From assembly GCF_030013595.1 (NCBI RefSeq), contig NZ_CP122768.1: a stretch of 64,000 nucleotides of DNA; one strand, given 5' to 3'. Numbering within the stretch: the first letter of the stretch is position 1; the number at the start of each line of letters is the position of its first letter. The DNA is from Escherichia coli (lineage in GTDB: Bacteria; Pseudomonadota; Gammaproteobacteria; Enterobacterales; Enterobacteriaceae). The position numbers and the translations under genes were made by a program. Below the pieces are notes generated by a model, which was not told the DNA's origin, searched no databases, and worked only from the letters and a program-made list of their open reading frames with translations. Positions 1 through 64,000 of this stretch are shown here, piece after piece.

Positions 1-10794: not shown

Positions 10795-12132
10795 ATGAAC
10801 ACTTCACCGGTGCGAATGGATGATTTACCGCTTAACCGTTTTCACTGTCGAATTGCTGCGCTCACTTTCGGGGCGCACCTGACCGACGGTTATGTTCTCG
10901 GCGTCATTGGTTACGCCATTATTCAGCTTACACCCGCCATGCAACTGACGCCGTTTATGGCGGGAATGATTGGCGGCTCGGCGCTACTTGGCCTGTTTAT
11001 CGGTAGCCTGGTTTTGGGGTGGATCTCCGACCATATTGGTCGGCAAAAAATCTTCACCTTCAGCTTTTTGCTGATTACGCTCGCTTCGTTCTTACAATTT
11101 TTTGCCACCACGCCAGAGCATCTTATTGGACTGCGCATTTTGATCGGCATTGGTCTGGGAGGCGATTACTCAGTAGGCCACACCTTGCTGGCTGAATTTT
11201 CTCCGCGCCGCCATCGCGGTATTTTGCTGGGCGCATTCAGCGTGGTGTGGACCGCAGGCTATGTGCTGGCAAGTATTGCCGGACATCACTTTATTAGCGA
11301 AAGCCCGGAGGCCTGGCGCTGGCTGCTGGCATCGGCAGCTCTGCCCGCATTGTTGATTACGTTATTACGCTGGGGAACGCCAGAATCGCCACGCTGGCTA
11401 CTGCGCCAGGGGCGTTTTGCAGAAGCTCACGCTATCGTGCATCGCTATTTTGGTCCCCATGTTTTACTGGGCGATGAAGTGGCAACGGCGACCCATAAAC
11501 ACATCAAAACCTTGTTCTCTTCGCGCTACTGGCGGCGCACGGCGTTTAACAGCGTCTTCTTTGTCTGCCTCGTAATCCCATGGTTTGTGATTTATACCTG
11601 GCTGCCAACTATCGCCCAGACTATTGGTCTGGAAGATGCGTTGACCGCTAGCCTGATGCTTAATGCGTTGTTAATTGTGGGTGCGCTGCTGGGATTAGTT
11701 CTGACGCACCTGCTGGCACATCGCAAATTTTTGCTGGGAAGTTTTTTGCTGCTGGCGGCAACGCTGGTAGTGATGGCTTGTTTGCCTTCCGGCAGTTCAT
11801 TAACGCTGCTGCTTTTTGTTCTCTTCAGCACCACCATTTCGGCAGTCAGTAATCTGGTGGGCATTTTGCCTGCGGAAAGTTTTCCTACTGACATTCGCTC
11901 GCTGGGCGTCGGTTTTGCCACCGCCATGAGTCGGTTGGGCGCGGCAGTAAGTACTGGCCTGCTGCCGTGGGTGCTGGCGCAGTGGGGAATGCAAGTCACC
12001 TTATTGCTCCTGGCGGCTGTGTTGTTGGTTGGTTTTGTCGTGACCTGGCTATGGGCACCAGAAACCAAAGCACTCCCGCTGGTGGCGGCGGGAAATGTTG
12101 GAGGTGCGAATGAACATTCTGTTAGCGTTTAA
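10795..12132 (+). CDS. ygcS: MFS transporter
   Basis: 445-aa polytopic ORF with sugar-transporter-like motifs. Confidence 0.85.
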   Translation: MNTSPVRMDDLPLNRFHCRIAALTFGAHLTDGYVLGVIGYAIIQLTPAMQLTPFMAGMIGGSALLGLFIGSLVLGWISDHIGRQKIFTFSFLLITLASFLQFFATTPEHLIGLRILIGIGLGGDYSVGHTLLAEFSPRRHRGILLGAFSVVWTAGYVLASIAGHHFISESPEAWRWLLASAALPALLITLLRWGTPESPRWLLRQGRFAEAHAIVHRYFGPHVLLGDEVATATHKHIKTLFSSRYWRRTAFNSVFFVCLVIPWFVIYTWLPTIAQTIGLEDALTASLMLNALLIVGALLGLVLTHLLAHRKFLLGSFLLLAATLVVMACLPSGSSLTLLLFVLFSTTISAVSNLVGILPAESFPTDIRSLGVGFATAMSRLGAAVSTGLLPWVLAQWGMQVTLLLLAAVLLVGFVVTWLWAPETKALPLVAAGNVGGANEHSVSV

Positions 12133-12889
12133 AGCCGAACCGGATGCCGGAATGCTGGCGGAAAAAGAGTGGCAGGCGGCGGCTCAGGGTAATAGCGGAC
12201 CGGATGTTTCGCTTCTGCGAAGTTTACTCGGTGCTGATGAACAGGCTGCCGCCGCGCTGCTGTTGACGCAGAGAAAAAACGGTACGTCGATGTCTTTAAC
12301 CGCGTTGAGCATGGGGGATGAACGGGCGTTGCACTGGCTGCGCTATCTCATGGCTCATGGGTTTGAGGAAGCTGTATTGCTGGAGACGGCGGCAGATCTG
12401 CGCTTTGCGCCGGAATTTGTCGCTCGCCATATTGCCGAATGGCAGTACCAGAATCCGCTGGATCTGATAATTACCGGCTGCCAAAGCAGCGAAGGGCAGA
12501 ATGGGCAAACGCCATTTTTGCTGGCGGAAATGCTGGGCTGGCCCTGCTTCACCCAGGTGGAGCGTTTTACTCTCGACGCGCCGTTTATCACCCTTGAACA
12601 GCGTACTGAAAACGGGCTGCGCTGTTGCCGGGTTCGCTTGCCTGCGGTGATTGCCGTGCGTCAGTGCGGTGAAGTGGCCTTGCCAGTACCGGGAATGCGT
12701 CAGCGAATGGCGGCGGGGAAAGCAGAAATTATCCGTAAAACTGTTGCTGCCGAATCGCCAGCGATGCAGTGTCGGCAACTGGCAAGAGCAGAGCAACAAC
12801 GCGGAGCGACGCTGATTGATGGGCAAACGGTAGCAGAAAAAGCGCAAAAGCTATGGCAGGACTATTTACGCCAAAGGATGCAGCCATGA
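12110..12889 (+). CDS. ygcR: Electron transfer flavoprotein beta-subunit-like (FixA-like)
   Basis: Start at ATG 12110 (MNILLAFKAEPD...); ETF-beta N-terminus; overlaps ygcQ start. Confidence 0.8.
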   Translation: MNILLAFKAEPDAGMLAEKEWQAAAQGNSGPDVSLLRSLLGADEQAAAALLLTQRKNGTSMSLTALSMGDERALHWLRYLMAHGFEEAVLLETAADLRFAPEFVARHIAEWQYQNPLDLIITGCQSSEGQNGQTPFLLAEMLGWPCFTQVERFTLDAPFITLEQRTENGLRCCRVRLPAVIAVRQCGEVALPVPGMRQRMAAGKAEIIRKTVAAESPAMQCRQLARAEQQRGATLIDGQTVAEKAQKLWQDYLRQRMQP

Positions 12890-13746
12890 ATCTCGCAATT
12901 GTGACAATAAATCAGGAGAATGCCGCAATAGCGAGCTGGCTGGCAGAACAGGATTTCAGCGGTTGTACCCTGGCACACTGGCAGATTGAACCTCAGCCCG
13001 TAGTGGCGGAACAGGTGCTGGATGCGCTGGTGGAACAGTGGCAGCGAACGCCAGCGGACGTTGTTCTCTTTCCGCCGGGAACGTTTGGTGATGAACTGTC
13101 GACCCGGCTGGCCTGGCGTTTACATGGTGCAAGCATCTGCCAGGTGACTTCGTTAGATATTTCAACCGTAAGCGTGCGCAAATCCCACTGGGGAAATGCG
13201 CTAACGGCGACGCTGCAAACAGAAAAACGCCCGCTATGCCTTTCCCTGGCGCGTCAGGCGGGAGCAGCGAAAAACGCCACGTTGCCCTCTGGTATGCAGC
13301 AACTGAAAATTGTCCCAGGTGCGCTTCCCGACTGGCTGGTTAGCATAGAGAATCTGAAAAATGTTAGCCGCGACCCATTAGCTGAAGCCAGACGGGTGCT
13401 GGTGGTGGGGCAGGGCGGAGAGGCAGATAACCAGGAAATCGCTATGCTGGCAGAAAAGCTGGGAGCCGAAGTGGGCTACAGTCGGGCACGAGTGATGAAC
13501 GGTGGCGTTGATGCCGAAAAAGTGATTGGTATTTCCGGACATCTGCTGGCACCTGAGGTGTGTATTGTTGTTGGCGCTTCCGGCGCAGCAGCGTTAATGG
13601 CGGGCGTCCGCAATAGCAAGTTTGTGGTGGCGATTAATCATGACGCCAGCGCGGCGGTATTTTCACAGGCAGATGTTGGCGTGGTTGATGACTGGAAAGC
13701 GGTGCTGGAGGCACTGGTGACAAACATTCACGCAGATTGCCAATAA
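12886..13746 (+). CDS. ygcQ: Electron transfer flavoprotein alpha-subunit-like (FixB-like)
   Basis: Start at ATG 12886 (MNLAIVTINQ...); ETF-alpha-like C-terminal FAD-binding region. Confidence 0.8.
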   Translation: MNLAIVTINQENAAIASWLAEQDFSGCTLAHWQIEPQPVVAEQVLDALVEQWQRTPADVVLFPPGTFGDELSTRLAWRLHGASICQVTSLDISTVSVRKSHWGNALTATLQTEKRPLCLSLARQAGAAKNATLPSGMQQLKIVPGALPDWLVSIENLKNVSRDPLAEARRVLVVGQGGEADNQEIAMLAEKLGAEVGYSRARVMNGGVDAEKVIGISGHLLAPEVCIVVGASGAAALMAGVRNSKFVVAINHDASAAVFSQADVGVVDDWKAVLEALVTNIHADCQ

Positions 13747-13794
13747 CGTGCAGCCGGATGATCCTGCCTACGGTTCTGGGCTGGGGACTTGTAA

Positions 13795-13827
13795 GCCTGA
13801 TAAGACGCGTCAAGCGTCGCATCAGGC
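13795..13827. repeat. REP (repetitive extragenic palindrome) element
   Basis: gcctgataagacgcgtcaagcgtcgcatcaggc, classic E. coli REP core; nearly identical copy at 20298..20329. Confidence 0.65.
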
Positions 13828-13892
13828 GCTGAATGTCGGATGTGGCGTGCAGCCTACAAATCACACAAATTCAATTCGTTACGATTATCCCG

Positions 13893-14468
13893 TCAAAGCA
13901 ATTTTTTCGCTAGCGTCCAGACCCCGGTATTCGTGGTGGAAAGCGCCACAACACCCGCGTTAATCGCATTACGTGCATCTTCTTCATCGCACACCAGCCC
14001 GCCGGCAATCAGCGGTTGGCGGATTTTCTCCGTCACCCAGCCCAGCACTTTGGGCATACAGCCTGGCAGGATCTCAATACAATCCGGATTCGATTGCGCA
14101 ACTTGCTTATCAATGTTGTGAAACGAAATTGAATCAACAATAAACAGGCGATGAATACAGAAAAAACCTTCCGCTCTTGCCGCTTTCAACATTGAGGCTT
14201 TGGTACTGATAATGCCGTCCGCCTCAGTCACCAGTTTCAAAAACTGAATCACCACTTCTTTATTTGACGCGCCTTCCAGCAAATCAACATGAATAAAAGC
14301 ATATTTTCCGGCGTTCTTAATCTTTTTAACGATATTACTGATGGTGCAGATATTGCCGTACAACACGGAAATAAACTGGCATTCAGAGTCGATTGCCAGT
14401 TGCAGGCTGGCATTATCTTTAACGGCAGCAATCACCGGATTCTGGCGGAGCAGGTGTAAGAGGGGCAT
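13893..14468 (-). CDS. ygcP: GlpP-like glycerol-3-phosphate-responsive antiterminator family protein
   Basis: 191-aa ORF MPLLHLLRQNPVIAAVKDNASLQLAIDSECQFISVLYG...; synteny. Confidence 0.82.
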   Translation of the reverse strand: MPLLHLLRQNPVIAAVKDNASLQLAIDSECQFISVLYGNICTISNIVKKIKNAGKYAFIHVDLLEGASNKEVVIQFLKLVTEADGIISTKASMLKAARAEGFFCIHRLFIVDSISFHNIDKQVAQSNPDCIEILPGCMPKVLGWVTEKIRQPLIAGGLVCDEEDARNAINAGVVALSTTNTGVWTLAKKLL

Positions 14469-14484
14469 AAATTATCCTTATTAT

Positions 14485-14745
14485 TTATCCAAAACGGTAG
14501 GTGATGCCGAATCCGGAAGGCGGATAGCGCCACTGTTGTAGTGTTGATTCGTCGCACAGCAAACGGCAGGTGCCACACTCCAGGCAGCCGCGATAATCAA
14601 CGCGTAAGTCACCTTCCGGTGTGAGCGAAAAAAGACCAGCCGGACAAGCGTTAATCAACCGTTGTACCGTCTGACGCTCAACGGAGTCAGCCGGAACAAT
14701 GTGCGGCGCATCGGCAACGCGCCAGAGATTACGGGCTACAGACAT
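14485..14745 (-). CDS. ygcO: Ferredoxin-like protein (FixX-like)
   Basis: Start at complement ATG 14745 (MSVARNLW...), Cys motifs CPAGLF...CLECGTC; 86 aa. Confidence 0.8.
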   Translation of the reverse strand: MSVARNLWRVADAPHIVPADSVERQTVQRLINACPAGLFSLTPEGDLRVDYRGCLECGTCRLLCDESTLQQWRYPPSGFGITYRFG

Positions 14746-16007
14746 CGCAGACTCCTGATAACATCGCCCGCCAGATGCCACAGGCCGTGACGACGTAAAT
14801 GACGCCAGAATAACTGGCGCAGCGGTGGAACAGGTTTATCACCCTGATCCCATAAATCGCGGGAAATATCCTGCATTAACGCAGGCCACGCACGGTACCA
14901 TCCAGGGCGTTGCAAAAGCGCCGGAACATGCTGATAACGTTGTAGAACATCCCATAGCAGGCTGCGCTCGACGTTGTGATGATAAAGCGCAAACAGATTT
15001 TGCGGCTCGCGGTGCTGGCAGGCGCTTATCAGCGTTTGTGCCGCCGCCTGCGCGCCAGTTAGCGCCATATCCATGCCGCGCACGGAAATTCCGGTATTGA
15101 CGCAACTGCGCAACGTATCGCCCACCAGCAGCCAGCCGTTACCGGCGTATTGCACCGGCATACTGTGCAAGCCACCTTCTGGCACCAGATGCGCACCATA
15201 CTCCAGTGATTCCGTGTTTTTGATAAGCGGGCGCACTGCCGGATGCGTTTTAAAGCGAGCCAGCAGCTCGCATGCCGGAGCACGACTTTGCGTAAGGGAG
15301 GAGAGCGGGCAAACAATCCCTAACGAGAGCGTTTGTTGATTAGTATAAAGAAATGCGCCGCCGGGTAAGTCATCACAGATCCCGCCGCTGAACAGCAACG
15401 CTGCGCCTTCGTTATTCTCCAGATGAAAACGTTCTTCAATAGCGGATGTTTCCAGCGACAGCACTTCTTTGATTCCTAACGCCATTGATTCGCCAGCAGG
15501 ACGAGTCACTAACCCGTGACGTTCAGCCAGGACGCTGTTGGCACCTTCTGCCAGCACCACATAACGGGCGCGGAGAATATCGTCACCACAAATGACACCA
15601 CACACCCTGCCGTTTTCTTCATACAGCGCATCCACCGTCGCACCAGGGATGCATTCGACACCTTCTTTTTCGGCTTCGGCAACCAGCCACGGATCGAACC
15701 GTGCACGTAATACACTCCAGGATTCACCGCCGGGCTGTAAGCTGGAAAACGTCGTTGCGCCATCCGGCGTTAGCAGAGAAAGGCTTTCGTGAGTGATGCG
15801 TCGTTCAAGAGGCGCGGTCAGATGAAATTGTGGGAGGAGTTCCGCGAGCGCCTGGGTATATAAACGCCCGCCGGAAAGATTTTTGCTGCCGGGGATTTCA
15901 GCGCGTTCCAGTAACAAAACGGATAAACCCGCTCGCGCGCAGCGTAACGCGCAAGCGGTGCCTGCAATACCGGCACCAATAATAATAATGTCGCAGTCGT
16001 CTTCCAT
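14736..16007 (-). CDS. ygcN: ETF-quinone oxidoreductase-like flavoprotein (FixC-like)
   Basis: Start at complement ATG 16007 (MEDDCDIIIIGAGIAGTACA...), FAD-binding GxGxxG. Confidence 0.85.
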   Translation of the reverse strand: MEDDCDIIIIGAGIAGTACALRCARAGLSVLLLERAEIPGSKNLSGGRLYTQALAELLPQFHLTAPLERRITHESLSLLTPDGATTFSSLQPGGESWSVLRARFDPWLVAEAEKEGVECIPGATVDALYEENGRVCGVICGDDILRARYVVLAEGANSVLAERHGLVTRPAGESMALGIKEVLSLETSAIEERFHLENNEGAALLFSGGICDDLPGGAFLYTNQQTLSLGIVCPLSSLTQSRAPACELLARFKTHPAVRPLIKNTESLEYGAHLVPEGGLHSMPVQYAGNGWLLVGDTLRSCVNTGISVRGMDMALTGAQAAAQTLISACQHREPQNLFALYHHNVERSLLWDVLQRYQHVPALLQRPGWYRAWPALMQDISRDLWDQGDKPVPPLRQLFWRHLRRHGLWHLAGDVIRSLRCL

Positions 16008-16084
16008 GTCATGCCCCAGATATCCAGAACACAACACCCTAACATAGCGTTACTTAAGGGAAATTGACCGCCGACACACTCTTA

Positions 16085-16450
16085 TCATTCGCCGCGATAG
16101 ATGCAACCTGCGGTGCAGGTTTCTTTCACCATAACCGCACTTAACAGCGGAACAACCGGTTTAACCTGATCCCAAATCCATTTTGCTAAAACCTCGCTGG
16201 TCGGGTTTTCCAGGCCAGGAATATCATTGAGATAATAGTGATCGAGGCGCTCGTAGGTTGGCTTAAACGCCGCTTTTAGTTCAGCGAAATCGATAATCCA
16301 GCCCGTATGCGGATCGACTTCCCCGGTAATTTCCAGTCGCACCATAAAGGAATGCCCGTGCAGGCGACCACATTTATGCCCTTCCGGGACGTGTGGTAAG
16401 CGGTGAGCGGCTTCGAAGGTGAAATCTTTAAATAACGTGGTGGACATCAT
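16085..16450 (-). CDS. queD: 6-carboxy-5,6,7,8-tetrahydropterin synthase
   Basis: 121-aa [35 protein letters not shown]...; Zn-binding CxxxHGH motif. Confidence 0.9.
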
Positions 16451-16765
16451 AATTTCTCTACATGACGATAAAACCGCCGTAGAGTACCGGAAAGGCTGTT
16501 TTTTCGCATTATCTAAAACGACTTTGTTGCGCAAAATCGCTGATTTATCTTAATGATTGGCTAAATTCATTTGTTTTTCATTGGGTTGGTTAATCTGTTT
16601 TGTTGTTAAAGACTATTGCTAAAACAGGTTAGTCGATTTGGTTATTAGTTATCGCTATCCCGTCTTTAATCCACACCGTTCACCCCGTTAACCTTACCTT
16701 CTCTTCTGTTTTATGGGCGCTGACAGGGCGCAGAAACAGCTTTGCTTACTGGAACATAACGACGC

Positions 16766-18565
16766 ATGACGACACAGGTCCCACCTTCCGCGTTGCTTCC
16801 GTTGAACCCGGAGCAACTGGCACGCCTTCAGGCGGCCACGACCGATTTAACTCCCACCCAGCTTGCCTGGGTTTCTGGCTATTTCTGGGGCGTGCTCAAC
16901 CAGCAGCCTGCTGCGCTTGCAGCGACGCCAGCGCCCGCCGCAGAAATGCCGGGTATAACTATTATCTCTGCTTCGCAAACCGGCAATGCGCGCCGGATTG
17001 CTGAAGCATTACGCGATGATTTATTGACGGCAAAACTGAACGTTAAGCTGGTGAACGCGGGCGACTATAAATTCAAACAAATCGCCAGCGAAAAACTGCT
17101 TATCGTGGTGACGTCAACGCAAGGGGAAGGGGAACCGCCGGAAGAAGCCGTCGCGCTGCATAAGTTCCTGTTCTCCAAAAAAGCGCCGAAGCTGGAAAAC
17201 ACCGCGTTTGCCGTGTTTAGCCTCGGCGATAGTTCTTATGAATTTTTCTGCCAGTCCGGGAAAGATTTTGACAGTAAGCTGGCGGAACTGGGCGGTGAAC
17301 GCCTGCTCGACCGTGTCGATGCCGACGTTGAATACCAGGCTGCTGCCAGCGAGTGGCGCGCCCGCGTGGTTGATGCGCTTAAATCGCGTGCGCCTGTCGC
17401 GGCACCTTCGCAATCCGTCGCTACTGGCGCGGTAAATGAAATCCACACCAGCCCGTACAGCAAAGACGCGCCGCTGGTGGCGAGCCTCTCTGTTAACCAG
17501 AAAATTACCGGGCGTAACTCTGAAAAAGACGTTCGCCATATCGAAATTGACTTAGGTGACTCGGGCCTGCGTTACCAGCCGGGTGACGCGCTGGGTGTCT
17601 GGTATCAGAACGATCCGGCACTGGTGAAAGAACTTGTCGAACTGCTGTGGCTGAAAGGTGATGAACCTGTCACCGTTGAGGGCAAAACCCTGCCGCTGAA
17701 CGAAGCGCTACAGTGGCACTTCGAACTGACCGTCAACACCGCCAACATTGTTGAGAACTATGCCACGCTTACCCGCAGCGAAACGCTGCTGCCGCTGGTG
17801 GGCGATAAAGCGAAGTTACAGCATTACGCCGCGACGACGCCGATTGTCGACATGGTGCGTTTCTCTCCGGCGCAACTGGATGCCGAAGCGCTGATTAACC
17901 TGCTGCGCCCGCTGACCCCGCGCCTGTATTCCATCGCCTCCTCGCAGGCGGAAGTCGAGAACGAAGTACACGTCACCGTTGGCGTGGTGCGTTACGACGT
18001 GGAAGGCCGCGCCCGTGCCGGTGGTGCCTCCAGCTTCCTCGCGGACCGCGTGGAAGAAGAGGGCGAAGTCCGCGTCTTTATCGAACATAACGATAACTTC
18101 CGCCTGCCAGCCAATCCGGAAACCCCGGTGATTATGATTGGCCCAGGCACCGGCATCGCGCCGTTCCGCGCCTTTATGCAGCAGCGCGCTGCTGACGAAG
18201 CGCCGGGTAAAAACTGGTTGTTCTTTGGCAACCCGCACTTTACGGAAGATTTCCTCTACCAGGTGGAGTGGCAGCGCTACGTGAAAGAAGGCGTATTGAG
18301 CCGCATCGATCTTGCCTGGTCGCGCGACCAAAAAGAAAAAGTTTATGTACAAGACAAACTGCGCGAACAGGGCGCGGAGCTGTGGCGCTGGATCAATGAC
18401 GGTGCCCACATTTATGTCTGCGGCGACGCTAATCGCATGGCGAAAGACGTTGAGCAGGCACTTCTGGAAGTGATTGCCGAATTTGGTGGCATGGACACCG
18501 AAGCGGCGGATGAATTTTTAAGTGAGCTGCGCGTAGAGCGCCGTTATCAGCGAGATGTCTACTAA
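16766..18565 (+). CDS. cysJ: Sulfite reductase (NADPH) flavoprotein alpha subunit
   Basis: 599-aa ORF, flavodoxin plus FNR-like domains, stop overlaps cysI start. Confidence 0.97.
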
Positions 18566-20277
18566 TGAGCGAAAAACATCCAGGGCCTTTAGTGGTCGAA
18601 GGAAAACTGACAGACGCCGAGCGCATGAAGCTTGAAAGCAACTACCTGCGCGGCACCATTGCGGAAGATTTAAACGACGGTCTGACCGGCGGCTTTAAGG
18701 GCGACAACTTCCTGCTGATCCGCTTCCACGGCATGTATCAGCAGGATGACCGCGACATCCGCGCCGAACGTGCTGAACAGAAGCTGGAGCCACGTCATGC
18801 AATGCTGTTGCGCTGTCGTCTGCCGGGTGGGGTGATTACCACCAAACAGTGGCAGGCGATCGATAAATTTGCCGGTGAAAACACCATCTATGGCAGCATT
18901 CGCCTGACCAACCGCCAGACGTTTCAGTTCCACGGCATTCTGAAAAAGAACGTCAAACCGGTGCACCAGATGCTGCACTCGGTCGGTCTTGATGCGCTGG
19001 CGACTGCTAACGACATGAACCGTAACGTACTCTGCACCTCGAACCCTTACGAGTCGCAGCTACACGCGGAAGCGTATGAATGGGCGAAGAAAATCTCTGA
19101 ACATCTGCTGCCGCGTACCCGCGCGTATGCGGAGATCTGGCTCGATCAGGAAAAAGTCGCCACCACCGATGAAGAACCGATCCTCGGTCAGACTTATTTG
19201 CCGCGTAAATTCAAAACCACGGTAGTGATCCCGCCGCAGAACGATATCGATCTGCATGCCAACGACATGAACTTCGTGGCAATCGCCGAAAACGGCAAGC
19301 TGGTGGGCTTTAACCTGTTGGTGGGCGGTGGGCTTTCTATCGAACACGGCAACAAGAAAACCTACGCCCGCACGGCGAGTGAGTTTGGCTATCTGCCGCT
19401 GGAGCATACGCTGGCGGTGGCAGAAGCCGTCGTGACGACTCAGCGCGACTGGGGTAACCGTACCGATCGTAAAAATGCCAAAACCAAATACACGCTGGAG
19501 CGCGTGGGGGTTGAGACGTTTAAAGCGGAAGTGGAGCGTCGCGCGGGGATCAAATTTGAACCGATCCGTCCATATGAGTTCACCGGACGCGGCGATCGTA
19601 TTGGCTGGGTTAAAGGCATTGATGATAACTGGCACCTGACGCTGTTTATCGAAAATGGTCGCATCCTTGATTATCCTGGGCGTCCGCTGAAAACCGGCCT
19701 GCTGGAGATCGCGAAGATCCACAAAGGCGATTTCCGCATTACGGCGAACCAGAATCTGATCATCGCCGGTGTGCCGGAAAGCGAGAAAGCGAAGATCGAG
19801 AAGATCGCCAAAGAGAGCGGGTTAATGAATGCCGTCACGCCGCAGCGTGAAAACTCAATGGCCTGCGTGTCATTCCCGACTTGCCCGCTGGCGATGGCGG
19901 AAGCGGAGCGTTTCCTGCCGTCTTTTATCGACAACATCGATAATTTAATGGCGAAACATGGTGTCAGCGATGAGCATATCGTGATGCGTGTAACAGGCTG
20001 CCCGAACGGTTGTGGTCGCGCGATGTTGGCGGAAGTGGGCCTGGTGGGTAAAGCGCCGGGTCGCTACAACCTGCATCTTGGCGGCAACCGCATTGGGACA
20101 CGTATCCCACGGATGTATAAAGAAAACATCACCGAGCCGGAAATCCTGGCGTCGCTTGATGAACTGATAGGGCGCTGGGCGAAAGAGCGCGAAGCGGGTG
20201 AAGGCTTCGGCGACTTTACGGTGCGTGCGGGCATCATTCGCCCGGTGCTCGATCCGGCGCGCGATTTGTGGGATTAA
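18565..20277 (+). CDS. cysI: Sulfite reductase hemoprotein beta subunit
   Basis: 570-aa [25 protein letters not shown]..., siroheme/4Fe-4S Cys cluster CPNGC. Confidence 0.97.
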
Positions 20278-20297
20278 CCATCAGCCCGGTCTTGTAG

Positions 20298-20329
20298 GCC
20301 TGATAAGACGCGTGAGCGTCGCATCAGGC
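20298..20329. repeat. REP element in cysI-cysH spacer
   Basis: gcctgataagacgcgtgagcgtcgcatcaggc. Confidence 0.65.
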
Positions 20330-20350
20330 AAGGCAAACTGTGAGGAACTT

Positions 20351-21085
20351 ATGTCCAAACTCGATCTAAACGCCCTGAACGAACTGCCGAAGGTAGATCG
20401 CATTCTGGCGCTGGCAGAAACTAACGCCGAACTGGAAAAACTGGATGCTGAAGGCCGCGTTGCCTGGGCGCTGGATAATCTGCCCGGTGAATATGTACTT
20501 TCTTCCAGTTTCGGCATTCAGGCGGCGGTGAGCCTGCATCTGGTGAATCAGATTCACCCGGATATCCCGGTGATCCTGACCGATACGGGTTATCTGTTCC
20601 CGGAAACCTACCGCTTTATTGACGAGTTAACGGACAAACTCAAGCTCAACCTGAAAGTGTACCGCGCTACCGAAAGCGCCGCCTGGCAGGAAGCGCGCTA
20701 CGGCAAACTGTGGGAGCAGGGCGTTGAAGGCATTGAAAAGTACAATGACATCAACAAAGTCGAACCGATGAACCGGGCGCTGAAAGAACTGAATGCGCAA
20801 ACCTGGTTTGCTGGCCTGCGCCGTGAACAATCCGGCAGCCGCGCCAATTTACCGGTGCTGGCAATTCAGCGTGGCGTATTTAAAGTGCTGCCGATTATCG
20901 ACTGGGATAACCGAACTATTTATCAGTACCTGCAAAAACATGGCCTGAAATATCACCCATTATGGGATGAAGGATATTTATCGGTCGGTGATACCCATAC
21001 AACCCGTAAATGGGAACCCGGCATGGCGGAAGAAGAAACGCGTTTCTTTGGCTTAAAAAGAGAATGTGGGTTACACGAAGGGTAA
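20351..21085 (+). CDS. cysH: Phosphoadenosine phosphosulfate (PAPS) reductase
   Basis: 244-aa [26 protein letters not shown]...; ATG 20351 preceded by GAGG. Confidence 0.95.
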
Positions 21086-21103
21086 ATATTGCCGGATAAA
21101 TTA

Positions 21104-21140
21104 AACGCCTCTGTCAGAAATGATGGGGGCGTTTTTATTT
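21104..21140 (+). terminator. Probable cysH terminator (aaacgcc...ggcgttttt atttt)
   Basis: GC stem with T-run 20-55 nt after cysH stop; loop is long so call is tentative. Confidence 0.4.
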
Positions 21141-21251
21141 TGCGAGCAGCATTCCTGATTTTAAACGTGAACGCCGCTGGAAGAATTATCAGGTATAGAA
21201 TGGCGTTGGGTGCTTGAGGCTGTCTGGCGTTAAGCATTCGCGAGGTTCCAG

Positions 21252-21356
21252 ATGGACAAAAGCCCCAGGCGATATTTCTATCAACCTGAGGCCAGCGTTC
21301 GAACCCAAACAATTCGAATGTTAGTCTCTTCTTTGCAGGGAGGCAAGGCATGCTGA
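21252..21356 (+). CDS. Mok-like leader ORF overlapping the hok start (candidate translational-coupling frame)
   Basis: 34-codon [37 protein letters not shown] ending in TGA that overlaps the hok ATG; architecture typical of hok/sok loci. Confidence 0.3.
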
Positions 21357-21502
21357 CAAAATATGCCCTTGTGGCAATCATAGTGCTGTGTTTTACAGTA
21401 CTGGGATTCACGCTGATGGTAGGCGACTCGTTGTGTGAGTTGAGTATCAGAGAACGTGGTATGGAGTTTAAGGCAGTTCTCGCTTACGAATCGAAGAAGT
21501 AG
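21350..21502 (+). CDS. Hok/Gef-family type I toxin (50 aa)
   Basis: [50 protein letters not shown]: single TM helix, conserved SLCE and C-terminal AxxAYE motif of Hok family; SD gcagggagg upstream; resembles the HokE-type sequence as I recall it. Confidence 0.75.
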
Positions 21503-21513
21503 CCACCACGCGG

Positions 21514-21523
21514 GGGTAAAACC
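21514..21523. repeat. Left copy of 10-bp target-site duplication (gggtaaaacc) of IS186
   Basis: Identical 10-mer at 22862..22871 immediately outside the other IS end. Confidence 0.8.
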
Positions 21524-22861
21524 CATAAGCGCTAACTTAAGGGTTGAACCATCTGAAGAATGCGACGCCTCGGTGCCTCGTTAAGACGATGCCTCGCGTT
21601 CTTCAATTGCGTTTTGTAGGCTGTCAGGGATACTGTCCCACGAATGGCCACCTGTAAGCTCCAGATGACCATTTTTGTTATTCTCCACAACGAGTTAGTT
21701 CTTCTTTTCGGATCCGGCACTTCTGGGGGGAAATCCAGCGATGGCTGGATTATGTCGTCAATTAAAAATGCGGCGAGTAGATTAGCAAATATCCACGCTT
21801 TCGCGAGTTCAGGTTCCTTTGCACGCAAAGCATCCAGGTGCAGCAAACTTTTGAGCCGCTTAAAAGCCAGTTCAATTTGCCATCGCAGACGGTAACAATC
21901 AGCCACTTGCTCTGCTGAATATTCATCTTCCGGTAATGATGTTAGCAATAGCACATGGCCCGCTGCTTCCAGCGTTTCCGCCTGAACTACTCGTCCTTTT
22001 CGACGATTCTCGCTGAGCAGTCGGGTTTTACTGATTAATGCTTTTTCGGGAGGAAGTGATACGGCAATGAGACGTGCCGGAAAGGGAGCTCCGGCTTTTT
22101 TATTACCTGAATTGCCTATCATTACAGTGGTTTCACCGTTCTTACCGCAATCCAGCCCGCGCAGAAAACCCATCATGTCAAAGCGCATTCCTTCTGCAGT
22201 TAACCAGCGCAATCCTCGCCAGTGAACCCGGACGATATAATCAGCTTCTCCAAAAGCAAGTGAGCGGATACATTCGGGACGCGAACCGAATCCCCGGTCA
22301 GCAATGCGTATCTCGTCTGCCGTTTGCGCAAATCGGTCCAGCCGTTCAGCGTCTCTGCTGTCGGTTAGCTCAAAATCAGTGAACTGACAGGTATGAGGAT
22401 CATATCCCATATGTAGTCGCCATTCAGCGCTGCCGCCCCCGGGCGCACTGATTGCTGTTCCATCGACAAGACGCAATCTCTTTCCGCTTGTACAACCCGT
22501 AACTGCGGCGCGTACAGCAAGTGTTTGTGCGGCAAGTATGCCAAACCAGTCGGCGGCATTCCGCAGCCGCTTCAGGAGAGCCACGTCAGATAATGTTGCA
22601 ACGTCATGGAGCTGAGCCCATGCAGTGACTTCACGTAATGACATCCCCCCGGGGCCGTAAGCCAGCCCCAGACGTAGCAGAGTTGCAGCATCACGAATTT
22701 CGCGGCGGCGGGTTAGAGCCCCGGCATTACGTGCCGAAGTATCCAGTTCTTCGGGCTTACCAATATGGGCCAGAATTGCTGACCAGTTATCGTGAGAGTA
22801 ATTCATCGGCACGTTAAATCATATCAGGCGTAATACCACAACCCTTAAGTTAGCGCTTATG
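21524..22861 (-). mobile_element. IS186 (IS4 family), complete 1338-bp copy with 23-bp perfect terminal inverted repeats
   Basis: IRL cataagcgctaacttaagggttg at 21524..21546 and its exact reverse complement at 22839..22861; single transposase ORF inside; length 1338 bp matches IS186. Confidence 0.92.
21532..22812 (-). CDS. insL: IS186 transposase (longest ORF; the conventional annotation may start at the internal Met MSLREV at complement 22644)
   Basis: ORF MPMNYSHDNWSAILAHIGKPEELDTSARNAG... recognised as IS186/IS421 transposase. Confidence 0.9.
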   Translation of the reverse strand: MPMNYSHDNWSAILAHIGKPEELDTSARNAGALTRRREIRDAATLLRLGLAYGPGGMSLREVTAWAQLHDVATLSDVALLKRLRNAADWFGILAAQTLAVRAAVTGCTSGKRLRLVDGTAISAPGGGSAEWRLHMGYDPHTCQFTDFELTDSRDAERLDRFAQTADEIRIADRGFGSRPECIRSLAFGEADYIVRVHWRGLRWLTAEGMRFDMMGFLRGLDCGKNGETTVMIGNSGNKKAGAPFPARLIAVSLPPEKALISKTRLLSENRRKGRVVQAETLEAAGHVLLLTSLPEDEYSAEQVADCYRLRWQIELAFKRLKSLLHLDALRAKEPELAKAWIFANLLAAFLIDDIIQPSLDFPPEVPDPKRRTNSLWRITKMVIWSLQVAIRGTVSLTAYKTQLKNARHRLNEAPRRRILQMVQPLS

Positions 22862-22871
22862 GGGTAAAACC
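22862..22871. repeat. Right copy of 10-bp target-site duplication (gggtaaaacc) of IS186
   Basis: Matches 21514..21523. Confidence 0.8.
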
Positions 22872-22977
22872 CCGCGTATTGAATTGTTAAAGTTTGGCCT
22901 CCTGCACCCCTTTTTTATACTCTGTTTCTGGTGGCATTGATTTCCTGCAGGCAAGGGAGTAATCATTTTCAAACCCA

Positions 22978-24015
22978 TCAAGACGCCTTCGCCAGCTCCT
23001 TCACCAGCGGTAGCATTATCCGCATAACATCACGGCAGCGACGTTCTATTCTTCCTGGAAGTGCCTTATCAATATGTTGTTGATTATCCAGTCTTACGTC
23101 ATGCCAGCTATTTCCCGCAGGGAATGCGGCTGTTTTTGCGCGTTGCTGATAACCATCTTTATTCCCAAGATTCCAGTTTGTTGCTTCTACCGAAAGTACG
23201 GCAATACCGGCTTTGTCGAAAACTTCGGCGTCATTACAACAGCCAGTACCCTTCGGATAATTTTTATTCAAACCCGGATTGGTCGTTGCGGCAATTCCAT
23301 GACTACGCGCAATTGCCAGCGCCCTGTCGCGCGTTAATTTCCTTACTGCTTCAGGGGTTTTTACACCGCTGTTGAAATACAATTTATCGCCAACAATTAA
23401 GTTATCGAGATTAATCACCAGCAGCGTATTTTTCTTTTCGGTGTCACTCATCCGCTTGAGTAAATTCTCAGCGCCTAATTTTCCTTCCTCTTCGCCGCTG
23501 GTCGCCACAAATCGAATACCATACTCGGTAGGCGTATTTTTCAGGCGTTCTGCCAGTTCCAGCATGACACCTAAACCTGCGGCGTTATCATCTATTCCTT
23601 GTAACGTCAGTCCGCCGAGATTGGCATCGGCGTCAGCATCGCTCAGCGGAGCGTAAGTATCCAGATGCGCCATAATGATGATCTGCTGCGGCGCTTTGCC
23701 TTCATGAGCGGCAATCACCGTACTTCCCGTCACGTTATGCCAGCTCTTGCGATTATCGCGGGCGGTATAAATATACCGACTATTAAATGTCCGAATATCA
23801 CTGCGATAACCCATTTGCTGAAACTGCTGGCGAATATAATCGGCAGATAACATTTCTGCAGGAGTTCCGGTCATGCGTCCCGGAAAGAAAGTAGCAATAT
23901 GTCGTGCCTGAGTATTAGCAAAATCGCCAGGTTTAGATGACGAGGCGTGTACGGGGAGAATAAAGCATACGCCGAGCGCCAGGGCAGCGGTACGGTGGCG
24001 CAATGCGGAAAACAT
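22978..24015 (-). CDS. iap: Alkaline phosphatase isozyme conversion aminopeptidase
   Basis: 345-aa ORF with signal peptide MFSALRHRTAALALGVCFILPVHA and M28-peptidase-like motifs; position beside cysD. Confidence 0.88.
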   Translation of the reverse strand: MFSALRHRTAALALGVCFILPVHASSSKPGDFANTQARHIATFFPGRMTGTPAEMLSADYIRQQFQQMGYRSDIRTFNSRYIYTARDNRKSWHNVTGSTVIAAHEGKAPQQIIIMAHLDTYAPLSDADADANLGGLTLQGIDDNAAGLGVMLELAERLKNTPTEYGIRFVATSGEEEGKLGAENLLKRMSDTEKKNTLLVINLDNLIVGDKLYFNSGVKTPEAVRKLTRDRALAIARSHGIAATTNPGLNKNYPKGTGCCNDAEVFDKAGIAVLSVEATNWNLGNKDGYQQRAKTAAFPAGNSWHDVRLDNQQHIDKALPGRIERRCRDVMRIMLPLVKELAKAS

Positions 24016-24266
24016 AGTGAGTCCTTAAATACCATGCAAATTTTTTTACCGCCATAGTATGAAACTGCCGATGCGCTAAAACAATTTCAAATCTTCCTAA
24101 ACGCCCGAAATCCGGTGCCTTAAGCACTTTTTGATATTAGCTTTGCCAAATCGTTATTCCGTTAAGGAACTACTCATTCTAATTGGTAATTTCATTCGTT
24201 CTCCTGCGCTCCCTATAGTCGAAACATCTGATGGCAAGAAAATAGCGGTATTGCAAAGGAACGGTT

Positions 24267-25175
24267 ATGGATCAAAAACGACTTACTCACCTGCGGCAAC
24301 TGGAGGCGGAAAGCATCCACATTATTCGCGAGGTGGCGGCAGAATTCTCAAATCCGGTGATGCTCTACTCTATCGGTAAAGATTCCAGCGTCATGCTGCA
24401 TCTGGCGCGCAAGGCGTTTTATCCAGGTACGCTGCCTTTCCCGTTGCTGCATGTCGATACCGGCTGGAAATTCCGCGAGATGTATGAGTTCCGCGATCGT
24501 ACGGCTAAAGCCTACGGCTGCGAGCTGCTGGTGCATAAAAACCCGGAAGGCGTGGCGATGGGGATTAATCCATTCGTTCATGGCAGCGCGAAACATACCG
24601 ATATTATGAAAACTGAAGGCCTGAAACAGGCGCTGAATAAATACGGTTTTGATGCCGCCTTCGGTGGTGCACGCCGCGACGAAGAGAAATCCCGCGCTAA
24701 AGAGCGAATCTACTCTTTCCGTGACCGCTTCCATCGCTGGGATCCGAAAAATCAGCGCCCGGAGCTGTGGCACAACTACAACGGGCAAATTAACAAAGGC
24801 GAAAGCATTCGCGTCTTCCCGCTCTCTAACTGGACCGAGCAGGATATCTGGCAATACATCTGGCTGGAAAATATCGACATTGTTCCGCTGTATCTCGCTG
24901 CGGAACGACCGGTTCTGGAACGCGACGGTATGTTGATGATGATTGATGACAACCGTATCGACCTGCAACCGGGCGAAGTGATTAAAAAACGGATGGTGCG
25001 TTTCCGTACGCTGGGCTGCTGGCCGCTGACCGGCGCGGTGGAGTCAAATGCGCAAACACTGCCGGAGATCATCGAAGAGATGCTGGTCTCCACCACCAGT
25101 GAACGTCAGGGCCGCGTGATTGACCGCGACCAGGCGGGGTCTATGGAGCTGAAAAAACGTCAGGGGTATTTTTAA
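24267..25175 (+). CDS. cysD: Sulfate adenylyltransferase subunit 2
   Basis: 302-aa [27 protein letters not shown]... Confidence 0.97.
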
Positions 25176-25176
25176 G

Positions 25177-26604
25177 ATGAACACCGCACTTGCACAACAA
25201 ATCGCCAATGAAGGCGGCGTCGAAGCCTGGATGATTGCGCAACAACATAAAAGCCTGCTGCGTTTTCTGACCTGTGGTAGCGTCGATGACGGCAAAAGTA
25301 CCCTGATTGGTCGCCTGTTGCACGATACCCGCCAAATCTACGAAGATCAGCTCTCATCGCTGCATAACGACAGTAAACGTCACGGCACCCAGGGCGAAAA
25401 ACTGGATCTGGCACTGCTGGTGGACGGCCTGCAAGCTGAGCGCGAACAGGGCATCACCATTGACGTGGCTTACCGTTATTTCTCTACCGAGAAGCGTAAA
25501 TTTATTATCGCCGATACCCCAGGGCACGAGCAGTACACTCGCAATATGGCGACTGGCGCATCGACATGTGAACTGGCGATCTTACTGATCGATGCCCGTA
25601 AAGGCGTGCTCGATCAAACCCGTCGTCACAGTTTTATCTCCACACTGTTGGGGATCAAACATCTGGTCGTGGCGATCAACAAAATGGATCTGGTGGATTA
25701 CAGTGAAGAGACGTTCACCCGTATTCGTGAAGATTATCTGACCTTTGCCGGGCAGCTGCCGGGTAATCTGGATATCCGCTTTGTGCCGCTCTCCGCACTG
25801 GAAGGTGACAACGTGGCTTCGCAAAGTGAAAGTATGCCGTGGTACAGCGGTCCGACACTGCTCGAAGTGCTGGAAACCGTGGAGATCCAGCGAGTGGTGG
25901 ATGCCCAGCCAATGCGCTTCCCGGTGCAGTACGTTAATCGCCCGAATCTCGATTTTCGTGGCTACGCCGGAACGCTGGCATCCGGTCGAGTGGAAGTCGG
26001 GCAACGTGTCAAAGTGCTGCCCTCTGGTGTGGAATCAAACGTCGCGCGGATCGTGACTTTTGATGGCGATCGCGAAGAAGCCTTTGCCGGAGAAGCGATC
26101 ACCCTGGTGCTGACGGATGAGATCGACATCAGCCGTGGCGATCTGCTGCTGGCGGCAGACGAAGCGTTACCGGCTGTGCAGAGCGCGTCGGTGGATGTGG
26201 TATGGATGGCGGAACAGCCGCTTTCCGCGGGCCAGAGTTATGACATCAAAATTGCCGGTAAGAAGACGCGTGCTCGTGTTGATGGTATTCGTTATCAGGT
26301 TGATATTAATAACCTTACCCAACGCGAAGTTGAAAACCTGCCGCTGAACGGCATCGGCCTGGTGGATCTCACTTTTGACGAGCCACTGGTGTTAGATCGT
26401 TATCAGCAAAATCCGGTTACCGGTGGGCTGATTTTTATCGATCGCCTGAGCAATGTGACCGTGGGTGCCGGTATGGTGCACGAGCCAGTTAGCCAGGCAA
26501 CTGCTGCGCCATCTGAATTCAGTGCATTTGAACTGGAATTGAATGCCCTGGTTCGTCGCCACTTTCCGCACTGGGGCGCACGCGATTTGCTGGGGGATAA
26601 ATAA
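25177..26604 (+). CDS. cysN: Sulfate adenylyltransferase subunit 1 (GTPase)
   Basis: 475-aa ORF with G-domain motifs [18 protein letters not shown]. Confidence 0.97.
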
Positions 26605-27209
26605 TGGCGCTGCATGACGAAAACGTCGTCTGGCATAGCCATCCAGTCACTGTACAACAACGCGAGCTACACCACGGTCATCGTGGTGTAGTGCTGTGGT
26701 TTACCGGCCTCTCCGGGTCCGGTAAATCAACGGTCGCCGGGGCGCTGGAGGAGGCGTTACATAAACTCGGCGTCAGTACGTATCTGCTGGATGGCGACAA
26801 TGTTCGCCACGGATTATGCAGCGATCTCGGTTTTAGCGATGCCGATCGTAAAGAGAATATCCGTCGCGTCGGTGAAGTGGCGAATTTGATGGTTGAAGCC
26901 GGACTGGTGGTGCTGACCGCATTTATCTCGCCACACCGCGCCGAACGCCAGATGGTTCGTGAACGCGTAGGAGAAGGGCGCTTTATCGAAGTATTTGTCG
27001 ATACGCCGCTGGCGATTTGCGAAGCCCGCGATCCAAAAGGCTTATATAAGAAAGCGCGTGCCGGTGAACTGCGCAACTTTACGGGAATAGATTCCGTTTA
27101 CGAAGCGCCTGAATCGGCAGAAATTCATCTCAATGGTGAACAATTAGTAACAAATTTGGTACAGCAATTATTAGATCTGTTGAGACAGAACGATATTATC
27201 AGATCCTGA
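26604..27209 (+). CDS. cysC: Adenylyl-sulfate (APS) kinase
   Basis: 201-aa ORF with P-loop GLSGSGKST; stop/start overlap with cysN. Confidence 0.97.
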
Positions 27210-27258
27210 GACACCACCGGGTTTCCATGCCCGGTTCGTCAAAGTAACAGGATCAAAT

Positions 27259-27582
27259 ATGCGTAATAGCCATAACATTACACTAACAAATAACGACAGC
27301 CTTACTGAGGATGAAGAAACCACATGGTCACTGCCTGGTGCCGTGGTCGGTTTTATCTCCTGGTTATTTGCGCTGGCGATGCCGATGTTGATTTATGGCT
27401 CTAACACGCTGTTCTTCTTTATCTACACCTGGCCTTTCTTTCTGGCACTGATGCCTGTCGCGGTAGTGGTGGGGATTGCGCTGCATTCATTGATGGACGG
27501 AAAGCTACGCTACAGTATTGTTTTCACCCTGATGACAGTAGGCATTATGTTTGGCGCACTGTTTATGTGGCTACTGGGCTAA
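27259..27582 (+). CDS. ygbE: Small inner-membrane protein (DUF3561 family)
   Basis: 107-aa ORF with 3 hydrophobic segments; synteny after cysC. Confidence 0.8.
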   Translation: MRNSHNITLTNNDSLTEDEETTWSLPGAVVGFISWLFALAMPMLIYGSNTLFFFIYTWPFFLALMPVAVVVGIALHSLMDGKLRYSIVFTLMTVGIMFGALFMWLLG

Positions 27583-27775
27583 TTTGTACTTTCTTGTCTC
27601 CTCTGTTCATAATTCAAACCGTAACTAATAATGAGATTATGTTCTGCACGCCCTGGGTATACGTAACAATGGACAAATGTGGTACATTTGCCCGCGTTGT
27701 CGCGGTATCCCCAACAGAGGATGTAGAGTCGTCTTCGGATGCATGGGATGATGATGCCGTTTTTCAGGGGGCAGG

Positions 27776-28087
27776 ATGGGTAAACTAACGCTGCTGTTGC
27801 TGGCTATTCTGGTCTGGCTACAGTATTCGCTGTGGTTCGGTAAGAACGGTATACATGACTATACCCGCGTCAATGATGATGTGGCGGCACAGCAAGCTAC
27901 AAACGCGAAACTTAAAGCGCGAAACGATCAACTTTTTGCCGAAATTGACGATCTCAATGGCGGCCAGGAGGCGCTCGAAGAGCGTGCGCGTAATGAACTC
28001 AGCATGACCAGGCCGGGCGAAACTTTTTATCGTCTGGTGCCTGACGCGTCGAAGCGCGCACAGTCTGCGGGGCAAAACAATCGATAA
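27776..28087 (+). CDS. ftsB: Cell division protein FtsB
   Basis: 103-aa [29 protein letters not shown]..., N-terminal TM plus coiled coil. Confidence 0.92.
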
Positions 28088-28105
28088 ATCAGCCCAGGAA
28101 TTAAC

Positions 28106-28816
28106 ATGGCAACCACTCATTTGGATGTTTGCGCCGTGGTTCCGGCGGCCGGATTTGGCCGTCGAATGCAAACGGAATGTCCTAAGCAATATCTCTCAAT
28201 CGGTAATCAAACCATTCTTGAACACTCGGTGCATGCGCTGCTGGCGCATCCCCGGGTGAAACATGTCGTCATTGCCATAAGTCCTGGCGATAGCCGTTTT
28301 GCACAACTTCCTCTGGCGAATCATCCGCAAATCACCGTTGTAGATGGCGGTGATGAGCGTGCCGATTCGGTGCTGGCAGGTCTGAAAGCCGCTGGCGACG
28401 CGCAGTGGGTATTGGTGCATGACGCCGCTCGTCCTTGTCTGCATCAGGATGACCTCGCGCGATTGTTGGCGTTGAGCGAAACCAGCCGCACGGGGGGGAT
28501 CCTCGCCGCACCAGTGCGCGATACGATGAAACGTGCCGAACCGGGCAAAAATGCCATTGCTCATACCGTTGATCGCAACGGCTTATGGCACGCGCTGACG
28601 CCGCAATTTTTCCCTCGTGAGCTGTTACATGACTGCCTGACGCGCGCTCTAAATGAAGGCGCTACCATTACCGACGAAGCCTCGGCGCTGGAATATTGCG
28701 GATTCCATCCGCAGTTGGTCGAAGGCCGCGCGGATAACATTAAAGTCACGCGCCCGGAAGATTTGGCACTGGCCGAGTTTTACCTCACCCGAACCATCCA
28801 TCAGGAGAATACATAA
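28106..28816 (+). CDS. ispD: 2-C-methyl-D-erythritol 4-phosphate cytidylyltransferase
   Basis: 236-aa [25 protein letters not shown]... Confidence 0.95.
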
Positions 28817-29295
28817 TGCGAATTGGACACGGTTTTGACGTACACGCCTTTGGCGGTGAAGGCCCAATTATCATTGGTGGCGTACGCATTCCTTACGAAA
28901 AAGGATTGCTGGCGCATTCTGATGGCGACGTGGCGCTCCATGCGTTGACCGATGCATTGCTTGGCGCGGCGGCGCTGGGGGATATCGGCAAGCTGTTCCC
29001 GGATACCGATCCGGCATTTAAAGGTGCCGACAGCCGCGAGCTGCTACGCGAAGCCTGGCGTCGTATTCAGGCGAAGGGTTATACCCTGGGCAACGTCGAT
29101 GTCACTATCATCGCTCAGGCACCGAAGATGTTGCCGCACATACCACAAATGCGCGTGTTTATTGCCGAAGATCTCGGCTGCCATATGGATGATGTTAACG
29201 TGAAAGCCACTACTACGGAAAAACTTGGATTTACCGGACGTGGGGAAGGGATTGCCTGTGAAGCGGTGGCGCTACTCATTAAGGCAACAAAATGA
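28816..29295 (+). CDS. ispF: 2-C-methyl-D-erythritol 2,4-cyclodiphosphate synthase
   Basis: 159-aa [39 protein letters not shown]... Confidence 0.96.
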
Positions 29296-30321
29296 TTGAG
29301 TTTGATAATCTCACTTACCTCCACGGTAAACCGCAAGGCACCGGGTTGCTGAAAGCCAATCCGGAAGACTTTGTGGTGGTGGAAGATTTGGGCTTTGAGC
29401 CTGATGGTGAAGGTGAGCATATTCTGGTTAGAATCCTCAAAAACGGCTGCAATACCCGTTTTGTGGCGGATGCACTGGCGAAATTCCTGAAAATTCATGC
29501 CCGTGAAGTCAGCTTCGCTGGGCAAAAAGACAAACATGCTGTAACGGAACAGTGGTTATGTGCTCGCGTGCCGGGCAAGGAAATTCCCGATCTGAGCGCC
29601 TTTCAACTGGAAGGCTGCCAGGTGCTGGAGTATGTGCGGCACAAGCGCAAGCTGCGTTTAGGGGCGCTGAAAGGTAACGCCTTTACCCTGGTTCTGCGCG
29701 AAGTGAGCAATCGCGATGACGTTGAACAACGTCTGATCGATATTTGCGTAAAAGGTGTACCGAACTACTTCGGTGCCCAACGTTTCGGGATTGGCGGTAG
29801 CAACTTGCAGGGCGCGCTGCGCTGGGCGCAAACCAATACTCCGGTGCGCGATCGCAATAAACGGAGTTTTTGGTTGTCGGCAGCCCGCAGTGCGTTGTTT
29901 AATCAGATTGTTGCTGAGCGCCTCAAAAAAGCAGACGTTAATCAAGTTGTTGACGGCGATGCGCTACAATTAGCCGGACGTGGTAGCTGGTTTGTCGCAA
30001 CCACCGAAGAACTGGCGGAATTACAGCGTCGCGTCAACGATAAAGAGCTGATGATAACCGCCGCATTGCCGGGCAGTGGCGAATGGGGAACTCAGCGTGA
30101 AGCGTTGGCATTCGAACAAGCAGCTGTCGCCGCAGAAACTGAATTACAAGCCTTACTGGTGCGCGAAAAAGTTGAAGCCGCGCGCAGAGCGATGCTGCTG
30201 TATCCGCAACAATTAAGCTGGAACTGGTGGGATGACGTCACCGTAGAAATCCGTTTCTGGCTTCCGGCGGGTAGTTTTGCAACCAGCGTTGTCAGGGAAC
30301 TTATCAACACAACAGGTGATT

Positions 30322-30341
<20 letters not shown>
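29292..30341 (+). CDS. truD: tRNA pseudouridine(13) synthase
   Basis: 349-aa ORF; start overlaps ispF stop; synteny. Confidence 0.9.
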
Positions 30342-31703
<1,362 letters not shown>

Positions 31704-31842
31704 AACGTGAGGAAATACCTGGATTTTTCCTGGTTATTTTGCCGCAGGTCAGCGTATCGTGAACATCTTTTCCAGTGTTCAGTATGGTGCCTTGCACGGT
31801 AATTATGTCACTGGTTATTAACCAATTTTTCCTGGGGGATAA

Positions 31843-32982
31843 ATGAGCGCGGGAAGCCCAAAATTCACCGTTCGCCGCATTGCGGCTTTGTCACTGGTTT
31901 CGCTATGGCTGGCAGGCTGTTCTGACACTTCAAATCCACCGGCCCCGGTCAGCTCCGTTAATGGCAATGCGCCTGCAAATACCAATTCTGGTATGTTGAT
32001 TACGCCGCCGCCGAAAATGGGGACGACGTCTACAGCTCAGCAACCGCAAATTCAGCCGGTACAGCAGCCACAAATTCAGGCAACTCAACAACCGCAAATC
32101 CAGCCGGTGCAGCCAGTAGCTCAGCAGCCGGTACAGATGGAAAACGGACGCATCGTCTACAACCGTCAGTATGGGAACATTCCGAAAGGCAGTTATAGCG
32201 GCAGTACCTATACCGTGAAAAAAGGCGACACACTTTTCTATATCGCCTGGATTACTGGCAACGATTTCCGTGACCTTGCTCAGCGCAACAATATTCAGGC
32301 ACCATACGCGCTGAACGTCGGTCAGACCTTACAGGTGGGTAATGCTTCCGGTACGCCAATCACTGGCGGAAATGCCATTACCCAGGCCGATGCAGCAGAG
32401 CAAGGAGTTGTGATCAAGCCTGCACAAAATTCCACCGTTGCTGTTGCTTCGCAACCGACAATTACGTATTCTGAGTCTTCGGGTGAACAGAGTGCTAACA
32501 AAATGTTGCCGAACAACAAGCCAACTGCGACCACGGTCACAGCGCCTGTAACGGTACCAACAGCAAGCACAACCGAGCCGACTGTCAGCAGTACATCAAC
32601 CAGTACGCCTATCTCCACCTGGCGCTGGCCGACTGAGGGCAAAGTGATCGAAACCTTTGGCGCTTCTGAGGGGGGCAACAAGGGGATTGATATCGCAGGC
32701 AGCAAAGGACAGGCAATTATCGCGACCGCAGATGGCCGCGTTGTTTATGCCGGTAACGCACTGCGCGGCTACGGTAATCTGATTATCATCAAACATAATG
32801 ATGATTACCTGAGTGCCTACGCCCATAACGACACAATGCTGGTCCGGGAACAACAAGAAGTGAAGGCGGGGCAAAAAATAGCAACCATGGGTAGCACCGG
32901 AACCAGTTCAACACGCTTGCATTTTGAAATTCGTTACAAGGGGAAATCCGTAAACCCGCTGCGTTATTTGCCGCAGCGATAA
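31843..32982 (+). CDS. nlpD: Murein hydrolase activator lipoprotein NlpD (LysM + M23 domains)
   Basis: 379-aa ORF, lipobox LAGC, QQPQIQ tandem repeats, LysM, degenerate M23 domain. Confidence 0.93.
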
Positions 32983-33044
32983 ATCGGCGGAACCAGGCTT
33001 TTGCTTGAATGTTCCGTCAAGGGATCACGGGTAGGAGCCACCTT

Positions 33045-34037
33045 ATGAGTCAGAATACGCTGAAAGTTCATGATTTAAATGAAGATGCGGAATTTGATGA
33101 GAACGGAGTTGAGGTTTTTGACGAAAAGGCCTTAGTAGAAGAGGAACCCAGTGATAACGATTTGGCCGAAGAGGAACTGTTATCGCAGGGAGCCACACAG
33201 CGTGTGTTGGACGCGACTCAGCTTTACCTTGGTGAGATTGGTTATTCACCACTGTTAACGGCCGAAGAAGAAGTTTATTTTGCGCGTCGCGCACTGCGTG
33301 GAGATGTTGCCTCCCGCCGCCGGATGATCGAGAGTAACTTGCGTCTGGTGGTAAAAATTGCCCGCCGTTATGGCAATCGTGGTCTGGCGTTGCTGGACCT
33401 GATCGAAGAGGGCAACCTGGGGCTGATCCGCGCGGTAGAGAAGTTTGACCCGGAACGTGGTTTCCGCTTCTCAACATACGCAACCTGGTGGATTCGCCAG
33501 ACGATTGAACGGGCGATTATGAACCAAACCCGTACTATTCGTTTGCCTATTCACATCGTAAAGGAGCTGAACGTTTACCTGCGAACCGCACGCGAGTTGT
33601 CCCATAAACTGGACCACGAACCAAGTGCGGAAGAGATCGCAGAGCAACTGGATAAGCCAGTTGATGACGTCAGCCGTATGCTTCGTCTTAACGAGCGCAT
33701 TACCTCGGTAGACACCCCGCTGGGTGGTGATTCCGAAAAAGCGTTGCTGGACATCCTGGCCGATGAAAAAGAGAACGGTCCGGAAGATACCACGCAAGAT
33801 GACGATATGAAGCAGAGCATCGTCAAATGGCTGTTCGAGCTGAACGCCAAACAGCGTGAAGTACTGGCACGTCGATTCGGTTTGCTGGGGTACGAAGCGG
33901 CAACACTGGAAGATGTAGGTCGTGAAATTGGCCTCACCCGTGAACGTGTTCGCCAGATTCAGGTTGAAGGCCTGCGCCGTTTGCGCGAAATCCTGCAAAC
34001 GCAGGGGCTGAATATCGAAGCGCTGTTCCGCGAGTAA
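33045..34037 (+). CDS. rpoS: RNA polymerase sigma factor RpoS (sigma-38), full length; codon 33 = GAG (Glu)
   Basis: 330-aa [38 protein letters not shown]...; start at ATG 33045. Confidence 0.97.
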
Positions 34038-34052
34038 GTAAGCATCTGTCAG

Positions 34053-34089
34053 AAAGGCCAGTCTCAAGCGAGGCTGGCCTTTTTCTTTT
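34053..34089 (+). terminator. rpoS rho-independent terminator
   Basis: aggccag...ctggcct stem followed by ttttctttt. Confidence 0.65.
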
Positions 34090-34157
34090 GGTTGGGAAGT
34101 CGGTGTGTTTTGTCGCCTGGATAAGACTCGTCAGCGTCCTACCCGGCAATCAGCATC

Positions 34158-34565
34158 CTATTTGCTCATCATCTTGCGCACCAACTGCATAAACAGCTCC
34201 TTCTCTTCTGCACTCAAACGCCCCAAAAATTCCTCATCCACACTGTCACCAATGGGGATCGCCGCAGCAAGTACCTTTTCTCCTTCGGCAGTCAGCCAGA
34301 CAAAGCGACGCCGCTTGTCAGCGGCGTCATGTTCACGTCTGACTAAGCCACGATTTTCCATTCTTGCCAACATTTCTGCCAGCGTTGCTTTGGTGCTGAC
34401 TGCTGCTTCTATCAGTGCCACCTGTTCGATACCAGGCTTATCAGCAATGGCGCGCATCACCGCGTACTGTGGTTTGGTGAGGTCAGGTAACTCGTGCTGC
34501 CAGCGAGCCGTGTGCTGCTGAAAAAGCTGTCGTAACTGATGGAACGCTTTATTTCGTAACGCCAT
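34158..34565 (-). CDS. MarR/SlyA-family transcriptional regulator
   Basis: 135-aa from complement ATG 34565 (MALRNKAFHQLRQLF...), winged-helix region; divergent from decarboxylase operon. Confidence 0.75.
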   Translation of the reverse strand: MALRNKAFHQLRQLFQQHTARWQHELPDLTKPQYAVMRAIADKPGIEQVALIEAAVSTKATLAEMLARMENRGLVRREHDAADKRRRFVWLTAEGEKVLAAAIPIGDSVDEEFLGRLSAEEKELFMQLVRKMMSK

Positions 34566-34711
34566 GTAAACTCCGGGCAAACTATCTGCCGCTATCATAG
34601 CGGTTTTTCAGTGACGAAGAAGATGTTGTTACTTTTCAGTGCTTGCCGCGATGAAAACAGAGGCGTATTTTAATAATGACGTTCGTATACGAACAATTAA
34701 GAGAATAAACA

Positions 34712-35305
34712 ATGAGACTGATCGTCGGGATGACAGGGGCTACCGGTGCGCCTCTTGGGGTGGCATTACTGCAAGCGCTGCGGGAGATGCCGAATGTCGA
34801 GACTCATCTGGTGATGTCGAAGTGGGCGAAAACCACTATTGAACTGGAAACGCCTTACAGCGCTCGCGATGTTGCCGCCCTCGCAGACTTCAACCATAAC
34901 CCGGCGGATCAGGCGGCGACTATCTCTTCCGGCTCCTTTCGTACCGACGGCATGATCGTTATTCCATGCAGTATGAAAACGCTCGCCGGTATCCGCGCTG
35001 GTTACGCCGATGGTCTCGTGGGGCGCGCGGCGGACGTCGTGCTCAAAGAAGGCCGCAAACTGGTGCTGGTGCCGCGTGAAATGCCGCTTAGCACAATCCA
35101 TCTCGAAAATATGCTCGCACTTTCGCGCATGGGCGTGGCGATGGTGCCGCCGATGCCTGCCTTTTATAACCATCCCGAAACGGTAGATGACATTGTCCAC
35201 CACGTGGTAGCCCGCGTGCTGGATCAATTTGGCCTCGAACATCCTCACGCCAGGCGCTGGCAAGGATTGCCGCAGGCCCGGAATTTTTCTCAGGAGAATG
35301 AATAA
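34712..35305 (+). CDS. ecdB: UbiX-like flavin prenyltransferase (phenolic acid decarboxylase subunit B, Pad1-like)
   Basis: 197-aa MRLIVGMTGATGAPLGVALLQAL..., UbiX/Pad1 flavoprotein signature. Confidence 0.85.
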   Translation: MRLIVGMTGATGAPLGVALLQALREMPNVETHLVMSKWAKTTIELETPYSARDVAALADFNHNPADQAATISSGSFRTDGMIVIPCSMKTLAGIRAGYADGLVGRAADVVLKEGRKLVLVPREMPLSTIHLENMLALSRMGVAMVPPMPAFYNHPETVDDIVHHVVARVLDQFGLEHPHARRWQGLPQARNFSQENE

Positions 35306-36732
35306 TGGCATTTGATGATTTACGCAGCTTTTTACAGGCGCTTGATGACCACGGCCAGTTACTGAAAATCAGCGAAGAGGTGAACGCGGAACCGGATCTG
35401 GCAGCCGCTGCCAACGCCACCGGACGTATCGGCGATGGTGCACCGGCGCTGTGGTTTGACAATATTCGCGGCTTTATCGATGCCCGCGTGGCAATGAATA
35501 CCATCGGTTCCTGGCAGAACCACGCGATTTCCCTCGGCCTGCCGCCAAACACCCCGGTTAAAAAGCAGATTGATGAGTTTATCCGCCGCTGGGATAACTT
35601 CCCCATTACCCCGGAGCGCCGCGCCAATCCAGCCTGGGCGCAGAACACCGTCGATGGCGACGAGATCAACCTGTTCGATATTCTGCCGCTGTTTCGTTTA
35701 AACGACGGTGATGGCGGTTTCTATCTCGATAAAGCGTGCGTGGTTTCCCGCGATCCGCTCGACCCGGATAACTTCGGCAAGCAGAACGTCGGCATCTACC
35801 GCATGGAAGTGAAGGGCAAACGTAAGCTCGGCCTGCAACCGGTGCCGATGCACGATATCGCTCTGCATCTGCATAAAGCGGAAGAACGCGGTGAAGATCT
35901 GCCGATTGCCATCACCCTGGGTAACGATCCGATCATCACCCTGATGGGCGCCACGCCGCTGAAATACGATCAGTCTGAGTACGAAATGGCGGGCGCGCTG
36001 CGCGAAAGCCCGTACCCGATCGCCACCGCCCCGCTGACCGGTTTTGATGTGCCGTGGGGCTCGGAAGTGATCCTCGAAGGGGTTATCGAAAGTCGTAAAC
36101 GTGAGATTGAAGGGCCGTTCGGTGAGTTTACCGGTCACTACTCCGGCGGGCGTAACATGACCGTGGTGCGTATCGATAAAGTCTCTTACCGTACCAAACC
36201 GATTTTCGAATCGCTCTATCTTGGTATGCCGTGGACCGAAATCGACTACCTGATGGGGCCTGCCACCTGCGTGCCGCTGTATCAGCAACTGAAAGCCGAG
36301 TTCCCGGAAGTGCAGGCGGTAAACGCCATGTACACCCACGGCCTGTTGGCGATTATCTCCACCAAAAAACGCTACGGCGGCTTTGCCCGCGCGGTGGGCC
36401 TGCGTGCAATGACCACGCCGCACGGTCTGGGCTACGTGAAGATGGTGATTATGGTCGATGAAGACGTTGATCCGTTCAACCTGCCGCAGGTGATGTGGGC
36501 GCTCTCCTCGAAAGTGAACCCGGCAGGCGACCTGGTGCAGTTGCCAAATATGTCCGTGCTGGAACTCGACCCTGGCTCAAGCCCGGCGGGGATCACCGAC
36601 AAGCTGATTATCGACGCCACCACGCCTGTCGCCCCGGACAACCGTGGTCACTACAGCCAGCCGGTGGTGGATTTACCGGAAACCAAAGCCTGGGCTGAAA
36701 AACTGACTGCTATGCTGGCCGCACGTAAATAA
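35305..36732 (+). CDS. ecdC: UbiD-family (de)carboxylase (phenolic acid decarboxylase subunit C)
   Basis: 475-aa ORF; TAATG overlap with upstream gene. Confidence 0.85.
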   Translation: MAFDDLRSFLQALDDHGQLLKISEEVNAEPDLAAAANATGRIGDGAPALWFDNIRGFIDARVAMNTIGSWQNHAISLGLPPNTPVKKQIDEFIRRWDNFPITPERRANPAWAQNTVDGDEINLFDILPLFRLNDGDGGFYLDKACVVSRDPLDPDNFGKQNVGIYRMEVKGKRKLGLQPVPMHDIALHLHKAEERGEDLPIAITLGNDPIITLMGATPLKYDQSEYEMAGALRESPYPIATAPLTGFDVPWGSEVILEGVIESRKREIEGPFGEFTGHYSGGRNMTVVRIDKVSYRTKPIFESLYLGMPWTEIDYLMGPATCVPLYQQLKAEFPEVQAVNAMYTHGLLAIISTKKRYGGFARAVGLRAMTTPHGLGYVKMVIMVDEDVDPFNLPQVMWALSSKVNPAGDLVQLPNMSVLELDPGSSPAGITDKLIIDATTPVAPDNRGHYSQPVVDLPETKAWAEKLTAMLAARK

Positions 36733-36742
36733 GGAGAACAAG

Positions 36743-36979
36743 ATGATTTGTCCACGTTGTGCCGATGAACAGATTGAAGTGATGGCGAAATCGCCGGTGA
36801 AAGATGTCTGGACGGTCTACCAGTGCCAGCATTGCCTTTATACCTGGCGCGATACCGAACCGCTACGCCGCACTAGCCGCGAACATTATCCCGAAGCGTT
36901 CCGCATGACGCAGAAAGATATTGATGACGCGCCGATGGTGCCGAGCATCCCGCCGCTGCTGGCGGAAGGTAAGCGCTAA
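36743..36979 (+). CDS. ecdD: Small Cys-rich subunit D of phenolic acid decarboxylase
   Basis: 78-aa MICPRCADEQIEVMAKSPVKDVWTVYQCQHCLYTW..., CxxC...CxxC; 10 bp after ecdC. Confidence 0.7.
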   Translation: MICPRCADEQIEVMAKSPVKDVWTVYQCQHCLYTWRDTEPLRRTSREHYPEAFRMTQKDIDDAPMVPSIPPLLAEGKR

Positions 36980-36981
36980 AT

Positions 36982-37013
36982 AAAAGGTCCGATGCCCATC
37001 GGACCTTTTTATT
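36982..37013. terminator. Bidirectional rho-independent terminator between ecdD and ygbN
   Basis: aaaa-ggtccgatg-ccc-catcggacc-tttttatt. Confidence 0.7.
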
Positions 37014-37017
37014 AAGG

Positions 37018-38382
37018 TCAAATTACCGCCCATACGCACCAGGTAATTAAGAATCCGGTAAAACCGAGAATGGTCGTTAACACTGTCCAGGTTTTCAGAC
37101 CGTCTGCTACCGACAACCCCAGATATTTGGTCACAATCCAGAACCCTGAGTCATTAATATGTGACGCGCCAAGCCCACCAAAGCAGGCTGCCAGCGTCAC
37201 CAATACGCACTGAATCGGATTCAATCCCATCACCGCTTCTGAGAGTAACCCGCCGGTTGTCAGGATTGCTACGGTTGCTGACCCCTGCGATGCACGCAGC
37301 GCCAGTGAAATAATAAATGCGGCTGGTAACAGAGGCAGGTCAATCATTTGTAGCATGTTGGCAAGGGCTTTGCCGACGCCCGATTCCACCAGCACTTTGC
37401 CAAATACCCCTCCAGCACCAGTAACCAAAATCACTACCGCCGCAGTGGGAAGGGCTGAGCCCATAATGTCGCTGGTGTGTTGTAAGCTCCAGCCGCGACG
37501 TAAAGCCAATAACCAGAATGCCAGTACCAGCGCAATCATTAGAGCTACCATTGGTGAGCCGATCAGCTGTAGCGTACCAAGCAGGGGATGCGAAGGCGGC
37601 ATCAGTGTTGCGGAAACCGTACCCGCCATGATAATCGCGATAGGAATAACAATTAGCGAGGTGACCAGCGCGACGCCCGGTGGATTTATTTTATCGCTTA
37701 ATTTTGTCGCGCCTTCCTCACTGGCCGGAGCCAGTTGCATCTGTTCCAGTACTTCCACCGACATCGCATATTGGCGCTTATTGATTATTTTCGCTGCAAA
37801 GTAGCCAACAATCCCTACTGGAATAGAAATCGCAATACCGATGATGGTTAGCCAGCCGATGTCTGCGTGGAGTAACCCCGCTGCGGCGACAGGGCCTGGA
37901 TGCGGCGGTACCGCCACATGAACAGTTAGCATGATTCCAGCGACAGGCAGGCCAAATTTGAGTGGCGATATTTTGGCAACCTTGGCAAAACCGTAAATGA
38001 TTGGCGCAAGAATAATAAAGCCGACATCAAAGAAGACGGGAATACCGAGGAAGAACGCTGCCAGAGTCAGCGCAGCGATAGTTCGTTTGTCACCTAACTT
38101 GCGACTGAAATAATTAGCCAGTGACTCTGCACCACCAGAGTGTTCGATCATACGCCCCAGCATAGCGCCCAGACCAATAATAATAGTGACGGAACCAAGC
38201 ACACCGCCCATCCCGGCGATCATCACTTTACCCACTTCGCCCGCCGGTATACCCGCCGCAAGTGCGACTAACAGGCTGACGAGGAGCAGAGCAACGAATG
38301 GTTGTACCTTTGCCTTGATGACCAGCAGCAACAGCATGATTACGCCAGTTAACGCAATGCATAACAATGTAATTGTGGACAT
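37018..38382 (-). CDS. ygbN: GntP-family permease
   Basis: 454-aa polytopic ORF MSTITLLCIALTGVIMLLLLVIKAKVQPF... Confidence 0.87.
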   Translation of the reverse strand: MSTITLLCIALTGVIMLLLLVIKAKVQPFVALLLVSLLVALAAGIPAGEVGKVMIAGMGGVLGSVTIIIGLGAMLGRMIEHSGGAESLANYFSRKLGDKRTIAALTLAAFFLGIPVFFDVGFIILAPIIYGFAKVAKISPLKFGLPVAGIMLTVHVAVPPHPGPVAAAGLLHADIGWLTIIGIAISIPVGIVGYFAAKIINKRQYAMSVEVLEQMQLAPASEEGATKLSDKINPPGVALVTSLIVIPIAIIMAGTVSATLMPPSHPLLGTLQLIGSPMVALMIALVLAFWLLALRRGWSLQHTSDIMGSALPTAAVVILVTGAGGVFGKVLVESGVGKALANMLQMIDLPLLPAAFIISLALRASQGSATVAILTTGGLLSEAVMGLNPIQCVLVTLAACFGGLGASHINDSGFWIVTKYLGLSVADGLKTWTVLTTILGFTGFLITWCVWAVI

Positions 38383-38470
38383 GGGAAACCCTGTCTGAAA
38401 GTTATAGTTAACCTACCCCATCCGTAGATGGGGGGATGTATGGGTACGTTGTAATTAGGGATTTAACGAA

Positions 38471-39247
38471 TTAGCGCCAGGCGTCAAACCAGCCAAGCCC
38501 TTCTTCGGTGAGGCCACGAGGTTTATATTCACAACCGATCCAGCCCTGATATCCCACCTCATCGAACAGGCGGAACAGCCACGGATAGTTGATTTCTCCA
38601 TCGTCCGGTTCATGTCGATCAGGTAGTCCGGCAATTTGTACGTGCGCATATTTCCCGGCGTAGTCGCGGATTAAATGCGTCAGGTTGCCATCTACTTTTT
38701 GCGCATGAAAAGTATCTAGTTGAATAAACACGTTATCTCGCGCAACTTCTTCAACAATAGCCAGTGCCTGATACTGGCTGGAGAAGAGATAATGAGGCTT
38801 AACGCCGGGGCTGAGTGCTTCAACTAATATTCGCTTGCCGTGTGGCGCAAAGCGGTCGGCAGCGTAGCGGAGGTTATCGATAAATACTGCCCTGTACCGT
38901 TCAGCATCTTCGCCAGCGGGCACGACGCCTGCCATCACATGGACTTGTTCACAATTGAGCGCCAATGCATATTCCAGTGCCAGGTCGATGTCTGCGTGTG
39001 CTTCGTGCTCACGTCCGGGAAGGGCGGATAATCCCCATTCCCCCGCATTAATATCTCCGGGAGCGGTATTGAACAGCGCCAGTGTCAGATGGTTTTGCTC
39101 CAGTTGCTTTTGGATTTGCAGGGTGGAGTAGTCATAGGGAAACAGAAATTCCACAGCATCGAACCCGGCTTTTCGCGCTGCGGCGAAGCGTTCAATAAAA
39201 GGCACTTCGGTGAACATCATGGATAAATTAGCTGCAAAACGAGGCAT
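38471..39247 (-). CDS. ygbM: Hydroxypyruvate isomerase-family protein (2-oxo-tetronate isomerase OtnI)
   Basis: 258-aa [37 protein letters not shown]..., TIM-barrel sugar isomerase. Confidence 0.85.
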
Positions 39248-39251
39248 TGCA

Positions 39252-39890
39252 TTAACTCCTTAATTCCGCAATTTCACCTGCGGTCAGATAACGGATCGGG
39301 CGATCACCGAGAATAAAAATCAGCTTTGCCGTTTCCTCCAGCTCTTCCATATTGTTGGCGGCTTCTTGCAGGCTTTCACCGCAAACCACTGGGCCATGAT
39401 TTGCCAGTAAAAAAGCCTGATTGTCTGCTGCCAGTTCCGCCAGATCCTGTGCGATGCGTTTATCGCCCGGTCGGTAATAAGGCACCAGCGGGATATTTCC
39501 CATCCGCATCACCACGTATGGTGTGAACGGACGAATAACGTTGCTGCTGTCCAGCCCTTGCAGGCAGGAAAGCGCCGTCGACCATGTGCTGTGCAAATGC
39601 ACCACCGCTTTACAGCGCGGATTGTTGCGATACAGCGCCAGATGAAAGAGCACCTCTTTCGAGGGTTTGTCACCACTTAACCATTCGCCATCCGCGGCGA
39701 CTTTGGAAAGCCGCTGCGGATCGAGATTGCCCAGGCATGAACCTGTCGGTGTCGCCAGTAAATTCCCGTCAGGTAAAAGCAGCGACAGATTGCCAGCCGA
39801 ACCGGTTGCATAGCCGCGCTGAAAGAATGAACTGGCAATCCGCGTCATCTCCTCTCGCAAAGACTGCTCTACTTTTGCGAAATCGCTCAT
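39252..39890 (-). CDS. ygbL: Class II aldolase/adducin-family protein (3-oxo-tetronate 4-phosphate decarboxylase OtnC)
   Basis: 212-aa ORF; synteny in ygbJKLMN operon. Confidence 0.85.
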
Positions 39891-41149
39891 GATAAAAACT
39901 CTCTTTGGGCTCGTGAAAAAAAGGCGTCATCACCGAAGTTGCCAGATTTAAGGGCGAGTGAGACAGGCTTATCCAGTGCGTTTACCCACGGCACGCCGGG
40001 GGAAATGGTTGGGCCAATATGAAACCCTTTTATTCCCAGGCTCTGTGTGACTACGCCGGAGGTCTCACCGCCTGCGACAATAAAGCGTGTTACGCCTTCC
40101 GCGGCTAACCGCGTCGCTAGTTGAGAAAACAGTGTTTCTACTGCCTGACTGGCTTTTTGTGCACCGTATTGCTGTTGAATTGCTGCCAATGCGTCAGTGC
40201 TGGCGGTGGCAAAAACCAGTGGAGCAAGTACACTTTCCTGGCCCAGAACCCACTCTGCCAGTTCGTGTGCATAAGCGGCCAGAGTTTCAATTGAGAGGCA
40301 GCGTGCCACATCAACTTCACGGGCTGGTGCAATTTGACGGTAATGTGCTACCTGGCGGTTGGTCATTTGAGAGCATGAACCGGAGAGCACTACGCCGCGC
40401 CCAGCGAGCGGATGCCCTGCTTTGCGAGCCTGGTTACCGTTTTCTTGCGCCCACTGCCGGGCAAGGCCAATCGCCAGACCAGAACCGCCCGTTACCAGTG
40501 GGGCATCGCGCAAGGCTTCTCCCTGAATTTCCAGATGGTGTTCGGTCAGCGCATCAAGCACCGCGTAGCGGTAGCCCTCTTGCTGTAAGCGAGCCAGCTC
40601 TTGACGAACGGCATCCACACCTTGTTCGAAAACATGTGCCGAAACGACGCCGCAGCGCCCTGTGGATTGCGCTTCAACCAGACGGGGAAGATAGCTGTCG
40701 GTCATGGGATTTACCGGGTGATGGCGCATCCCGGATTCGGCCAGCAGTTGATTCATTACGAACAAATACCCCTGATAAACCGTACGTCCGTTGACCGGCA
40801 GGGCCGGAGAGAAGACCGTAAACGGCGTGTCGAGAGCATCCATTAATGCATCGGTAACCGGGCCGATATTACCTTTCGCCGTACTGTCGAAAGTAGAGCA
40901 GTATTTGAAATAGATCTGTTTGCAACCTTGCTGTTGCAACCAGCTCAGAGCCGCCAGCGATTGCTGTGTGGCTTCAACCACCGGACAGGAACGCGTTTTC
41001 AGGCTGATCACCAGTGCGTCGATTGCTTCCGGCATTTTACTTGTTGGAACACCGTTAATTTGTACCGTTGGTAGACCGTTTTCCACCAGAAAACTGGCGA
41101 TATCCGTCGCGCCGGTAAAATCATCGGCGATAACGCCAATCTTGATCAT
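39887..41149 (-). CDS. ygbK: Four-carbon acid sugar kinase (3-oxo-tetronate kinase OtnK)
   Basis: 420-aa ORF MIKIGVIADDFTGATDIASFLVENG... Confidence 0.85.
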   Translation of the reverse strand: MIKIGVIADDFTGATDIASFLVENGLPTVQINGVPTSKMPEAIDALVISLKTRSCPVVEATQQSLAALSWLQQQGCKQIYFKYCSTFDSTAKGNIGPVTDALMDALDTPFTVFSPALPVNGRTVYQGYLFVMNQLLAESGMRHHPVNPMTDSYLPRLVEAQSTGRCGVVSAHVFEQGVDAVRQELARLQQEGYRYAVLDALTEHHLEIQGEALRDAPLVTGGSGLAIGLARQWAQENGNQARKAGHPLAGRGVVLSGSCSQMTNRQVAHYRQIAPAREVDVARCLSIETLAAYAHELAEWVLGQESVLAPLVFATASTDALAAIQQQYGAQKASQAVETLFSQLATRLAAEGVTRFIVAGGETSGVVTQSLGIKGFHIGPTISPGVPWVNALDKPVSLALKSGNFGDDAFFSRAQREFLS

Positions 41150-42054
41150 GATTTCGCTCCCGGTAGAGTGATGCCAGAGAAAATCTTGATAACTGCGCTA
41201 TCGTCTTCTTTCCCGTAACCCGCGTTACTGGCGCTGGTGAACATATTCAATGCTGTTGAGGCCAATGGCAGCGGGAAGTGCAGGGCTTTGGCTGTATCGG
41301 CAACCAGACCAAGATCCTTAACAAAAATATCGACGGCTGAATGCGGGGTGTAATCGCCATCCACCACATGACGCATCCGGTTTTCGAACATCCAGGAATT
41401 TCCGGCGGCATTGGTCACGACGTCATACATCACATCCAGCGGGATCCCCGCACGGGCTGCAAGTGCCATCGCTTCGGCTCCGGCAGCAATATGTACGCCC
41501 GCTAACAACTGGTGAATAATTTTTACGGTCGAACCTAGTCCCGGTTCTGCACCTATGCGATAAACTTTTCCGGCAACGGCTTCCAGCACAGGTGCCAGTC
41601 GTTCAAAGGCAATATCGCTACCGGAGGCCATGACAGTCATTTCACCGTTAGCGGCTTTTACTGCACCACCAGAAACTGGCGCATCCAGCATTTCCAGATC
41701 GAATCCAGCCAGAGCGGTAGCAATTTCTTGCGCATCAGCACTAGCGATAGTGGAAGAAACCATTACTGCCGTACCGGGTTTCAGATGTTGTGCAACGCCT
41801 GTTTCACCAAACAGCACCTGTTTAACCTGGGCCGCATTGACCACCAGCACCAGCAGAGCGTCCAGTTTTTCGGCAAACGTCGCGGCGTTATCAGAAACCC
41901 CGCAAGCACCTGCCTCTTTCAACGTAGCGCAGGCATTGCTGTTCAGGTCTGCGCCCCAGGTAGAAAGACCTGCGCGGACACATGACAGTGCTGCTCCCAT
42001 TCCCATTGACCCTAAGCCAACGATACCGACATGAAACTCAGATCCCGTTTTCAT
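41146..42054 (-). CDS. ygbJ: NAD-dependent 3-hydroxyisobutyrate dehydrogenase-family enzyme (L-threonate dehydrogenase LtnD)
   Basis: 302-aa ORF with GLGSMGMGAALS Rossmann motif. Confidence 0.85.
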   Translation of the reverse strand: MKTGSEFHVGIVGLGSMGMGAALSCVRAGLSTWGADLNSNACATLKEAGACGVSDNAATFAEKLDALLVLVVNAAQVKQVLFGETGVAQHLKPGTAVMVSSTIASADAQEIATALAGFDLEMLDAPVSGGAVKAANGEMTVMASGSDIAFERLAPVLEAVAGKVYRIGAEPGLGSTVKIIHQLLAGVHIAAGAEAMALAARAGIPLDVMYDVVTNAAGNSWMFENRMRHVVDGDYTPHSAVDIFVKDLGLVADTAKALHFPLPLASTALNMFTSASNAGYGKEDDSAVIKIFSGITLPGAKS

Positions 42055-42219
42055 CTGCTCTCCTTGTTAATTTAAGTGATATTTTGTTTGATATTGTGAA
42101 TATAGGCGCTGGAAGATAACGATATGGTGAGCTGATTCACAAAAATTAACATTGTGTGTTATTTTATGTGAACTAAGCGTTAGTTGCGCCGCGCACGTTT
42201 CGCAGGCAAATAGCGTAGA

Positions 42220-43017
42220 ATGTCAGCAGGACAAAGGAAGGAGCAAAAGTTGATACCCGTAGAGCGTCGCCAAATCATCCTTGAGATGGTAGCTGAAAAA
42301 GGCATTGTCAGTATTGCTGAACTAACGGACAGAATGAATGTGTCACATATGACCATTCGTCGGGATTTACAAAAACTGGAGCAGCAGGGAGCCGTTGTGC
42401 TGGTGTCCGGAGGCGTCCAGTCTCCGGGACGCGTGGCGCATGAACCTTCTCATCAGGTAAAAACTGCGCTGGCAATGACGCAAAAAGCGGCTATTGGCAA
42501 GCTGGCGGCAAGTCTTGTTCAGCCGGGAAGTTGTATCTATCTGGATGCGGGAACGACCACGCTAGCGATAGCACAGCATCTGATTCACATGGAGTCACTG
42601 ACTGTGGTCACAAACGATTTCGTTATTGCGGACTACTTGCTCGACAACAGTAATTGCACAATTATTCACACTGGCGGTGCAGTGTGTCGGGAAAACCGTT
42701 CCTGTGTCGGGGAAGCCGCTGCGACCATGCTGCGCAGCCTGATGATTGATCAGGCTTTTATTTCTGCATCGTCATGGAGTGTGCGGGGGATTTCTACGCC
42801 AGCGGAAGATAAAGTCACGGTGAAACGGGCGATTGCCAGTGCCAGCCGCCAGCGAGTTTTGGTCTGTGATGCGACGAAATATGGTCAGGTGGCGACATGG
42901 CTGGCGTTACCATTAAGCGAGTTTGATCAGATTATTACAGACGACGGTTTGCCGGAGAGTGCCAGTCGCGCGCTGGCGAAGCAGGATCTCTCTTTGCTGG
43001 TAGCGAAAAATGAATAA
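42220..43017 (+). CDS. ygbI: DeoR-family transcriptional regulator (true start may be TTG at 42250, which has a better SD)
   Basis: ORF with N-terminal HTH ERRQIILEMVAEKGIVSIAELTDRMNVSHMTIRRDL; divergent from ygbJ. Confidence 0.8.
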   Translation: MSAGQRKEQKLIPVERRQIILEMVAEKGIVSIAELTDRMNVSHMTIRRDLQKLEQQGAVVLVSGGVQSPGRVAHEPSHQVKTALAMTQKAAIGKLAASLVQPGSCIYLDAGTTTLAIAQHLIHMESLTVVTNDFVIADYLLDNSNCTIIHTGGAVCRENRSCVGEAAATMLRSLMIDQAFISASSWSVRGISTPAEDKVTVKRAIASASRQRVLVCDATKYGQVATWLALPLSEFDQIITDDGLPESASRALAKQDLSLLVAKNE

Positions 43018-43040
43018 TGGCCTGCAATAACACCGGGTTA

Positions 43041-43066
43041 CTCATGCTTCACAGAAGAAGCATGAG
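43041..43066. terminator. Bidirectional terminator between convergent ygbI and pphB
   Basis: ctcatgcttc-acagaa-gaagcatgag 10-bp stem, followed by ctttatttta. Confidence 0.6.
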
Positions 43067-43067
43067 A

Positions 43068-43724
43068 CTACTTTATTTTATAAAATGACAGCCGCCCGCT
43101 TTTCGGCGATCCGGTATCAATATAAATCTGGTTTGCGAACGTCTGAATGTTATCAAACATCATATGTCCAAATATAAAATAATCAGCGCCGTTTATTTGT
43201 TGTAACTCGCCATTAAGCGATTTCTGCACACGATCAACAGGCCAGAGTAGTTCTCTCTCCGCTATTTCTTTGCCAAAGAGATATTCACTCCCCGGATAAT
43301 CTGCATGCGCGATGACATATTTTATTATGTCGTTAGTGATTTCAATAATATGTGGAAGGTGATGAAATTTCAGCAACAGATCTATTGCTTCTTGTTGTTC
43401 CGTCTCATTTAATTCAAAGAACCAGTCGCCGCCGCTGGCAAGCCACATATTGCCATCGCCGGTCGCGAACGCATCCAACGCCATCGCTTCATGGTTGCCT
43501 TTAACCGATGTAAACCAGGGCTGGTTTAGCAGGCGCAGCACGTTAAGACTCTCCGGCCCACGATCAATATTATCGCCGACAGAAATAAGTAAGTCGGTTT
43601 CAGGGCAAAAAGAGAGTTGATGTAAGCGGGATTGTAATAATTGATAGTCACCATGAATATCACCAACGGCCCATATATGGCGATAGTGATGGGCATTAAT
43701 TTTTTGATAGCGTGTAGATGGCAT
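43068..43724 (-). CDS. pphB: Serine/threonine protein phosphatase 2 (PPP family)
   Basis: 218-aa ORF with GDIHGD and GNHE metallophosphatase motifs. Confidence 0.87.
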   Translation of the reverse strand: MPSTRYQKINAHHYRHIWAVGDIHGDYQLLQSRLHQLSFCPETDLLISVGDNIDRGPESLNVLRLLNQPWFTSVKGNHEAMALDAFATGDGNMWLASGGDWFFELNETEQQEAIDLLLKFHHLPHIIEITNDIIKYVIAHADYPGSEYLFGKEIAERELLWPVDRVQKSLNGELQQINGADYFIFGHMMFDNIQTFANQIYIDTGSPKSGRLSFYKIK

Positions 43725-43796
43725 GGTTTTACCCTGTAAAATAAGATTTCCTATTATACAGGGTGTTTTTATTTGATTCGTCAGTTGTCGTTAATA

Positions 43797-43823
43797 TTCC
43801 CGATAGCAAAAGACTATCGGGAA
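43797..43823 (-). terminator. Hairpin 7 nt downstream of mutS stop (ttcccgata...tatcgggaa)
   Basis: 9-bp stem read from sequence; weak U-tract, so could instead be a regulatory stem upstream of pphB. Confidence 0.35.
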
Positions 43824-43829
43824 TTGTTA

Positions 43830-46391
43830 TTACACCAGACTCTTCAAGCGATAAATCCACTCCAGCGCCTGACGCGGAGTCAGTGAATCCGGGTCGAGAT
43901 TTTCCAGTGCTTCGACCGCAGGCGAAGTTTCTTCTGGCACTGACAGCAAAGACATTTGCGTACCATCCACTTGCGTAGCGGCGGCGTTCGGCGAAATGCT
44001 TTCCAGCTCACGCAGTTTTTGCCGTGCGCGCTTAATAACCTCTTTTGGCACGCCGGCCAGAGCTGCAACCGCCAGGCCGTAGCTTTTGCTCGCTGCGCCA
44101 TCCTGCACGCTGTGCATAAAGGCAATGGTGTCGCCGTGCTCCAGTGCATCGAGATGCACGTTGGCGACGCCTTCCATTTTCTCCGGTAACTGGGTCAGCT
44201 CGAAATAGTGGGTAGCAAACAACGTCAACGCTTTAATCTTATTCGCCAGATTTTCCGCGCACGCCCACGCCAGCGACAGACCATCGTAAGTGGACGTTCC
44301 ACGCCCAATCTCATCCATCAGCACCAGACTGTACTCGGTGGCGTTATGTAAAATATTGGCGGTTTCGGTCATTTCCACCATAAAGGTTGAACGCCCGGAT
44401 GCCAGATCATCCGCTGCCCCTACGCGGGTAAAGATGCGATCGATAGGTCCAATCTTGACTTTTTGTGCCGGTACATAGCTGCCGATGTAGGCCATCAGCG
44501 CAATCAGTGCGGTCTGGCGCATATAGGTACTTTTACCGCCCATATTCGGACCGGTAATGATCAACATGCGACGCTGCGGCGACAGGTTCAGCGGGTTGGC
44601 GATAAACGGCTCATTCAGCACCTGTTCAACCACCGGATGGCGGCCTTCGGTGATGCGAATACCCGGTTTATCAATAAAGGTCGGGCAGGTGTAGTTCAGC
44701 GTATAGGCCCGTTCCGCCAGGTTCACCAGCACGTCGAGTTCCGCCAGCGCGCTCGCGCTCTGTTGCAACGCTTCCAGATGCGGCAACAGCAGGTCGAACA
44801 ACTCTTCATAAAGCTGTTTTTCCAGTGCCAGTGCTTTGCCTTTTGAAGTGAGAACTTTGTCTTCGTACTCTTTTAGCTCTGGAATAATGTAGCGCTCGGC
44901 GTTTTTCAGCGTCTGGCGACGCATGTAATTGATGGGTGCCAGATGGCTTTGTCCACGGCTGATCTGAATGTAATAACCATGAACCGCGTTAAAGCCGACT
45001 TTCAGGGTGTCCAGGCCAGTACGTTCACGCTCGCGGACTTCCAGACGCTCCAGATAATCGGTCGCGCCGTCAGCCAGCGCGCGCCACTCATCCAGCTCTT
45101 CGTTATAGCCCGATGCGATAACACCACCGTCGCGTACCAGCACTGGCGGTGTGTCGATGATTGCCCGCTCCAGCAGATCGCGCAGCTCGGCAAACTCGCC
45201 CATTTTTTCACGTAGCGCCTGTACCGGAGCGCTATCGACATTTTCTAACTGCGCACGCAGCTCCGGCAGTTGCTGGAAAGCGTGACGCATACGGGCCAGA
45301 TCGCGTGGGCGAGCAGTTCGTAAAGCCAGACGCGCCAGAATACGTTCCAGGTCGCCGACCTGACGCAGCACCGGCTGTAGCTCGGCGGTGAAATCCTGCA
45401 ATGCGCCAATAGTTTGCTGGCGCTCAAGCAACACGCGGGTATCGCGCACTGGCATATGCAGCCAGCGTTTCAGCATACGACTACCCATCGGCGTTACAGT
45501 GCAGTCGAGCACTGAAGCCAGCGTGTTTTCCGCACCGCCCGCCAGGTTCTGGGTAATTTCCAGGTTACGACGCGTCGCGGCATCCATAATGATGCTGTCC
45601 TGCTCACGTTCCATAGTGATAGAACGAATATGCGGCAGAGTCGTACGTTGGGTATCTTTCGCATACTGCAACAGACAACCGGCAGCACAAAGTCCGCGCG
45701 GCGCGTTCTCGACGCCAAAACCGACCAGATCGCGGGTGCCAAATTGCAGATTCAACTGCTGGCGCGCGGTGTCGATTTCAAACTCCCACAGCGGACGACG
45801 GCGCAGACCGCGACGACCTTCAATCAGCGACATCTCAGCAAAATCTTCTGCATATAGCAGTTCCGCCGGATTAGTGCGTTGCAGTTCTGCCGCCATCGTT
45901 TCCCGGTCAGCCGGTTCGCTCAGGCGAAAACGACCGGAACTGATATCCAGCGTCGCGTAGCCGAAACCTTTACTGTCCTGCCAGATAGCCGCCAGCAGAT
46001 TGTCCTGGCGCTCTTGTAACAGGGCTTCATCGCTGATGGTGCCTGGCGTAACGATACGCACAACTTTGCGCTCAACCGGACCTTTGCTGGTCGCCGGATC
46101 GCCAATTTGTTCGCAGATGGCAACGGACTCTCCCTGATTCACCAGTTTGGCGAGATAGTTTTCCACCGCATGGTAGGGGATCCCCGCCATCGGGATCGGC
46201 TCTCCCGCTGAAGCACCGCGTTTGGTCAGTGAAATATCCAGCAGCTGCGAGGCGCGTTTCGCGTCGTCATAAAACAGTTCGTAAAAGTCACCCATCCGAT
46301 AGAACAGCAGGATCTCGGGATGCTGGGCTTTCAGCTTGAGATACTGCTGCATCATTGGCGTATGGGCATCAAAATTTTCTATTGCACTCAT
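43830..46391 (-). CDS. mutS: DNA mismatch repair protein MutS
   Basis: 853-aa [43 protein letters not shown]..., Walker [10 protein letters not shown]. Confidence 0.98.
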
Positions 46392-46677
46392 GGGGTTATG
46401 TCCGGTTCCCTGATATTAAATGGGGTGTGATGGTTTTTATTTTCGTTGTAATCACATAAGGCGCACATGATACCGGAGTTAATCATTTCAGGGGAAGAAG
46501 CGAACGGCGAGTTCTTGATGGTGATTCCGCGAAAGATGCTGTTTTGCAGCTTTTGCGTGATGCTTATGAAGCAGGTACGCAAAATTGCGTCGGTTGAATA
46601 AACCTCCTCCTTCAGAGCCATAGTCCCCTTTCAAATTAAGTTGTAATATAAATACACCTTAAGAGTATGGAGGCAGC

Positions 46678-47022
46678 ATGTCCGGCAAGCGTATCTCTCG
46701 TGAAAAACTGACGATTAAAAAAATGATCGATCTTTATCAAGCGAAATGCCCGCAGGCGTCAGCGGAGCCGGAGCATTACGACGCGCTGTTTGCCTACGCG
46801 CAAAAGCGGCTGGATAAATGTGTGTTCGGCGAAGAGAAACCAGCCTGTAAGCAGTGTCCGGTGCACTGTTACCAGCCTGCAAAGCGTGAAGAGATGAAAC
46901 AGATTATGCGTTGGGCCGGGCCGAGAATGCTGTGGCGTCATCCGATCTTAACCGTGCGTCATCTCATCGATGACAAGCGTCCGGTGCCGGAGTTGCCAGA
47001 AAAATATCGTCCAAAGAAATAA
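46678..47022 (+). CDS. ygbA: Nitrous oxide-stimulated promoter family protein
   Basis: 114-aa ORF with CPQ...CKQCPVHCY Cys motifs; position next to mutS. Confidence 0.8.
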   Translation: MSGKRISREKLTIKKMIDLYQAKCPQASAEPEHYDALFAYAQKRLDKCVFGEEKPACKQCPVHCYQPAKREEMKQIMRWAGPRMLWRHPILTVRHLIDDKRPVPELPEKYRPKK

Positions 47023-47026
47023 ATCT

Positions 47027-47049
47027 GCCGGAGAGCCATACTCTCCGGC
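47027..47049. terminator. Hairpin between convergent ygbA and mop gene
   Basis: gccggagag-ccata-ctctccggc. Confidence 0.5.
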
Positions 47050-47060
47050 AAATAAGGCGT

Positions 47061-47489
47061 TTACGCTTTGGTGGCAATCAGGATGGCTGATGCTTTGATC
47101 AATGCAATAACGCGCGAGCCAGTGGTGAGTTTCATTTCATCCTGACTTTCATTTGTTACCACTGCCACAATTTCAAAACCCGCATCCGTTTTGATATGGA
47201 CAGTGGCGTTCACTGCGCCTTCGGTGATTGTCGACACGCTGCCAGCAAACTGGTTGCGAGCAGAGAATTTCAGTCCACAGTCTTCCGTTGCCAGCGTGAC
47301 CCACGGGGCTTTAATCAGGGCAATCGCTTCTTTCCCTTTTGCCAGACCCAGAGCCTGCTGGCTGCTGTGAGTCACAATTGCCACCAGCTTTGCACCACCT
47401 GCCAGCGTCAGTTCTACTTCATCATTCACAGCGCCCATTGCTACTGCGCTAACTGTTCCGGTTAATTGATTTCTTGCTGAAACTGCCAT
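47061..47489 (-). CDS. Molybdenum-pterin/molybdate-binding protein with two tandem Mop (TOBE) domains
   Basis: 142-aa MAVSARNQLTGTVSAV...IALIKAPWVTLATE and SARNQFAGSVSTI...IALIKASAILIATK internal duplication; AAGGAGG SD upstream of complement ATG 47489. Confidence 0.7.
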   Translation of the reverse strand: MAVSARNQLTGTVSAVAMGAVNDEVELTLAGGAKLVAIVTHSSQQALGLAKGKEAIALIKAPWVTLATEDCGLKFSARNQFAGSVSTITEGAVNATVHIKTDAGFEIVAVVTNESQDEMKLTTGSRVIALIKASAILIATKA

Positions 47490-47533
47490 ACTGCCTCCTT
47501 TCATTGAATGTTGATCGAGTATAACCACATCTG

Positions 47534-49612
47534 TTAAATCAATGCCGATTTATCAATTCCCAGCCGCTTCATCCGTGACAGCAGGGTCGTGCGTTTCAGC
47601 CCCAGACGTTGCGCAGCGCCTTTAGGCCCGGCAACCACGCCGTTGGTTTCTTTCAGCACGCGCACAATCAACTGATATTCATCTTCGCCCTCCTGGGCGA
47701 CAACCGTTGCGGCAGGCGGCGTTTCAGGCTCCGGTAAAGCAATATCTGGCAATGACAGCTGCAGCACGTTGCCGCGTGTTAGCAATACTGCGCGCTCAAT
47801 GACGTTTTCCAGTTCGCGTACGTTACCCGGCCACTCCATGTTGCTCAAGGTGCGCAGCGTCTCGGCAGGAATGCTGTCGATATTGCGCCCCAGACGACGG
47901 GCAATTTTGAAGGTAAAGGCTTTCGCCAGCAGCGGAATATCTTCCGGACGCTCGCGTAGTGGCGGCAGGTGAATCGGGAATACGTTCAGGCGGTAATAGA
48001 GATCGCTACGGAACTCTCGGTCGGCGACCATTTTTTTCAGATCGCGGTTAGTTGCGGCAATTAAACGTACGTCCGTCTGAATGATTTTGTTGCTGCCGAG
48101 ACGTTCAAACTCCTGTTCCTGCAATACACGCAGCAACTTCGGCTGTAACTCCAGTGGCATATCGCCCACTTCGTCGAGGAACAGAGAGCTTTTATCCGCC
48201 AGTTCAAAACGACCAATGCGCTGGGCGCTGGCACCGGTAAAAGCCCCACGCTCATGACCAAACAGATCGCTCTCCAGCAATCCGGCAGGCATCGCCGCGC
48301 AGTTCATTTTGACCATGCGGCGATTATTACGCCCACTGAGATTATGGATAGCACGGGCAATCAGCTCTTTACCCGTGCCAGTTTCACCGAGGATCAGCAC
48401 GGTACTGTCACTTTGCGCCACCATTTCAACTTGTTTAAGCACGCTGTACATGGCTTCGCTGCGGCCAATAATCTCGCCAAATTCACTATCAACATTGTTG
48501 AGCTGCTCGGTCAGGGCGAGGTTTTCATCAACCAGCCGTTCTTTCAGACGATGGATTTCCTGATAGGCGAGGGCGTTATCGACAGCGATTGCCACACGTT
48601 CGGCAATCTGGCGCAGTAAATTCAGATTGGTAGTGGTAAAGACTTTCTCTTCGCATTGCGCCAGTTTCAGCACGCCCAGCATGGTGTCGCCAGACATCAG
48701 CGGTAACAGGCACAAGGTTTGAATCTGGTTGCCCCAGGTGTCGAACAACATGCGTTCATAGGGGGCTAAATCGTCCCGCTCGTGGAGATTAATCAACAGC
48801 ATCTCTTTACTTTTGAAGACGCGTTCGGTGAGGGTTCCGGCTTCATCGACTTCGCTCTGTTCGTGGGCGGGATGCTGTTTATCAAGATAGTGAGTGGAGT
48901 AGATGTTGAGTTTGTTTTTACGGTGGCTGCGTAAGACGATGCTGATATCGTCAATGTCGAAGTAGTAATGGATTTCTTTGGCGACTTCGCTGACCAGTTC
49001 GTCCATATCCAGGCGGGAAAGCACCGCGTTGGTAATGGCAACCAGGATGCGGAAGTTATCGCGTTCCCGGCATAACAACTCATAGTCGACATTGTTAACG
49101 ACGCGGCTCTGGATTTGTTCGGTGACGACAGAAACGATCTGCGTAAATGTTTGCAGACGATTGAACTCTTTTTCGCTCCAGGGGCGATCGTCATAACGAA
49201 TAAATTCACAGCCACCAAAAATATGCCCTTCCGCCGCCAGTGGCATCAGGCAATAGTGACCAAATTTGGGGTATAGCCCACCTGCGGCCAGCTGCGGCCA
49301 GGTTTCACAAAATTCTTCGTAACTGCAATGCAGCGTATCAGGGCGCGACAAAATGCTGCGTACCGGACCGTGTGCCAGAACAGTTTCGTCTTCATATTTA
49401 ATGGGGGTGTCTTTTTCACGCGACGCGTAATAAGACGCACGTTGAGTCTGCGCTTGCCACAACACAATAGCCGCGTTGTCGGCGAGCGCAGAACGCTTTA
49501 CCAGTAGCGAAAGAGCCTCACACAGCGAGGCCAGATCGGGCTGCTGCAATAGTGTCCGAGTGATGTCGAACAACCCTTGTTGTCCGAGATCACTCATCGG
49601 TGTATATGACAT
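47534..49612 (-). CDS. fhlA: Formate hydrogenlyase transcriptional activator (sigma54-dependent, GAF + AAA+ + HTH)
   Basis: 692-aa MSYTPMSDLGQQGLFDITRTLLQQPDLASL..., sigma54-interaction motifs GETGTGKE and GAFTGA. Confidence 0.96.
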   Translation of the reverse strand: MSYTPMSDLGQQGLFDITRTLLQQPDLASLCEALSLLVKRSALADNAAIVLWQAQTQRASYYASREKDTPIKYEDETVLAHGPVRSILSRPDTLHCSYEEFCETWPQLAAGGLYPKFGHYCLMPLAAEGHIFGGCEFIRYDDRPWSEKEFNRLQTFTQIVSVVTEQIQSRVVNNVDYELLCRERDNFRILVAITNAVLSRLDMDELVSEVAKEIHYYFDIDDISIVLRSHRKNKLNIYSTHYLDKQHPAHEQSEVDEAGTLTERVFKSKEMLLINLHERDDLAPYERMLFDTWGNQIQTLCLLPLMSGDTMLGVLKLAQCEEKVFTTTNLNLLRQIAERVAIAVDNALAYQEIHRLKERLVDENLALTEQLNNVDSEFGEIIGRSEAMYSVLKQVEMVAQSDSTVLILGETGTGKELIARAIHNLSGRNNRRMVKMNCAAMPAGLLESDLFGHERGAFTGASAQRIGRFELADKSSLFLDEVGDMPLELQPKLLRVLQEQEFERLGSNKIIQTDVRLIAATNRDLKKMVADREFRSDLYYRLNVFPIHLPPLRERPEDIPLLAKAFTFKIARRLGRNIDSIPAETLRTLSNMEWPGNVRELENVIERAVLLTRGNVLQLSLPDIALPEPETPPAATVVAQEGEDEYQLIVRVLKETNGVVAGPKGAAQRLGLKRTTLLSRMKRLGIDKSALI

Positions 49613-49685
49613 TTTGTTCTTCCAGGAAAGCACCGCAAAGCGGTGCAAAAGGTCATTGACTAACTATAGGAGATTTAGAATTTTA

Positions 49686-50696
49686 TTAGCATATACGCGG
49701 TAACGGTTCGGCGTGTGGTAAATCGAGGGTTCGTTTCACGCCATACAGACCGGCAAGACGAACACCTTTACGTTCCACCACTTCACCAATCAGCGCCGCG
49801 TCTTTCCCCAGTGGATGGGAATGTAACGCTGCCAGCACTTGCTCTGCCGCGTTGCGTTCAACGGCGATCACCAGTTTGCCTTCGTTGGCAAAGTTAAGGG
49901 CGTCCAGTCCCAGCAGTTCGCAAACGCCGCGCACGGCTGGTTTAACCGGCAGTGCCGCTTCTGAAATTTCAATACCACAACCGCAGGCTGCCGCGAACTC
50001 ATGTACCACCGCGTTTACACCACCACGGGTGGCATCACGCAGCGCTTTCACGCTGGGAATGTCACGCAGCGTCTGAATAAGCGGCGTTAGTACCGCACAG
50101 TCGCTGACCAGTTCGCCATCCAGCCCCAGCTGCTCACGCAGGTTAAGGATAGTCGCCCCGTGATCGCCGAGCGTGCCGCTCACCAGCAATACATCGCCTG
50201 CGGTTAGCGTCTGTGCGCCCCAGTGAATATTCGCCGGAATTGCGCCCATGCCAGCGGTGTTGATAAACAGTTTATCTGCCGCGCCGCGCTGCACCACTTT
50301 AGTATCGCCAGTAACGATGGCAATGCCTGCCGCGCGGGCGGTTTCTGCCATGCTGGTCACTACGGCTTTCAGTGTCTCCATCGGCAATCCTTCTTCGAGG
50401 ATAAAGCCACAGGAGAGATAGCGTGGAATAGCGCCACTGACCGCAACGTCATTCGCGGTGCCGCAAATCGCCAGCTTGCCGATATTACCGCCAGGAAAGA
50501 ACAGCGGGTCAATGACGTAACTGTCGGTGGAGAATGCCAGACGATCGCCTTCCGCTACCAGCTGCGCCAGATCAAGACGGGCCTGATCTTCCTGTTCTGC
50601 CAGCCACGGGTTGGCAAAGGCTTCCATAAACAGGCTGTTGATTAATTGCTGCATCGCCTGGCCGCCGCTGCCGTGGGCGAGTTGGATATTATTCAC
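49686..50696 (-). CDS. hypE: Hydrogenase maturation carbamoyl dehydratase HypE
   Basis: 336-aa ORF ending ...PRIC. Confidence 0.95.
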   Translation of the reverse strand: MNNIQLAHGSGGQAMQQLINSLFMEAFANPWLAEQEDQARLDLAQLVAEGDRLAFSTDSYVIDPLFFPGGNIGKLAICGTANDVAVSGAIPRYLSCGFILEEGLPMETLKAVVTSMAETARAAGIAIVTGDTKVVQRGAADKLFINTAGMGAIPANIHWGAQTLTAGDVLLVSGTLGDHGATILNLREQLGLDGELVSDCAVLTPLIQTLRDIPSVKALRDATRGGVNAVVHEFAAACGCGIEISEAALPVKPAVRGVCELLGLDALNFANEGKLVIAVERNAAEQVLAALHSHPLGKDAALIGEVVERKGVRLAGLYGVKRTLDLPHAEPLPRIC

Positions 50697-51814
50697 GCTT
50701 CATTCTCCTGCTGACGATACTGATACCACGCGGCGCACGCTCCTTCGGAGGAGACCATCAGTGCACCAAATGCGGTTTGAGGATTACAGGTGTTACCAAA
50801 CAGCGGGCATTGATGCGGCTTACATTTGCCCGTTAATACTTCACCACAACGCGCGCGCGGGTCATCGCAGACCTGCTGCGGTGCCGGGCGGAAATGTGCT
50901 TCGGCATCGAATCGTTGATAATCCGGCGTCAGGTGCACGCCAGAAGATTCAATCACGCCTAAGCCACGCCATTCGCTGTCGCCGTTGACACAGAACACAT
51001 CAGCAATTGCCTGTTGCGCCAGCAGGTTACCGGCATCCGGCACCACCCGACGATACTGATTCTCTACCTTGCTGTGGGCCGCTATTTTCTGCTCCACCAG
51101 CATGACCACGCCTTGCAGTAGATCAAGGGGTTCGAAACCAGCGACCACCAGCGGACGATGAAAATCGCTGGCGATAAAATTATAGGCATCAGTGCCGATA
51201 ACCATACTAACGTGGCCCGGCGCGAGGAACGCGTCGATACCGTTATCCGGCTGTTCCAGCAAACTGCGCAGCGTCGGGATAAGCGTAATATGCTGGCAGA
51301 AGAAGTAAAAATTCTGCACATCGCGGGCTTTTGCCTGTTGCAGAGTGATGGCCGTCGTCGGCATGGTGGTTTCAAAACCTAAGCCGAAGAATACCACTTT
51401 ACGGGTTGGATTCTCCTGCGCCAGTTTCAACGCATCCATTGGCGAGTAAACGATGCGCACATCGGCACCGCGTGCTTTTGCCTGCAACAGCGATCCCTGT
51501 TTCCCCGGCACGCGCATGGCGTCGCCAAAGGTACAGAAGATGACTTCCGGATGGCTGGCAATCTCCACGCAGGTGTCGATTCTACCCATCGGCAGTACAC
51601 ACACCGGGCAACCGGGACCGTGGATAAACTCAACGTTTTCCGGCAGCAACTGATCGAGGCCGAATTTAAAAATGGCGTGGGTATGACCGCCACACACTTC
51701 CATAATCCGCAGAGGGCGTTCGGCGGTGTAAGAGAGATATGAAGCACGTTCGCGCAGATGCTCAATTAACTGCATCACCTGTTCCGGCGCGCGATATTCA
51801 TCAACAAAACGCAT
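50693..51814 (-). CDS. hypD: Hydrogenase maturation factor HypD
   Basis: 373-aa ORF with CGxH and CPVC motifs. Confidence 0.95.
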   Translation of the reverse strand: MRFVDEYRAPEQVMQLIEHLRERASYLSYTAERPLRIMEVCGGHTHAIFKFGLDQLLPENVEFIHGPGCPVCVLPMGRIDTCVEIASHPEVIFCTFGDAMRVPGKQGSLLQAKARGADVRIVYSPMDALKLAQENPTRKVVFFGLGFETTMPTTAITLQQAKARDVQNFYFFCQHITLIPTLRSLLEQPDNGIDAFLAPGHVSMVIGTDAYNFIASDFHRPLVVAGFEPLDLLQGVVMLVEQKIAAHSKVENQYRRVVPDAGNLLAQQAIADVFCVNGDSEWRGLGVIESSGVHLTPDYQRFDAEAHFRPAPQQVCDDPRARCGEVLTGKCKPHQCPLFGNTCNPQTAFGALMVSSEGACAAWYQYRQQENEA

Positions 51815-52086
51815 TATTTTTCCTCGCCATACAACAGCGCGCCGACATCTGGCTCAACGTCAAACATGTTTTGTAAGGCGTCGAGAGTGTCGCGTGCTTC
51901 GGCTTCATTAATTACGCTCATGGCAAAGCCAACGTGAACCAGTACCCACTGGCCTACGCGTGGCTGACCGTTTTCATCGCAGCTGCCGACTAACGTTAAA
52001 TCGACATCGCGCTGAATGCCGCAGACGTCGACTTTCGCCTGGTTGCCGTCAATGGTGCGGATCTGGCCGGGAACGCCTATGCACAT
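51814..52086 (-). CDS. hypC: Hydrogenase maturation chaperone HypC
   Basis: 90-aa [15 protein letters not shown]... Confidence 0.9.
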
Positions 52087-52949
52087 CGCTGTGTCTCCAG
52101 CCAGTTCAGCCACTGGTCCATCCCTTCGCCGCTGGTGGCGGAAATAAGGATGATTTCAATTTCTGGATTGACTTCGCGGGCGCAGGCGATGCACTTCTCA
52201 ACGTCAAAGTTGAGATACGGCAGCAGGTCAACTTTGTTGAGCAGCATCAGTGAGGCGGCGGCAAACATATGCGGATATTTCAGCGGTTTGTCTTCACCTT
52301 CGGTAACGGAAAGCACCGCCACTTTGTGTTTTTCACCGAGATCGAAGCTGGCCGGGCACACGAGGTTGCCGACGTTTTCGATAAACAGAATACCGTTATC
52401 GTCCAGTGGCAGGCGCGGTGCGGCGTCGGCAATCATCTGTGCGTCAAGATGGCAGCCTTTACCGGTATTCACCTGAATCGCTGGTGTGCCGGTAGCGCGA
52501 ATGCGTGCGGCATCGTTCACGGTTTGCTGATCGCCTTCAATAACCGCGCACGGAACGCTGTCTTTCAGGCGCATTAAGGTTTCCGTCAGCAGGGTGGTTT
52601 TACCGGAACCAGGGCTGGAAACCAGGTTGAGCACCAGTTGCTTGCGGGCAGCAAAGCGCGCGCGGTTGCGTTCAGCCAGACGGTTATTTTTGTCCAGCAC
52701 GTCAATTTCGACTTCCAGCATCCGACGCTGGCTCATGCCCGGCGCGTGAGTACCCGCTTCGCCATGACCGTAATGCAGGTCGCCTTCTTCAGTCTGGCTG
52801 GGGGTAAATTCAGGCGCTTTAATGCCGGTGATTTTCATCTTCGGGCGTGCCGCCGGGGCAAATGGCGCGCTACGAAACGCGGAATGAGGGTTATGTTCAT
52901 CACCCTCGATATACAGGTTGCCTTCACCGCAACCGCATGTTGTACACAT
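52077..52949 (-). CDS. hypB: Hydrogenase nickel incorporation GTPase HypB
   Basis: 290-aa [10 protein letters not shown]... with G-domain GSGKTT. Confidence 0.95.
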
Positions 52950-52952
52950 CGC

Positions 52953-53303
52953 TCACTCCTGGTCTATTTCTATCCGCCGAATCTGTAAACCGTCGTCTGC
53001 CACAATCTGTAGCATGTCACCATGACACTGTGGACAGCGGCGGACGCGCTGGGTCAGTAGCGTCACATACTGTTGGCATGTTTCACACCAGCATTCGGCC
53101 TCTTGTTCTTCGAGGTGCAGTTTACAACCTTCCGCCACGCTGCCGCGGCAAACCAGATCAAAACAAAAGGCAAGAGAGCTGGTTTCGACACAAGAAAATG
53201 CGCCAATTTTGAGCCAGACCCCAGTTACGCGTTTTGCGCCGTGTTTTGCGGCCTGCTGTTCGATCAATTCCAGTGCCCGTTGGCAGAGGGTTATTTCGTG
53301 CAT
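52953..53303 (-). CDS. hypA: Hydrogenase nickel insertion protein HypA
   Basis: 116-aa MHEITLCQRALELIEQQA..., CxxC...CxxC zinc site. Confidence 0.9.
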   Translation of the reverse strand: MHEITLCQRALELIEQQAAKHGAKRVTGVWLKIGAFSCVETSSLAFCFDLVCRGSVAEGCKLHLEEQEAECWCETCQQYVTLLTQRVRRCPQCHGDMLQIVADDGLQIRRIEIDQE

Positions 53304-53333
53304 ATCGCCTCCCATTAACTATTGCCAGCTACA

Positions 53334-53349
53334 AGCAATAATTGTGCCA
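53334..53349 (-). promoter_or_regulatory. Candidate sigma54 promoter for hyp operon (TGGCAC-N5-TTGCT on minus strand)
   Basis: Reverse complement of 53334..53349 reads tggcacaattattgct, the -24/-12 consensus; about 30 nt upstream of hypA ATG. Confidence 0.5.
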
Positions 53350-53462
53350 GTGTTGATTATCCCTGCGGTGAATAATGTCGATGATGTCGAAATGACACGT
53401 CGACACGGCGACGAAATTCATCTTTAGCTTAAAAATCGTTTTAATAACAATGAATTAAAAGT

Positions 53463-53478
53463 TGGCACAGAAAATGCT
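53463..53478 (+). promoter_or_regulatory. Candidate sigma54 promoter for hyc operon (TGGCAC-N5-ATGCT)
   Basis: tggcacagaaaatgct with GG-N10-GC spacing, about 37 nt upstream of hycA ATG. Confidence 0.5.
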
Positions 53479-53514
53479 TAAAGCTGGCATCTCTGTTAAA
53501 CGGGTAACCTGACA

Positions 53515-53976
53515 ATGACTATTTGGGAAATAAGCGAGAAAGCCGATTACATCGCACAGCGGCATCGTCGCCTACAGGACCAGTGGCACATCTACTGCAA
53601 TTCGCTGGTTCAGGGGATCACGTTATCGAAAGCGCGCCTGCATCACGCCATGAGCTGCGCGCCGGACAAAGAACTCTGTTTCGTCCTTTTTGAACATTTT
53701 CGCATTTACGTCACCCTGGCGGATGGCTTTAACAGCCACACCATCGAGTATTACGTCGAAACAAAAGATGGTGAAGACAAACAGCGGATTGCGCAGGCGC
53801 AACTGAGCATTGACGGCATGATTGATGGCAAGGTCAACATCCGCGATCGCGAACAGGTTCTGGAACACTATCTCGAAAAAATCGCTGGCGTTTACGACAG
53901 CTTATACACCGCCATTGAAAACAATGTGCCGGTGAATTTAAGCCAACTGGTAAAGGGACAAAGCCCGGCAGCATGA
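53515..53976 (+). CDS. hycA: Formate hydrogenlyase regulatory protein HycA
   Basis: 153-aa MTIWEISEKADYIAQRHRRLQDQWHIY... Confidence 0.9.
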   Translation: MTIWEISEKADYIAQRHRRLQDQWHIYCNSLVQGITLSKARLHHAMSCAPDKELCFVLFEHFRIYVTLADGFNSHTIEYYVETKDGEDKQRIAQAQLSIDGMIDGKVNIRDREQVLEHYLEKIAGVYDSLYTAIENNVPVNLSQLVKGQSPAA

Positions 53977-54100
53977 GCTGAGGCTTTGCCCGTTTTGCAG
54001 GCGTTACGCCTGTTTGGGGATGGGCGTGTCGATGAGTGTCGAAAATGACATTTCATCGGCATGTTTTCGTCAAAAATGACAATCACCTGAGGAATGCCTG

Positions 54101-54712
54101 GTGAATCGTTTTGTAATTGCTGACTCCACGCTCTGTATCGGCTGCCACACCTGTGAGGCCGCCTGTTCAGAGACGCATCGCCAGCACGGCCTGCAATCAA
54201 TGCCGCGCCTGCGAGTGATGCTCAATGAAAAAGAATCTGCGCCGCAGCTCTGTCACCACTGTGAAGATGCGCCCTGCGCGGTGGTCTGCCCGGTTAACGC
54301 CATCACCCGCGTTGATGGGGCCGTGCAGTTGAATGAAAGTCTGTGCGTAAGCTGCAAACTGTGCGGCATCGCCTGCCCGTTTGGCGCAATTGAATTTTCC
54401 GGCAGCCGTCCGCTGGATATTCCGGCAAACGCCAATACCCCGAAAGCGCCACCGGCACCGCCTGCTCCGGCGCGTGTCAGCACATTGCTTGACTGGGTGC
54501 CAGGTATTCGCGCGATCGCCGTCAAATGTGACCTTTGTAGCTTTGATGAACAAGGTCCGGCCTGCGTGCGGATGTGCCCGACTAAAGCCCTGCATCTGGT
54601 GGATAACACCGATATCGCCCGCGTCAGCAAACGTAAGCGTGAGCTGACTTTTAACACGGACTTTGGCGATCTCACCTTGTTTCAGCAGGCTCAAAGTGGA
54701 GAGGCTAAATGA
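54101..54712 (+). CDS. hycB: Formate hydrogenlyase 4Fe-4S ferredoxin subunit
   Basis: 203-aa ORF with four CxxCxxCxxxCP motifs. Confidence 0.95.
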   Translation: MNRFVIADSTLCIGCHTCEAACSETHRQHGLQSMPRLRVMLNEKESAPQLCHHCEDAPCAVVCPVNAITRVDGAVQLNESLCVSCKLCGIACPFGAIEFSGSRPLDIPANANTPKAPPAPPAPARVSTLLDWVPGIRAIAVKCDLCSFDEQGPACVRMCPTKALHLVDNTDIARVSKRKRELTFNTDFGDLTLFQQAQSGEAK

Positions 54713-56535
54713 GCGCAATTTCCCTGATCAATAGCGGCGTGGCGTGGTTTGTCGCCGCCGCTGTTCTGGCATTTCTCTTTTCTTTTCAAAAGGCGCTAAG
54801 CGGCTGGATAGCCGGAATTGGCGGCGCGGTTGGTAGCCTGTATACGGCAGCCGCGGGCTTCACTGTACTGACTGGCGCGGTTGGCGTGAGCGGTGCGCTG
54901 TCGCTGGTAAGCTACGATGTGCAAATCTCTCCGCTTAACGCGATTTGGCTGATTACGCTCGGCCTGTGCGGTCTGTTTGTCAGCCTCTACAACATTGACT
55001 GGCATCGCCACGCGCAGGTGAAGTGCAACGGCTTGCAGATCAATATGTTGATGGCTGCCGCCGTCTGCGCCGTCATCGCCAGCAACCTCGGCATGTTCGT
55101 GGTAATGGCTGAAGTCATGGCCTTGTGTGCGGTGTTCCTTACCAGCAACAGCAAAGAGGGCAAACTGTGGTTTGCGCTGGGGCGTCTTGGCACTCTGCTG
55201 CTGGTGATTGCTTGCTGGCTGCTGTGGCAGCGTTACGGCACGCTGGATCTGCGCCTGCTGGATATGCGTATGCAACAGCTGCCGCTCGGTTCCGATATCT
55301 GGCTGCTCGGTGTGATTGGCTTTGGCCTGCTGGCCGGGATTATTCCGCTGCACGGCTGGGTGCCGCAGGCACATGCTAACGCCTCTGCGCCAGCTGCCGC
55401 GTTGTTTTCTACGGTGGTGATGAAAATCGGCCTGCTGGGCATTTTAACCCTGTCGCTGCTGGGCGGTAACGCACCGCTGTGGTGGGGGATCGCGCTGCTG
55501 GTGCTCGGCATGATCACCGCGTTCGTCGGCGGTCTGTATGCGCTGATGGAGCACAACATCCAGCGCCTGCTGGCTTACCACACCCTGGAAAATATCGGCA
55601 TTATCCTGCTGGGGCTGGGCGCTGGCGTAACGGGTATCGCGCTCGAACAACCGGCGCTGATTGCTCTTGGCCTGGTCGGTGGTCTGTACCATCTGCTTAA
55701 TCATAGCCTGTTCAAAAGCGTACTTTTCCTCGGGGCGGGGAGCGTCTGGTTCCGTACCGGTCATCGCGATATCGAAAAACTCGGTGGTATTGGCAAGAAA
55801 ATGCCGGTTATCTCCATCGCCATGTTAGTCGGGCTGATGGCAATGGCTGCGTTGCCGCCGCTGAACGGGTTTGCCGGGGAATGGGTTATCTATCAATCCT
55901 TCTTCAAACTGAGCAATAGTGGCGCGTTTGTTGCCCGTCTGCTGGGGCCGCTGCTCGCTGTGGGGCTGGCAATTACCGGTGCGCTGGCGGTGATGTGTAT
56001 GGCGAAAGTCTATGGCGTCACGTTCCTCGGCGCGCCGCGTACCAAAGAAGCCGAAAACGCCACCTGTGCGCCGCTCCTGATGAGCGTAAGCGTGGTGGCA
56101 CTGGCGATTTGCTGCGTCATTGGCGGTGTTGCTGCGCCGTGGCTGCTGCCGATGCTCTCTGCTGCTGTACCTCTGCCGCTGGAGCCTGCTAACACCACCG
56201 TTTCTCAACCCATGATCACGTTGCTGCTGATTGCCTGCCCGCTGCTGCCATTCATCATTATGGCGATTTGCAAAGGCGATCGTTTGCCGTCGCGTTCCCG
56301 CGGCGCGGCCTGGGTGTGCGGCTACGACCATGAAAAATCAATGGTGATTACTGCTCACGGTTTTGCCATGCCGGTGAAACAGGCGTTTGCGCCGGTGCTG
56401 AAACTGCGCAAATGGCTGAATCCGGTGTCGCTGGTACCGGGCTGGCAGTGTGAGGGGAGTGCGTTGCTGTTCCGCCGGATGGCGCTGGTTGAACTGGCGG
56501 TACTGGTGGTGATTATTGTTTCACGAGGAGCCTGA
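54709..56535 (+). CDS. hycC: Formate hydrogenlyase membrane subunit 3 (NuoL/MnhA-like antiporter-type)
   Basis: 608-aa polytopic ORF. Confidence 0.95.
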   Translation: MSAISLINSGVAWFVAAAVLAFLFSFQKALSGWIAGIGGAVGSLYTAAAGFTVLTGAVGVSGALSLVSYDVQISPLNAIWLITLGLCGLFVSLYNIDWHRHAQVKCNGLQINMLMAAAVCAVIASNLGMFVVMAEVMALCAVFLTSNSKEGKLWFALGRLGTLLLVIACWLLWQRYGTLDLRLLDMRMQQLPLGSDIWLLGVIGFGLLAGIIPLHGWVPQAHANASAPAAALFSTVVMKIGLLGILTLSLLGGNAPLWWGIALLVLGMITAFVGGLYALMEHNIQRLLAYHTLENIGIILLGLGAGVTGIALEQPALIALGLVGGLYHLLNHSLFKSVLFLGAGSVWFRTGHRDIEKLGGIGKKMPVISIAMLVGLMAMAALPPLNGFAGEWVIYQSFFKLSNSGAFVARLLGPLLAVGLAITGALAVMCMAKVYGVTFLGAPRTKEAENATCAPLLMSVSVVALAICCVIGGVAAPWLLPMLSAAVPLPLEPANTTVSQPMITLLLIACPLLPFIIMAICKGDRLPSRSRGAAWVCGYDHEKSMVITAHGFAMPVKQAFAPVLKLRKWLNPVSLVPGWQCEGSALLFRRMALVELAVLVVIIVSRGA

Positions 56536-56537
56536 GA

Positions 56538-57461
56538 ATGAGTGTTTTATATCCGTTAATTCAGGCGCTGGTGTTATTTGCCGTTGCGCCGCTGCTCTCC
56601 GGTATAACCCGCGTGGCGCGCGCCCGCTTGCATAACCGTCGCGGGCCGGGCGTGTTGCAGGAGTATCGCGACATTATCAAACTGCTGGGCCGCCAGAGTG
56701 TTGGCCCGGATGCCTCCGGCTGGGTGTTCCGCCTGACGCCGTATGTGATGGTGGGCGTCATGCTGACTATCGCTACTGCGCTGCCGGTGGTGACCGTTGG
56801 TTCTCCGCTGCCGCAGCTGGGCGATTTGATCACCTTGCTGTATCTCTTTGCCATCGCGCGTTTCTTCTTTGCCATTTCTGGTCTGGATACCGGTAGCCCG
56901 TTTACTGCTATCGGCGCGAGCCGTGAAGCGATGCTTGGCGTGCTGGTCGAACCGATGCTGCTGCTTGGTCTGTGGGTTGCCGCACAGGTTGCCGGTTCCA
57001 CCAACATCAGCAACATCACCGACACCGTTTATCACTGGCCGCTGAGCCAGAGCATCCCGCTGGTGCTGGCGCTTTGTGCCTGTGCGTTCGCCACTTTTAT
57101 CGAAATGGGCAAACTGCCGTTCGACCTGGCGGAAGCCGAGCAGGAGTTGCAGGAAGGGCCGCTCTCTGAATACAGCGGTAGCGGCTTTGGCGTCATGAAA
57201 TGGGGTATCAGCCTGAAACAGCTGGTGGTGTTGCAGATGTTCGTCGGGGTGTTTATTCCGTGGGGACAAATGGAAACCTTCACCGTCGGTGGGCTGCTGC
57301 TGGCGCTGGTGATTGCCATCGTCAAACTGGTGGTTGGCGTCCTGGTTATCGCGCTGTTCGAAAACAGCATGGCCCGTCTGCGTCTTGATATTACTCCGCG
57401 CATTACCTGGGCTGGGTTTGGCTTTGCATTTTTAGCGTTCGTCTCCTTGCTGGCGGCGTGA
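56538..57461 (+). CDS. hycD: Formate hydrogenlyase membrane subunit 4 (NuoH-like)
   Basis: 307-aa polytopic ORF. Confidence 0.95.
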   Translation: MSVLYPLIQALVLFAVAPLLSGITRVARARLHNRRGPGVLQEYRDIIKLLGRQSVGPDASGWVFRLTPYVMVGVMLTIATALPVVTVGSPLPQLGDLITLLYLFAIARFFFAISGLDTGSPFTAIGASREAMLGVLVEPMLLLGLWVAAQVAGSTNISNITDTVYHWPLSQSIPLVLALCACAFATFIEMGKLPFDLAEAEQELQEGPLSEYSGSGFGVMKWGISLKQLVVLQMFVGVFIPWGQMETFTVGGLLLALVIAIVKLVVGVLVIALFENSMARLRLDITPRITWAGFGFAFLAFVSLLAA

Positions 57462-57478
57462 TTAAAGAGAGTTTGAGC

Positions 57479-59188
57479 ATGTCTGAAGAAAAATTAGGTC
57501 AACATTATCTCGCCGCGCTGAATGAGGCATTTCCCGGCGTCGTGCTGGACCACGCCTGGCAGACCAAAGATCAGCTGACTGTCACCGTAAAGGTGAACTA
57601 CCTGCCGGAAGTGGTGGAGTTTCTTTACTACAAACAGGGTGGCTGGCTGTCGGTGCTGTTTGGCAACGACGAACGCAAACTGAATGGTCATTACGCCGTT
57701 TACTACGTGCTGTCGATGGAGAAGGGCACTAAGTGTTGGATTACGGTTCGCATCGAAGTTGACGCCAACAAACCGGAGTATCCGTCCGTGACGCCGCGCG
57801 TTCCGGCGGCGGTGTGGGGCGAGCGCGAAGTGCGCGATATGTACGGTTTGATTCCGGTTGGTCTGCCGGATGAACGTCGTCTGGTGCTGCCGGATGACTG
57901 GCCGGATGAACTTTATCCGCTGCGTAAAGACAGCATGGATTATCGTCAACGTCCGGCACCGACTACCGATGCTGAAACCTACGAGTTCATCAACGAACTG
58001 GGCGACAAGAAAAACAACGTCGTTCCGATTGGTCCGCTGCACGTCACTTCTGACGAACCGGGCCACTTCCGTCTGTTCGTCGATGGCGAAAACATTATCG
58101 ACGCAGACTACCGCCTGTTCTATGTCCATCGCGGCATGGAAAAACTGGCGGAAACCCGCATGGGTTACAACGAAGTGACCTTCCTCTCTGACCGTGTGTG
58201 CGGGATCTGCGGCTTTGCTCACAGCACCGCCTACACCACGTCGGTGGAAAACGCGATGGGTATTCAGGTGCCAGAACGTGCGCAGATGATCCGCGCCATT
58301 CTGCTGGAGGTAGAACGCCTGCACTCGCATCTGCTCAACCTCGGCCTCGCCTGTCACTTTACCGGCTTCGACTCCGGCTTTATGCAGTTCTTCCGCGTGC
58401 GTGAAACCTCCATGAAAATGGCAGAGATCCTTACCGGTGCGCGTAAAACCTACGGCCTGAACCTGATCGGCGGGATTCGTCGCGATCTGCTGAAAGATGA
58501 CATGATCCAGACCCGTCAACTGGCACAGCAGATGCGTCGTGAAGTGCAGGAGCTGGTGGATGTGCTGCTGAGCACACCGAACATGGAACAGCGCACCGTC
58601 GGCATTGGTCGTCTGGACCCGGAAATTGCCCGCGACTTCAGTAACGTCGGCCCGATGGTCCGTGCCAGCGGTCACGCCCGCGATACCCGCGCCGATCACC
58701 CGTTTGTTGGTTATGGCCTGCTGCCAATGGAAGTCCACAGCGAGCAGGGCTGCGACGTTATTTCGCGTCTGAAAGTGCGTATTAACGAAGTCTATACCGC
58801 GCTGAACATGATCGACTACGGTCTGGATAATCTGCCGGGCGGCCCGCTGATGGTGGAAGGCTTTACCTACATTCCGCACCGTTTTGCGCTGGGCTTTGCC
58901 GAAGCGCCGCGCGGCGATGATATCCACTGGAGCATGACCGGCGACAACCAGAAGCTGTACCGCTGGCGCTGCCGTGCGGCGACCTACGCGAACTGGCCGA
59001 CCCTGCGCTACATGCTGCGCGGCAACACCGTTTCCGATGCGCCGCTGATTATCGGTAGCCTGGACCCTTGCTACTCCTGTACCGACCGCATGACGGTGGT
59101 CGATGTACGTAAGAAGAAGAGCAAAGTGGTGCCGTACAAAGAACTCGAGCGTTACAGCATTGAGCGTAAAAACTCGCCGCTGAAATAA
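57479..59188 (+). CDS. hycE: Hydrogenase 3 [NiFe] large subunit
   Basis: 569-aa MSEEKLGQHYLAALNEAFPGVV...; N-terminal RxCGxC and C-terminal DPCxxC nickel-binding motifs. Confidence 0.96.
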   Translation: MSEEKLGQHYLAALNEAFPGVVLDHAWQTKDQLTVTVKVNYLPEVVEFLYYKQGGWLSVLFGNDERKLNGHYAVYYVLSMEKGTKCWITVRIEVDANKPEYPSVTPRVPAAVWGEREVRDMYGLIPVGLPDERRLVLPDDWPDELYPLRKDSMDYRQRPAPTTDAETYEFINELGDKKNNVVPIGPLHVTSDEPGHFRLFVDGENIIDADYRLFYVHRGMEKLAETRMGYNEVTFLSDRVCGICGFAHSTAYTTSVENAMGIQVPERAQMIRAILLEVERLHSHLLNLGLACHFTGFDSGFMQFFRVRETSMKMAEILTGARKTYGLNLIGGIRRDLLKDDMIQTRQLAQQMRREVQELVDVLLSTPNMEQRTVGIGRLDPEIARDFSNVGPMVRASGHARDTRADHPFVGYGLLPMEVHSEQGCDVISRLKVRINEVYTALNMIDYGLDNLPGGPLMVEGFTYIPHRFALGFAEAPRGDDIHWSMTGDNQKLYRWRCRAATYANWPTLRYMLRGNTVSDAPLIIGSLDPCYSCTDRMTVVDVRKKKSKVVPYKELERYSIERKNSPLK

Positions 59189-59197
59189 GGAATCGCC

Positions 59198-59740
59198 ATG
59201 TTTACCTTTATCAAAAAAGTTATCAAAACCGGCACGGCGACCTCATCTTATCCGCTGGAGCCGATTGCGGTTGATAAAAACTTCCGTGGTAAGCCAGAGC
59301 AGAACCCGCAGCAGTGCATCGGCTGCGCGGCCTGCGTCAATGCCTGCCCGTCAAACGCCTTAACGGTTGAAACTGACATCGCCACAGGAGAGCTGGCCTG
59401 GGAGTTTAATCTCGGGCGCTGCATCTTCTGTGGACGCTGCGAAGAAGTTTGCCCGACGGCGGCGATCAAACTGTCGCAAGAGTACGAACTGGCGGTGTGG
59501 AAGAAAGAAGACTTCCTGCAACAGTCCCGCTTCGCGCTGTGCAACTGCCGCGTCTGCAATCGTCCTTTCGCCGTCCAGAAAGAGATCGACTACGCCATTG
59601 CGCTGCTTAAGCACAATGGCGACAGCCGCGCGGAAAACCACCGCGAAAGCTTTGAGACTTGCCCGGAATGTAAGCGCCAGAAATGCCTGGTGCCGTCCGA
59701 CCGTATTGAACTGACTCGCCATATGAAAGAGGCCATCTGA
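59198..59740 (+). CDS. hycF: Formate hydrogenlyase iron-sulfur subunit (NuoI-like)
   Basis: 180-aa ORF, 2x CxxCxxCxxxCP. Confidence 0.95.
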
Positions 59741-60507
59741 TGAGCAATTTATTAGGCCCCCGTGACGCCAACGGCATTCCGGTCCCGATGACGGTGGATG
59801 AATCCATCGCCAGCATGAAGGCGTCGTTACTGAAAAAAATCAAACGTTCTGCCTACGTTTACCGCGTGGACTGCGGCGGCTGCAACGGCTGCGAAATCGA
59901 AATTTTCGCCACGCTTTCGCCGCTGTTTGATGCAGAACGCTTCGGCATTAAAGTCGTTCCTTCACCGCGTCATGCGGATATTTTACTGTTTACCGGCGCG
60001 GTCACCCGTGCAATGCGATCCCCTGCGCTGCGTGCGTGGCAGTCCGCGCCGGACCCGAAAATTTGTATCTCCTACGGTGCCTGCGGTAACAGCGGCGGGA
60101 TCTTCCACGATCTCTACTGCGTGTGGGGCGGTACGGATAAAATCGTCCCGGTAGATGTCTACATCCCTGGCTGCCCGCCAACGCCTGCCGCTACGCTATA
60201 CGGCTTTGCAATGGCGCTCGGCCTGCTGGAGCAGAAAATTCACGCCCGTGGGCCGGGTGAGCAGGATGAACAACCGGCAGAAATTCTGCATGGCGATATG
60301 GTGCAGCCGCTGCGCGTGAAAGTGGATCGCGAAGCACGCCGCCTGGCGGGTTATCGTTACGGTCGTCAGATTGCCGATGATTACCTTACACAGTTAGGGC
60401 AGGGCGAAGAACAGGTTGCACGCTGGCTGGAAGCGGAAAACGATCCGCGTCTGAACGAGATTGTCAGCCATCTGAATCATGTTGTTGAAGAGGCGCGTAT
60501 CCGATGA
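59740..60507 (+). CDS. hycG: Hydrogenase 3 small subunit (NuoB-like)
   Basis: 255-aa ORF with CGGCNGC and GCPP motifs. Confidence 0.95.
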
Positions 60508-60914
60508 GTGAAAAGGTGGTGTTCAGTCAACTGAGCCGTAAATTTATTGATGAGAACGATGCCACGCCCGCCGAGGCGCAGCAGGTGGTCTATTACAGCC
60601 TGGCGATTGGTCACCACCTTGGGGTTATCGATTGCCTGGAAGCGGCGCTCACCTGTCCGTGGGATGAATATCTGGCATGGATTGCCACTCTGGAGGCGGG
60701 CAGCGAAGCCCGCCGCAAAATGGAAGGCGTGCCGAAATATGGTGAGATTGTCATCGACATTAACCATGTGCCGATGCTGGCCAACGCATTCGATAAAGCC
60801 CGGGCAGCGCAAACTTCGCAGCAGAAGGAATGGAGTACAATGCTGTTAAGTATGCTGCATGATATTCATCAGGAAAACGCCATCTATTTGATGGTGAGGA
60901 GATTGCGTGACTGA
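60504..60914 (+). CDS. hycH: Formate hydrogenlyase maturation protein HycH
   Basis: 136-aa ORF, operon position. Confidence 0.9.
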
Positions 60915-61377
60915 CGTTTTACTCTGTGTTGGCAATAGCATGATGGGCGATGATGGCGCAGGCCCGCTACTGGCGGAAAAGTGCGCCGCCGCGCCGAAAG
61001 GTCACTGGGTGGTGATTGACGGCGGTAGTGCACCGGAAAACGACATTGTCGCTATTCGCGAACTGCGCCCGACACGACTGCTGATTGTCGACGCCACGGA
61101 TATGGGGCTAAACCCCGGCGAGATCCGCATCATCGATCCGGATGATATCGCCGAGATGTTTATGATGACTACCCATAACATGCCGTTGAACTACCTTATC
61201 GACCAGTTAAAAGAAGACATTGGCGAAGTGATTTTCCTCGGCATCCAGCCGGATATCGTCGGCTTTTACTACCCGATGACCCAGCCGATTAAAGATGCGG
61301 TAGAAACCGTTTATCAACGACTGGAAGGCTGGGAAGGGAATGGCGGATTCGCGCAGTTAGCGGTGGAAGAAGAGTAG
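60907..61377 (+). CDS. hycI: Hydrogenase 3 maturation endopeptidase
   Basis: 156-aa [25 protein letters not shown]... Confidence 0.92.
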   Translation: MTDVLLCVGNSMMGDDGAGPLLAEKCAAAPKGHWVVIDGGSAPENDIVAIRELRPTRLLIVDATDMGLNPGEIRIIDPDDIAEMFMMTTHNMPLNYLIDQLKEDIGEVIFLGIQPDIVGFYYPMTQPIKDAVETVYQRLEGWEGNGGFAQLAVEEE

Positions 61378-61401
61378 TTTTTCAGTAAGGAATTCAGGGG
61401 A

Positions 61402-62175
61402 TTGAACATCAGAACAGGGATGTGCGCTTTTTTATTGAGCTTAGTGCTGCCTGCACAGGCCACCAGCTTTACCGAATATCTGCCGATGAGTGACAGCGAA
61501 TACGCGCAAAAGCGGGCGCTGAAACCTCTCCTGACCATGCCTTATGATGCCGAGCAAAACTGGCATTTTAGAAAAGTCGGCGTTGCTGGCGTGACGCTTG
61601 AAAAGATGCCAAATGATGATAGTGAATGGCAATTGAACGGTAAAGATCGCGCCGGTAAATCCTGGTCTGTGCCTGTGGGGGTGCTGCAAAATATGGCGGG
61701 TAATGCGCAACTTTACCGTGCCGATCTTGATCGTAACGGCATTCAGGATCTAGTTATCTGGCGGGGTATTTCAGGAAATGGTCTGGCACCTAACGCGTTT
61801 TTGATTCTGATGACCTTTAATCAGCAAGGTCGCCCGTGTGTTTTTCAGTCCGATGGTTTTTATACCGCAAGTGAAACTGGCATTGATGATTTGCTGGATT
61901 TACAAAGGAATGGCCACACGCAATTGCTGGATATGCAGTTTGATTCCGGTTACTGGATAACCAGTCTGTATCAGGTAAAAGACGCCAAATGGCAGCGTGT
62001 TCACGGCTGGTTTGGCAAGTTAAGCTATCCCGCGCTCACGCGTTTTACTTATACCCCCAACCGTAAACTCGTCCTCAAACCCATCGCCGGGCGCGACCCG
62101 CAATCGGAAGATCTGGCGCTGACGCAGCGTTGCTTGATAAAGGGGGATGTGCTTTATGGGGTGAATCAGAACTGA
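61402..62175 (+). CDS. Uncharacterised exported protein (predicted signal peptide, no recognisable domain); start may be TTG 61402 or ATG 61420
   Basis: 257-codon ORF with E. coli-like codon usage; N-terminus MNIRTGMCAFLLSLVLPAQA|TSF looks like a Sec signal peptide; begins 25 bp after hycI stop with no intervening hairpin. Confidence 0.55.
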   Translation: MNIRTGMCAFLLSLVLPAQATSFTEYLPMSDSEYAQKRALKPLLTMPYDAEQNWHFRKVGVAGVTLEKMPNDDSEWQLNGKDRAGKSWSVPVGVLQNMAGNAQLYRADLDRNGIQDLVIWRGISGNGLAPNAFLILMTFNQQGRPCVFQSDGFYTASETGIDDLLDLQRNGHTQLLDMQFDSGYWITSLYQVKDAKWQRVHGWFGKLSYPALTRFTYTPNRKLVLKPIAGRDPQSEDLALTQRCLIKGDVLYGVNQN

Positions 62176-62237
62176 CTTTTTGCAGAGTGGCTATGTGGAT
62201 TTTGGGGGTAATTATATAGCGTACAAGTGTTTACATA

Positions 62238-62266
62238 TTGTGAACTTTGATTTGATGAGCTATAGT
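62238..62266 (+). promoter_or_regulatory. Candidate sigma70 promoter for the higB-like gene (TTGTGA-N17-TATAGT)
   Basis: -35 at 62238..62243, 17-bp spacer, -10 at 62261..62266, about 70 nt upstream of the toxin ATG. Confidence 0.35.
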
Positions 62267-62336
62267 TTCCGAACACATAAGGATAGAACTCGCAGATGTG
62301 GCTGTTTACTTACTATAAGGAAGTTAAAACTTAAAA

Positions 62337-62648
62337 ATGCACATCATTTCTAAAGCGCCATTTGAAGAGTGTGCGCGCAAATATCCTAACGACGCTCTGG
62401 CTCTACACTCATTGTATCGGGTTATTAAGGAAACGGATTTTTCTACACCAGAAGAAATGCGAACGGCGTTTCCCAACCTCGACAATTTTAGATATCGCAA
62501 CAAATGGTACGTTCTGGATGTCGGCGGGAACAATCTTAGGGTTATTGCCTACATAAACTTTGTTAATAAGCGGTTCTTTGTGAAGCACATAACGAATCAC
62601 GCAGAGTATGACAAACTGACACGTTACTACAGAGAGAACAAAGAATGA
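62337..62648 (+). CDS. HigB-like toxin (RelE/ParE superfamily mRNA interferase)
   Basis: 103-aa MHIISKAPFEECARKYPNDALALHSLYRVIKETDFSTPEEMRTAFPNLDNFRYRNKWYVLDVGGNNLRVIAYINFVNKRFFVKHITNHAEYDKL...; shares the FP.LDNF...VGGN.LRV...H.EYD pattern of E. coli HigB as I recall it. Confidence 0.75.
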   Translation: MHIISKAPFEECARKYPNDALALHSLYRVIKETDFSTPEEMRTAFPNLDNFRYRNKWYVLDVGGNNLRVIAYINFVNKRFFVKHITNHAEYDKLTRYYRENKE

Positions 62649-63064
62649 CTGCTAATGCTGCACGCGCTGTTAAAGCAACAAGAGAACTGGTCAATGCAGT
62701 CCCCTTTCTGGGAGGTAGTGACTCAGAAGATGATTATCGTGAAGCACTGGAACTGGTCGAATATTTGATTGAAGAAGATGACACCAATCCACTTATCGAC
62801 TTTCTGGCGAGCCGCATTGCAGAGTATGAAAGCAACAACGAAAAGTTTGCAGAGTTCGACAAAGCCGTTGCTGCAATGCCGGTTGGCGTGGCGTTACTTC
62901 GTACGCTGATTGATCAACATAATCTGACCTACGCGGATTTGAAGAACGAAATCGGCTCTAAATCCCTGGTCAGTCAGATTTTGTCTGGGCAACGATCCCT
63001 GACGATATCCCACATTAAGGCACTTTCAGCCCGATTTGGTGTTAAGCCGGAATGGTTTCTTTGA
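62645..63064 (+). CDS. HigA-like antitoxin (XRE-family HTH at C-terminus)
   Basis: 139-aa ORF overlapping toxin stop by 4 bp; C-terminal HTH LTYADLKNEIGSKSLVSQILSGQRSLTISHIKALSARFGV; N-terminal APFLGG...ALELVEYL like HigA. Confidence 0.75.
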   Translation: MTANAARAVKATRELVNAVPFLGGSDSEDDYREALELVEYLIEEDDTNPLIDFLASRIAEYESNNEKFAEFDKAVAAMPVGVALLRTLIDQHNLTYADLKNEIGSKSLVSQILSGQRSLTISHIKALSARFGVKPEWFL

Positions 63065-63090
63065 TTTTGACTGATGCCAAACCCAAGATT

Positions 63091-63120
63091 GCCCGATGCG
63101 CAACGCTTATCGGGCTTTCT
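63091..63120. terminator. Hairpin between convergent higA-like gene and ascB (gcccgat...atcgggc tttctt)
   Basis: 7-bp GC-rich stem with 11-nt loop and T-rich tail. Confidence 0.4.
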
Positions 63121-63142
63121 TGGTTCGTGCGACGGTAGTTAC

Positions 63143-64000
<858 letters not shown>

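What the first reader, a model, noticed from the sequence alone, without database searches (positions are those of the whole stretch)
53304..53514. Divergent hyp/hyc control region with two opposed sigma54 promoter candidates
TGGCAC-N5-TTGC-type elements face hypA (minus strand, 53334..53349) and hycA (plus strand, 53463..53478) across a 210-bp spacer that would hold the FhlA upstream activating sites. This matches the known FhlA/formate regulon architecture and supports the annotation.
Basis: partly seen in the sequence, partly recalled or inferred. Interest (0 to 1): 0.15.

Follow-up and report, generated by a model that had tools for sequence, protein, structure and literature searches.

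The report
Known E. coli hyp/hyc sigma-54 promoters
This is the textbook control region between the E. coli hydrogenase-maturation (hyp) and formate-hydrogenlyase (hyc) operons, with two back-to-back sigma-54 promoters that are real, conserved and already described, so it is ordinary.

Summary
The 211-bp hypA-hycA spacer (53304-53514) holds a perfect TGGCAC-N5-TTGC element on the minus strand (53335-53349, facing hypA). It also holds TGGCAC-N5-ATGC on the plus strand (53463-53477, facing hycA).

The window is E. coli. [quoted passage not shown] Both sites are listed as experimentally confirmed promoters.

With a matrix trained on 40 other E. coli sites, they rank first and third of all positions in the 64-kb window. 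Both are kept in all 81 Enterobacteriaceae loci compared: the -24 TGGCA is 100% conserved while the spacers vary.

The spacer holds one FhlA upstream activating sequence (UAS1, 53376-53403) and an IHF-like site (53445-53457). A second, near-identical and more strongly conserved FhlA site cluster (UAS2, 54027-54081) lies outside it, between hycA and hycB.

A third sigma-54-like motif inside hycA (53583-53599) is a by-product of coding for W-x-x-Y-C-N.

The mapped start sites in the primary papers could not be read. Verdict: already known, low interest.

The parts
53304..53514 (.). hypA-hycA intergenic control region (211 bp)
   Evidence: Lies between the hypA ATG (53303, minus) and the hycA ATG (53515). 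The divergent arrangement is kept in 80 of 80 other Enterobacteriaceae loci, with a spacer of 188-223 bp.
53334..53350 (-). hyp sigma-54 promoter 17-mer CTGGCACAATTATTGCT (GG at 53347-53348, GC at 53335-53336)
   Evidence: Exact TGGCAC-N5-TTGC. Scores 20.8 bits, the top of the window. Identical to K-12 ChIP-seq site OS28, which has the highest occupancy (201) and PSSM score (14.09) of the intergenic sites in Table 1 of PMC4591121. The -24 TGGCA is 100% conserved and the -12 block 91% conserved in 81 loci, against 23% for the spacer.
53323..53323 (-). predicted hyp transcription start (19 nt after the motif centre), 20 nt before the hypA ATG
   Evidence: Uses the rule from PMC4591121. It gives the same 20-nt distance as is listed there for K-12 hypA. 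This is a prediction, not a mapped start read here.
53308..53313 (-). hypA Shine-Dalgarno GGGAGG
   Evidence: Read directly from the sequence. It lies 4 nt before the ATG at 53303.
53376..53403 (.). UAS1: FhlA upstream activating sequence (TGTCGATGATGTCGAAATGACACGTCGA)
   Evidence: Second-best hit of the published FhlA matrix in the whole window, at 16.1 bits. Mean identity is 82% across 81 loci, against 34-45% for the flanking spacer. Its centre is about 100 bp upstream of the predicted hyc start.
53445..53457 (+). IHF-like site TAACAATGAATTA (WATCAANNNNTTR with 1 mismatch)
   Evidence: Read from the sequence. The CAA-N4-TTA core is conserved. Other genera have a perfect AATCAATGAATTA at a fixed 25-26 bp before the hyc motif centre. 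IHF binding itself is recalled from the literature and was not tested here.
53462..53478 (+). hyc sigma-54 promoter 17-mer TTGGCACAGAAAATGCT (GG at 53464-53465, GC at 53476-53477)
   Evidence: Scores 15.0 bits. K-12 ChIP-seq site OS27 differs by one spacer base. The -24 TGGCA is 100% conserved and the -12 TGCTT 98% conserved in 81 loci.
53489..53489 (+). predicted hyc transcription start, 26 nt before the hycA ATG
   Evidence: Same rule and same 26-nt distance as is listed for K-12 hycA. This is a prediction.
54027..54081 (.). UAS2: second FhlA site cluster in the hycA-hycB spacer (TGTCGATGAGTGTCGAAAATGACA ... CGTCAAAAATGACA)
   Evidence: 54037-54050 gives the maximum possible FhlA matrix score of 17.1 bits, the best in the window, and 54068-54081 scores 11.8 bits. 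The core matches UAS1 at 22 of 22 bases with two 1-nt gaps, and 0 of 2000 shuffles reach that score. TTTCGTCAAAAATGACA (54065-54081) is invariant in 81 of 81 loci.
52953..53303 (-). hypA coding sequence (first gene of hypABCDE-fhlA)
53515..53976 (+). hycA coding sequence (first gene of hycABCDEFGHI; anti-activator of FhlA)
47534..49612 (-). fhlA, the gene for the enhancer-binding activator, downstream of hypE on the hyp side
   Evidence: RefSeq annotation of a locus identical to the window over the 901 bp compared. The ORF is at 47534..49648 in the window.

Best explanation
This is the divergent control region of the E. coli formate regulon. RNA polymerase carrying sigma-54 sits in closed complexes on two opposed -24/-12 promoters. 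P(hyp) is at 53334-53350 on the minus strand and P(hyc) is at 53462-53478 on the plus strand.

Neither promoter fires on its own. The formate-sensing AAA+ activator FhlA is encoded at the end of the hyp side (47534-49612). It binds TGTC-N5/6-GACA-type boxes and uses ATP hydrolysis to open the complexes.

UAS1 (53376-53403) lies about 100 bp upstream of the hyc start. An IHF-like bend site (53445-53457) sits between them, so UAS1 is the enhancer for P(hyc). UAS2 (54027-54081, between hycA and hycB) is a second enhancer. From recalled literature it is the one needed for P(hyp), about 730 bp away.

The outputs form two feedback loops. The hyp transcript can read through to fhlA (positive loop). 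The first hyc gene, hycA, antagonises FhlA (negative loop).

Shown here: the motifs, their rank within the window, their identity to the K-12 ChIP-seq sites, and their conservation and spacing. Inferred or recalled: FhlA and IHF occupancy, the exact start sites, and which UAS serves hyp.
For: - Identity of the locus.
- Sigma-54 motifs; matrix rank.
- Match to K-12 ChIP-seq: hyp identical and hyc one spacer base different from sites OS28 and OS27, both marked as confirmed promoters.
- Salmonella: both operons are sigma-54-dependent (5.6-fold and 26-fold) and have ChIP-chip sites 114 bp apart, the same spacing as here. gSELEX also places RpoN holoenzyme in this spacer.
- Conservation in 81 loci: -24 TGGCA 100% in both promoters, -12 blocks 91% and 98%, spacers 23% and 53%, UAS1 core 82%, whole spacer 61%.
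- FhlA matrix (PMC7658346): its two best hits in 64 kb are UAS2 (17.1 bits) and UAS1 (16.1 bits). The two share a 22-nt core. UAS2 box C is invariant in 81 of 81 loci.
- Helical phasing: the UAS1 anchor sits 72-74, 62-65 or 51 bp from the hyc motif centre across genera, in steps of about 10-11 bp. The IHF-like site stays 25-26 bp from that centre.
Against: - The primary start-site mapping and footprinting papers (Lutz 1990; Schlensog 1994; Hopper 1994; Leonhartsberger 2000) could not be read. The starts given are therefore predictions from the motif. The UAS2-to-hyp assignment rests on memory.
- The FhlA matrix was built from 13 characterised sites that probably include these, so its top scores are partly circular. 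Conservation is the independent support.
- The same matrix scores the K-12 fdhF, hydN and hyfA upstream regions only 7-10 bits. The FhlA motif is therefore loosely defined.
- The idealised 16-mer CATTTCGTACGAAATG has no match with up to 3 mismatches in the window.
- UAS1 keeps a fixed distance to P(hyp) (53-55 bp in 57 loci), so a role of UAS1 at hyp cannot be excluded.
Confidence: 0.93

Rival explanations
1. UAS1 is a shared bidirectional enhancer that activates both promoters from within the spacer. UAS2 is auxiliary or serves something else.
For: The distance from UAS1 to the hyp motif is almost invariant across genera: 53-55 bp from the anchor in 57 loci, and 65 bp in 12 loci. UAS1 lies between the two promoters.
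Against: UAS1 is centred only about 66 bp from the predicted hyp start and about 30-40 bp from the -24 element. That is short for looping by an enhancer-binding protein without a bend site, and no IHF-like site lies on that side. UAS2 is more strongly conserved than UAS1 (17 invariant bases in 81 of 81 loci), so it must have a function. Recalled literature assigns UAS2 to hyp, but this was not verified here.
Confidence: 0.2
2. The two TGGCAC-N5-TTGC-like strings are chance matches with no promoter function.
For: The bare pattern is not enriched in the window. There is 1 exact match against 0.31 expected, and 11 matches with up to one mismatch against 7.9 expected.
Against: They rank first and third of all positions by a matrix trained on other sites. 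They are correctly oriented, 20 and 26 nt before the start codons. They are conserved in 81 of 81 loci while their spacers vary. They are the same as, or one base from, strong K-12 ChIP-seq sites.
Confidence: 0.01
3. The sigma-54-like motif inside hycA (53583-53599, GTGGCACATCTACTGCA) is a third working promoter or a holoenzyme parking site. It would drive or modulate hycB-I independently of hycA.
For: It scores 16.0 bits, higher than P(hyc) in this window. It is the best plus-strand sigma-54 hit within hycA, at the same codon position, in 81 of 81 loci, with a median of 14.1 bits. Intragenic sigma-54 binding is common in E. coli (PMC4591121).
Against: Its score equals what random synonymous recoding of the conserved W-x-x-Y-C-N peptide gives: observed minus expected is -0.02 bits, and the median percentile is 0.50. 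The Cys codon that supplies the -12 GC is TGC:TGT = 62:19, the same as at Cys48. It is not among the sites in the main tables of PMC4591121, where hycA appears only as OS27.
Confidence: 0.08

Closest known systems
E. coli K-12 hycA and hypA sigma-54 promoters (ChIP-seq sites OS27 and OS28; FhlA/formate regulon)
   Same: It is the same locus and gene order. The hyp 17-mer is identical. The spacing between the two -24 elements is the same, as are the predicted start-to-ATG distances of 26 and 20 nt. UAS1 is identical.
   Different: There are four base differences from MG1655 in the spacer: 53438-53439 GT instead of TC, 53452 G instead of A, and 53470 G instead of A. All lie in the AT-rich/IHF region or in the hyc -24/-12 spacer. 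None touches GG, GC or UAS1. The spacer change lowers the hyc matrix score from 16.6 to 15.0 bits and is shared with E. albertii and E. whittamii.
Salmonella Typhimurium LT2 hycA (STM2853) and hypA (STM2854) sigma-54 promoters
   Same: The arrangement is divergent, with 114 bp between the starts of the two TGGCA elements. Both sites are bound in ChIP-chip, and both operons are sigma-54-dependent.
   Different: The Salmonella sites have TGGCAT instead of TGGCAC, and the spacer bases differ.
Other FhlA-dependent promoters of E. coli (fdhF, hydN-hypF, hyfA)
   Same: Each has a -24/-12 element about 20-40 nt before the gene, with TGTC/GACA-type boxes about 100 bp upstream.
   Different: Those are single, unidirectional promoters. 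Their FhlA boxes score only 7-10 bits with the published matrix, against 16-17 bits here. Only the hyp/hyc locus has two opposed promoters and a second UAS beyond the first gene.

Membership tests
sigma-54 (RpoN) -24/-12 promoter | GG and GC dinucleotides exactly 10 bp apart in a TGGCAC-N5-TTGCW context | tested here: met
   The hyp element is exact. The hyc element has ATGC instead of TTGC. Matrix scores are 20.8 and 15.0 bits, against a training range of 9.0-19.0 bits.
sigma-54 (RpoN) -24/-12 promoter | Occupied by sigma-54 holoenzyme in vivo | tested here: met
   Tested by sequence identity only. The hyp 17-mer is identical to the K-12 ChIP-seq site (occupancy score 201) and the hyc 17-mer is one spacer base from its site (occupancy score 91). 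Occupancy in this strain was not measured.
sigma-54 (RpoN) -24/-12 promoter | Transcription starts about 12 nt after the GC, as mapped experimentally | not testable with these tools
   The primary mapping papers are not held. PMC4591121 marks both promoters as experimentally confirmed in EcoCyc. The predicted starts are 53323 and 53489.
sigma-54 (RpoN) -24/-12 promoter | Correct orientation and short distance to a downstream gene | tested here: met
   The predicted start lies 20 nt (hypA) and 26 nt (hycA) before the ATG. Across 81 loci the range is 18-24 nt (one locus at 32) for hypA and 24-27 nt for hycA.
sigma-54 (RpoN) -24/-12 promoter | Core bases conserved in orthologous loci while the spacer drifts | tested here: met
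   -24 TGGCA is 100% conserved in both promoters. The -12 blocks are 91% and 98% conserved, and the spacers 23% and 53%.
FhlA (formate regulon) enhancer-dependent control region | FhlA-type upstream activating sequence about 100 bp upstream of the promoter | tested here: met
   Met for hyc: UAS1 (53376-53403) is centred about 100 bp upstream, scores 16.1 bits and is conserved. For hyp the result is inconclusive: UAS1 is at about -66 and UAS2 at about -730.
   The best FhlA matrix hit in the window, and an invariant third box, lie at 54027-54081 between hycA and hycB.
FhlA (formate regulon) enhancer-dependent control region | IHF bend site between the UAS and the promoter | tested here: inconclusive
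   TAACAATGAATTA at 53445-53457 matches WATCAANNNNTTR with 1 mismatch. Its core is conserved and its position is fixed relative to P(hyc). Binding was not tested.
FhlA (formate regulon) enhancer-dependent control region | The activator gene fhlA and the anti-activator gene hycA are linked to the promoters | tested here: met
   fhlA lies downstream of hypE on the hyp side, and hycA is the first hyc gene.
FhlA (formate regulon) enhancer-dependent control region | Formate- and FhlA-dependent induction | not testable with these tools
   This needs expression assays. The literature cited in PMC4591121 and PMC11841067 states it for K-12.

The most novel reading that the evidence does not exclude
The motif inside hycA (53583-53599) scores 16 bits, higher than the hyc promoter itself. 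It could be bound by sigma-54 holoenzyme in vivo but hidden under the two very strong neighbouring ChIP-seq peaks. If so, it could act as a third FhlA-responsive start or as a roadblock, uncoupling hycB-I expression from hycA. UAS2 lies about 440 bp downstream of it.
Probability: 0.08. Interest if true: 0.4.

Novelty: already known. Interest (0 to 1): 0.07.

Why it matters
It confirms the annotation of this part of the window as the E. coli formate-regulon core (hypABCDE-fhlA and hycABCDEFGHI). It also shows that the strain carries intact control elements.

There is nothing new for the field. The comparative details are refinements of a known architecture:
- indels between UAS1 and the hyc promoter come in steps of about 10-11 bp;
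- a 17-nt box in UAS2 is invariant in 81 of 81 loci;
- the motif inside hycA is a by-product of coding.

Tried and rejected
1. The idealised FhlA palindrome CATTTCGTACGAAATG (quoted in PMC4987338) gave no match with up to 3 mismatches in the window. The published 14-column matrix was used instead.

2. My first recollection was that the hyp UAS lies inside hycA. I examined 53679-53715 (TTTCG-rich). The third codon positions there are not conserved, and the FhlA matrix gives only 9.7 bits. This was rejected in favour of the hycA-hycB spacer.

3. The sigma-54-like motif inside hycA was tested against synonymous recoding and rejected as a selected element.

4. An Rfam scan of 52800-54300 gave only a sub-threshold isrA hit (E = 0.53), taken as chance.

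5. The sigma-70 and terminator scan gave one promoter-like and one terminator-like site, about what shuffles give. The terminator-like hairpin at 53398-53413 is simply the palindromic part of UAS1.

6. A scan with the FNR consensus found no convincing site in hypA or the spacer with up to 2 mismatches.

7. Attempts to read the primary or review papers failed: PMC135417, PMC176951, PMC11575713, PMC148710, PMC3429621 and PMC4288677. The sigma-network supplements (PMC3923258) do not mention hycA or hypA.

8. MAFFT mis-registered UAS1 against UAS2. A local alignment was used instead.

Full report
**What is in the sequence.** Positions 53304-53514 are the 211-bp spacer between hypA and hycA. hypA is on the minus strand with its ATG at 53303. 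hycA is on the plus strand with its ATG at 53515. On the minus strand, 53349->53335 reads TGGCACAATTATTGC, an exact TGGCAC-N5-TTGC. On the plus strand, 53463-53477 reads TGGCACAGAAAATGC, which has one mismatch (A for the first T of TTGC).

**Where the window comes from.** A 901-bp stretch around the spacer matches 5425 of 5426 complete E. coli genomes at 95% identity or more. RefSeq annotates hypA and hycA there. The neighbourhood is hypABCDE-fhlA on one side and hycABCDEFG... on the other. fhlA lies at 47534-49612 on the minus strand.

**Is it more than chance?**
- The bare pattern is not. There is 1 exact match in 64 kb against 0.31 expected, and 11 matches with up to one mismatch against 7.9 expected.
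- I built a weight matrix from 40 other E. coli sigma-54 sites taken from Table 1 of PMC4591121, leaving out hycA and hypA.
- The hyp site scores 20.8 bits, above every training site. The hyc site scores 15.0 bits. A third site inside hycA scores 16.0 bits. These are the three best positions in the whole window.
- Shuffles give 0.2 hits of at least 16 bits and 0.9 hits of at least 14 bits.

**Comparison with K-12.**
- The spacer differs from MG1655 at four bases: 53438-53439, 53452 and 53470. None is in GG, GC or the activator site.
- Genome-wide ChIP-seq in K-12 lists CTGGCACAATTATTGCT for hypA, identical to the window. That site has an occupancy score of 201 and a PSSM of 14.09, the highest of the intergenic table.
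- It lists TTGGCACAAAAAATGCT for hycA, one spacer base different, with an occupancy score of 91.
- Both are marked as promoters experimentally confirmed in EcoCyc.
- That paper predicts the start 19 nt after the motif centre. In the window this gives 53323 for hyp (20 nt before the ATG) and 53489 for hyc (26 nt before the ATG), the same distances as in K-12.
- gSELEX also places RpoN holoenzyme in this spacer.
- In Salmonella both operons are sigma-54-dependent. The two ChIP-chip sites begin 114 bp apart, exactly as here.
- I could not read the original start-site mapping, so coincidence with mapped starts rests on those secondary sources.

**Conservation.**
- A scan of one genome per species returned 80 Enterobacteriaceae loci with a HycA relative. 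The genera include Escherichia, Salmonella, Citrobacter, Enterobacter, Klebsiella, Kluyvera, Raoultella and Kosakonia.
- All 80 have hypA divergent from hycA, with a spacer of 188-223 bp.
- In all 81 sequences the best sigma-54 hit on each strand of the spacer is the homologous site. The median is 18.3 bits for hyp and 15.3 bits for hyc. Predicted start-to-ATG distances are 18-24 nt (one locus at 32) and 24-27 nt.

Column identity to the window base across the 81 sequences:

| Element | Identity |
|---|---|
| -24 TGGCA, both promoters | 100% |
| -12 block, hyp | 91% |
| -12 block, hyc | 98% |
| -24/-12 spacer, hyp | 23% |
| -24/-12 spacer, hyc | 53% |
| Whole hypA-hycA spacer | 61% |

This is the signature of selected -24/-12 elements.

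**The activator sites.**
- The most conserved other block in the spacer is 53376-53403, TGTCGATGATGTCGAAATGACACGTCGA, at 82% identity against 34-45% for its flanks.
- A published 14-column FhlA matrix (PMC7658346) gives its two best hits in the whole 64 kb at 54037-54050 and 53376-53389. The first, TGTCGAAAATGACA, scores 17.1 bits, the maximum possible. The second, TGTCGATGATGTCG, scores 16.1 bits.
It lies between hycA (which ends at 53976) and hycB (GTG at 54101).
- A local alignment shows that 53376-53397 and 54027-54050 share all 22 bases with two single-base gaps. None of 2000 shuffles reaches that score.
- The hycA-hycB spacer varies from 67 to 146 bp among genera but always keeps this element. 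A third box, TTTCGTCAAAAATGACA (54065-54081), is invariant in 81 of 81 loci.
- So there are two enhancers: UAS1 inside the spacer and UAS2 about 0.5 kb away.
- The matrix probably includes these very sites in its training set, so its scores are partly circular. The conservation is independent evidence.

**Geometry.**
- UAS1 is centred about 100 bp upstream of the predicted hyc start.
- Between them lies TAACAATGAATTA (53445-53457). It matches the IHF consensus WATCAANNNNTTR with one mismatch.
- In other genera the site is a perfect AATCAATGAATTA, at a fixed 25-26 bp before the hyc motif centre.
- Across genera the distance from a UAS1 anchor (the end of CGAAATGACA) to the hyc motif centre falls into three classes: 72-74, 62-65 and 51 bp. 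The steps are about 10-11 bp, one helical turn.
- The distance from the anchor to the hyp motif centre is 53-55 bp in 57 loci and 65 bp in 12 loci.
- This fits an enhancer that must stay on one face of the helix relative to the hyc promoter. It is the expected behaviour of an enhancer-binding protein working with IHF.
- For hyp, UAS1 is only about 66 bp from the predicted start, with no bend site on that side.
- My recollection of the literature (Schlensog 1994; Hopper 1994) is that the site between hycA and hycB is the one required for hyp. I could not verify this, and a contribution of UAS1 to hyp is not excluded.

**Mechanism.**
- Sigma-54 holoenzyme binds both promoters in closed complexes.
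- FhlA, activated by formate, binds the UAS boxes and opens the complexes by ATP hydrolysis. IHF helps the UAS1-to-hyc loop.
- hyp transcription can continue into fhlA, giving positive feedback.
- hycA, the first hyc gene, counteracts FhlA, giving negative feedback.
- The sequence elements, their rank, their conservation and their phasing are shown here. Protein occupancy, the start sites and formate dependence are taken from the literature or inferred.

**The third motif.**
- GTGGCACATCTACTGCA at 53583-53599, inside hycA, outscores the hyc promoter. It is the best plus-strand hit within hycA, at the same codon position, in all 81 loci.
- It encodes Q-W-H-I-Y-C-N. The Trp codon supplies the GG and the Cys codon supplies the GC.
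- I enumerated all synonymous recodings of each species' peptide. The observed score equals the expected one: the mean difference is -0.02 bits and the median percentile is 0.50.
- The Cys codon is TGC:TGT = 62:19, the same as at another conserved Cys in the gene.
- The motif is therefore a by-product of the protein sequence.
- It is not in the ChIP-seq tables. It might still be bound, masked by its strong neighbours.

**Verdict.** The one correction is that only one of the two FhlA enhancers lies in the spacer. This is a well-described system in its best-studied organism: already known, low interest.

Noticed in passing
window 53583-53599 (+), inside hycA: A third sigma-54-like motif, GTGGCACATCTACTGCA, scores 16.0 bits, higher than the hyc promoter. 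It sits at the same codon position in 81 of 81 loci. The synonymous-recoding test shows it is a by-product of coding for W-x-x-Y-C-N.
   Followed up: yes
window 54027-54081, hycA-hycB spacer: A second FhlA site cluster (UAS2) shares a 22-nt core with UAS1. It also has a 17-nt box, TTTCGTCAAAAATGACA, that is invariant in 81 of 81 Enterobacteriaceae loci and ends 8 nt before the hycB Shine-Dalgarno. Whether this invariance reflects only FhlA binding was not resolved.
   Followed up: partly
window 53323-53349 and 53463-53489: The two promoters form a 27-nt inverted repeat (78% complementary). It runs from the -24 element to the predicted +1 and includes a shared AGCTGGCA just before the start. 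The part after -12 is not conserved across genera. This looks like an Escherichia-specific similarity or an old inverted duplication.
   Followed up: partly
hypA-hycA spacer in loci L006-L085: Length changes between UAS1 and the hyc promoter fall into classes about 10-11 bp apart (anchor-to-motif distances of 72-74, 62-65 and 51 bp). The IHF-like site stays fixed relative to the promoter. This is consistent with helical phasing of the enhancer.
   Followed up: partly
window 53438-53439, 53452, 53470: There are four base differences from K-12 MG1655 in the spacer. All lie in the AT-rich/IHF-like stretch or in the hyc -24/-12 spacer. The change at 53470 lowers the hyc matrix score from 16.6 to 15.0 bits and is shared with E. 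albertii and E. whittamii.
   Followed up: partly
window 53313-53315 (-): The ORF finder extends hypA to an in-frame ATG four codons upstream (a 120-aa ORF, 52953-53315). That ATG lies 8 nt after the predicted start, and the Shine-Dalgarno GGGAGG lies downstream of it within the extension. The annotated 116-aa start at 53303 is therefore the credible one.
   Followed up: yes
locus L001 535-2613 (window 47534-49612): RefSeq record NZ_CM149870.1 gives the formate hydrogenlyase activator the gene symbol flhA and the product name 'FlhA' instead of fhlA/FhlA. This confuses it with the flagellar export gene.
   Followed up: no
window 53997-54014: A GC-rich hairpin (CAGGCG-TTA-CGCCTG) lies just after the hycA stop and before UAS2. 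Several other genera have different GC-rich palindromes at the same place (alignment). This could be a conserved structure without a conserved sequence, such as a partial terminator or an mRNA stabiliser.
   Followed up: no
window 53490-53514: The 25-nt hycA leader is unusually conserved for non-coding sequence. Its mean identity is 76%, against 61% for the whole spacer. No explanation was sought.
   Followed up: no

Follow-up and report, generated by a model that had tools for sequence, protein, structure and literature searches.

The HigB-HigA pair of Escherichia coli K-12 is a toxin-antitoxin module in which translated mRNA is cut by HigB and the operon is controlled by its own antitoxin, HigA (PMC2814082), and the toxin-upstream (T/A) order is listed for the PF09907 toxin family (PMC11980606). 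A HigB-like protein also occurs in the anti-phage system PD-lambda-2, whose PD-lambda-2B component has a C-terminal peptidase and which needs a third, P4-antitoxin-like gene for defence (Vassallo et al., 2022; PMC9519451). At the level of exported inhibitors, PliI, X-Tfi, and Tsi1 have been proposed to form a single class of peptidoglycan-hydrolase inhibitors (PMC10933484).

We examined against this background the hycI-ascB interval of an E. coli genome, within a window of 64,000 nucleotides that represents the whole stretch of DNA analyzed (contig NZ_CP122768.1). The flanks, defined from the ORF list and the RefSeq annotation of a 99.9% identical strain, are hycI (60907..61377, + strand), the final named gene in the hyc operon for formate hydrogenlyase, and the 3' part of ascB (63143..63985, - strand). 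Between the hycI stop at 61377 and the ascB stop at 63143 lie three ORFs, all on the + strand, and the coordinates confirm the initial annotation, which had noted these ORFs and their absence from K-12; in the K-12 lineage (DH10B), hycI and ascB are just 158 bp apart. The interval closes with a strong hairpin (63083..63123, not assigned to a strand), common to every junction variant in the junction alignment, with a fold energy of -24.7 kcal/mol on the + strand and of -28.4 for the - strand fold of 63066-63142 (z = -3.6; none of 200 shuffles equally stable). It is likely a bidirectional terminator serving hyc/ORF257/higBA and ascB; an Rfam scan of 61000-63400 gave no RNA family match. We consider it highly probable that the interval comprises two independent elements, namely an old hyc-linked gene, ORF257, and a later, decaying insertion of a canonical higBA module.

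ORF257 (61402..62175, + strand; 257 aa from a TTG start) begins 24 nt past hycI. By tblastn, its ortholog lies behind hycI without higBA in E. whittamii, E. albertii, Escherichia sp. MOD1, E. coli E69, Salmonella, Phytobacter, and Klebsiella spallanzanii, with a hycI-to-ORF257 gap of 24-27 nt in Escherichia and Salmonella; in K. spallanzanii, symE is placed between hycI and the ortholog, which adjoins a different toxin-antitoxin set (parDE, symE). The dN/dS ratio of ORF257 is 0.17-0.23 in every comparison, including Escherichia versus Klebsiella (0.01-0.06 for hycI), and the short form of the protein keeps its length across genera. We propose that ORF257 was vertically inherited behind hycI since before the split of Escherichia, Salmonella, Klebsiella, and Phytobacter. 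Folding of 61370-61425 gave no stable hairpin between hycI and ORF257, and hence hyc transcription probably reads through into the gene. The K-12 junction retains cagggATGttc joined to ttgatggggtgaaccagctcTGA, i.e., the start and the end of ORF257 (the first codons and the last ~8 codons). As these remain, joined at a GGGATGT repeat, K-12 carries a deletion of ORF257, with the loss occurring between short GGGATGT repeats. In the window, the 9-bp direct repeat GGGATGTGC has its left copy, where the K-12-type deletion joins, at 61417..61425 (+ strand) and its right copy at 62144..62152 (+ strand); the latter reads GGGATGTTC in the allele ancestral to K-12. Comparison of the junctions thus indicates that ORF257 is ancestral and that the K-12 state is a deletion. 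Since the extra DNA relative to K-12 is in part a K-12 deletion, K-12 is a poor reference for the ancestral gene order at this site.

The higBA part has a different history. The E. coli genome L029, which has ORF257 alone, reads TGA followed directly by TGCCAAA at the site of the 899 extra bases of the window, and the empty sites of L029, K-12, and Salmonella all show TGA abutting TGCCA. These unoccupied sites, the junction alignment, and the base composition (41-42% GC over the higB half of the insertion versus 48-50% in the ORF257 part) indicate that higBA entered part of E. coli as an 899-bp low-GC segment (62176..63074, + strand) directly past the ORF257 stop codon. Of the ~1.75-kb insertion initially proposed, this segment therefore stands, but the remainder does not, ORF257 being ancestral and deleted in K-12. 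The segment is flanked on both sides by ACTGA (62171-62175, 63070-63074), a match of just 5 bp that might be due to chance; apart from this and weak 20-nt repeats, its surroundings showed neither terminal inverted repeats nor any other hallmark of a mobile element. Matches of 60-80% identity to higBA are present in 541 plasmid records, with the best of the matches listed being 70-73% identical higBA DNA from many enterobacterial plasmids, and the source was probably a plasmid.

Alignment of the junction across E. coli genomes, a check suggested in the initial annotation, fixed the insertion endpoints at 62176-63074 and delineated six junction states. Among 5,426 complete E. coli genomes, direct counts give higA in 2,508, higB in 1,091, ORF257 in 1,462, and all three genes in just 747; K-12 has none of the three, and the junction is empty in about half of the genomes. 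The supposition that the genes are accessory and polymorphic, rather than shared by K-12 and most of the species, is thereby borne out. The sizes of the other classes are estimates from a 60-row sample: approximately 300 genomes have higBA without ORF257 (e.g., L004) and approximately 150 have ORF257 without higBA (e.g., L029). The excess of higA over higB points to an orphan antitoxin in ~1,400 genomes. The identical HigA protein WP_000126294.1 is found both paired with higB and as an orphan, and every sampled higB genome also has higA, with no toxin seen without its antitoxin. We suggest that higBA is decaying, with the toxin being deleted repeatedly and the intact antitoxin kept. The junction would then offer a natural series of toxin-antitoxin decay, in which the toxin was lost in several independent ways and an identical antitoxin kept in about one quarter of E. 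coli genomes; this series could be used to study orphan-antitoxin retention, for which anti-addiction against a related plasmid higBA is one example of a possible basis.

The product of higB (62337..62648, + strand; 103 aa) matches the Pfam HigB_toxin profile PF09907 (E=1.2e-22; model positions 4-73 of 74) and K-12 HigB (PDB 5IFG_A; E=1.8e-21; 38% identity over 99 aa), whereas that of higA (62645..63064, + strand; 139 aa, with a C-terminal Xre-type HTH) matches HTH_3 (E=8e-9) and K-12 HigA (PDB 5IFG_B; E=2.6e-35; residues 9-138). The toxin gene comes first, and the higA start overlaps the higB stop (ATGA), all of which agrees with the toxin-first HigB-like/HigA-like pair first described from this sequence. 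We accordingly regard the pair as a putative canonical type II toxin-antitoxin module, in which, by homology to K-12 HigBA, HigB would be a ribosome-dependent mRNA endonuclease and HigA would bind and neutralize HigB and repress the operon via its HTH. As RefSeq already names a HigB(PF09907)/HigA family of which the window pair is a plain member, the earlier idea of an undescribed system is not supported for these genes. Upstream of higB, the candidate sigma-70-like promoter TTGTGA-17-TATAGT (62238..62266, + strand) is a consensus match only, such sites being no more frequent than in shuffles. Overlapping it is an imperfect palindrome, TGTTTACA-tat-TGTGAAC (62228-62245, + strand), found by eye; a search for exact inverted repeats upstream of higB gave none. 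The palindrome is conserved in L004, whose higB upstream region otherwise differs, and is a candidate HigA operator.

The ORF257 protein begins, in RefSeq, at an ATG at 61420 (251 aa, versus 257 aa from the TTG at 61402), and a second E. coli allele has ATG at the codon where the window has TTG; the polymorphic segment of the gene spans codons 76-170. Its N-terminus is basic, then hydrophobic, and ends in A-Q-A, a pattern repeated in homologs, and an N-terminal hydrophobic segment with small terminal residues is common to family members. The predicted Sec signal peptide (61402..61461, + strand; MNIRTGMCAFLLSLVLPAQA, cut before TSF) was read by eye from the sequence, and UniProt entries call it 'periplasmic or exported protein'; we infer that the protein is exported. 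Its initial description as an exported protein without a nameable domain was sustained, in that it matches no family in Pfam (even at E<=10), NCBIfam, or PADLOC, and searching PDB sequences with a profile of the family returned a chance match only (E=0.64). Nevertheless, a D-x-D-x-N-G-x-x-D loop, DLDRNGIQD (residues 108-116; 61723..61749, + strand), resembles the FG-GAP/integrin calcium-binding motif, with D108 and D116 invariant across 51 homologs, and the homolog alignment reveals a degenerate second loop, DLQRNGHTQ (residues 166-174; 61897..61923, + strand). Weak matches to the Pfam FG-GAP_3 profile occur at E<=0.1 in 21 of the 51 homologs and at E<=0.001 in 2, with none in the window protein. 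An AF2 model built from the 51-sequence alignment is compact (pLDDT 91.9) and was used instead of an earlier model from 11 sequences, which left residues 200-257 unmodelled; AFDB relatives carry the names FG-GAP or VCBS repeat protein. We propose that ORF257 encodes an all-beta protein of FG-GAP/VCBS-like type that is exported and carries motifs resembling calcium loops. The wider family encompasses 518 clusters at 50% identity and has no Pfam entry. Its distant members (~345 aa) bear an extra C-terminal domain of ~90 aa that is absent from the enterobacterial protein, and their gene neighborhoods, mostly on short contigs, show no conserved partner (glyoxalase, response regulator, metallo-beta-lactamase); therefore, function cannot be transferred to ORF257 from context. 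A literature search with RefSeq protein accessions, guessed Salmonella locus tags, and hycI plus higA recovered nothing relevant. ORF257 thus represents a real, conserved, uncharacterized exported protein, hyc-linked across genera, that merits a DUF-type family entry.

As to its activity, the candidate that we favor, with low confidence, is that of a binding or inhibitor protein in the periplasm, with a fold of the PliI/X-Tfi/Tsi1 type, that blocks a peptidoglycan hydrolase; the PliI profile (PF16743) itself matches one of the 51 homologs, weakly (E=0.027), and the window protein not at all at E<=10. A fuller version, which we rate as rather unlikely, is that ORF257 founds an unnamed exported FG-GAP-like family whose hyc-linked enterobacterial short form is a periplasmic inhibitor of a peptidoglycan hydrolase. 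The target would be either a lysozyme, from a host or an invertebrate, or an effector secreted by a rival, and the protein would serve as an orphan of the immunity type, co-expressed in the anaerobic gut with formate hydrogenlyase. If so, conflict with that lysozyme or effector would be mirrored in its presence/absence and in the deep divergence of its two central alleles in E. coli. ORF257 could instead be a tenth hyc-operon gene whose role concerns formate hydrogenlyase or growth by fermentation, for which its purifying selection and its conserved, co-oriented, hairpin-free placement behind hycI in Escherichia and Salmonella might speak. We find this distinctly unlikely: an intact copy is missing from K-12 and ~73% of E. 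coli genomes, homologs from outside Enterobacteriaceae have no hydrogenase genes nearby, and symE intervenes in K. spallanzanii. K-12 makes active formate hydrogenlyase and is a standard model for it, and its lack of the gene argues against an essential role there. Nor does the protein look like a functionless remnant, i.e., a truncated relic of the ~345-aa form heading to loss. The missing C-terminal domain and the deletion, truncation, or frameshifting of the gene in most E. coli genomes and in the E. albertii type strain are compatible with such a fate, but the length conservation across genera, a dN/dS of ~0.2 even between Escherichia and Klebsiella, and the compact, confident model render it a rather improbable one.

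The two elements could also be read together, as the initial annotation did in proposing a compact accessory cassette; they would form one defence or addiction unit, with the exported protein working alongside the toxin-antitoxin pair. In the window strain the genes are indeed neighbors in one orientation, with a single terminator hairpin downstream of them, the trio recurs in 747 genomes, and HigB and HigA match PADLOC PD-Lambda-2_A and _B. However, ORF257 stands behind hycI without higBA in seven other taxa from at least four genera and in ~150 E. coli genomes; ~300 genomes show the converse; GC content differs between the parts; ORF257 has no PADLOC match; and K. spallanzanii pairs its ortholog with other toxin-antitoxin genes. 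The independent distributions largely refute the cassette, leaving it extremely unlikely. By itself, higBA might act mainly as an abortive-infection system, like the HigB-containing PD-lambda-2, given the PADLOC scores (PD-Lambda-2_A, E=1.9e-15; PD-Lambda-2_B, E=3.8e-14) and the phage defence afforded by some toxin-antitoxin systems (PMC9519451). Yet the PD-Lambda-2_B match spans only profile positions 9-115 of 402, the locus is outside any defence island, and the antitoxin has outlived the toxin in ~1,400 genomes, so that we deem an anti-phage role very unlikely; decay of a canonical higBA beside an older ORF257 remains our preferred reading.

Comparison with PD-lambda-2 brings out a shared opening, a HigB-like first gene and a HigA-like HTH at the start of the second, but the PD-lambda-2B profile has ~400 positions against the 139 aa of HigA here. 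Pfam detected no peptidase domain in the window HigA, and as for a third component, the DNA from higA to the terminator or ascB contains no other ORF. With the peptidase fusion and third gene absent, and the PADLOC matches confined to the HigB and HTH parts that both systems share, we rejected PD-lambda-2 membership. ORF257 shares with FG-GAP/VCBS proteins (PF13517, PF01839) the D-x-D-x-[DN]-G-x-x-D loops, and its model resembles both the PVL lectin and the integrin alpha propellers, but it has just two of these loops and does not close into a seven-blade propeller. The periplasmic peptidoglycan-hydrolase inhibitors PliI-Ah, X-Tfi (XAC2610), and Tsi1 are also among the nearest known systems. 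The known system closest to the toxin-antitoxin pair is K-12 HigB-HigA (YgjN-YgjM; PDB 5IFG; PF09907 plus Xre HTH), which is likewise toxin-first with overlapping genes and of nearly the same size (104 and 138 aa versus 103 and 139 aa here). The GGN.LRV and H.EYD stretches of K-12 HigB recur in the window HigB, and the two HigA proteins align end to end; the window pair differs in being a paralog at another locus, hycI-ascB rather than ygjNM.

The hycI stop codon lies at 61377 and that of the convergent ascB at 63143, and the ORF listing places three co-oriented ORFs (all on the + strand) in between: ORF257, coding for a predicted exported protein (61402-62175; 257 aa from a TTG start), higB (62337-62648; 103 aa), and higA (62645-63064; 139 aa). 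E. coli HCP5S3_I2, from pig faeces, is 99.9% identical to the window across this region, with the RefSeq gene order hycI, hypothetical protein, HigB family toxin, HTH domain protein, and ascB. RefSeq starts ORF257 there at the ATG at 61420, yielding 251 aa; the TTG start is more likely from the sequence because L008, a second E. coli allele, has an ATG at the same codon, which is the RefSeq start there. In DH10B, of the K-12 lineage, hycI and ascB are separated by 158 bp devoid of genes. Thus, the initial annotation was right in describing three ORFs missing from K-12, a toxin-first HigB/HigA pair (PF09907 match, homology to K-12 HigA, and an ATGA overlap between the genes), and an exported protein with no nameable domain (searches of Pfam, NCBIfam, and PADLOC returned no match). 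However, its suggestion that the three genes are a single cassette and a candidate undescribed system has to be abandoned: the pair is a canonical, already annotated HigBA paralog, inserted beside an ancestral, uncharacterized exported-protein gene that elsewhere follows hycI without higBA. What stays of interest is the ORF257 family and a natural series of toxin-antitoxin (TA) decay.

Comparison with unoccupied sites indicates that higBA is an insertion separate from ORF257. Such sites in K-12, Salmonella, L029 (an E. coli locus with an intact ORF257 and no higBA), and L007 read ...TGA|TGCCA (TAGCA in L007), and at that position the window holds 899 additional bases (62176-63074) with ACTGA at each boundary. 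The GC content is 41-42% in the higB half, 48-50% in ORF257, and 53-60% in hyc. The higBA coding part is matched at 60-80% by 541 plasmid records (467 from Klebsiella, with others from Cronobacter, Salmonella, Enterobacter, and Leclercia), the best at 70-73% identity, and this part is also 70-73% identical to one Cronobacter phage. Neither terminal inverted repeats nor a recombinase gene was found in the 899-bp segment.

ORF257, for its part, has orthologs of 60-89% identity in E. albertii, Salmonella, and Klebsiella spallanzanii. The Salmonella order is hycI, a 26-nt gap, the ortholog, hydN, and hypF. A tblastn search of species-representative genomes recovered the ortholog directly 3' of hycI in E. 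whittamii, E. albertii, Escherichia sp. MOD1-EC7003, E. coli E69, and Phytobacter diazotrophicus; the next gene in these five is hydN or ascB, and higBA in none. Its Nei-Gojobori dN/dS of 0.17-0.23 in all seven comparisons (hycI, 0.01-0.06) marks it as a genuine gene maintained by purifying selection. The K-12 hycI-ascB sequence, cagggATGttc|ttgatggggtgaaccagctcTGA, corresponds to the first codons of ORF257 fused to its last ~8 codons, and the 3' end of the intact L029 gene exactly matches this remnant. The join falls within GGGATGT, common to both gene ends, showing that K-12 lost an ancestral gene through a repeat-mediated deletion; the window carries a 9-bp repeat, GGGATGTGC, at 61417-61425 and 62144-62152.

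Several individual entries deserve mention. In the E. albertii type strain NBRC 107761 (L018, 6001-6770), the ortholog is frameshifted, with one base missing and the match split between two reading frames; further E. albertii entries encode the intact 251-aa protein. AFDB A0A633HV03 (Salmonella enterica, 343 aa), named 'Hydrogenase 3 maturation protease', gives an ORF257 fold match over 188 columns at 74% identity and looks like a HycI-ORF fusion call, which could stem from a genuine frameshift or from an artefact of annotation. A 1,647-bp contig labelled 'MAG: Collinsella sp.' (L014) carries hycI, ORF257, higA, and ascB at 96-99% protein identity to E. coli; E. coli DNA has almost certainly contaminated this metagenome bin.

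Across 5,426 complete E. coli genomes, ORF257 is at least 80% covered in 1,462 and represented by a shorter match only (approximately the first 164 nt in the rows sampled) in 837, while full higB and higA occur in 1,091 and 2,508, respectively. The whole interval, at least 80% covered and hence with all three genes, is found in 747, bearing out the proposed accessory rather than core status. An even 60-row sample of the ranking provides approximate sizes for the remaining states: ORF257 with an orphan higA (~590 genomes), ORF257 only (~150), higBA only (~300), an ORF257 stub with an orphan higA (~840), and an empty junction (about half of all genomes); for each state, example loci were inspected directly. 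No sampled genome has higB without higA, higA occurs without higB in ~1,417 genomes, and the identical HigA protein (WP_000126294.1) is seen in both paired and orphan settings. Junction alignment distinguishes at least three deletions that removed higB. Loss of the toxin first, with retention of the antitoxin, is the expected decay path of a chromosomal TA module. In E. coli AVS0225 (L006, 1700-3814), the whole asc operon is missing, and the order is hycI, a 61-aa ORF257 stub, an orphan higA, an opposite-strand gene for a 145-aa hypothetical protein, and hydN.

The window and L008 alleles of ORF257 are nearly identical at the gene ends, and across codons ~76-170 (61680-61900) they diverge as between genera (pS up to 0.8, pN/pS ~0.25), a pattern that looks more like the old import of a recombinant segment than like positive selection. 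When 1.84 billion representative proteins were searched with a profile, 518 clusters matched at E≤1e-3 and 101 at E≤1e-30, most of them 330-360 aa long with an added C-terminal domain of ~90 aa ending in ...C.PE..WA; the enterobacterial protein is a shorter form that has stayed stable. The family conserves an N-terminal signal-like segment, the motifs YLP(L/M), GYW.T.LY, and PL.TRFT, and two D-x-D-x-[DN]-G-x-x-[DEQ] loops, with D108, D116, W185, Y190, and P210 invariant in 51 sequences. The AlphaFold2 model from this 51-sequence alignment is all-beta (pLDDT 91.9, pTM 0.87). In AFDB, relatives go by 'periplasmic or exported protein', 'FG-GAP repeat', or 'VCBS repeat-containing protein', and Pfam weakly detects FG-GAP_3 in 21 of the 51 members and PliI in one. 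The ORF257 comparison table lists PliI-Ah, a periplasmic i-type lysozyme inhibitor (6.9-7.8), the FG-GAP propeller PVL lectin (6.5-7.1), X-Tfi XAC2610 (5.7-6.3), CarG (5.2-6.1), and Tsi1 (4.6). Because a single distant class of peptidoglycan-hydrolase inhibitors has been proposed to unite PliI, X-Tfi, and Tsi1 (PMC10933484), our preferred, though low-confidence, guess is that ORF257 may be a periplasmic inhibitor or immunity-like binder. A Bryobacterales MAG (L021, 2028-3691) encodes two tandem paralogs of this family, which share 34% and 37% identity with the window protein.

The hycI-ORF257 and ORF257-higB gaps both lack a hairpin, making read-through into ORF257 from the hyc promoter plausible; the only strong hairpin lies at 63083-63123. 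Upstream of higB, a sigma-70-like site, TTGTGA-17-TATAGT (62238-62266), matches no better than in shuffled sequence. It is overlapped by the imperfect palindrome TGTTTACA-tat-TGTGAAC, a candidate operator because it is the sole upstream stretch conserved in L004, a higBA-only variant whose higB leader otherwise differs. Relative to L004, the leaders of the window (62317-62339) and L008 have 8 additional bases (aaacttaa), giving an AAGGAAG Shine-Dalgarno-to-ATG spacing of 13 nt versus 5 nt, which might reduce HigB translation.

Other elements also occur at this junction. In K. spallanzanii (L010, 4422-6814), the order is hycI, symE, the ORF257 ortholog, parD, parE, symE, and ascB, placing the ortholog among two SymE_toxin genes and a ParD/ParE pair; thus, the junction has collected unrelated TA genes in another genus. 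Some E. coli, among them NZ_CP118601 and NZ_CP098211, have an annotated gene for an IS110-like IS621 transposase here. K-12-type junctions have a REP element adjoining the terminator, absent from the window, and we guess that IS621 is located in this element.

The PADLOC models PD-Lambda-2_A and PD-Lambda-2_B match the HigB/HigA pair. However, the defining features of PD-lambda-2 are a HigA-peptidase fusion and a third, P4-antitoxin-like gene required for defence (PMC9519451), whereas the window HigA covers only positions 9-115 of the 402-position PD-Lambda-2_B profile and no such third gene accompanies higBA, ruling out this assignment. The pair instead resembles K-12 HigBA: HigB matches HigB_toxin (PF09907, E=1.2e-22) and shares 38% identity over 99 residues with K-12 HigB/YgjN (PDB 5IFG_A, E=1.8e-21), while HigA, with a C-terminal HTH_3 domain, aligns end to end with K-12 HigA/YgjM (PDB 5IFG_B, E=2.6e-35). 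The toxin-first order is that listed for PF09907 (PMC11980606). K-12 HigB cleavage is restricted to translated mRNA, and in its operon HigA provides autoregulation and Lon mediates induction (PMC2814082); by homology, we infer that the window HigBA would act through the same mechanism.

What the first reader, a model, noticed from the sequence alone, without database searches (positions are those of the whole stretch)
62238..63064. HigBA-like module: toxin-first order, 4-bp overlap, own promoter
Gene order (toxin upstream of antitoxin), the 4-bp stop/start overlap and the C-terminal XRE HTH of the antitoxin match the HigBA subclass rather than RelBE. The toxin differs substantially from the K-12 HigB sequence as I recall it, so it looks like a paralogue acquired separately. 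A TTGTGA-N17-TATAGT promoter lies about 70 nt upstream.
Basis: partly seen in the sequence, partly recalled or inferred. Interest (0 to 1): 0.5.

Follow-up and report, generated by a model that had tools for sequence, protein, structure and literature searches.

The report
Second HigBA-type toxin–antitoxin pair in E. coli
This is an ordinary two-gene toxin–antitoxin cassette of the HigB/HigA family sitting between hycI and ascB in about a fifth of E. coli strains; its closest studied relative is Salmonella SehAB rather than the K-12 HigBA pair, so how its toxin stops growth is still open.

Summary
A 103-aa toxin ORF (62337-62648) overlaps a 139-aa antitoxin ORF (62645-63064) by ATGA. TTGTGA-N17-TATAGT lies at 62238-62266.

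The toxin belongs to Pfam PF09907 (HigB_toxin), the family of K-12 HigB (38% identity; model TM 0.93 to 5IFG). It shows no similarity to Rts1 HigB (PF05015). The antitoxin is 46% identical to K-12 HigA and has a C-terminal HTH_3.

The closest studied relative of the toxin is Salmonella SehA (57%). All eight residues reported as needed for SehA toxicity are present. A 2026 paper reports that SehA inhibits RNase III and does not cut mRNA, so the toxin's target is unresolved.

The promoter hexamers alone are no better than chance. However, the -35 lies inside a palindrome, GTTTACA-TAT-TGTGAAC (62229-62245), that recurs in most (22 of 24) relatives examined. Most relatives carry a second copy 38 bp downstream, which E. 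coli lacks.

The locus is polymorphic in 5,426 complete E. coli genomes: toxin plus antitoxin in 1,091, antitoxin alone in about 1,417, and neither in the rest, including K-12. Relatives at 60-79% identity sit on plasmids, phages and prophages.

RefSeq already annotates the pair as a HigB-family toxin. Interest is low.

The parts
62229..62245 (.). Putative HigA operator O1: the imperfect palindrome GTTTACA-TAT-TGTGAAC, which overlaps the -35
   Evidence: It is the only match in the window (0.05 expected). It is identical in A- and B-type E. coli alleles whose flanks do not align. The same 7-3-7 palindrome sits at the -35 in 19 of 24 relatives. Binding was not tested.
62238..62243 (+). -35 hexamer TTGTGA
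   Evidence: It corresponds to TTGTAA/TTGTCA inside O1 of the relatives.
62261..62266 (+). -10 hexamer TATAGT, with a 17-nt spacer
   Evidence: Relatives have TATGAT, TATCAT, TATAGT or TATACT at the same distance from O1. It is invariant in five A-type alleles.
62267..62336 (+). Predicted 70-nt interval between the -10 and the start codon (the leader, assuming a start site near 62273). It has no second operator. It contains a 12-codon uORF (62296-62334) and the SD-like AAGGAAG (62317-62323), 13 nt before the ATG.
   Evidence: Relatives have only 12-19 nt between O2 and the ATG. The leader's resemblance to an O2 is not significant: 3-30% of shuffles score as well. The B-type allele lacks 8 nt between the SD and the ATG. 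The uORF was read. The transcription start site is not mapped.
62337..62648 (+). higB/sehA-like toxin gene, 103 aa
   Evidence: PF09907, 80.7 bits against a cut-off of 27. Identity is 38% to K-12 HigB and 57% to SehA. The AF2 model has pLDDT 92 and TM 0.93-0.94 to 5IFG/6KML. RefSeq names it 'type II toxin-antitoxin system HigB family toxin'.
62645..63064 (+). higA/sehB-like antitoxin gene, 139 aa, overlapping the toxin gene by ATGA
   Evidence: HTH_3 at residues 85-138. Identity is 46% to K-12 HigA over 134 aa and 45% to SehB. The eight SehB residues needed for repression are conserved.
63091..63121 (+). Terminator-like hairpin GCCCGAU...AUCGGGC followed by UUUCUU
   Evidence: The fold gives -28.2 kcal/mol with z = -3.9. 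The same hairpin follows hycI directly in K-12, so the cassette lies between hycI and this hairpin.
62176..63074 (+). Approximate extent of the cassette relative to the K-12 empty site
   Evidence: The K-12 spacer jumps from the end of the upstream 251-aa ORF (...CTGA) to TGCCAAA.... ACTGA occurs at both edges, 62171-62175 and 63070-63074.

Best explanation
This is a chromosomal type II toxin-antitoxin operon of the PF09907 HigB family. That family includes K-12 HigB/YgjN and Salmonella SehA.

Shown by computation:
- The toxin gene comes first and is coupled to the antitoxin gene by an ATGA overlap.
- The toxin has the K-12 HigB fold, including the C-terminal helix.
- The antitoxin is a full-length HigA/SehB homologue with a C-terminal XRE helix-turn-helix.
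- A sigma-70-like promoter has its -35 inside a conserved palindrome.

Inferred from studied relatives:
- A HigA dimer binds the palindrome GTTTACA-N3-TGTGAAC and represses the operon.
- HigA also binds and neutralises the toxin.
- When HigA is degraded, free toxin shuts down protein synthesis and growth stops.

The way the toxin does this cannot be settled from sequence. [quoted passage not shown] I put about 40% on the K-12 HigB mode, which is cleavage of ribosome-bound mRNA. The rest goes to both modes, neither, or a silent toxin.

The E. coli copy looks attenuated. It has one operator where relatives have two, a long leader, and a poorly spaced ribosome-binding site. The toxin gene is dispensable: it is deleted in many strains that keep the antitoxin.
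For: - Family and fold: PF09907 at E = 9e-23; best PDB hits are K-12 and Shigella HigB and HigA; the AF2 model has TM 0.93-0.94 and rmsd 0.8 A to 5IFG/6KML.
- Conserved residues: all 12 invariant and 18 near-invariant family columns are kept.
- Architecture: a 103-aa toxin, a 4-bp overlap and a 137-139-aa antitoxin recur in 22 of 25 relatives from other genera.
- Selection: non-synonymous divergence is 0.13-0.25 while synonymous sites are saturated at 0.67-0.95.
- Operator: paired palindromes 38 bp apart flank the -10 in 20 of 24 relatives. The half-site is GTTYACA in this clade, GTTTTCA at sehAB and GTTGCCA at K-12 higBA.
- Published regulation: K-12 HigA represses its own promoter (PMC2814082), and SehB binds the sehAB promoter (PMC7160566).
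- SehA link: 57% identity with no gaps, and Y53, D61, H88, Y91, K93, T95, Y97 and Y98 are all present (PMC12817084).
- Population: the toxin is intact and single-copy in 1,091 of 5,426 genomes.
Against: - No experiment exists on this pair. No paper in the library names its proteins by accession.
- The promoter hexamers are at chance level on their own.
- The second operator is missing, and the SD-like element lies 13 nt from the ATG. Expression and autoregulation may therefore differ from relatives.
- The toxin gene is deleted in about 1,417 genomes that retain higA, and the whole cassette is absent from about 54%.
- The two candidate toxin mechanisms rest on one study each: in vivo cleavage assays for K-12 HigB, and a single 2026 study for SehA.
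- The 2013 paper that first described SehAB is retracted.
- Fold and invariant residues (R68, H88, Y91, D92) fit either mechanism.
Confidence: 0.8

Rival explanations
1. The toxin is a classical ribosome-dependent mRNA interferase like K-12 HigB. It enters the ribosomal A site and cuts the mRNA codon.
For: It has the same Pfam family and an almost identical predicted fold to K-12 HigB. K-12 HigB cleaved only translated mRNA in vivo (PMC2814082). The family-invariant R68, H88, Y91 and D92 are retained. To my knowledge an Arg/His/Tyr set is typical of RelE-type catalysis; this was not tested here.
Against: Identity to K-12 HigB is only 38%, against 57% to SehA. SehA gave no mRNA cleavage signature, and its toxicity needed RNase III (PMC12817084). 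Four residues needed for SehA toxicity (D61, K93, Y97, Y98) are shared with the window toxin but not with K-12 HigB.
Confidence: 0.4
2. The module is a decaying remnant. The toxin is barely expressed or harmless, and what selection keeps is the HigA protein. HigA could act as a repressor or as an 'anti-addiction' antidote against incoming plasmid- or phage-borne relatives.
For: About 1,417 genomes keep higA with higB deleted, through at least two independent deletion junctions. The E. coli alleles have lost the second operator and have a long leader. The A-type allele has 8 extra nt between the SD and the ATG. Related toxins at 60-79% identity are common on plasmids.
Against: The toxin ORF is intact in all 1,091 genomes that carry it, and every row shown is annotated as full length. 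All family-conserved residues are kept. Differences between the A and B alleles are few and mostly synonymous. O1 and the -10 are invariant.
Confidence: 0.2
3. Its main role is abortive-infection phage defence or stabilisation of a mobile element, not stress-induced growth control. This role is compatible with the toxin-antitoxin mechanism above.
For: The toxin matches PD-Lambda-2_A (E = 2e-15), and the antitoxin matches the HigA-like part of PD-Lambda-2_B. PD-lambda-2 is a validated anti-lambda system (PMC9519451). Relatives lie in a phage-plasmid, in Cronobacter phage JK004, in Salmonella prophages and next to a CRISPR-cas3 locus.
Against: The locus has only two of the three PD-lambda-2 genes, and its antitoxin lacks the peptidase domain. 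In E. coli it sits at one fixed chromosomal site with no mobile-element genes nearby. No phage data exist for it.
Confidence: 0.25

Closest known systems
E. coli K-12 HigBA (YgjN/YgjM; PDB 5IFG, 6KML)
   Same: The two share Pfam family PF09907, the toxin-first order, the ATGA overlap, protein lengths (104/138 against 103/139 aa) and fold (TM 0.93). Both antitoxins have an N-terminal toxin-binding/dimerisation part and a C-terminal HTH. Both promoters carry a 7-3-7 palindrome.
   Different: Identity is only 38% for the toxin and 46% for the antitoxin. The chromosomal site differs (fadH-rlmG against hycI-ascB). The operator half-site is GTTGCCA against GTTTACA. K-12 has two operators and a short leader. 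K-12 HigB lacks four of the eight residues needed for SehA toxicity.
Salmonella enterica SehAB (STM4031/STM4030.S)
   Same: SehA is the nearest studied toxin: 57% identity, 103 aa, no gaps, and all eight toxicity residues shared. The eight SehB residues needed for repression are conserved. Both have the ATGA overlap and the 7-3-7 palindrome layout.
   Different: It is not an orthologue. SehAB lies between an esterase gene and yiiD near fdhE, beside sehCD. The antitoxins are only 45% identical, and SehB is 142 aa. The operator half-site is GTTTTCA and there are two copies. The RNase III-inhibitor activity reported for SehA is untested here.
Plasmid-, phage- and prophage-borne HigBA of Enterobacterales (for example Enterobacter pJBIWA008_2, Leclercia, Cronobacter phage JK004)
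   Same: These are the closest sequences outside Escherichia and Shigella: 75-79% for the toxin and 76-81% for the antitoxin. Lengths and overlap are identical, and the operator half-site is the same GTTYACA.
   Different: They carry both operators 38 bp apart and a short leader, and they sit on mobile elements. The E. coli copy keeps only O1 and occupies a fixed chromosomal site. None has been characterised, as far as I could find.
Rts1 / Proteus vulgaris HigBA
   Same: It has the toxin-first gene order, a RelE-superfamily toxin and an XRE-HTH antitoxin.
   Different: The toxin belongs to a different Pfam family (PF05015) and gives no BLASTP alignment at E <= 100. According to PMC7160566, the DNA-binding domain in Proteus HigA lies at the opposite, N-terminal end of the protein, so the domain order is reversed.
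PD-lambda-2 anti-phage system (Vassallo et al. 2022)
   Same: The first gene is a HigB-like protein that matches the window toxin over its full length. The start of the second gene is HigA-like.
   Different: PD-lambda-2 has three genes. Its second protein is a fusion of about 400 aa carrying a peptidase domain and is itself the toxic part, and a third gene is required for defence. The window has neither the peptidase domain nor a third gene.

Membership tests
HigBA-type type II toxin-antitoxin locus (relBE-like locus with inverted gene order, as defined in PMC2814082) | The toxin gene is first and the antitoxin gene second, in one operon | tested here: met
   ORFs at 62337-62648 and 62645-63064 lie on the same strand with an ATGA overlap.
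HigBA-type type II toxin-antitoxin locus (relBE-like locus with inverted gene order, as defined in PMC2814082) | The toxin has the RelE-superfamily fold | tested here: met
   The AF2 model (pLDDT 92) has TM 0.93-0.94 to K-12 HigB and TM about 0.5 to YoeB and RelE.
HigBA-type type II toxin-antitoxin locus (relBE-like locus with inverted gene order, as defined in PMC2814082) | The toxin inhibits growth and the cognate antitoxin neutralises it | not testable with these tools
   This needs expression experiments.
HigBA-type type II toxin-antitoxin locus (relBE-like locus with inverted gene order, as defined in PMC2814082) | The antitoxin represses the promoter by binding an operator | tested here: inconclusive
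   A conserved palindrome overlaps the -35. Binding was not measured, and the second operator found in relatives is absent.
Pfam PF09907 HigB_toxin (K-12 HigB / SehA family) | The HMM score exceeds the gathering threshold | tested here: met
   The score is 80.7 bits against a cut-off of 27, E = 9.4e-23. K-12 HigB and SehA hit the same model.
Pfam PF09907 HigB_toxin (K-12 HigB / SehA family) | Family-invariant residues are retained | tested here: met
   I4, P38, L48, D49, G64, L67, R68, F75, H88, Y91 and D92, and all near-invariant columns, are present in a 27-sequence alignment.
Pfam PF09907 HigB_toxin (K-12 HigB / SehA family) | The partner is a HigA with an N-terminal toxin-binding domain and a C-terminal XRE HTH | tested here: met
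   Identity to K-12 HigA is 46% over residues 6-139, with HTH_3 at 85-138.
Rts1 / Proteus vulgaris HigB (Pfam PF05015) | Sequence or profile similarity to the Rts1 toxin | tested here: not met
   BLASTP gives no alignment at E <= 100. There is no PF05015 hit, and the PDB search finds no Proteus HigB entry.
Salmonella SehAB | Residues required for SehA toxicity (Y53, D61, H88, Y91, K93, T95, Y97, Y98) | tested here: met
   All eight are identical at the same positions, with 57% overall identity (residue list from PMC12817084).
Salmonella SehAB | Orthologous chromosomal position (fdhE - sehCD - esterase - sehAB - yiiD) | tested here: not met
   The window pair lies between hycI and ascB.
Salmonella SehAB | The toxin binds and inhibits RNase III and is not a nuclease | not testable with these tools
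   This needs pull-down, rnc-dependence and RNA-end mapping experiments.
PD-lambda-2 defence system | Three genes: a HigB-like protein, a HigA-peptidase fusion and a P4-antitoxin-like protein | tested here: not met
   The antitoxin is 139 aa and covers only positions 9-115 of the 402-position PD-Lambda-2_B model. The next gene is the convergent ascB.

The most novel reading that the evidence does not exclude
The E. coli toxin, and with it the whole plasmid- and phage-borne clade at 60-79% identity, might not be an mRNA-cutting 'HigB' at all. It might instead be a SehA-type protein inhibitor of RNase III. That would make RNase III inhibition a widespread, horizontally mobile toxin activity hidden under the HigB annotation. 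This E. coli pair would then be a convenient second test case in the organism where RNase III is best understood.
Probability: 0.4. Interest if true: 0.5.

Novelty: new member of a known kind. Interest (0 to 1): 0.25.

Why it matters
As a gene call it adds little, because RefSeq already labels the toxin as HigB-family in more than a thousand genomes. It has three modest uses.

1. It corrects the obvious homology transfer. The nearest studied relative is SehA, for which a non-nuclease mechanism was recently claimed. 'mRNA interferase HigB' may therefore be the wrong functional label for this paralogue and its many plasmid and phage relatives.

2. Three sub-families use the same operator frame, GTTnnCA-N3-TGnnAAC, and differ only in the central dinucleotide: TA/CA in this clade, TT at sehAB and GC at K-12 higBA. 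That gives a directly testable rule for how paralogous HigA repressors could avoid cross-talk.

3. The hycI-ascB site shows a natural series of intact pair, antitoxin alone and empty scar across thousands of genomes. This is a clean example of how chromosomal toxin-antitoxin loci decay, with the toxin lost first.

Tried and rejected
- NCBIfam gave no usable hit for either protein.
- I looked for a second operator or a remnant of one in the 70-nt leader. The best local alignments to the O2-SD-ATG segment of relatives are matched by 3-30% of shuffles, so I dropped the idea of a duplicated, decayed O2.
- Obtaining the SehA sequence took several attempts. The genome scan with peptide patterns returned 19 loci but no Salmonella sehAB. 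A metagenome scan with a primer-derived 27-mer found nothing. A search with a SehB fragment rebuilt from published primers found only truncated products in error-ridden assemblies. A clean copy finally came from a Salmonella Infantis contig in the phage collection. It was verified by locus-tag notes and by exact matches to published primers.
- The Salmonella proteins at 66-69% identity (P0030 and others) are prophage-borne copies with a 139-aa antitoxin. They are not SehA.
- I considered and rejected membership of the Rts1 HigB family and of PD-lambda-2.
- Literature searches by protein accession and for orphan HigA in E. coli found nothing on this locus.
- I did not establish whether the K-12-type and this higBA pair co-occur in the same genomes.

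Full report
**What is in the sequence**

The window end carries hycG, hycH and hycI, then a 251-257-aa ORF of unknown function, then the pair in question, and then the convergent ascB. The first ORF of the pair runs 62337-62648 (103 aa) and the second 62645-63064 (139 aa). The stop of one and the start of the other share ATGA. TTGTGA (62238-62243), a 17-nt spacer and TATAGT (62261-62266) lie 70 nt upstream of the first ATG.

**Family assignment**

- The toxin matches Pfam PF09907 (HigB_toxin) at 80.7 bits against a cut-off of 27. The antitoxin has HTH_3 at residues 85-138.
- In the PDB, the only significant sequence hits are HigB and HigA of E. coli K-12 and Shigella (5IFG, 6KML, 5YCL).
- BLASTP gives 38% identity to K-12 HigB over 99 residues and 46% to K-12 HigA over 134 residues.
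- An AlphaFold2 model built on 27 homologues (pLDDT 92.3) superimposes on K-12 HigB with TM 0.93-0.94 and rmsd 0.8 A, including the C-terminal helix 88-100. RelE, YoeB and ParE-type toxins follow at TM about 0.5.
- The Rts1/Proteus HigB sequence, which I verified against PDB 4MCT, gives no alignment at all and belongs to a different Pfam family, PF05015.
- A 2025 classification lists PF09907 and PF05015 as separate toxin-first, ribosome-dependent families of the RelE/ParE superfamily (PMC11980606).

The pair is therefore HigBA-like in the K-12 sense, not the Rts1 sense.

**The nearest studied relative is SehAB**

A literature search surfaced Salmonella SehAB (STM4031/STM4030.S), described as 40%/46% identical to K-12 HigB/HigA. 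I recovered a clean copy from a Salmonella Infantis contig. Its annotation cross-references STM4031 and STM4030, and it contains published sehA primers exactly.

The window toxin is 57% identical to SehA over all 103 residues, without gaps. The antitoxin is 45% identical to SehB.

A 2026 paper reports three things about SehA (PMC12817084). SehA shows no endoribonuclease activity. Its toxicity depends on RNase III, whose dsRNA-binding domain it binds. And Y53, D61, H88, Y91, K93, T95, Y97 and Y98 are required for toxicity. All eight residues are present at the same positions in the window toxin, whereas K-12 HigB has four of them.

By contrast, K-12 HigB was shown in vivo to cleave only translated mRNA (PMC2814082).

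Across 27 family members the invariant columns are I4, P38, L48, D49, G64, L67, R68, F75, H88, Y91 and D92, and the window protein has them all. These data do not discriminate between the two activities. I therefore leave the toxin's target open, leaning slightly to the SehA mode because of the higher identity and the shared D61, K93, Y97 and Y98. The 2013 paper that first described SehAB is marked retracted. I rely on it only for the locus description, which I confirmed independently.

**Promoter and operator**

The hexamers alone are at chance level. The comparative evidence is stronger.

- E. coli carries two alleles of the region upstream of the toxin gene. They cannot be aligned except for the ribosome-binding region and 19 nt, GTGTTTACATATTGTGAAC (62227-62245), which are identical in both. 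In the second allele the palindrome extends to 12 of 13 matching pairs.
- In five sampled alleles of the window type, spanning 92.6-100% identity, this stretch, the -10 and the ribosome-binding region are invariant while nearby positions vary.
- I examined 24 relatives from Leclercia, Enterobacter, Kosakonia, Mangrovibacter, Pantoea, Mixta, Kluyvera, Citrobacter, Photorhabdus, Xenorhabdus, Rahnella and Salmonella prophages. Twenty of them have two 7-3-7 palindromes, GTTYACA-N3-TGTRAAC, exactly 38 bp apart. The first contains the -35 (TTGTAA). A TATNNT -10 lies between the two. The second ends 12-19 nt before the ATG.
- The same architecture exists at sehAB with half-site GTTTTCA and at K-12 higBA with GTTGCCA. 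The shared frame is GTTnnCA-N3-TGnnAAC.
- K-12 HigA represses its own promoter, and SehB binds the sehAB promoter in gel shifts (PMC7160566). The eight SehB residues whose mutation abolishes repression are all conserved in the window antitoxin.

I infer that 62229-62245 is the HigA operator. This is an inference, not a measurement.

The E. coli alleles lack the second operator. The leader's resemblance to one is not significant. The window-type leader has 8 extra nucleotides between the AAGGAAG element and the ATG compared with the other allele.

**Population picture**

Counts are from 5,426 complete E. coli genomes.

| Feature | Genomes |
|---|---|
| Antitoxin gene present | 2,508 |
| Toxin gene present | 1,091 |
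| Window-type upstream region | 747 |
| Alternative upstream region | 343 |
| K-12-type higB at >=80% coverage | 2,822 |

The gene is always chromosomal and single-copy. About 1,417 genomes therefore carry an orphan antitoxin, produced by at least two different deletions: 62199-62609 in one and 61584-62615 in the other.

K-12 has neither gene. Its 159-bp hycI-ascB spacer keeps the first and last few bases of the upstream 251-aa ORF and the sequence after the antitoxin gene, with short repeats at the junctions. The hairpin after the antitoxin gene (63091-63121; -28 kcal/mol, z = -3.9) is the one that follows hycI in K-12. The cassette therefore lies between hycI and this hairpin, which looks like the hyc terminator, and may also be read through from the hyc operon. 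That last point is an inference.

**Origin**

- The closest relatives outside Escherichia and Shigella are 75-79% identical. They occur on chromosomes of other genera and on 1,040 plasmid records, mostly from Klebsiella, Serratia, Leclercia and Enterobacter.
- Others lie on a phage-plasmid, in Cronobacter phage JK004 and in Salmonella prophages.
- Against these relatives, synonymous sites are saturated while non-synonymous divergence is 0.13-0.25 in both genes. Both proteins have therefore been under purifying selection.

**Defence link**

PADLOC models of PD-lambda-2 match the toxin over its full length and the antitoxin over its HigA-like part only. PD-lambda-2 is a three-gene system with a HigA-peptidase fusion, so the window pair is not a member. 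Still, the homology and the phage-associated relatives keep a defence role possible.

**Verdict**

This is an ordinary type II toxin-antitoxin pair that RefSeq already annotates. The useful additions are:
- the correct sub-family, PF09907, with SehAB as the nearest studied relative;
- the resulting doubt about the 'mRNA interferase' label;
- a conserved operator that gives real support to the promoter call;
- the allelic series at this site.

Noticed in passing
window 61420-62175 (+): A 251-aa ORF (257 aa from an upstream TTG) lies between hycI and the toxin gene. Its N-terminus looks like a signal peptide (MCAFLLSLVLPAQA/TS). It has no hit in Pfam, NCBIfam, PHROGs or PADLOC. It is present in 1,464 of 5,426 E. 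coli genomes, as two alleles at about 99% and about 88% nucleotide identity to the window.
   Followed up: partly
L005 (K-12 MG1655) 4416-4573, compared with window 61378-63143: The 'empty' hycI-ascB spacer of K-12 is a deletion scar. It keeps the first and last bases of the 251-aa ORF and the sequence after the antitoxin gene. Short repeats sit at the junctions: GGGATGTGC at 61417-61425 and 62144-62152, and ACTGA at 62171-62175 and 63070-63074.
   Followed up: partly
window 62296-62334 (+): A 12-codon upstream ORF (MWLFTYYKEVKT*) ends 2 nt before the toxin start codon. Its stop codon lies within 8 nt that the alternative E. coli allele lacks. Whether it is translated or couples to the toxin gene is unknown.
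   Followed up: no
L003 3965-4034 and L004 4005-4029 (orphan-antitoxin alleles): In the orphan alleles the promoter and operator are deleted together with the toxin gene. Only the last 27-35 nt of the toxin gene remain upstream of higA. The antitoxin must then be transcribed from upstream, presumably from the 251-aa ORF or the hyc operon.
   Followed up: no
L011 / L017 (Mixta tenebrionis), upstream of the toxin gene: Here the module directly follows a CRISPR-like repeat (GTGTTCCCCGCGCCAGCGGGGATAAACCG) and lies beside a cas3 gene. It has only the promoter-proximal operator.
   Followed up: no
L038 666-1268 (Salmonella Infantis): The sehAB locus has a second, unrelated toxin-antitoxin pair (sehCD, annotated RelE family plus Xre) on the opposite strand, one gene away, as the literature states.
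   Followed up: no
PMC12817084 compared: The SehA paper describes the C-terminal helix alpha4 as absent from other HigB/RelE toxins. However, the K-12 HigB crystal structures superimpose on the model over 99-100 residues, including that helix. The helix is therefore a PF09907 family feature and not specific to SehA.
   Followed up: partly
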